Part shown: in pieces, positions 1-32,000 of the stretch
How positions within the stretch are numbered: position 1 is the first letter of the stretch
Layout: the number at the start of each line of letters is the position of its first letter
Assembly: GCA_046497275.1 (NCBI GenBank)
Contig: JAWOFX010000019.1
Span: 60,001 to 92,000, forward strand
From: Promethearchaeia archaeon
Lineage (GTDB): Archaea > Asgardarchaeota > Lokiarchaeia > Sigyniarchaeales > SOKP01
Direction: 5' to 3'
Length of the DNA stretch: 32,000 nt
Notes under the pieces: generated by a model
Database searches by the model: none
Seen by the model: the letters and a program-made list of their open reading frames with translations, nothing else
What the model was told of the DNA's origin: nothing
Position numbers and translations under genes: made by a program

Positions 1-185
1 CATTATTAACACTTCATGGTCATATACATGAATCCCCAAAAATGTCAAATAAATGGGTAAATAAAATTGGAAAAACGACTTGTATTCAGCCAGGGCAATC
101 GAATTACTATCAAAAATTCCTTAACTATGTAATTATTAATTTAAAAAAAATGGATTATAAGCTCTATTCAATAGAAAAGGAATAA
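1..185 (+). CDS. 3' end of a calcineurin-like (Icc-related) metallophosphoesterase, truncated by the window start; not in the ORF track
   Basis: The frame starting at base 3 reads LLTLHGHIHESPKMSNKWVNKIGKTTCIQPGQ...EKE* (TAA 183-185). HGHIHE followed by GKTxCIxPG is the C-terminal motif pair of this fold. Confidence 0.7.
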   Translation, partial: LLTLHGHIHESPKMSNKWVNKIGKTTCIQPGQSNYYQKFLNYVIINLKKMDYKLYSIEKE

Positions 186-267
186 TCGGTTTTTTTCTAA
201 AATAAATGAGTAGAATGTACTGAAATAAAATTAGGTTTTTAATTTACGATAATTTATAAAAATTAAG

Positions 268-729
268 ATGGATAAGCACATTTTAGATTATTTTAATGGA
301 AAATTATATCATAAGGAGACCATAAAGAATTGGCAATTACCTCCATTTTTAGAAGAACAATTAGGACTAGATGAATATGAATATTTCTTCCTTACCACAT
401 CAACAGAACAAGAAAAACATGGGAATGATCATATTCACATATCACTTTTTCCAACAAAATATGATCTCGTATATTTATTAGAAGTGGAAACATCAACCAT
501 ACTACCTAAATTACTACATGACTCACTAAATTTAATTAAGCAAGCAGGTAAGGATATTATTACATCAACAGGTTTTTGTAGTAGTGAAAATCTTTGCTAT
601 TTTGGAATCTTTTTTTCATCAAAGAATGTTGAACAATTTGATAATTTATTGGATCAAATCAAGAAATTAGAAAATGTGCATGATGCTTTAGTATTTCAAT
701 ATTCTTGTGAAGGATGTAAACAAATTTAG
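268..729 (+). CDS. Hypothetical protein; C-terminal ACT-like domain and possible AbrB-like N-terminus
   Basis: 153-aa ORF. The C-terminal half shows an ACT-like beta-alpha-beta-beta-alpha-beta pattern (VYLLEVE..LPKLLHDSLNLIKQAGKDIITSTG...FDNLLDQIKKLENVHDALV). The domain call is pattern-based only. Confidence 0.4.
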   Translation: MDKHILDYFNGKLYHKETIKNWQLPPFLEEQLGLDEYEYFFLTTSTEQEKHGNDHIHISLFPTKYDLVYLLEVETSTILPKLLHDSLNLIKQAGKDIITSTGFCSSENLCYFGIFFSSKNVEQFDNLLDQIKKLENVHDALVFQYSCEGCKQI

Positions 730-740
730 AGATTTAAACT

Positions 741-1154
741 CTACCAAAATGCTTTTTTGAATTTTTCAATAGTGCCTTCAAGTGAATCTTCTATCTCTTT
801 CTCAAAACTTTGGAACATTGTAATATCACCTTGCCAACTATCAAGTATATCTGCATAAATCTCAAAGAATTTCTCTGAGATTATCTCAAGTTCTTCAATG
901 ATCTTTTTCTCTTTTACTTTTTTTGCACAATTTCCAATAAAGAGGAAATTGTTTCGTTTCAAGATCCCAAATCTTTTCTGAGATAATTCAAAACTAGTAA
1001 GTCCTTCCTTAGACAGAATCTCCGCAAAAGAATTAAGAGCACTCATAAGCCCTCCAAAAAGCTGTACATCTAATTCTTCATCATATACCCTGTGGAATAA
1101 CACAACTCCACTATTTCTATCTAAAATCCAGATGTCTTGAAGTACTTTTACCAC
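741..1154 (-). CDS. Longin-domain protein (Asgard eukaryotic-signature type)
   Basis: GTG start. IWILDRNSGVVLFHR / LFGGLMSALNSFAEIL / LFI...IIEELEIISEKFFEIY...W.GDITMFQSF matches the longin/sigma-adaptin-like pattern typical of Lokiarchaeota. Confidence 0.8.
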   Translation of the reverse strand: MVKVLQDIWILDRNSGVVLFHRVYDEELDVQLFGGLMSALNSFAEILSKEGLTSFELSQKRFGILKRNNFLFIGNCAKKVKEKKIIEELEIISEKFFEIYADILDSWQGDITMFQSFEKEIEDSLEGTIEKFKKAFW

Positions 1155-1275
1155 TTAAAAACCCTATTTCTTGTTATATTTATTGATAACAATTCTCTCT
1201 ATAAAACACTAAATGAATTCTATTTATTAAATTATGTAAAAAGAATTAGAAAAAAATATATTTATTATAACTTTA

Positions 1276-2037
1276 TTATTTTTCTCGAGAAGGACGAATA
1301 TATCCGGCATAACTTCCTAAAATTCCAACAATTCCAAAAGCCCATGCCGCGAAATAAAATGGAGTGAATCCTGGAGAACCAGTAATGAGCATTATTATCC
1401 TATCCAATAGAAAATTCAAGAATATTAATGAAAAACTAAAAGCCATCACTGCAAGGGAGAGAAATGCGGTTTTATATTCCTTTTCTTGAATTCCTCTATA
1501 TGTTTCAATAGCTCGATACATAAACGGAATATAAACACTTGCCATCAATATGAATACTAATAGAAATGCAATTGCATCCAACAAAGTACTTAATGAATCA
1601 TCACCCGGAATATATATAACCAAAACATAAAAACATGTGATCGCTCCGAAGATCGCTAAAAGAACTCTTTGGGTTTTATTGTATTCTTCTTGAAAAACAT
1701 TGACTTTCAAAATGTAAGAATAAAAGATAGCTATACATACAAAAAATTCACTAATTCTGAATGAATTTATTCTGTAGAAAAAAACTCCCACAATTGTATA
1801 TGCTCCAACCACTTCATCTAATCGCAGAACCACAAATACTTTCGAAAGCCAAGAAAATATGATTGCCAAAAGATATAGAAAAAATATGGTTAATAAATAT
1901 AAAGTTAATTTATTCTTTTTCTCTCTATATCTCATTATTACTAGCACAACCAAAAATAAAGAAATGATTATTACAATTAGTTCATAGATCATTCCTATAA
2001 AATTTAAAAATATTTCATATTCTGAAGTAAAAATCAT
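1276..2037 (-). CDS. Stand-alone membrane protein with about 7 predicted TM helices, function unknown
   Basis: Seven hydrophobic segments of about 20-25 aa with short charged loops (RYREKKNK after TM1). No soluble output domain and no Lys in TM7. Confidence 0.6.
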   Translation of the reverse strand: MIFTSEYEIFLNFIGMIYELIVIIISLFLVVLVIMRYREKKNKLTLYLLTIFFLYLLAIIFSWLSKVFVVLRLDEVVGAYTIVGVFFYRINSFRISEFFVCIAIFYSYILKVNVFQEEYNKTQRVLLAIFGAITCFYVLVIYIPGDDSLSTLLDAIAFLLVFILMASVYIPFMYRAIETYRGIQEKEYKTAFLSLAVMAFSFSLIFLNFLLDRIIMLITGSPGFTPFYFAAWAFGIVGILGSYAGYIRPSREK

Positions 2038-2167
2038 AATATGTTATTAAACTAAATTATTATTTAAAAATCTATAACACGTTCACAATATTTTAATAAA
2101 AATGCTATAAATAATCATTAAAATTCAATGAAAGAATGTATAAGTAATACTATAAGGCTCAAAAATA

Positions 2168-3094
2168 ATGGTAAAATATGACAGAGAAATTTCACTTGCT
2201 GTTGATATAGGACATCAAGCAATTAAAATCACGGAAAATTTAAGACAAAATATATCAAAATATTACCAAAAATTAGATGAAACCCCTGTATCCATTGCAG
2301 ATTTAGCTGCTCAAATTTATATCATTTGGCGAATTAAAACACATTTTCCGTTTGATCAGATAATCGCTGAAGAGGCTAATGTTGAATTATTAGACGAGAT
2401 TGCGATAGAGTTAATTGAAAAAACCTTCGCCTTACTAAATATTAAAGATATTACAGATTTACGAGAAATATTACTCTATAGAGGAAATAATTCTGATAGG
2501 CAATGGACAGTGGATCCAATTGATGGCACGAAGGGTTATCAAACAGGAGGATATTATGCTATTGGGATAGGAATGATGGTTAAATCTATACCTAAAGTTG
2601 CTATGATAGCAATCCCTCCATTAGATCATCACAAAAGTATGATCTTTAAAGCCATTCAAAATGAAGGCGCCTGGAGCTCGCCAGATAGGAAAACATTTAA
2701 AGAAATTAAAGTAGGATCCCAGAATAAGCTTAGTAAATCAAAAATCTGTCATTCTCTGCATTTTGACCTTCCTTTAACAGAAAAATTTATGAAAGAAGCG
2801 GGGATTCAAGATTCTGTTGCAATGGATAGTATGATCAAATTCTGTGAAGTAGCTAAAGGAAATTGTGATATTTATTTCCGTCCTATTAGTAGAGGGATAA
2901 ATGCATGGGATATAGTACCAGGGGATCTTTTAGTAAGAGAAGCGGGTGGAATTGTCACGGATTTTAAAGGAAATTTGCTTAGATACGATGGAAATAAATT
3001 AAAGCTTACAGCCCCTGGATTTATAGCAACCAATAAATATCTGCATCCAAAAATCTTAAATATCTTAAAAGAGAAATTCTATATAGATAAATAA
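2168..3094 (+). CDS. Inositol monophosphatase superfamily; 3'(2'),5'-bisphosphate nucleotidase (HAL2/CysQ-like)
   Basis: Motifs TPVSIADLAAQ, IIAEE, WTVDPIDGTKGY, MDSMIKF and WDIVPGDLLVREAGGIVTD. Confidence 0.85.
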   Translation: MVKYDREISLAVDIGHQAIKITENLRQNISKYYQKLDETPVSIADLAAQIYIIWRIKTHFPFDQIIAEEANVELLDEIAIELIEKTFALLNIKDITDLREILLYRGNNSDRQWTVDPIDGTKGYQTGGYYAIGIGMMVKSIPKVAMIAIPPLDHHKSMIFKAIQNEGAWSSPDRKTFKEIKVGSQNKLSKSKICHSLHFDLPLTEKFMKEAGIQDSVAMDSMIKFCEVAKGNCDIYFRPISRGINAWDIVPGDLLVREAGGIVTDFKGNLLRYDGNKLKLTAPGFIATNKYLHPKILNILKEKFYIDK

Positions 3095-3197
3095 AAGTGA
3101 ATGAGTTTATAAAGGAATTTTATAATTTTATTAATTTAAAATTAATTACACTATAGTCATTATAATTAGAACTTAAAATTTAATAAACTGATAAAAC

Positions 3198-3659
3198 ATG
3201 AAGGATATATTAATCATTCGACAACCTTTTAACAACAAAGAATATAAAGAGATGTATGATCTGAGATGGAAAATATTACGAAAACCTTGGGATCAACCAA
3301 AAGGATCTGAAAAAGATGAAATGGATTCTAAAAGTGATGGAGTATATCCTTTTATTGCATTAATAAACGACCAAATTGTAGGAACTGCCCGATTTCATAG
3401 AGAAAATGAGCATGAAGGGAAAATCAGATATCTTGCTGTGAAAGAAAAATATCGAGGTCAAGGTATTGGGAAGAGCTTGTTAGATCATTTAGAATGGTAT
3501 GCAATCAGCCTAGGAATTGGTTATATCAAATTAAATGCTCGAAAAAATGCCCAAGGATTATTTGAAAAGTTACAATACCACGAAATTGCGGAAGGTCCTA
3601 CTTTATTTAAGGAAATAGTACATTCAGTTATGGGGAAACAGATATTAGATTTAACATAA
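3198..3659 (+). CDS. GNAT N-acetyltransferase (resembles the YiiD N-terminal GNAT domain)
   Basis: Acetyl-CoA motif YRGQGIGKSLL; N-terminal YDLRWKILRKPWDQPKGSEKD; IRYLAV; LNAR. Confidence 0.85.
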   Translation: MKDILIIRQPFNNKEYKEMYDLRWKILRKPWDQPKGSEKDEMDSKSDGVYPFIALINDQIVGTARFHRENEHEGKIRYLAVKEKYRGQGIGKSLLDHLEWYAISLGIGYIKLNARKNAQGLFEKLQYHEIAEGPTLFKEIVHSVMGKQILDLT

Positions 3660-3700
3660 TCTTTCTCTTTTTCCTTTTGTTTATAAAATTACCAAATAGG

Positions 3701-4786
3701 TCAATAAATATAATTCATTAAAGTGGCTTGTTTAATCTTTGAGGTTCTCTCAAAATTAGATAATTTTATCCCAATTAGTCGGATTTTCGCATCTTGTTCA
3801 GTAAATTCGTTATATAAATCTAAAACAATCTCTAAAACTTTACTTTTATCGCAAATTGGGTAAGATATTGATTTAGATCGAGTAAAAGTCTCGAAATCCT
3901 CAAAACGAATTTTTAATGTGATTGTTCGATATGAAATGTTCTCTTTAATTAATTTATCATGAATCTTGTCATTGATTTCCTCTAATTTTTCTAAGATTAA
4001 ATCGAATTGTTTAGTGTTTTGATAAAAGGTTCGTTCTTTACTTATAGACTTTCTCCCATCTCCAAATTCTTTAACTTTTCTCTTATCGAGTCCATTAACG
4101 ACCTTCCATATCCATTTACCATGTTTTCCAAAGATCTTTATTAATTTATGGAGAGGAATTTCCATCAAATCACCAATTGTCCTAATACAATATTTGTAGA
4201 AATGTTTTTTGGTAACCTTACCGACTCCTGGAATTTTTATTATATCCATATCTTTTAAAAATTCCTTAATTCCTTCAGGAGGGACTACACATATTCCATT
4301 TGGTTTATTATAATCTGATGCTATCTTCGCTATGGATTTTGTGGAGGAGCATCCGACCGAGAGTGTTATTCCTATTTTCAGTTCAACGTTCTCTTTAATT
4401 GAGTTCGCTATATTTTTTGCTTCATTAAAATTATTACATTTTTCTGAGATATCTAAGTAAGCCTCATCAATACTAACTTGCTGGAATTTATCTGAGTAAC
4501 TGTTAATAATATTCATTACTTCTTTGGAAACTTGGGCATATTTTTTATGATTTGGACGTAAATATACACCATGAGGACATAATCTGTACGCATGGGAGAT
4601 TGGTAAAGCAGAATGTAAACCATATTCTCTGGCCTCATAGTTGCAGGTTGCGACAACCCCCCTCCCTTCTCCCTCTTTGGGATCCGCTCCGATAATTACT
4701 GGTTTGTTTTTTAATGCAGGATTGTCTCGTACTTCAACCGCTGCAAAAAATGCATCGAGATCTAAATGAAGAATGAATGAATTCAT
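3701..4786 (-). CDS. dinB: DNA polymerase IV (Y family)
   Basis: ILHLDLDAFFAAVE, VVATCNYEAREYG, SIDEAYLD, SVG..TKSIAKIASDYNKPNG, and a little-finger region with KSISKERTF and RLIGIKLS. Confidence 0.95.
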   Translation of the reverse strand: MNSFILHLDLDAFFAAVEVRDNPALKNKPVIIGADPKEGEGRGVVATCNYEAREYGLHSALPISHAYRLCPHGVYLRPNHKKYAQVSKEVMNIINSYSDKFQQVSIDEAYLDISEKCNNFNEAKNIANSIKENVELKIGITLSVGCSSTKSIAKIASDYNKPNGICVVPPEGIKEFLKDMDIIKIPGVGKVTKKHFYKYCIRTIGDLMEIPLHKLIKIFGKHGKWIWKVVNGLDKRKVKEFGDGRKSISKERTFYQNTKQFDLILEKLEEINDKIHDKLIKENISYRTITLKIRFEDFETFTRSKSISYPICDKSKVLEIVLDLYNEFTEQDAKIRLIGIKLSNFERTSKIKQATLMNYIY

Positions 4787-5053
4787 TACTTATAATCCAA
4801 AAGATGCTTTTATTTTATACAATAACGATTAATATGACTATATTAGTATAGAATTTATTAAGAGGGTCTATTAAAAATTTTTAATTTAATGAAATATGTT
4901 AATTGCATTGATTTAAAAAATCTATTTTCATTGAAATTGATAATCAGTTTTCAACAAAAAAGGAGAGCCCACTTTTATTTGAAGAAGATTAATTTTTCAT
5001 TAATCATAATAAATATTATAGGAATTATATTTATTAATATGTGATTTTTAAAA

Positions 5054-5716
5054 ATGTCTAAAGAAGAGGAACTACGCGAAAATGTTGTGAAAGCTGCTAA
5101 AGCAATATTTAATAAAGGATTGGTTGAAGCTGGTGAAGGAAATGTTAGTATACGTAATGGAAGGAAAGAGGAGTTTTTTATCACCCCTTCTTTTAATCAA
5201 TATGACACTCTTGTTAAGGATGAGGTAGTTCATATGAATTTTGAAGGAGAAGCATTGAGTAGCGGTAAGTTACCATCAACTGAAGCTAAAATGCACACTG
5301 CCATCTATAAAGCAAGAAAAAAGGTGGGAGCTGTTATTCATACTCATTCCACTTACGCAACTCTCCTTTCAATTGTCAGAAAAGGTATCCCAATAATAAT
5401 GGAAGAGCAAGTAATATTTTTAGGGGGTTCTATTGACATCTCTCAATTTGGAAAGGCACATACGGATGAAATAGGAGAGGCCGCACTAAATTCTCTCGGT
5501 ATAAAGAATGCTGCTTTACTTGCTAATCATGGTGTTATTGTGTGTGGAAAAAATATAGATCATGTTGTAAAATTTGCAGAATTAGTTGAAAAGTTGGCCA
5601 AAATGTATTGGGGGGCACTGCAAGTAGGGAACCCTTATAATATTCCAGAAGAGAATTATAAACGATTTGAAAAACATTTCAATTCTCTTTTTGCATCTTA
5701 TTCACGTAAAAAATAA
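5054..5716 (+). CDS. fucA: Class II aldolase/adducin family (L-fuculose-1-phosphate aldolase-like)
   Basis: EGNVSIR, ITPS, PSTE..MH..IY, VIHTHS (Zn-binding His) and LLANHG. Substrate not established. Confidence 0.8.
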   Translation: MSKEEELRENVVKAAKAIFNKGLVEAGEGNVSIRNGRKEEFFITPSFNQYDTLVKDEVVHMNFEGEALSSGKLPSTEAKMHTAIYKARKKVGAVIHTHSTYATLLSIVRKGIPIIMEEQVIFLGGSIDISQFGKAHTDEIGEAALNSLGIKNAALLANHGVIVCGKNIDHVVKFAELVEKLAKMYWGALQVGNPYNIPEENYKRFEKHFNSLFASYSRKK

Positions 5717-5817
5717 TCTTAAGATTAAAATATTATACAAAAATAAATTTTTTTATTTCTTTCTTTCCAAAAGAATTGGATAAGATTTTTAATATTCAAA
5801 AAGTATAGTAATTTATA

Positions 5818-6207
5818 ATGCCGATTATCTCTCTTCAAGTTTCAGATGATTTATTGCAAAGATTTGAACATGTTAGAAATCGGAGTGGATTTAACTCAAA
5901 AAGTCAAGCTCTTAGAGAAGCTATCGTTAATTTTATTGAAGAATATGAAAAAGTTGAAGATTTAGAAGGTTATCGAATAATGACTATTAATTTGGTATAT
6001 CCATTTCGAGAAGTAATTATAAATGAGATTGCAGAAGTCTATTCTCAGTATCACCAGATCATTAAAAATGTATCTGATTGGCGGATTGCAGATAAAAAGA
6101 TTGAAATCGTATTAGCTGTAGGAGAATTCGGGCTTATAAGAGACTTACAATATAAATTATCAAATATTAAGGATATAAGCTTCTCTATGCATGAAGTAAT
6201 TATTTAA
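5818..6207 (+). CDS. Ribbon-helix-helix (CopG/NikR-fold) transcriptional regulator with a C-terminal ACT-like domain
   Basis: MPIISLQVSDDLLQRFE...SKSQALREAI is an RHH domain. The C-terminal domain has a NikR-like length and pattern, but the Ni-binding His/Cys residues are absent. Confidence 0.8.
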   Translation: MPIISLQVSDDLLQRFEHVRNRSGFNSKSQALREAIVNFIEEYEKVEDLEGYRIMTINLVYPFREVIINEIAEVYSQYHQIIKNVSDWRIADKKIEIVLAVGEFGLIRDLQYKLSNIKDISFSMHEVII

Positions 6208-6216
6208 TGAATTTAA

Positions 6217-7077
6217 TCAATCAAATCTTAGCGAAAGATCGACCCTCTCTGACGGAAATAATGTTAGATTACTAGTGCTAATTATATCAGGATTGAGTTC
6301 CAAATATTTTCCAATATTTTCTAAAGTTATGCTTCCAGAAACTTCTACGATAAGATTTTTATTTTTTCTCAAATTAGCATTTTCTAATTGTTCTATTGAC
6401 TCTTTAACTTGTTGAGGCGTCATATTATCACACATTATTACATCTGCTCCATTTTGAGCTGCTTCCAATATATCTTTAACATTTTCAATTTCGATTTCGA
6501 TCTTTTTAGAAAAGCTAGCGCGTTTCTTTACATCTTCCAATAATTTTTTAATATCTCCCTTATAAAAACGTAAATGAGTATCCTTTAGTAATATCATATC
6601 GTCTAAAGAATAACGATGTGTATCCCCCCCTCCCAATTCAACCGCTCTTTTTTCGAATATTCTTAGTCCAGGGGTAGTTTTTCTTGTACAAGCTATCTTG
6701 GTCTTTCCACCATATTTTTCACTGATTTCGACAAATTTTTTTGTGGTAGTGGTTATTGAACTCATTAAAGTTAATAGATTGAGTCCTACACGCTCACTAA
6801 GTAAAATATTTCTTGCATTCCCTTCTAATTCAACGATTACTTCTCCTTTTTCAAATGGATCACCATTTTTCTTAAGAATATTAAGTTTTATCTCTAATAT
6901 CTGAAATAGTAGAGAAAGCATTTCTAAACCTGAAATATAACCTTGAGATTTAGCTATTATTTTTGCTTTAATAATTTCCTCTTCTGGAATGAATTCCGAA
7001 GATACATCCTTAAAATGGCAATCTTCCTCTAAAAATTCTCTTAGTTTTTGTTCTACTATCGCTCTATTAAGATTCAT
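6217..7077 (-). CDS. nadC: Nicotinate-nucleotide pyrophosphorylase (quinolinate phosphoribosyltransferase)
   Basis: ERVGLNLL, CTRKTTPGLR.FEK.AV..GGG.THR..L.D..LLKDTH, IEIE, IMCDNM and EVSGSIT. Confidence 0.95.
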   Translation of the reverse strand: MNLNRAIVEQKLREFLEEDCHFKDVSSEFIPEEEIIKAKIIAKSQGYISGLEMLSLLFQILEIKLNILKKNGDPFEKGEVIVELEGNARNILLSERVGLNLLTLMSSITTTTKKFVEISEKYGGKTKIACTRKTTPGLRIFEKRAVELGGGDTHRYSLDDMILLKDTHLRFYKGDIKKLLEDVKKRASFSKKIEIEIENVKDILEAAQNGADVIMCDNMTPQQVKESIEQLENANLRKNKNLIVEVSGSITLENIGKYLELNPDIISTSNLTLFPSERVDLSLRFD

Positions 7078-7138
7078 TATAAGAATTTCCCTGTATAGGT
7101 AGATTAACTTTAAACTAATTATATTATTACTTAGAAAT

Positions 7139-7774
7139 ATGCTTGAGACTAAAAAATTTTTTGTTTCTAATGAGGATTTTAATTTAGAAGCAGAATATTA
7201 TAAATCTATTCAAAAGAGATCAGGAACAGTTTTAATAATACATCCCCATCCTGATTACGGCGGCAATATGAATAACAAGGTAGTATCTGCAATTTTTAGC
7301 AAGATTATGAATGAAGACATCTCTTGCTTACGCTTTAATTTTAGTGGAGTTGGAAAGTCAAGAAAAAAAAAGAATAATAAAAATGACAGAATACCAGAAG
7401 TTCAAGCATGTATCGATTATCTAATAAATGAGCAAAATACTCAGACCATTATTATATGTGGTTATTCTTTTGGAGCAGCTGTGGGATGTGCTGCTGTAAA
7501 TTATTCTGATAAAGTGAAGGGTTTTATCGCAATCTCTTTTCCATGGGATTTTATGGGACAAAAATATAAAAGACTTTCGCAAACAGATAAACCTAAATAT
7601 TTCTTACAAGGAGATCAAGACGATATCGCTGTTTATCAGAATTTTCAAAAACATTATAAAGATTACCAAGAACCGAAAGAATATTTTATAATACACGGAG
7701 CAGATCATTTTTATTGGGGATATGAGGATAATATAGCTAATATAGTCTTGCAAATTTATCAGAAGCTTACATAG
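7139..7774 (+). CDS. Alpha/beta hydrolase (COG2945-like)
   Basis: HPHPDYGGNMNNKVV, RFNFSGVGKS, nucleophile elbow GYSFG, acid QGDQDD and His GADHFY. Confidence 0.9.
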   Translation: MLETKKFFVSNEDFNLEAEYYKSIQKRSGTVLIIHPHPDYGGNMNNKVVSAIFSKIMNEDISCLRFNFSGVGKSRKKKNNKNDRIPEVQACIDYLINEQNTQTIIICGYSFGAAVGCAAVNYSDKVKGFIAISFPWDFMGQKYKRLSQTDKPKYFLQGDQDDIAVYQNFQKHYKDYQEPKEYFIIHGADHFYWGYEDNIANIVLQIYQKLT

Positions 7775-7782
7775 CCCTTACT

Positions 7783-8817
7783 TTAGCTAATTTTTAATAA
7801 AATTTTCCCGAATTGCTCTCCTTTTTCCATATATCTTTCCGCTTCAATAATATCATCTATATTATATATTTTTTCAATTGCTGGAGATATCTGACCATTA
7901 AAAATTACTCTCATAACATCACGAAATTCTTTTTGATTGCTCATTGTTGAGCCTTTTATCTTTAATTGTTTCCAAAAAATATATCGTATATCTATATCTG
8001 ATTTTGGTCCAGTTGTTGCTCCACAAGTAATCAATCTTCCCCCTTTTTTTAATAATCGAATACTTTTTAGAAATGTTTTTTGACCAACACTGTCTATTAC
8101 TATATCAATACCTTTCCTGTTCGTTAGCTCTTTATAAACAAATTTTTCATAGTCTGGATTTTCTTTATAATTTATAACGTAATCAGCTCCTAACTTTTTT
8201 GCTTTTTCTAGTTTTTCTTGACTGCTTGTGGATGTAATCACCTTACAATTAAAAAATTTGGCTATTAGTATAGCTGCGGTTGCCACACCACCTCCCGCTC
8301 CATGAATAAATACAGTTTCATTATGTTTAATTTTTGCTCTTGATACTAGCATACGCCAAGCAGTTAAATATGTTAACGGTACAGCCGCTTTATTTAGGGG
8401 AAAACCTTCTGGGACTTTTAATGCGTTTATTTCTGGTATCTTTACAAATTCCGCAAACGTACCCCATTGATTTTCTCCAAGAATAGAAAATTCCTCACAA
8501 TAGTTTTGCTTTCCTGAAAGACAGAGCTTGCACTTACCACAACTCACACCCGGATTAATGGTGACATTATCACCTATTTGTAAAGTAGTTACTTCTGATC
8601 CAATCTCTTTTATTACTCCACTCGCATCACTTCCTAATATATGGGGCATCTTAAGATCTAATCCTGGGAAACCTTTAACAATAAAAAGATCAATATGATT
8701 TAATGCAGCAAACTTAGTTTGCACTAAAACTTCATTTGGGTTTAAATTAGGTTTAGTTATCTCTCCAATTTTTATATTTTCTAAATCTCCGTGTTTTTCG
8801 ATGAAAACAGCTTTCAT
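7783..8817 (-). CDS. Medium-chain dehydrogenase/reductase; has a structural Zn site and lacks the catalytic Zn motif
   Basis: CGKCKLC...NYC structural Zn site; ILGSDASG replaces GHE; ALNHID; GAGGGVA nucleotide-binding loop; GQFGKILL end. Confidence 0.9.
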   Translation of the reverse strand: MKAVFIEKHGDLENIKIGEITKPNLNPNEVLVQTKFAALNHIDLFIVKGFPGLDLKMPHILGSDASGVIKEIGSEVTTLQIGDNVTINPGVSCGKCKLCLSGKQNYCEEFSILGENQWGTFAEFVKIPEINALKVPEGFPLNKAAVPLTYLTAWRMLVSRAKIKHNETVFIHGAGGGVATAAILIAKFFNCKVITSTSSQEKLEKAKKLGADYVINYKENPDYEKFVYKELTNRKGIDIVIDSVGQKTFLKSIRLLKKGGRLITCGATTGPKSDIDIRYIFWKQLKIKGSTMSNQKEFRDVMRVIFNGQISPAIEKIYNIDDIIEAERYMEKGEQFGKILLKIS

Positions 8818-8922
8818 AGGCTTTAAAATAAGGTTCTCCTAATTAAATCTTCTTATTGTAAAATATTAATAAGAATGTTTATGAAAAATTAAAAAGAGTA
8901 ATGTTGTATGTTTTTAGACTAT

Positions 8923-9321
8923 TTAAATTGATGATAGTTTTCGCAAATCTTCCTTAGCATTATCTACCGCCCATTGAATGAGATCATCATAATATTTTTC
9001 TACTTCTTCCGATTCTGGAGCTCTTCCCAAAATTGCTAATAGAAATTGATTATCTTCTTCAGGCATAGGAATGTTTTGCATAATTATAAGATCATTCTCA
9101 AATTTTATTTTCATACTGGACAAATTTGATAAGTCTAATTCTTCTCTAGCCTTATAAGCAGAATCGCTTAATAAGGAAGACATAGCAGCAACAACTCTTT
9201 CATCTATATCCTCTGCCTTTTGAGAAGCTAAAACCAATCCTGTACCAGTAGAAAATAAAGATGCGCGAAAATTACCATTTGTATTAAGTTCTTTTAAAAC
9301 CATTTCAAGCTTGGATACCAT
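8923..9321 (-). CDS. Roadblock/LC7 (MglB-like) domain protein
   Basis: Helix-SLFSTGTGLVLAS-helix (VVAAMSSLL...AREELDL)-three strands-C-terminal helix pattern. Confidence 0.8.
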   Translation of the reverse strand: MVSKLEMVLKELNTNGNFRASLFSTGTGLVLASQKAEDIDERVVAAMSSLLSDSAYKAREELDLSNLSSMKIKFENDLIIMQNIPMPEEDNQFLLAILGRAPESEEVEKYYDDLIQWAVDNAKEDLRKLSSI

Positions 9322-9330
9322 AGATTACAG

Positions 9331-9335
9331 ACCTC
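9331..9335 (-). promoter_or_regulatory. Shine-Dalgarno-like GAGGT for the roadblock gene
   Basis: The minus strand reads GAGGT, then 9 nt, then ATG (9321). Confidence 0.45.
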
Positions 9336-9457
9336 GCAAAATAAAAGGTATATGTAATATTAATAAGATCTTTCTCATATTTAATTTTTTCATTTCATTT
9401 ATCTTCGATTGCCTAAAATAACATTTCATATAAACATATGATATTTTGGAACTAATT

Positions 9458-9991
9458 TTACATTTTATGCTTCAGATTTATTATAAAAGTCCTTACGACC
9501 TCATTTTCAATGATCAACTTCATTACACTAGGTCGTGCAATTGGTTTATCAAAACCTGGTATTTGATCGGGAGCTTCTGGTACTGTTGGAGAGCCCGGAT
9601 TTAATAATAATACATTGAATCTAGTTCCTTTTATCACTGGTTTATGAGTATGACCATATATCAAAATTCCCCCAGTTAATTTCCTTTCGTCACAAAACTT
9701 TTCTAAATCTTCAGGTAATTTATGAATGATTCCTATCGGATTTGGAAATTCTTTGGTTGAGAAAAATAAGAATGGATTTGAATTTTCACCCTTATCGCAC
9801 TCGCCGGCAACTTGCTTAACAGGTGCTATTAGTTTCAGTTTCTCTATTATTTTTTTAGAACCTATATCTCCCGCATGAATTATCAAATCAACATCTTGAA
9901 AAATGTTTTCAACTTCTTCTAGAAAAGCGTTTATCTCTTTTTCATTTAAATTCTCTGTATGTGTGTCTGAAATTATTCCATATTTAACCAT
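9458..9991 (-). CDS. Metallophosphoesterase, YfcE/MJ0936/Vps29-like family
   Basis: IISDTH, IIHAGDIG, VAGECD, IYGHTHKP and LLNPGS. Confidence 0.9.
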   Translation of the reverse strand: MVKYGIISDTHTENLNEKEINAFLEEVENIFQDVDLIIHAGDIGSKKIIEKLKLIAPVKQVAGECDKGENSNPFLFFSTKEFPNPIGIIHKLPEDLEKFCDERKLTGGILIYGHTHKPVIKGTRFNVLLLNPGSPTVPEAPDQIPGFDKPIARPSVMKLIIENEVVRTFIINLKHKM

Positions 9992-10003
9992 GTCATTTAA
10001 ACT

Positions 10004-11071
10004 CTATATTGGAATTAAAAAGAAACCTAAAATAAATATAAGTAAGCCAATAAATATATCTATTAATATACGGAGATATTTGTCGGATGTTGATTCTTCA
10101 ATTTTTTTATTATTTTTGAAGTATTTTCTAAACTCTCGTAAACCAATGCGCACAGCAGATTTAATTTCTGAAAATTGCCATATAAATAAAACGATACTAA
10201 TGATTAGTAAAGGAATGTAAAGATAGAGTGAAAATGGGATAAAAGGGTTTGGATGATTCCATAACACATGCGCAGAAATGATATTATTAAATGCATGGGC
10301 GAAGATCAACGGAAAGATCCATTTTTTTCTTAAGATTAATAATGCCAAAATTATAGCCACGAGAAAGGTTTGTGTAAACCAGACCAGAGGATACCATAAG
10401 GGATAATTGGCGCTTATCGGGTTAAAAAAGTATGCAAAATGCCCCAACCCAAAATAAAGAGAGGAAATAATAACAGCAGAATTTTTTTGAAAAAAATCGC
10501 TCCCTCTCTTTGCAATAAAACCTCTTGCGAGAGTCTCTTCATATATTCCTACAGAAATTTGGATCACTAAAACAGATAATAGAAATATTAAGTAATCTGG
10601 TTCTAATAAGTAATTATTTAAAGTGGTTTCATATGTCAAAGATTCTATAGTATAATCAATAGTCCCGGGTAATAAAAGATAAATAATAAAATCTAAAGGA
10701 ATAAATAAAATGAATAAAATGAGAATACCGTATAACAGTTGATATTTGAAATTTGAAGTAGTTAAGCGATATAATTTCAGATGGCTTTTTGCAGGATTTA
10801 TATCTTCTTCTAATATTACTTTCCTTTTTTGCCATTCGAGAATGAAATTTGTGAGTAATAAAAATATTGGAATTGCAAGAAAATATGTGATGGCTTTTAA
10901 AAGAAAATAAAGAGGACCATAATAAACAGAATTCTCATCTACTAATTCTGGTAGAAGCAACCGAGGCATCAGACTAAATAAAAATATTCCTATAAATACT
11001 AAGATAACCTCAATAAAAAAACGACCTCGATCTCTGAATATTTTTTTTCTTGGTTTTTCATTAATACTCAT
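10004..11071 (-). CDS. CPBP (Abi/Rce1 type II CAAX protease-like) intramembrane metalloprotease
   Basis: EETLARG (EExxxR), LYFGLGH (FxxxH) and FAHAFNN (HxxxN) within a multi-TM protein. Confidence 0.9.
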   Translation of the reverse strand: MSINEKPRKKIFRDRGRFFIEVILVFIGIFLFSLMPRLLLPELVDENSVYYGPLYFLLKAITYFLAIPIFLLLTNFILEWQKRKVILEEDINPAKSHLKLYRLTTSNFKYQLLYGILILFILFIPLDFIIYLLLPGTIDYTIESLTYETTLNNYLLEPDYLIFLLSVLVIQISVGIYEETLARGFIAKRGSDFFQKNSAVIISSLYFGLGHFAYFFNPISANYPLWYPLVWFTQTFLVAIILALLILRKKWIFPLIFAHAFNNIISAHVLWNHPNPFIPFSLYLYIPLLIISIVLFIWQFSEIKSAVRIGLREFRKYFKNNKKIEESTSDKYLRILIDIFIGLLIFILGFFLIPI

Positions 11072-11080
11072 TATGCAAAT

Positions 11081-11085
11081 CTCCT
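11081..11085 (-). promoter_or_regulatory. Shine-Dalgarno-like AGGAG for the CPBP gene
   Basis: The minus strand reads AGGAG, then 9 nt, then ATG (11071). Confidence 0.45.
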
Positions 11086-11122
11086 TTCTTATAGTAATTT
11101 GAAGAGTAATAAATTAGAAATT

Positions 11123-12097
11123 TTAAATTTTGTTGTTTAGAATCTTTTCAAAATTCTTAACTAAGGCAAGATCGGGAATCCCGTATCGAGCACCTAGATG
11201 TTGGATACAATTCGCAGCAACAAAATTTCCGATTTTAACACATTTGATTAAATGATCAAATTCTATAGTGGGATTTTTAGAGAATTTATATATAAAACCT
11301 GCAGAAAACGCATCTCCTGCCCCAGTAGTATCCACAACATTCTCTACTTTAGTTGATGTGATGAGTTCTGAATCTTCATTAGTAATTAAAACAGCACCCT
11401 TCTCTCCAAGCGTAGCAATTACAACTTTTATTCCTAATTCTAACAATTTTGATGCATTATTTTTTACAATTGATTCATTTATGCCTGATTGGTCAATTTT
11501 TAATAATGTTTTAAACTCCCTTTGTGAAAGAATAAGAATATCTATTAGTCCCAAAATTTTTTTTATATTATCAAACCCTTGATCAACGATCAGCATACCA
11601 GGATTCAGTATAGTAGGGATATTATTCTTTTTTCCTATGTTCGCAGCTTTAATAAAAGGTTCTAAATTTTTTAAACTACTTAAAAAAATTACTTTAGTTA
11701 ATCTTAATTCATTTTCCAGAATATCTTCCTTGGATAAATAATTTGCTGCCCCACTATAAGCATAAATTCTTCTGTCACCCTTTTGATTTAAAGCTACATA
11801 AGCAGATCCAGTACCATGGTCCTTGGTATATTTTAATAGTTCAGTAGATACGTTAACTTCTTTAAAATCGTCAATTATTTTAGAGCCAAAAATATCATTT
11901 AAGCCTAATTTTCCTAAAAATGCAGACTTCAAACCAATTTTTGCACAAGCAAAGGCAGAATTCGCTGCGGCACCTCCCGATAAAAGTATTAAATCTGAAA
12001 CAAAAACCTCATCATCTTCTAATGGGTGCCTCTCAACCTTCGCCACCATATCAACAAGGGCGGCACCTATACAAATAACATCAAATCTTTTTTTCAT
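11123..12097 (-). CDS. PfkB/ribokinase-family kinase, possibly a nucleoside kinase
   Basis: GGAAANSA, GKLGLNDIFG, TGSAYV..GDRRI and the anion hole DTTGAGDAFSAGF. Confidence 0.9.
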   Translation of the reverse strand: MKKRFDVICIGAALVDMVAKVERHPLEDDEVFVSDLILLSGGAAANSAFACAKIGLKSAFLGKLGLNDIFGSKIIDDFKEVNVSTELLKYTKDHGTGSAYVALNQKGDRRIYAYSGAANYLSKEDILENELRLTKVIFLSSLKNLEPFIKAANIGKKNNIPTILNPGMLIVDQGFDNIKKILGLIDILILSQREFKTLLKIDQSGINESIVKNNASKLLELGIKVVIATLGEKGAVLITNEDSELITSTKVENVVDTTGAGDAFSAGFIYKFSKNPTIEFDHLIKCVKIGNFVAANCIQHLGARYGIPDLALVKNFEKILNNKI

Positions 12098-12107
12098 GAA
12101 TAATCAC

Positions 12108-13289
12108 TCAACTATACTCAAAAGATCCAAATTCTGACTTAATTTCTACCATATTTTTCTCTTTTAATGGAGATCTTTCACATTGGCCTATAATTTTTGC
12201 TTCAATATCATACTTTTTTGCAACATTTATAAGATTTTTAGTAATGGATTCATTACAGTAAAGTTCCATTCTATGACCCATATTAAATACAGAATACATT
12301 TCTTTCCATTGAGTTTCAGAAGAATTTTGAATAATTTCAAATATCTTTGGCAAGCGGAATAAATTGTTTTTTATATATTTAATTCCTTTTCCATAGTGAA
12401 GGTTTTTAGTTTGTCCACCCCCCGTATTATGGATTATTCCATGAATTTCTGATCTATATTCCTTCAAAATATGTAATAATACAGGTGCGTAGGTTCTTGT
12501 AGGAGAGAGAAGAGCCTTACCTACTGTAAGTTTTAAGCCTTTTGGTTTATCAGTAAGTTTATGTTTGCCAAAAAATACTAATTTTTCTTCTATTTCCTTA
12601 TTATAACATTCGGGATATTTTTCATAATATTCATGTGAGAGTGTACCATGTCTTGCTAAGGTTAAACCATTACTTCCAATTCCACTATTATACTCTTCTT
12701 CATAGCTTGCCTTTCCAGAGCTTGCTAACCCAACAATTACATCATCTGTTTTTATATTTTCTGTGTCGATAACATCTGTACGTTTCATGCTAGTGAAAAT
12801 TGAAGCGTCTAACATGACAGTCTTAACTAAATCACCAACATCAGCAGTTTCTCCACCACACATTACCATCTTAACCCCTAAATTTGTTAATCTTTTACTA
12901 TAATCATTATATTCTTTGATAATTGTTCCTATAATTTCTCCAGAAATAAAATGACTATTTCTTCCAAGATTATTAGAAAGAAACATGGCTCCTGTTGCAC
13001 CTACGCACAAAATATCATCAATGTTCATTACAATTGCATCTTTAACAACTCCTTTGAATATTGAAAGATCTCCTGTTTCTCTGTAATACATATACGCTAG
13101 ACTTGATTTTGTTCCTGCTCCATCAGCATGAAATATAGAACAATAATCCTCTCTGCCATTCAAATCTTCTACAATCTTACAAAAGGCTCCAGGATATAAT
13201 CCTTTATCTAAACTTTTTATGGCTTCATGAACCTCTTCCTTTTGGGAAGAGACTCCTAATTTTGAATATATATTATCGTTTTCTGCCAT
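12108..13289 (-). CDS. purM: AIR synthase (phosphoribosylformylglycinamidine cyclo-ligase), Bacteroidota-type variant
   Basis: HADGAGTKSSLAY, VMNIDDILCVGA, GGETADVGD, GLASSG..SNGLTLARH, LLSPTRTY, HNTGGG and FNMGHRM; lies directly downstream of purB. Confidence 0.92.
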   Translation of the reverse strand: MAENDNIYSKLGVSSQKEEVHEAIKSLDKGLYPGAFCKIVEDLNGREDYCSIFHADGAGTKSSLAYMYYRETGDLSIFKGVVKDAIVMNIDDILCVGATGAMFLSNNLGRNSHFISGEIIGTIIKEYNDYSKRLTNLGVKMVMCGGETADVGDLVKTVMLDASIFTSMKRTDVIDTENIKTDDVIVGLASSGKASYEEEYNSGIGSNGLTLARHGTLSHEYYEKYPECYNKEIEEKLVFFGKHKLTDKPKGLKLTVGKALLSPTRTYAPVLLHILKEYRSEIHGIIHNTGGGQTKNLHYGKGIKYIKNNLFRLPKIFEIIQNSSETQWKEMYSVFNMGHRMELYCNESITKNLINVAKKYDIEAKIIGQCERSPLKEKNMVEIKSEFGSFEYS

Positions 13290-13296
13290 CCTAATA

Positions 13297-14655
13297 CTAT
13301 AATTTATATTTCTGTTTTAAATTTTTAACGAGATTTTCTACTTGCTTTTTAGCTTTGCCAATATATTTATGAGGATCAAATAATTCTTCCATTTCCTCTT
13401 TAGTGAATTTATTTATAATATCTTCCTCTTCCATAAGAATATCTTTCATGAATCTATCTTCATTTCGAGCTTTAATTGCGGCTTGACGTAGTAATTCATG
13501 AGCATCTTGTCTTCCTATGCCCCGCTTAACCAATGAGACCATAACTTTTTCAGCTAAACATGCCCCTTTTGTAAGGTTGAGATTTTTTTTAACATTTTCT
13601 TCATTGAAAACTAATCCTTTAATATTTTTTGTTAATTCTTTGATCATAAAATCTAAAAAGATAAAATTTTCTGGAAACAATACCCTTTCATTTGCGGAAT
13701 TTGTTAAATCTCTTTCATTCTCTAATATTATATTATCTAACCCCACAATAACATTTGACTTTAAAATCCTCGCCAAGCTGCATATTCTCTCCGATTTATG
13801 AGGGTTTCTTTTGTGGGGCATTGTTGAACTCCCTACTTGTTTTTCTTTAAATGGTTCAAACATCTCTGCAATTTCGTTTCTTTGTAATATTCTATTTTCC
13901 CTTGCTATTTTAGCTAAAGATTGACCAATTAAGGCAGTTAAAATAATAACCTCTGCATGCCTATCTCTCTGTACAATTTGATTTGCTATTTTTACTGGTT
14001 TGAGATCAAGTTTTTCCATCACCATGTTTTGAATCTTAATTCCTTCTTCCCCAAAACTTGCCATAGTTCCTACAGCACCAGACATTTTCCCATAGGATAT
14101 TCTTTCTCTTATTTGATGTAACCTATTGATATGCCGATCTATTTCATATGCCCAAACCCCAAACTTCATTCCATAGGTTGTTGGTATCGCATGTTGACCA
14201 TGTGTGCGCCCAATGCAAACTAACTCCTTTTTATTTTCTGCTACTATTATTAATTCTTTTAAAAGTATTTTTAGGGAATTCTCAATATAATTCAAGGCAG
14301 CTCTTAATTGTAAAGCGGTTGCAGTATCTTCAATATCATAACTCGTGGCTCCTAAGTGAATATATTTCCCCGCATCACCCTCGCATTGCTCAGCTAGAGC
14401 TTTCACCATCGCCATTAAATCATGATGTATTTCTTTATCAATTGCTTTAACTCTTTCAACTTTTACAAAATCTAGATTTGCTTTTTTATCTATTTCCTTA
14501 GCAGCATCTATTGGTATATTCCCTAACTCTGCATGAACTTTTGCTAAAACAGCTTCAACTTTTAACCAATTTTCTAATTTTTGATCTTCTGTAAAAAGAT
14601 CTGCGATTTTGGTTCGATATCTTGTTTCAATGGGATGGATAAATTTATGATTCAT
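13297..14655 (-). CDS. purB: Adenylosuccinate lyase
   Basis: HHDLMA, IHLGATSYD, GRTHGQHA.PTT.G, GAVGT and the signature GSSTMPHKRNP. Confidence 0.97.
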   Translation of the reverse strand: MNHKFIHPIETRYRTKIADLFTEDQKLENWLKVEAVLAKVHAELGNIPIDAAKEIDKKANLDFVKVERVKAIDKEIHHDLMAMVKALAEQCEGDAGKYIHLGATSYDIEDTATALQLRAALNYIENSLKILLKELIIVAENKKELVCIGRTHGQHAIPTTYGMKFGVWAYEIDRHINRLHQIRERISYGKMSGAVGTMASFGEEGIKIQNMVMEKLDLKPVKIANQIVQRDRHAEVIILTALIGQSLAKIARENRILQRNEIAEMFEPFKEKQVGSSTMPHKRNPHKSERICSLARILKSNVIVGLDNIILENERDLTNSANERVLFPENFIFLDFMIKELTKNIKGLVFNEENVKKNLNLTKGACLAEKVMVSLVKRGIGRQDAHELLRQAAIKARNEDRFMKDILMEEEDIINKFTKEEMEELFDPHKYIGKAKKQVENLVKNLKQKYKL

Positions 14656-14816
14656 TATATTTATTAAAAAGAATTATTCAAAAATATATTTTTTAGTGGA
14701 AGAAAAAAGATCTTATTAATGTGGAATCAAAATATTAGATTTAAATTATATAATAAGAAATTAGTAATTTAATTCTCTGTTTTCTTTTTAGAAAGAGTAT
14801 TTCTTATTTTTAAAAA

Positions 14817-15077
14817 ATGGATAATATAAAGAAATTCTATTTTTTTAGATGTTATCATTGTGGAGAATGGTATTATTCATCAAAGAGAATAAAAATAAAA
14901 AAATGTTGGAAATGTAATAAATCATTTAAGTTTAAAAACGCAAAAAAATTCTCAAAAGAATGTTCAACAAGGGAAGCCATTGAAATAATTAAATTATTAA
15001 AAGAAAAAGATATTAAAAAAGAACTCCAGACTCATACAGGGAAGAAATTTCTCAATTTTGCTAAATTTGATTTATAA
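14817..15077 (+). CDS. Small Zn-ribbon protein (DUF1922-like)
   Basis: YFFRCYHCGEWYYS...KKCWKCNK provides two CxxC pairs in an 86-aa basic protein. Confidence 0.65.
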   Translation: MDNIKKFYFFRCYHCGEWYYSSKRIKIKKCWKCNKSFKFKNAKKFSKECSTREAIEIIKLLKEKDIKKELQTHTGKKFLNFAKFDL

Positions 15078-15152
15078 GAACAAAATTTTTAAACTATTTT
15101 TCTAAGAATTTTTTAAGGATTTGTAAATAATACAACTATAACTTACTTTATA

Positions 15153-16610
15153 ATGGCGAATTATGTGGAGTTACCAGAAGAGTTAAAAATATTTGACGAT
15201 AATCTTATTCGTAAACTCAATAAAGCAGCAGCAGATAAAATTGATTATTGGGATATAAGAGTCGGAATAAAAACCGGTTCCTCAATAGAATTTACAGACC
15301 TAAAAAGTCGAGAAATCTCTTCTTTTGAAACCTCCAAATGTGGTATTAGGACTTTTTATAATGGAGGTTGGGGTTTTCTTGTCTTAGAAGATTTAACAAG
15401 AGAATATGTTGAAAATAATTTTAACAAAGCTGTTAAACTGGCAAGATTATCAGAGTCACTTAATAAACGTAAGTTTAAGATTAATGAAAAAAATCCCCTA
15501 GAAAAAAGTTTCAAACTAAATTCTAAGAAACCTTTAGAAGATATGGATATTTCTGAAAAAATTGAAATAGTCAAAAAACATGAACAGATTGCAAATGAAT
15601 TTAGTAAGTTCATTAATAATACACATACATTATATTTTGATGGTAAGGGGGTAAATCTCTACATAGATTCATGTGGATCAATGATTAATCAAAAACTTTC
15701 GATATTACGAATGTTTTCAGCTGTTTTTGCCCAGAAAAATGGAATTATTCAAAGAGGATTTAACTCTATTGGAGGATTAGGTGGGTTAGAAATACTTGAA
15801 ACTCCGAAAGCAGAAAATCTAAGTAAAAAATCGGCGGAAGATGCGGTGAATCTTTTGGATGCAGAATCTCCAGTCGGCGGTAAATTTACTGTAATTATGG
15901 ATCCGAGTTTAACGGGAACTTTTATTCATGAGGCTTTTGGACATGCTTGTGAAGCAGATTTAGTACTAAACAAAGAAAGTATCTTAGAAGGAAAAATTGG
16001 GGATAAAGTCGCAGCAGAAAATATTACCGTAATAGACGATCCACGAATGGGCAAAGGAAAGGACGCAAAATTACCATATGAATTATACGGTTCCTATTTT
16101 ATCGATGATGAGGGCATCCCTTCCCAAAAAACAACTATAATAGAAAACGGGATCTTTAAAAATTATTTACACAATCTAGAAACGGCCTCAAGAATGGGGT
16201 ATGAACCAAATGGACATGGTAGAGCATCATCTAATACAAATAAGCCGCAAGTACGAATGGGTGTTACTATATTAGAACCAGGAAATTGGACTTTAGAAGA
16301 GATGATCTCAGAAACTAAAAATGGGGTTCTTTGCGAAGATTTCAATTATGGATATACGGATCCTACAACAGGGAATTTTCAATTTAAAGCAAAATTATCT
16401 TATAAAATTGAGGACGGCAAAAAGAAAGAATTAATGAGGGATGTATCGCTTTCAGGGATGACCCTTGAAGTGTTAAATAGAATAAACGCCATTAGTAAGG
16501 ATCTAAAATTCTCAGATGGGAATTGTGGAAAAGGTGGGCAGAGTGTTCGAGTTTCAGATGGTGGACCTTATATTAGAGTTGATAATATTGTTGTTGGAGG
16601 TTTAAAATAA
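15153..16610 (+). CDS. tldD: TldD metalloprotease subunit
   Basis: HEAFGH.CEAD (HExxxH), DDEG, NGHGR, VRM..T and the C-terminal CGKGGQ.V.VS.GGP. Confidence 0.95.
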   Translation: MANYVELPEELKIFDDNLIRKLNKAAADKIDYWDIRVGIKTGSSIEFTDLKSREISSFETSKCGIRTFYNGGWGFLVLEDLTREYVENNFNKAVKLARLSESLNKRKFKINEKNPLEKSFKLNSKKPLEDMDISEKIEIVKKHEQIANEFSKFINNTHTLYFDGKGVNLYIDSCGSMINQKLSILRMFSAVFAQKNGIIQRGFNSIGGLGGLEILETPKAENLSKKSAEDAVNLLDAESPVGGKFTVIMDPSLTGTFIHEAFGHACEADLVLNKESILEGKIGDKVAAENITVIDDPRMGKGKDAKLPYELYGSYFIDDEGIPSQKTTIIENGIFKNYLHNLETASRMGYEPNGHGRASSNTNKPQVRMGVTILEPGNWTLEEMISETKNGVLCEDFNYGYTDPTTGNFQFKAKLSYKIEDGKKKELMRDVSLSGMTLEVLNRINAISKDLKFSDGNCGKGGQSVRVSDGGPYIRVDNIVVGGLK

Positions 16611-17989
16611 TGGAAAAATATACAGATGTAGATTTTCATAGAATCTCTGAAAAATTATTAACTAACCTTGAAAGGATGAACAGCCATGTGAAATGCGCGG
16701 AAATTTATGTTGACCTTAATCAATATATCAATATTGAAATCGAAGAGAATTCAATTAAAAATAGTGAAATAGGGATGGAAAATGGAATTTCTGTTAGGGT
16801 TTTTGATAAGAGAGGTTCTCTCGGATTTTCCTTTACAAATCGATTTCAAGAAAGTTCCTTAGATCATATGGTCAAAAATTCCTTAAAAATGATGGAAGTT
16901 GGTACTCCAGATTCTGATTTTAAAAATATACCTGGAGAATATAAAAATTATCCTAAAGTACAAGCACTTTATAATGAAAATATAAAAGAATTGAGCATAG
17001 AAGAAGCTTCTGATTATATTAAGGATTTAATTAAAGTTTGTGAAGATGATGAGATGGCAATTTCACAATCTGCAAATTTAAAAGCAAATTATTCTAAAAC
17101 TTATATATTTAATTCTAATGGGTTAGAGATTTCTGGTAAAAAAACTATTGCTTCAATCTCATCAACAATTATTGCAAAAGATAAGGAAACTAACGAAACG
17201 TCATCGGGGTTTGAAACACAATCAGTTAGAAATTTAAATGAACTTGACGCTATAGAAACTGCTTCAAATGCATTAAAGGATGCGAAACAGAATTTAAATA
17301 GAAAGAAAATTAAAAATATGAGTGTCCCAGTCATTTTAACTCCTAAAGGGGTGATTAATTTAATTTTAAGGCCTTTATCTTCGGCAATCAATGCTGAAAC
17401 GTTTCAATATAAACGAAGTTTTTTAGTAGGAAAGAAGGGAAGTAAAATTGGATCTGAATTGCTGAATATCGAGGATAATGCATTAATCGATGGCGCGTCT
17501 GGCTCTGCTATATTTGATGATGAAGGTGTTCCATGTAGAAATAAGAAAATTATTGAAAAAGGAAGATTTCTTGAAGAAAGTTTATTGCATAATAGTTATA
17601 CAGCAGCTAAAGCAGGAGTTGAAAGTACGGGTAACGCAGTCCGCTCATCGTATAGCTCAACCCCATCAATAAGTTCAACTAATTTTATAATGAAAACTGG
17701 GGATAGATCTAAAGATGAAATTATAAAAGAAGTTAAAAATGGCATCCTTTTTGATTATACAGGTGATTCTCCTAATATTTCAACTGGAGACTTTTCTGGA
17801 TTAATTTTGCATGGTAATTTAATAAGAAATGGTGAAATTACACACTCTCTAAATGAAACTATGTTTGGAATAAATCTAATAGATCTGTTTAACAAAATTT
17901 CTGCCGTTTCAAAAGAATATAAAAAATATGGATCCTATTGGGCACCCTATGTAAAAATAGAGAATATACCTATAATAGGCTCCGCATAA
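16610..17989 (+). CDS. pmbA: PmbA/TldE subunit
   Basis: TldD/PmbA fold with FDDEGVP, STGNA and GDFS; no HExxxH. The TAATG stop/start overlap with tldD suggests translational coupling. Confidence 0.92.
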   Translation: MEKYTDVDFHRISEKLLTNLERMNSHVKCAEIYVDLNQYINIEIEENSIKNSEIGMENGISVRVFDKRGSLGFSFTNRFQESSLDHMVKNSLKMMEVGTPDSDFKNIPGEYKNYPKVQALYNENIKELSIEEASDYIKDLIKVCEDDEMAISQSANLKANYSKTYIFNSNGLEISGKKTIASISSTIIAKDKETNETSSGFETQSVRNLNELDAIETASNALKDAKQNLNRKKIKNMSVPVILTPKGVINLILRPLSSAINAETFQYKRSFLVGKKGSKIGSELLNIEDNALIDGASGSAIFDDEGVPCRNKKIIEKGRFLEESLLHNSYTAAKAGVESTGNAVRSSYSSTPSISSTNFIMKTGDRSKDEIIKEVKNGILFDYTGDSPNISTGDFSGLILHGNLIRNGEITHSLNETMFGINLIDLFNKISAVSKEYKKYGSYWAPYVKIENIPIIGSA

Positions 17990-18023
17990 TTAATTCTAAA
18001 GAAATATTCTTCAAAAATCCAAT

Positions 18024-18533
18024 CTATAATACTTCTATTCTTAAGTATACAATATTTATAAATAATTCTCCAGAAGCAGTATTTTCAAATAATTGAGCTA
18101 TTAATGTTCTATTTCCTCCTGTGTAAAACGAAATAGTTAATTTTTCAGAGATCCAATCTTCATTATGCTGTAAAGTGATATTTGAAATTGAAAAATTCAA
18201 TTCAGCATTCACCGCTCCATTTAGTCCTAATATTGTATTATTATCTCCTTTCGAAATATTTACATTAAAAGTGACTTCTCTTTCTAAATAATTACCTATT
18301 CCGACATAAAAGGAAATATTCTCTCCGATAGTTGCGTTTGTAGGATAATCTTCCATTTTTTTATCTTCATTTAAAATAAAAACCGTAGTGAAAGGTGGTT
18401 CTGGATTAACGACGTAGTATATAATAAAACCCGAAATTATGAGGATTCCGGCAATTAAGCAGATAGTTATTATCTTATCGAAATGCTCAAAACTTTCCTT
18501 TAATTTTCTACTATTATTATCGTTATCACTCAT
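18024..18533 (-). CDS. DUF1616-like protein (one TM helix plus an Ig-like beta domain)
   Basis: TM IITICLIAGILIISGFIIYYVV followed by FTTVFILNEDKKMEDYPTNATIGE...VGIGN; 8-bp overlap with the upstream epimerase gene. Confidence 0.7.
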   Translation of the reverse strand: MSDNDNNSRKLKESFEHFDKIITICLIAGILIISGFIIYYVVNPEPPFTTVFILNEDKKMEDYPTNATIGENISFYVGIGNYLEREVTFNVNISKGDNNTILGLNGAVNAELNFSISNITLQHNEDWISEKLTISFYTGGNRTLIAQLFENTASGELFINIVYLRIEVL

Positions 18534-19593
18534 TTTCTATATCCCTAAACCACGCGATTGTTTTTTTTAAACCCTCTCTTAAGGGAGTTGTAGGTTTCCA
18601 ATTCAATAAATTTTTAGCTTTTGTCAAATCAGGACATCTTCTTTCAGGATCATCTATTGGAAGAGGTTTAAAAACTATTTCTGAATTAGAATCAGTTAAT
18701 TCTACAATAATCTCCGCCAGTTCTAATATAGTATATTCTTTGTCATTTCCTAAATTTATAACTTCACCAATAGCTTCGTCTTTCCGAACCATTTTTAAAA
18801 TTCCCTCAATTTCATCGGTGACATATGTAAACGAACGAGTTTGCGAACCATCTCCAAAAACTGTGATATTTAAATCATTTAATGCTTGATGGATGAAATT
18901 TGGAATAACTCGACCAAATTCCGGACCATATCGGATTCTTGGACCCGAAGTATTGAAAATACGAACTATCTTCGCACGCATATTATGTTGAAGTTCATAT
19001 GCTTTAATAAAAGCCTCCCCCGCTCTTTTAGACTCATCGTAGCAACTTCGTGGACCTACTGGATTAACATGACCGAAATATTTCTCAGAGGTTGGAACAG
19101 CCTCATCTGGAGGATTTCCATACACCTCTGATGTGCTAGTGTAGAAAAATAAAGCATTATGAGCTTTAGCGATGCCTAAAGCATTCATAGTTCCTAAAGT
19201 GTTACTTTTTAAAATAGGAATAGGAAATTGACGAAATTCGAAGGGAGAGGCTCTGCTTGCCATATGCATAACAACATCAAGTTTTTTAATATCTCCAATG
19301 CATATCCCTTCAGGATGATTACTAAAACCAAAATAAATAGGTTTAGAAATATCATGATTAATAAATCTAAAATTTGGATGATTTCTTAGATGTTTAATAT
19401 TCTCAAATTTGCCAGAAGCGAAATTATCTAAACAAATACAATATGCACCCTGTCGTACTAAGACATCACAAACCCATGATCCTAAAAATCCAGCACCTCC
19501 AGTCACTAATATTTTAAGGTCCTTGAATGAAACATTATCATTCTCTAATCTTCTAATTATATCATTGATATCTTTTTCTATATCATAGTTCAT
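18526..19593 (-). CDS. uxs: NAD-dependent UDP-glucuronic acid decarboxylase (UDP-xylose synthase)-like extended SDR
   Basis: TGGAGFLGS, MASRASP, TSTSEVYG, NPVGPRSCYDESKR, RIFNTSGP, GDGSQTRSF and DDPERRCPD. Confidence 0.85.
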   Translation of the reverse strand: MNYDIEKDINDIIRRLENDNVSFKDLKILVTGGAGFLGSWVCDVLVRQGAYCICLDNFASGKFENIKHLRNHPNFRFINHDISKPIYFGFSNHPEGICIGDIKKLDVVMHMASRASPFEFRQFPIPILKSNTLGTMNALGIAKAHNALFFYTSTSEVYGNPPDEAVPTSEKYFGHVNPVGPRSCYDESKRAGEAFIKAYELQHNMRAKIVRIFNTSGPRIRYGPEFGRVIPNFIHQALNDLNITVFGDGSQTRSFTYVTDEIEGILKMVRKDEAIGEVINLGNDKEYTILELAEIIVELTDSNSEIVFKPLPIDDPERRCPDLTKAKNLLNWKPTTPLREGLKKTIAWFRDIENE

Positions 19594-19834
19594 ATTTTAT
19601 CCAATTCTAAAAAATATTTAATTCTATATTATCTTTTTTAGTTAGATCCTCTTTCTAAAATTTTTAAAATTAGTTGTTTCCTAGATCTATTATAATTTTT
19701 TTATATGGAATGAAGTTTAAAGGTTACCATATTCTAAAGAAACGCAGAGAATAAATAAGAATACTAATATTTTCGCTAATCAGTCTAAGATAGAAAATAT
19801 TATTATTCTAATAAAAAGGATGATATTATAGAAA

Positions 19835-20446
19835 TCATTGAGTTTTTCTGCCACAATATTGACAGAATTTCTGTTCAATGGGGTAAAAGCTTCCACAATT
19901 AGGACATTTTTTTAAACTATTATTCAATATTTCTCTTGCGAGCATTTGAAAGGCTTGTTCCACATTCTCTCCGGTTTTAGCTGAAGTACTTATTATTTCA
20001 CCTTGAAAATTATATTTATCAAACAACCTTTTTCCTTCTTTTTTTGATACTTCTCTTAGATTTTCCAAATCACTTTTCGCTTCAAGTAATAATTTTGTTT
20101 TAGGACTATTTGGTACTGAAGTGATTACTTTCATCCAATCATGCAAATCTATAAGGGATTCATTATTGGTGATATCATAAAGTATAAGGGCACCTGATGC
20201 TCCCGATACATAAGAAGGTAATAAAATACGAAATTTTTTCTCTCCAGCAAAGTCCCAAATATTTAGAAGAATATCTGTGTCGTCTACCTCAACCTTTTTG
20301 GTTTCAAAATCGACTCCAATGGTTGAAAGTAGATCAGAATGGAATTTCCCCGTGCAATATTTCCTGATCAAACTAGTTTTCCCAACATTTTTAGCTCCAG
20401 CAACTATAACCTTAAATTTGACTAATCTTCTAGAATTTTCGGACAT
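19835..20446 (-). CDS. Rab-like small GTPase with a C-terminal Zn ribbon
   Basis: G1 GAKNVGKT, switch I STIGVDF, G3 WDFAG, G4 AKSD, G5 SAK; tail CPNCG...CQYCG. Confidence 0.92.
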   Translation of the reverse strand: MSENSRRLVKFKVIVAGAKNVGKTSLIRKYCTGKFHSDLLSTIGVDFETKKVEVDDTDILLNIWDFAGEKKFRILLPSYVSGASGALILYDITNNESLIDLHDWMKVITSVPNSPKTKLLLEAKSDLENLREVSKKEGKRLFDKYNFQGEIISTSAKTGENVEQAFQMLAREILNNSLKKCPNCGSFYPIEQKFCQYCGRKTQ

Positions 20447-20528
20447 TTCTAACCCATTTTTAGTATATATATAATATAATTACCTTTATTGATTAATAAT
20501 TTTTTTTTGTATAAGATTTTACCAATAA

Positions 20529-20837
20529 TTGAAATTTATAGATCATCCTTTAATTATAGAAGTTATTAAAATAGAAGGAATATGTCCCGTCTATATAGTT
20601 GGGGATAAAACAATTATAAAAGGGTCCATTATAGATATGGAAAAATCTGATGCTGTCTGTATCCACTCCTTGTTTTGCCTTCGACTATTTATTATGGCAT
20701 TAAGGGAAGGAGTTATATCAGCTGATCTTGGATTGTCTACTAAAAAGAACGGACTTAGATATTTTCAGCGTTTGGATCCCGGTAAACCTTATACTAACAG
20801 AGAAACTGTAACATTTAAGATATTATCTTCTATTTAA
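20529..20837 (+). CDS. TIGR04076-like protein, possibly decaying
   Basis: EGICPVY..GD, DAVCIHS, ALREG...LGL and LDPGKPYT...TV.F match the family pattern as I recall it. TTG start; several conserved residues are altered. Confidence 0.65.
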   Translation: MKFIDHPLIIEVIKIEGICPVYIVGDKTIIKGSIIDMEKSDAVCIHSLFCLRLFIMALREGVISADLGLSTKKNGLRYFQRLDPGKPYTNRETVTFKILSSI

Positions 20838-20885
20838 AATGAGCTTTAGCAGAATATATTAAAAACAAGAATTTTCAAAATTATT

Positions 20886-20965
20886 AAGAAATAAGGAAGG
20901 AAGTACTTTATTGGTACTTCCTCCCGTCGAACTCCACCGATACTTTGGTGACTTATTCACCTCTT
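20886..20965 (-). ncRNA. Candidate structured small RNA or terminator-like element
   Basis: 32 of 69 nt are G+C (20895-20963) in very AT-rich flanks. A 12-bp stem (20895-20906/20914-20925) is fully paired only on the minus strand (internal G.U) and is followed by UUAUUUCUU. There is also a 5' GGUGA/UCACC hairpin and TTATATAA about 25 nt upstream. Confidence 0.35.
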
Positions 20966-21158
20966 ATCTGATTGAGTTCATATTATATAAATCCAATTAT
21001 CCTTTTAATTATTGTGTAAATAGATTATAAATTCTAGGATTCATTTGGTTAAGATTTTTAAATTAAGTTAAGGATTTTCAAACATTAGTATTTTAGCAAA
21101 ATTATACTATTTTTTTAAAAAGACTATCTTATTAAATCAAAGATTAGAAATAGAGAAT

Positions 21159-23486
21159 TTAATCCGTTTTTTCCTTCTTATATTTAAATCGACTAATTTT
21201 GTATATTTCTTGAGCAATTTTCTTTCCAATATTCTCAATTTTCATCAAATCTCCAATATCTGCGTTAAAAATAGTTTGCAATGTTTCCATTTTGCTTAAT
21301 AAATTTTTTGCTCTTAATTTGTTCACTCCAGGTATCCCCGCGATAACATATTCTAACAAATATGATATATCGAGAGGGGCTTTCTCGAATCTAAGTTTTT
21401 CAGTTGATTTTTCATTTGTTTGTTCTTTTTTTGTTATATGATATAAGAAATTAACTGTTTCCTCAACATTTTTAGTTCTATAGAGAGTTATTCCTAAATT
21501 TAGAATAATGGATGAGATCGCACCATATATTGCATTCTCGGTGATATTAGTATTTTCGAAAGGATCTCCTTCTAATATTAAAATAGGACGTTCGAAATTA
21601 TTATTCAAATCAATTAATTCCTTAAATAACCTGCCATCTTTAATAGAATCATTAAAATCTTGACCACTTTTCCTTTCAATACCCACACGATTTGATATGA
21701 TATAATCAGCCACATCAAGTTGTTCTAATTCCAAATTCACTCCCATTAATGAGAGCTTCCTAACGATGGGTGATGCAGTCTCTCTATTATCACAAACGAC
21801 TTTAAATTTTTCAGCTCCTTCAATTTTTTCGTTTTGTGTAGGATCTCCCTTGCCTTTATTTTTATCTTCTGAAATATAACTCATTAGACTTTTCTGCTCA
21901 TTTGAATCTGATGTTTGCTGGAAATTTTTTATCTTTTTTAAATTTCTCCGCATATTTGATTCTTTAGCCTTCTCCGCCCAATAGTATCCTTCATCTCGAG
22001 TCCCTTCCGCCATCAAAATAAATACTTTCCCTTCCTTTTTTCGCCCGGTTCTTCCCCTTCTTTGAATCGATCTAATCGCACTCGGGACCACATCATAAAA
22101 GACTACTAAATCACACTCAGCAATGTCTAATCCCTCTTCCGCAACACTGGTACCAATTAAAGTATTATAAATACCATTCTTAAACTCTTCCAACAGTTCA
22201 ATTTGACGTTTCTGAGTTAATCCTTTGTCTGATCCTTTATTTGCTTGTCCAACAAACTTATGAGCTTTTACAATTGAATCTTCATCGAAGTAATCTACGA
22301 TATTATTAACGGAGTCACGGTAATGGCAAAAAACTAAAATACGAGATAATGAATTCTTAGTAAGCTGATCATGCAAGAGAGTTTTTAATTTTTCCATTTT
22401 AGGATGAACTATTCCTTTTGCTTGAATTTGATTTGTAAGATTAATCACTCGTTTAAAATCATTATCACTAAATAATTCCTTTAAAGATTTATTTGCCTTA
22501 TTTTGTTTAATTTTTTCCTTATTTTTATCTATGTATTCCTTAAGTGCATTAATGCCTTGGGTTTCTATAAGTTCAGACATATGGGATATCCTGATCGCAT
22601 TTGCCTGCAGTTTTTTCGCATAAAATAATGCAAATTTCTCATCTTCCGACTTGGCTGAGGATAGTTTTCTATTAATCTTTTTATTTAGCTTTAAGAGATC
22701 CTTTCTTGTGACTTTACTTGTATCATATGAATCTAGTAAATCACCTTTTTTTAGATGTTTATAAATCTTTTTTAATTTCTCGTTTAGAATATTTAGGATT
22801 TCTGAGAATTCATTTGGCAATTTTACTTTTATCCATTCATTATCAACCTTATGAATATAGGGCTTTACATCTGCATCATTTTCTGTCCGTATCTCAATAT
22901 GGTCAATAAATAAATTCTGTTTGATCTCTTTTATTTTTTCCTCCTCAGAGCCTGGACTGGCAGTTAGCCCTAAAATATGTGCATTCTGCGAACTTTCCAC
23001 ATATTTTTTTGCTATAAAACAATACGCATAATCCCCCACTGCCCTATGGCATTCATCAAAAATAATTAATGAAACCTCTTCTAAGGAATATTGATTTGAG
23101 ATAATATCATTTTGAAGTACTTGTGGCGTCATAAACGCAACCTTCAGATCGCTCCATAATTCTTTCCTCTCCTCTGGGGGCGTGGTTCCAGTTATGGGCT
23201 TTAATGAATCTTGCTCTAAAACTGTTAAATCAAGAAAGGAATGATAATGTTGATTTACTAATGGTTTTGTAGGAGCAAGAAAGATAACCTTGGAATCCGG
23301 GATTTCAGTTAATCTATGTACTGCCAGCATTAATCCGATTATTGTTTTTCCCAATCCTGTGGGGATCACTACTAAAGAATTTTGGTTGAGACAACTGATA
23401 AAAATATTTTCTTGATAGGATCTTCTAAGAATTAAATCTTTTTGAATAAGGGGATGAGAGATATACTCTTCTTTTTCTGAAACCAT
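21159..23486 (-). CDS. hef: Hef (FANCM-like SF2 helicase fused to an ERCC4/XPF nuclease and (HhH)2)
   Basis: PTGLGKT, DECHRA, TASPG, TSVAEEGLDI and QRRGRTGR; nuclease DNRE...ADY...ERKSGQD; HhH motifs IPGVNKLRA and IENIGKKIA. Confidence 0.95.
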   Translation of the reverse strand: MVSEKEEYISHPLIQKDLILRRSYQENIFISCLNQNSLVVIPTGLGKTIIGLMLAVHRLTEIPDSKVIFLAPTKPLVNQHYHSFLDLTVLEQDSLKPITGTTPPEERKELWSDLKVAFMTPQVLQNDIISNQYSLEEVSLIIFDECHRAVGDYAYCFIAKKYVESSQNAHILGLTASPGSEEEKIKEIKQNLFIDHIEIRTENDADVKPYIHKVDNEWIKVKLPNEFSEILNILNEKLKKIYKHLKKGDLLDSYDTSKVTRKDLLKLNKKINRKLSSAKSEDEKFALFYAKKLQANAIRISHMSELIETQGINALKEYIDKNKEKIKQNKANKSLKELFSDNDFKRVINLTNQIQAKGIVHPKMEKLKTLLHDQLTKNSLSRILVFCHYRDSVNNIVDYFDEDSIVKAHKFVGQANKGSDKGLTQKRQIELLEEFKNGIYNTLIGTSVAEEGLDIAECDLVVFYDVVPSAIRSIQRRGRTGRKKEGKVFILMAEGTRDEGYYWAEKAKESNMRRNLKKIKNFQQTSDSNEQKSLMSYISEDKNKGKGDPTQNEKIEGAEKFKVVCDNRETASPIVRKLSLMGVNLELEQLDVADYIISNRVGIERKSGQDFNDSIKDGRLFKELIDLNNNFERPILILEGDPFENTNITENAIYGAISSIILNLGITLYRTKNVEETVNFLYHITKKEQTNEKSTEKLRFEKAPLDISYLLEYVIAGIPGVNKLRAKNLLSKMETLQTIFNADIGDLMKIENIGKKIAQEIYKISRFKYKKEKTD

Positions 23487-23678
23487 ATTAACCAGAATGA
23501 TTTAAATACTATTTTGAATATTCAATGATACTGAATGCGTCCAGTTATATAAAATGATAGAGTCCACTGATTAACTTAAATACATTTAATATCTTTTTAA
23601 TAAAATTAGATAAGACGATATTTTACCTTGAAAAATAAGAAAATTTAATTGAGAGTAGAAATTAATTTTTATAAAAAT

Positions 23679-23784
23679 GCGCGGATGGTTTAGCCTGGTA
23701 TAACGACACGCTCACACCGTGTAGGTTCGAGGGTTCAAAACGATTAAATCGTTTAGATACTGCGTGGAATTCCCTCTCCGCGCA
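23679..23784 (+). tRNA. trnV: tRNA-Val(CAC) with a 31-nt intron (23740-23770) at position 59/60 in the T-loop
   Basis: Acceptor GCGCGGA/TCCGCGC plus discriminator A; D-arm GTTT-AGCCTGGTA-TAAC; anticodon arm ACACG-CT CAC AC-CGTGT; T-stem GAGGG/CCCTC. Removing 23740-23770 restores T-loop TTCAAAT and gives a 75-nt tRNA. A BHB motif is present and CCA is not encoded. Confidence 0.92.
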
Positions 23785-23947
23785 TTCTTTCTTATACGCT
23801 CAAGATAAAAATCATTCTATAAAATATGTTCATTCTGATTTCATCCTTCAATATCTTTTTAACATATAAATTCGCAATAAAAATCATAAAAATTAAATGA
23901 AATGCTATATTTAAAGAAATAATTACCTTTTTCTGAGTTAATTCACC

Positions 23948-24253
23948 TTGTCCAGCTTTATAGAATCTCGCGAGTTACGTAAGAAATACAAAGAAGTAAA
24001 AGAATATGTTAAGATTGGGCCGATATTCCTAACTAGATATGAAAAAGCGAGAATAGTTGGTGCTCGAGCATTACAGATTAGCTTTGGCGCTCCTATTTTG
24101 GTTGAAAAATCTACGGACTTAATTGACCCGATAAAAATCGCCCAAGTAGAGCTTAAATCTAGAATTCTTCCATTAACAATAAGAAGAGAGCACCCTAGCT
24201 CAAATGAAATTCAAGATATCCCAATCAATAAACTTATTCTAAAGAAAGATTAA
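23948..24253 (+). CDS. rpoK: DNA-directed RNA polymerase subunit Rpo6 (K/omega/RPB6)
   Basis: [22 protein letters not shown]...[10 protein letters not shown]...LPLTIRR; TTG start as given. Confidence 0.95.
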
Positions 24254-24275
24254 TTATAATTCAATTTATTCTATT

Positions 24276-24707
24276 TTATTGAATTTTGTATCGTCCTTTT
24301 TCAGAAAGATAATAGACTCTATTTGGCCCCACGATTTCAGTTTTTACATATCCTTTTGCAATGAGATTATCTAAAATCTCTTCCAATTCTGCCTTTTTAA
24401 ACGGTTCTTTGCCCATCGGCATCCTACTCTGATTAGTAATTATCGCAATTCTATTTAAAAACATCCTTTTATCTTGTATGCTTTCTATTACCGTGATTTC
24501 ATTATTACTTAATTTCTCAAAGCTATCATGAGTTATCACCTCATCTCTCAATGTTTGAGCAAGATTAATTGTTTCCTCACTAGGTTTTTGCTTTTGCGTA
24601 TCCACATGAGTCAATTCTACCAAATCTTTCGCAACTTTTTTTTCCTTGCCTTTGGCAGTCTCTTCAAAATAGGATCTCATTTTTTCCTTTTTCTCATCAT
24701 CTCCCAT
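24276..24707 (-). CDS. Hypothetical protein with a C-terminal winged helix-turn-helix-like domain
   Basis: Charged N-terminus, then LSNNEITVIESI...ELEEILDNLIAKGYVKTE..PNRVYYLSEKG, a recognition-helix plus wing pattern. Confidence 0.55.
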   Translation of the reverse strand: MGDDEKKEKMRSYFEETAKGKEKKVAKDLVELTHVDTQKQKPSEETINLAQTLRDEVITHDSFEKLSNNEITVIESIQDKRMFLNRIAIITNQSRMPMGKEPFKKAELEEILDNLIAKGYVKTEIVGPNRVYYLSEKGRYKIQ

Positions 24708-24754
24708 AATTACATTATAAACAATTTTATTATTTAAACACTTATATTTACCTA

Positions 24755-25321
24755 ATGAAAGAAGATTATACTCTCGAGAATGGAGAGAAAGTTATTATTC
24801 GTCATGTAAAGAGGTCAGATGTTGAGGGAGTATGGAATAATTTTAATCAAGTGGTAGAAGAGGGCATATATCTTCCCGTGTTTTTCCCAGTTAAAAGTCA
24901 TTTTGAAAAGCAAAATTGGTATGATAATCTTAAAAAGGATAATGAAATATGTATTGTCGCGGATTATAAAAATCTGAAAAGACCAATCAACATAATTGGG
25001 CAATGTGAGATTTCAAACGTTGAATGGGATGCTGCTATTCATGTTGGAAATTTAGGGATCATCGTTCAAAAAAAATATAGAGATGAAGGTATTGGGAGGA
25101 AACTAATAGATATCGCAATAAAAGAATCTAAAAAATTACTTGAAAAGGAAAAAATCATTTTAAGCTGCTTCTCTTCAAATAAACGAGCCATACACCTTTA
25201 TGAATCAATAGGATTCAATATCGTAGGGATTAGAAGAAAGCAATTTCTAATTGAAGACCAATATTACGATGAGGTATTGATGGAATTATTCATTGATGAG
25301 TATTTGGGGGCAACTAATTGA
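24755..25321 (+). CDS. GNAT N-acetyltransferase (RimJ/RimL/YhhY-like)
   Basis: LGIIVQKKYRDEGIGRKLI, SSNKRAIHLYESIGF and YYDEVLME. Confidence 0.88.
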   Translation: MKEDYTLENGEKVIIRHVKRSDVEGVWNNFNQVVEEGIYLPVFFPVKSHFEKQNWYDNLKKDNEICIVADYKNLKRPINIIGQCEISNVEWDAAIHVGNLGIIVQKKYRDEGIGRKLIDIAIKESKKLLEKEKIILSCFSSNKRAIHLYESIGFNIVGIRRKQFLIEDQYYDEVLMELFIDEYLGATN

Positions 25322-26761
25322 TTATGGATATCGTGATCGTCGATTATAGCAAATTTTAGATTCAGGGGTGAGAGGATTATCATTCAAAAAAATGAAATTT
25401 AGATTTTGTAATTTTTCTATTTTTTCATTATTAAAATGAGTGATTTCATTGCTCTTGAGAAATAAAATAATTAATTGTGTTAATGCATCAATTCCTCTGA
25501 TTTCCTTGATTTTATTATTGTCCAGAAATAATTCTTGAAGCTTATGAAGGGTATCTAACCCCTCAATCTCCTTAATTTTATTATTGGATAATTCAATTTT
25601 TCTCAATTCTATGAGAGTATCTAAGTTTTCTATTTTTTGAATATTATTATTGGACAGATATAAACCCTTCAAATCGTTTAAATTTTCTAATCCTTCTATC
25701 TTTTCGATTTGATTATTGTTTAAGTGGAGCCAATGAAGATTTCTCAAACGGTCTAAACCAGAAATCTTTTTTATATCATTGAACGATAAATTTAATTTTT
25801 CTAATTTAGGTAAATCTATAAGACCCTTTATTACTGTGATTTTATTATTGTTAAGATTTAAATCTTCTAAATTACTTAAGCCAGATATTTCGCTTATCTC
25901 AGTTATTTGATTATGATCCAATGTGACCTTTTGGATGCTCTGGAGATTATTTACATTCTTAATTTCTTTTATTTGGTTATGGGATAAATTTAGTTCCTTT
26001 AGATTTTGTAATTTATCTAAATTATCAATTGTTTTAAGTTTGTTATGGGATAAATCGAGGATTTGTAGATTTTCTAAATGATTTAATCCATAAATATTTG
26101 TAATTTTATTCCGCTTAAGTATTAAATGCTCTAAATCAGTCAATCTTTCTATTACTGGAATCTCATCTATTGAACCAAATCCAGAACCCTCACAATTCAA
26201 AAGAATTATTTTTCCTCCTCGAAGAGTCACATTAAAACCACATTTTTTAATAAAATAATCATATAGAATGATATTTAAACAAAAAACAATGAGATCTTCA
26301 TTAATAGGACTATGAGATTTTAAAAAGATTTTCTCTGGATACTCTGATAATTCAGTTGTCTTAATAGATTTGATAGAATTTTGAAGATAGTCTTTAAGGA
26401 GCTTCCAGGACTCTCTGTTATTAATTTTTTTTAGTATTTCAAGAGTTAAAAGTTTTTTTTCTATTAATTCAACTTTTTCTAGAACATATTTTGTTAGCGA
26501 AAGAAGCTTCGTTTTTTCAATATATTTATCTTTTAAAATTTTACCAGAGATCAAACAAATCTTAATATTAGCATCAGATAAGAATAATTGTTCAAAAAAA
26601 GTATAATGGTTGCCCTTATCAAGATTTCCTAATATCTCTAATGCCTTTTCTCGAAGTTTTTGTTCATTAGAATTCAAAATCCATTCCATTAATAGAGATG
26701 AAGCTTCTTTAGTCCCTAATTCACCTATATGTTCCTTTATATTTCTTGGATTTAATTCCAT
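25322..26761 (-). CDS. Leucine-rich repeat protein (SDS22-like class) with a HEAT-like helical N-terminus
   Basis: About 12 repeats of LxxLxxLxLxxNxIxxIxxL from residue 207, ending in NPL. The N-terminus has REKALEILG-type helical repeats. Confidence 0.9.
   Translation of the reverse strand: MELNPRNIKEHIGELGTKEASSLLMEWILNSNEQKLREKALEILGNLDKGNHYTFFEQLFLSDANIKICLISGKILKDKYIEKTKLLSLTKYVLEKVELIEKKLLTLEILKKINNRESWKLLKDYLQNSIKSIKTTELSEYPEKIFLKSHSPINEDLIVFCLNIILYDYFIKKCGFNVTLRGGKIILLNCEGSGFGSIDEIPVIERLTDLEHLILKRNKITNIYGLNHLENLQILDLSHNKLKTIDNLDKLQNLKELNLSHNQIKEIKNVNNLQSIQKVTLDHNQITEISEISGLSNLEDLNLNNNKITVIKGLIDLPKLEKLNLSFNDIKKISGLDRLRNLHWLHLNNNQIEKIEGLENLNDLKGLYLSNNNIQKIENLDTLIELRKIELSNNKIKEIEGLDTLHKLQELFLDNNKIKEIRGIDALTQLIILFLKSNEITHFNNEKIEKLQNLNFIFLNDNPLTPESKICYNRRSRYP
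25367..26143 (-). repeat. Protein-level tandem LRR array (22-aa, 66-nt period)
   Basis: Ten 22-aa units, one 24-aa unit and a final partial unit, e.g. LENLQILDLSHNKLKTIDNLDK / LQNLKELNLSHNQIKEIKNVNN. Confidence 0.85.
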
Positions 26762-26833
26762 TTGTCAAAATGTATAATTATTAGGAATTCAAAAAGCTGC
26801 CAAATGTGAAGACTTTAAATAATTTTTACCCAT

Positions 26834-27949
26834 TTAAGAGTATATGTAATCTTTTACACTATGTTCTTTATCAATTATATCTGTAAGTGCTTTATTGAAA
26901 TGAATTTGATTTATAAATTCACTTCTCTCTCTTAAAGCTTTTATACCTGCCTCTGTGACTAATGCTTTAATATGAGCTCCGCTAAATCCCTCTGTTTTTC
27001 TGGCGAGTTCTATAAAATTAACATCCTTCAAAGTCATTTTGCGCGTATGGATTTTCAAGATCATTTTTCGTGCTTCTTCAGTAGGTAAATCAAATCTTAT
27101 TACTCGATCAAAGCGGCCAGGTCTTAATATCGCGGGGTCTAATACATCTTCTCTATTAGTGGCTGCGACAAACATGATTCCCTCAGTATTAGCAAATCCA
27201 TCGAGCTCAGAGAGCAATTGCATAAAGGTTCTCTGAACTTCTCTGTCTCCTTTATACACTTCACTGGTTCTTTTAATTGCTATCGCATCAATTTCATCTA
27301 TAAAGATTATTGCGGGAATATTTTCTTTTGCTAATGTGAATACTTCTCTTACCATCCTTGAACCTTCACCAATGAATTTTTGCACCAAATCCGAGCCTAC
27401 TAAATGTATAAATCGTGCATTCGTTGAATTCGCAATAGATTTTGCTGTGAGCGTCTTTCCGGTTCCGGGAGGGCCAGATAAAAGCGCACCAGAAGGAGGA
27501 TCAATACCAAGCTTTTCAAATAATTCTGGATGTAAAAGGGGTAATTCAACTACTTCTCGAATCGCTTGAATTTGAGCATCTAATCCTCCAATATCTTCAA
27601 ATGTTACGTCAGGAGACTCCACCAGTTCCATACCTGCGACATGACCACGAATCTTTCTGGATAAAATCTCTAAAATTTGATAACTTTGTGGATGAAGAGT
27701 GACTTGATCTCCTGCTTTGGGTTCAAGATGATCATTTGGAGGTAAAATCAAACGATTTCCGGGAGCATGAGATATGATTACTCTTCCATCCTTTAGAACT
27801 CTCTCAACAGTGCCTATAAGTAAAGGCTTCTTCTTGAGATTGTTAATTATGTCTCTGAATCCACTTATTTCCCGCTTAAGTTGTTCATTCTCTTTTTCTA
27901 AAACACTAAGTTTCTTCTCTAGTTTTTTTACGGTTGATTCGGTCATCAT
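26834..27949 (-). CDS. pan: Proteasome-activating nucleotidase (AAA+)
   Basis: N-terminal coiled coil plus OB segment; Walker A GPPGTGKT; pore loop LVQKFIGEG; Walker B IIFIDEIDAI; AATNR..LDPAILRPGRFDR; C-terminal I-Y-S HbYX motif. Confidence 0.93.
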   Translation of the reverse strand: MMTESTVKKLEKKLSVLEKENEQLKREISGFRDIINNLKKKPLLIGTVERVLKDGRVIISHAPGNRLILPPNDHLEPKAGDQVTLHPQSYQILEILSRKIRGHVAGMELVESPDVTFEDIGGLDAQIQAIREVVELPLLHPELFEKLGIDPPSGALLSGPPGTGKTLTAKSIANSTNARFIHLVGSDLVQKFIGEGSRMVREVFTLAKENIPAIIFIDEIDAIAIKRTSEVYKGDREVQRTFMQLLSELDGFANTEGIMFVAATNREDVLDPAILRPGRFDRVIRFDLPTEEARKMILKIHTRKMTLKDVNFIELARKTEGFSGAHIKALVTEAGIKALRERSEFINQIHFNKALTDIIDKEHSVKDYIYS

Positions 27950-28210
27950 CTACAGTTCTATCTTATTAATCATATCAAAAATATTTAATTGTTTTACTCT
28001 TTCTCGTTTCGTTATGATCTCCATTTTATTCACTATTATTAATATTTAACGTGACAACATGCTATTTTCTACATTCTCTCCCCAAAAAAAACTGTAAATT
28101 CTATCCTTAAATAACATGACTTAATTCTAAAATGCATAGAACTAATAAAAAAGATTAATTAATACAAAAATAAGTAAAAAAAAAAGAATTAAATCCTAAA
28201 ATTTCCTCAA

Positions 28211-30049
28211 TTAATAAAGATCTTTTATAACAAAGTCTAAATTCAATTCGCTTAGAGTATTTTTTAAAGGATAAGCATTATTAGGGTTCCATCCTAGTAC
28301 TTCACAAAATCCTTTATAATCCTCAAAATAATTCACGTCTACTATTCTTTCTGGCAGTTTATTATTAATAACATCTATCCCCTCTCTCAAATTGAAGGAA
28401 TGGCGAAGAATATAGATTCTCAAGCCTATTCTGATTAATTCATCAATATTTATATCCCATCCAACTATCGCTTTAAATAATTCAATTAACGGATATTTTT
28501 GAAAAAAAACTGCGAATTCACAGAGCCCAATACTCGCCAATACCTGTCCAATCGCAACACTTAATTTTTCCGCTTCACTTCGATCATGCCCTGGTCTTTT
28601 GAATTTTTTAGGCAAAGTAATACCTTCAATTAATCCATTTGGTTTTATAAACGGACCAATTGCCATCATATCTAAGGAAGGAACTGTATGTCTGCCGGGA
28701 GTGGGTTCAAATGCATAACTCATTCCCAAACTTTTATAATATTTAGGAGAGTGCATTCCAGGTTCTTGTCCCATAGAATGAATAGCATATTTTTTACTTC
28801 CTCCATTTATTTTCTCCGAAGCAATTTTAACTCCATCCGCCAAAAGATCACCAAGACCTTCTCTGCGTATCATATTCTTAACTAACTCAATAATTGCTTT
28901 GGAATTCCCCCAAGTTAAATTCAACCCTCCTGTATCTTCTTTACTTAATATACCATTCTCATAACATTCTATAGCAAAAGCAACCGCTGTTCCTGCGGAG
29001 ATTGTGTCGATTCCTGCTCGGTTGCATAAATCATTTATCATAAATAAAGACATAAGATCATCATTGAGTAATAAATGTCCGAAACTTGCACATGTCTCGT
29101 ATTCGGGCTGGTGTGTTTCTTCAAGGTTCAAATCAGGCACATTCATGATGCCTCCACATTGAATTGGACATGAGAAGCATCCATAATTTCTTTCTCTATA
29201 TTTTATTAATTCTTCTCCAGAAATTTTACTGATTTTTTCCATAGGAAAATCTTTTATTGTTCCGCCCCAATTTTTAATTGGAGTATCTCCTAATTGAGCA
29301 CTGAATACATTTGCGAAGGCTGTTCCAATTTCTTTCCATGCTACGATTGCACCCGTAGTAGCACTATTAATACCTTCATTATATTCTTTTGTAAGACGTA
29401 ATAGTGTATTTCTCTCTGACACCTCGATTTTTTTATTTCCTCCGAGAACAATCGCTTTTAAATTTTTAGATCCCATTAATGCTCCTAATCCAGATCTAGC
29501 CGCAATTCTGGCCTTATCATTAACGATTCCAGAAATCAAAGAGCGTTTTTCACCAGCTTGACCGATGCTCATCACTTGAACCTTACCATACTTTTGATGT
29601 AATTTTTCTTCTGTTTGAACCACGTCTAATCCCCATAGATTAGAAGCGTCTAAAACTTGCTTCTCTCCATTATTGATCAAGATATATTTTGGCTCTTTCG
29701 CTCTCCCCTTCACAATGATCGCATCATAACCACATTTTTTAATTTCGGGACCAAAATATCCTCCGCAATTAGAATCTCCCCAAGTCCCAGTTAAGGGAGA
29801 TTTTCCCACCACCATAAAACGACCCGTCATAGGTGCTACAGTACCAGTAAATAATCCTGGAAAAAATCCTAAAAGCGCTTCAGGGTCAAATGATTCAATT
29901 TTAGGGGGGAGATTCTCATAAAATAATTTGCTCGCTAATCCATAACCTCCAAGATATTGACGATAAATCTCTTCGGATAATTTTTCTTCTCTAAATGAAT
30001 CTTCACTCAAATTAATCCATAAAATTGTACCCATATAACCATTTGGCAT
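28211..30049 (-). CDS. aor: Aldehyde:ferredoxin oxidoreductase family (W/Mo-bis-pterin)
   Basis: GYMGTILWINLS, KSPLTG, AARSGLGALMGSKNLKAI, Fe-S ligands CFSCPIQC and GLCEF, PEYET, GIDTISAG and GRH. Confidence 0.93.
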   Translation of the reverse strand: MPNGYMGTILWINLSEDSFREEKLSEEIYRQYLGGYGLASKLFYENLPPKIESFDPEALLGFFPGLFTGTVAPMTGRFMVVGKSPLTGTWGDSNCGGYFGPEIKKCGYDAIIVKGRAKEPKYILINNGEKQVLDASNLWGLDVVQTEEKLHQKYGKVQVMSIGQAGEKRSLISGIVNDKARIAARSGLGALMGSKNLKAIVLGGNKKIEVSERNTLLRLTKEYNEGINSATTGAIVAWKEIGTAFANVFSAQLGDTPIKNWGGTIKDFPMEKISKISGEELIKYRERNYGCFSCPIQCGGIMNVPDLNLEETHQPEYETCASFGHLLLNDDLMSLFMINDLCNRAGIDTISAGTAVAFAIECYENGILSKEDTGGLNLTWGNSKAIIELVKNMIRREGLGDLLADGVKIASEKINGGSKKYAIHSMGQEPGMHSPKYYKSLGMSYAFEPTPGRHTVPSLDMMAIGPFIKPNGLIEGITLPKKFKRPGHDRSEAEKLSVAIGQVLASIGLCEFAVFFQKYPLIELFKAIVGWDINIDELIRIGLRIYILRHSFNLREGIDVINNKLPERIVDVNYFEDYKGFCEVLGWNPNNAYPLKNTLSELNLDFVIKDLY

Positions 30050-30290
30050 ATATTTCCAACTCTTTTATATTTATTCCTTAAAAAAAGGATATCATCTTTT
30101 GACCAAAAAAAAAATCTATTTTAAATGGATATGAGTTCTATAATTACATTTTTTTATATAAATCTATCTAAAGAACAAAAATGAATCAAAAATCTTAAAA
30201 CAAAAACAAAAAAATGAATTCATATCACAGAGGAGATTCCAAACTATAAGAACTTTTATTATTACCTTAAAACCAAATTTAGAACATCAA

Positions 30291-30576
30291 ATCACGGGAG
30301 TAAATTTTTTAGATGATACAAATGAAGAAAATTGACCATTCGCAATTTATTTCAAATATTCAATAATTTTATAATTCCTTTAATTAGTAAGGAGGAGCAA
30401 GATTCTTAGAGGAATTTGAGAGTCTTCTCCTTCAAAAAGTAGAGCTTAAAATGGATTTTAATAAAAAAGTGTAAGAATTGTTTCCATTATTATGAGAGGG
30501 TAACTATATCCAACATTAAAACCAGTATGTAAATATTGAAAAGCTTGGGATGCTATATGAAATTTTACTAGCAATC
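30291..30576 (+). pseudogene. Decayed 5' fragment of an acyl-CoA dehydrogenase paralog, inverted relative to the intact gene
   Basis: With two frameshifts it reads ITGVNFLDD..EE.LTIRNLFQIFNNFIIPLISKEEQD.LEEFESLLLQKVELKMDFNKKV*ELFPLL*EGNYIQH*NQYVNIEKLGMLYEILLAI, colinear with residues 4-~100 of the 30674..31933 protein. Confidence 0.88.
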
Positions 30577-30673
30577 CATCAAATAAAATTTAATATATAA
30601 AAAAACTTTCAAGTTTGTCTTATTTCATCCCAATAGATATCAAAGTGATAAAATTTTATTATACGATAATCAA

Positions 30674-31933
30674 TTAAAGAGCCAGTCTTTTCACAATATC
30701 TTTAATTGCTCTACTGACTAAATATAACTGAATATTACGTGCTCCTCCTATGATTTCTTGTACTTTTGCCACTTCTAATGCCTTATCAATTCTCATATTA
30801 TCAGTAAATGCTATCCCCCCGCAGAGTTGTTGCGTTTCATAGGAGATTCTCTGTGCAAGGTTCGAAGCTAAGAATTTTGTGCCTGAACTGAATGCAGCAT
30901 TGTATTTGATGAATTTTCGATCCCCATATTTAAGAGTCTTTCTGTATTCTGATGCGGATTTAAATCCTAACTCTGTGGCTGCCATTAATTCAGTGAATAA
31001 TTGAGTAATTGGAAAGGAAACTGCTTGAAAGTCATATAAAGGTCTCCCAAATTGCGTTCGAAGATTTGTATATATTAACGCGGTTATCGCTGTGAGCCAT
31101 CCTATACCAAGACTAGAACCTATAATTGCATCTCTTTCTGCTACTAGACCAGAAAATAGATTTCGATAGCCAATACCTCTCTCACCAATAATATATTTCC
31201 TAGGGACTTTTACTGAATTGAAAATCGTTTGACTTACCTCTACTCTGGGAATTGATTGAATCCCTAATCTATTCGTTTCGATACCTTCGAAATTACGATC
31301 GATAACCATTTGATACATTGATCCTCTTGGATCATAACGATTCGAGACTCCATATACGATAAAATAGTCTGCTTTTGACCCATTCGTGGTATATACTTTT
31401 TCCCCATTTAAAATAAGATGATCTTCATTTTCTTCCACAATAGTTTGCATATTAACCGCATCAGAGCCGTGCTGCCGTTCTGTGATACAAATTGCTCCCA
31501 CTTTCTTTCCAGACATAATTTCCCCTAAAATCTGATCAATATGTTCACCTTTCCCGTGCTGAAATAACGGATTTGCAAAAATAACTCCAGACACAACACG
31601 TGCTAAATCCAATTCAGGATCAACGATAGATACTGCCATAGCTAAAAGAATCTCATAGCGCATACCATAATGTTCTGTATCGCCATATTGATTTAAACGC
31701 TGTATATAATTTCCCTCTCCCAAAATAGGAAATAAATCATAGACTTCTTTATTCAGATCTATCTTTGGTTCAACCTCTTCTAATAAAAACTCTTCAAGAG
31801 TCTCTAAGAAATCTCTTTCCTCTTTACTTATCAGCGGGATTATAAAATTATTGAATATCTGAAAAATATTACGTGTATTCAGCTTCTCCTCAATTTCATC
31901 ATCTAAGATATTAACTCCAGTAATTTTTTTCAT
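30674..31933 (-). CDS. Acyl-CoA dehydrogenase family protein
   Basis: AICITERQHGSDA, LNGEKVYTTNG, GERGIGY, RTQFGRPL..FQAV, QQLCGGIAF and IIGGARNIQ. Confidence 0.92.
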   Translation of the reverse strand: MKKITGVNILDDEIEEKLNTRNIFQIFNNFIIPLISKEERDFLETLEEFLLEEVEPKIDLNKEVYDLFPILGEGNYIQRLNQYGDTEHYGMRYEILLAMAVSIVDPELDLARVVSGVIFANPLFQHGKGEHIDQILGEIMSGKKVGAICITERQHGSDAVNMQTIVEENEDHLILNGEKVYTTNGSKADYFIVYGVSNRYDPRGSMYQMVIDRNFEGIETNRLGIQSIPRVEVSQTIFNSVKVPRKYIIGERGIGYRNLFSGLVAERDAIIGSSLGIGWLTAITALIYTNLRTQFGRPLYDFQAVSFPITQLFTELMAATELGFKSASEYRKTLKYGDRKFIKYNAAFSSGTKFLASNLAQRISYETQQLCGGIAFTDNMRIDKALEVAKVQEIIGGARNIQLYLVSRAIKDIVKRLAL

Positions 31934-32000
31934 AATTTAGACTAAAATCAAACCAATTTAAATATTATTATCCTAAACGGTTTCAATGTGAATTTATTCC

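Follow-up and report, generated by a model that had tools for sequence, protein, structure and literature searches.

The window analyzed here is a stretch of 32,000 nucleotides, and positions 23679-23784 of its forward strand hold an intron-containing gene for tRNA-Val(CAC), as read from the sequence and from the call that ARAGORN makes once the intron has been excised in silico. Exon 1 (23679..23739, Sprinzl positions 1-59) carries the 5' strand of the acceptor stem, the D arm, the anticodon arm, the variable region, the 5' strand of the T-stem and T-loop positions 54-59. It is followed by an intron of 31 nt that bears a bulge-helix-bulge motif (BHB) and lies at site 59/60 (23740..23770), placed by a register test, by shuffling and by ARAGORN after excision. 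Exon 2 (23771..23784, Sprinzl 60-73) consists of T60, the T-stem 3' strand CCCTC, the acceptor 3' strand TCCGCGC and the discriminator A73; both exons rest on the sequence and on ARAGORN, all three parts lie on the forward strand, and CCA is absent from the encoded 3' end.

The acceptor stem GCGCGGA/TCCGCGC forms 7/7 pairs, the anticodon CAC (23713-23715) sits in the loop CTCACAC on a stem with 5/5 pairs, and the T-stem GAGGG/CCCTC (23729-23733/23772-23776) also has 5/5 pairs, enclosing 38 nt instead of 7. The D arm has the conserved GG; its stem is made of three pairs and a U13.U22 mismatch, which all orthologs share. As a side observation, this arm measures 17 nt here and 18 in four same-genus orthologs (15-19 over all 13). 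The spliced form, with cloverleaf stems of 7/4/5/5, 7-nt anticodon and T loops, CAC and A73, fits a class I elongator tRNA-Val. Every coordinate given in an earlier, sequence-only reading of this DNA proved correct when 23679-23784 was re-read base by base.

One feature does not fit. The variable region AGGTTC (23723-23728), which the earlier reading had also described, is 6 nt long and lies outside the 4-5 nt of a class I tRNA; it is 5 nt, mostly AGGTC, in 13/13 comparable orthologs. The extra T is real, being present in both RNA-library contigs that cover the gene (0 differences). It could impair function. A 6-nt region that is unique among 13 orthologs would suit a decaying or non-functional tRNA gene, in which the extra nucleotide and the T-loop insert are both lesions and GUG is read by another Val tRNA, for example UAC. 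We consider such decay very unlikely, and the four intact stems speak against it, as do further observations below.

Directly 3' of the discriminator, on the same strand, is a T-rich tract TTCTTTCTT (23785..23793), a candidate archaeal transcription stop. Upstream, an element AAAATTTAAT (23640..23649, forward strand) might tentatively be taken for a TATA-like candidate, lying about 25 nt before a possible start near 23672; it sits in an AT-rich spacer. A scan for sigma-70 promoters and terminators was set aside as inapplicable to archaea, and its lone "terminator" was the pairing of the T-arm and the acceptor stem.

The 5' half of the BHB motif (23729..23742, forward strand) comprises an outer helix strand at 23729-23733, a central strand at 23734-23737, a bulge at 23738-23740 and an inner strand at 23741-23742. 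The 3' half (23763..23776, forward strand) mirrors it, with the inner strand at 23763-23764, the central strand at 23765-23768, the bulge at 23769-23771 and the outer strand at 23772-23776. Both halves were delimited by the register test, folding and covariation. In the central helix 4/4 positions pair (T-A, T.G, C-G and A-T), so that TGGA in the 3' part of the intron pairs with T-loop nucleotides 54-57. The bulges are 3 nt each (AAA and ATT), and the inner pairs are 23741-23764 and 23742-23763.

The motif has the flanking helices of the strict hBHBh' form, the 5-bp T-stem outside and 2 bp inside, the latter being the minimum. The threshold of at least 2 bp is reportedly that of Marck and Grosjean in 2003. 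The predicted cuts lie after 23739 and after 23770, and removal of 23740-23770 regains the T-loop TTCAAAT. All of this reproduces, base for base, the motif in the sequence-only reading (5-bp outer helix, 4-bp central helix, two inner pairs and two 3-nt bulges), and the excision that it proposed likewise restores the loop and leads ARAGORN to call tRNA-Val(cac). Among the 8 excisions that give a 7-nt T-loop, only the one at 59/60 has the strict 4/4 motif with outer 5 and inner 2 pairs. Of 100,000 shuffled versions of the intron, 0.40% had the strict motif at 59/60, and 1.4% had it in any one of the 8 registers. That the motif stands in just the register needed to regain the loop is a further point against decay.

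Standard tools do not see this gene, as the earlier reading had suspected of default tRNA finders. ARAGORN, with or without its intron mode, makes no tRNA call on the intact locus and reports a 75-nt tRNA-Val(cac) after deletion of the 31 nt; a run of ARAGORN was among the checks that the reading had proposed. Similarly, Rfam has no match at the locus at its gathering score; at a lax E-value threshold there is a partial tRNA match of 17.3 bits to the 5' two-thirds only. The Rfam tRNA model scores the intronless orthologs L006, L007 and L008 at 63-65 bits and misses the intron-bearing L004 and L009, just as it misses the gene here. Two other outputs were rejected: a Plastid-rpl20 match of Rfam on the minus strand at the lax threshold, judged to be chance, and the artefacts of ARAGORN intron mode on the whole genome, such as Stop(tta), Phe(aaa) and an 888-nt "intron," produced in a run that missed tRNA-Val(CAC).

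The survey of orthologous tRNA-Val genes that had been suggested was carried out with the gene itself and an intron-free ortholog as queries, and the locus was recovered in most related genomes. The gene order Hef, tRNA, RpoK, orf142 is kept in nearly all loci (about 40 related genomes), and therefore the tRNA loci are orthologs. A T-loop insert of 29-36 nt is present in 15 of the 30 full-length Val(CAC) orthologs, and the T-loop is intact in the other 15. The inserts have diverged in sequence while the exons are conserved, exon 1 showing 87-100% identity to its counterparts in similarity searches. When the orthologs were aligned with gaps, and without use of the motif, to the 75-nt form that lacks the intron, recurrent inserts showed up in the T-loop and at about 28/29, 37/38 and 44/45. 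Among genomes of the same genus, a homologous intron of 30 nt occupies the same site in G002, the one in G005 measures 36 nt and is joined by another at 37/38, and none is present in G001 or G006. A syntenic locus at which half of the orthologs carry a like insert with compensatory changes is not what decay would predict.

A register could be assigned for 14 of the 15 insert loci, L033 and L048 having been read by eye. Nine fit 59/60 (the gene itself, L004, L005, L009, L011, L033, L035, L045 and L048) and five fit 58/59 (L010, L014, L040, L042 and L046), the latter with a central helix GTTC/GAAY. In an alignment of 8 sequences, the BHB positions pair in register in 92% of cells; with the partner strand shifted by 1-3 columns the share is 42-70%. 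Changes on both sides are seen in these sequences at four pairs: pair 57 (A-U, G-C or mismatch), T-stem pair 50:64 (A-U or G-C) and both inner pairs. The covariation score is 0.325 versus 0.174 for shuffles and was reached by 0/500 of them. As modest evidence from 8 related sequences, this suggests that compensatory changes maintain the motif in relatives.

Folding calculations are less tidy. The BHB conformer has a computed energy of -27.0 kcal/mol, compared with -29.9 under a cloverleaf-only constraint and -32.9 for the free fold, and the free minimum-energy fold of the locus contains neither cloverleaf nor BHB. The conformer lies above the minimum owing to a hairpin in the AT-rich intron sequence (23738-23754), whose formation is in competition with that of the 5' bulge; the hairpin ACGAT-TAA-ATCGT lies inside the intron at 23740-23752. 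Enzyme-bound motifs may differ from minimum-energy folds. That the computed fold favours an alternative inner pairing, and that the five orthologs named above use 58/59, could mean that a real intron is cut elsewhere or through a relaxed motif, for example at 58/59, and leaves a different T-loop. At this locus, however, 58/59 offers only 2/4 central pairs and the loop TTCAATT, and only 59/60 combines 4/4 pairs with flanking helices to give TTCAAAT, a T-loop also found in L005, L008 and L032 (most others have TTCGAAT). A cut in another register is, in our judgment, highly improbable here.

Some observations on the orthologous inserts stand apart from this argument. The T-loop introns of L009:1419-1465(-) and L010:1569-1614(+), from two genera, are identical over a 12-nt segment in their 3' part, tctatgcggaat, and are nonetheless predicted to use different registers, 59/60 in L009 and 58/59 in L010; L010 has about 2-3 extra nucleotides after the segment. 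The difference may reflect splice-site sliding. In the Val(CAC) orthologs L004-L048, inserts measure 30-33 nt at 28/29, 29-32 nt at 44/45 and mostly 29-31 nt in the T-loop, and the 37/38 introns mostly 18-20 nt. One could picture a single ancient Loki-type T-loop intron that was repeatedly lost and that small indels at its 3' end moved from one to the other of 59/60 and 58/59; it may also belong to a uniform class of non-canonical BHB introns of about 30 nt, inserts at 28/29, at 44/45 and in the T-loop measuring 29-33 nt, compared with 18-20 nt at 37/38. We offer this speculatively and think it rather unlikely. The neighbouring RpoK also varies: in L005 and L033 (genus g6) the alignment spans 115-121 residues with about 66% identity, and in other genera 101 residues with about 80%, which hints that rpoK of genus g6 has an insertion, possibly a mini-intron.

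The genome is a draft of 3.85 Mb in 188 contigs, with about 30% GC and 98.9% completeness. Near the tRNA gene are genes for a helicase-nuclease of the Hef type, RpoK/Rpb6, a GTPase of the Ras family that has a zinc ribbon, an LRR protein and PAN. Five actin-family genes of full length are present, the best scoring 444 bits over the whole Pfam Actin model, which none of the archaeal control genomes match; these genes support placing the genome among Asgard archaea of the Loki type. One actin-family gene, G000:C66:10869-11683 (-), matches the Pfam model as three pieces in succession, one with an in-frame TAG, and may be broken or interrupted by short inserts.

The earlier reading had pointed out that its case would be refuted if another intact tRNA-Val(CAC) existed and this locus were a disrupted copy such as an integration scar. 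A second Val(CAC) gene was sought in the genome in three ways, and none turned up: similarity searches gave one match only, a census based on BHB excision gave one locus only, and a similarity-independent structural scan, which pairs a tRNA 5' half bearing a CAC anticodon with a matching acceptor 3' strand and which 5'-half introns escape, found this locus only. Apparently, then, 23679-23784 is the only Val(CAC) gene of the genome, and a single copy at a conserved syntenic locus is neither a scar nor a disrupted copy. The lack of another Val(CAC) gene is evidence against decay as well; on the other side, the census missed some isoacceptors, and a Val(UAC) gene may exist undetected. The intron has no copies elsewhere in the genome by blastn-short, where only AT-rich matches of at most 16 nt appear, and therefore it does not belong to a mobile intron family.

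The enzymes that such a precursor would need are encoded. EndA is represented by two paralogues, ORFs on G000:C46 and C168, in both of which the N-terminal and the C-terminal EndA domain can be recognized, and two RtcB ligase genes are present. The first paralogue, EndA alpha (201 aa), has its best match in A. pernix 3p1z_B (3e-38, aligned end to end) and keeps the catalytic Tyr/His/Lys; in an ungapped alignment its Lys59 (ISKPR) lies opposite A. pernix K44 (VEKPR), the lysine of the Crenarchaea-specific loop that is a determinant of broad substrate range (PMC3241643; PMC5829648). The second (200 aa) aligns best with M. jannaschii EndA and carries Val where the catalytic His would be, a loss as would be expected of a structural subunit. 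[quoted passage not shown] Most Asgard genomes have two EndA paralogues (2026 preprint, 90 Asgard genomes), and the two found here match the published (alpha-beta)2 EndA with L1 loop of Asgard archaea (PMC5829648). The claim that a 59/60 site needs a broad-specificity endonuclease survives in part: an enzyme of that type appears to be present, but the strict motif of this intron may do without it according to published enzymology, which would require it for the relaxed 3/4 motifs of relatives, those of G002 and G022 among them.

Parts of the neighbourhood occur in twelve metatranscriptome runs from three salt-lake studies, and the contigs of 4 runs from 3 studies were examined. In two runs of one study there are contigs that span 23693-23872 and 23673-23802, show 0 differences and retain the intron. 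One of them ends at 23802 with adapter sequence and the other continues to 23872; the match of contig X3 starts at 23673, an end that probably reflects a join made in assembly. None of the four runs has contigs over the spacers 23538-23672 and 23878-23945; in run X5 the stretch is uncovered, and in run X7 only RpoK is represented. That the locus is covered and its flanks are not is again at odds with decay. The contigs fit transcription of an intron-containing precursor, although they could alternatively derive from contaminating DNA.

A joint that skips 23740-23770 was found in none of the contigs from the 4 runs, a result that would also suit a decaying gene; contigs cannot show absence, however, and mature tRNA is poorly captured in RNA libraries. 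Since only intron-retaining contigs were seen and contigs cannot show absence, splicing is something that we infer. These same contigs bear on whether the insert is an assembly artefact, as might be feared in a 188-contig draft, or a strain-specific insertion absent from the living population. Two contigs from separate runs with 0 differences, and the homologous intron of same-genus G002 at the same site, make this scarcely credible.

On the evidence of the gene itself, its motif with covariation, the presence or absence of the intron at a syntenic locus, the enzymes and the unspliced sequence in RNA libraries, we hold with high confidence that 23679-23784 is a single-copy tRNA-Val(CAC) gene whose precursor is spliced at 59/60 by EndA and joined by RtcB. 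The identity first proposed, a tRNA-Val(CAC) with a BHB intron at 59/60, is supported by the motif, the register test, the orthologs and synteny. In the precursor, a transcript of at least 106 nt, the acceptor, D and anticodon arms would fold normally, as would the T-stem, and T-loop positions 54-57 (UUCA) would pair with UGGA in the 3' part of the intron. This helix, flanked by the T-stem on its outer side and by a short helix of the intron on its inner side, would create the bulge-helix-bulge. An (alpha-beta)2 EndA would then cut each 3-nt bulge on the 3' side of its second nucleotide, 23739 and 23770, and RtcB would join the exons to give the T-loop UUCAAAU. Cleavage by EndA at 23739/23740 and 23770/23771 and ligation by RtcB are in all likelihood correct. 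End trimming, CCA addition and T-loop modification would follow ligation, the order of maturation steps being a presumed one.

The T-loop site had been called rare. This holds across archaea as a whole, where 59/60 is among the known non-canonical intron positions (PMC4090602) and T-loop introns have been mentioned (PMC3241643), but not in this lineage, where inserts occupy half of the orthologs and at least 4 other tRNA genes of the same genome have T-loop introns. Re-read by hand, these include Arg(CCT) with a 34-nt intron at 59/60 and a strict motif (G000:C85:8694-8819), Trp(CCA) with introns at 59/60 and in the D arm (C158:20656-20791(-)), Ala(GGC) with one at 58/59 (C25:39447-39550), and Asn(GTT), whose T-loop insert is 47 nt long and which also has a D-arm intron (C34:37188-37331). 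A tRNA-Sec with anticodon TCA, a long variable arm and a T-loop insert of about 29 nt is present as two identical copies at two contig ends, G000:C165:63-180 (-) and G000:C33:12-129 (+).

Rfam finds 26 tRNA genes in the genome, many longer than 100 nt, and the rough BHB-based census finds 33 tRNA loci, with the proviso that it is incomplete, that its Sprinzl numbering is approximate and that a second reading by hand was given to the T-loop cases. As the genome is 98.9% complete, these counts imply that standard finders overlook a good share of its tRNA genes. The value for annotation is plain when the only Val(CAC) gene escapes both ARAGORN and the Rfam tRNA model: without intron-aware tools, the tRNA complements of Loki-type Asgard archaea, and their codon-reading capacity, will be under-called. 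In addition, intron-bearing and intron-free alleles at a syntenic locus in some 30 genomes are a natural series for the gain, loss and register shift of BHB introns. The tRNA-Val(CAC) intron does not reveal a new mechanism.

Non-canonical BHB introns in tRNA genes of Crenarchaeota/Thermoproteales are reportedly the subject of Marck and Grosjean in 2003 and of Sugahara in 2008. The intron here resembles them (reviewed in PMC4090602) in its motif and cleavage rule and in the T-loop class of site, and in both cases exon sequence supplies half of the motif. The host here is an Asgard archaeon with about 30% GC, whereas theirs are hyperthermophilic crenarchaea, and transposed intron families are found in Thermoproteales, unlike the intron here, which is without sequence-similar copies in its genome.

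Published Asgard tRNA introns concentrate at the anticodon loop and the T-arm, where the inserts often have canonical motifs (2026 preprint, 90 Asgard genomes); tRNA-Val and this locus were looked for in that preprint and not found. The Asgard host, the (alpha-beta)2 EndA with L1 loop, the anticodon-loop and T-arm sites, the canonical T-arm motifs and the possible failure of standard finders are all alike. The published work centres on Jordiarchaeia/Freyr and Atabeyarchaeia, with over 2 introns in a gene; a single intron is present here, in a Loki-type family that the published Asgard intron papers do not single out. With the (alpha-beta)2 EndA of A. pernix (PDB 3p1z/3ajv; PMC3241643), the catalytic subunit can be aligned end to end and has in common Tyr/His/Lys and the loop lysine; the partner subunit here appears to be like full-length EndA of the M. 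jannaschii/M. kandleri type with only the His lost, whereas A. pernix has crenarchaeal beta chains. It is well supported that the T-loop intron of this tRNA-Val(CAC) is a further example of a published phenomenon, and an ordinary one for its lineage.
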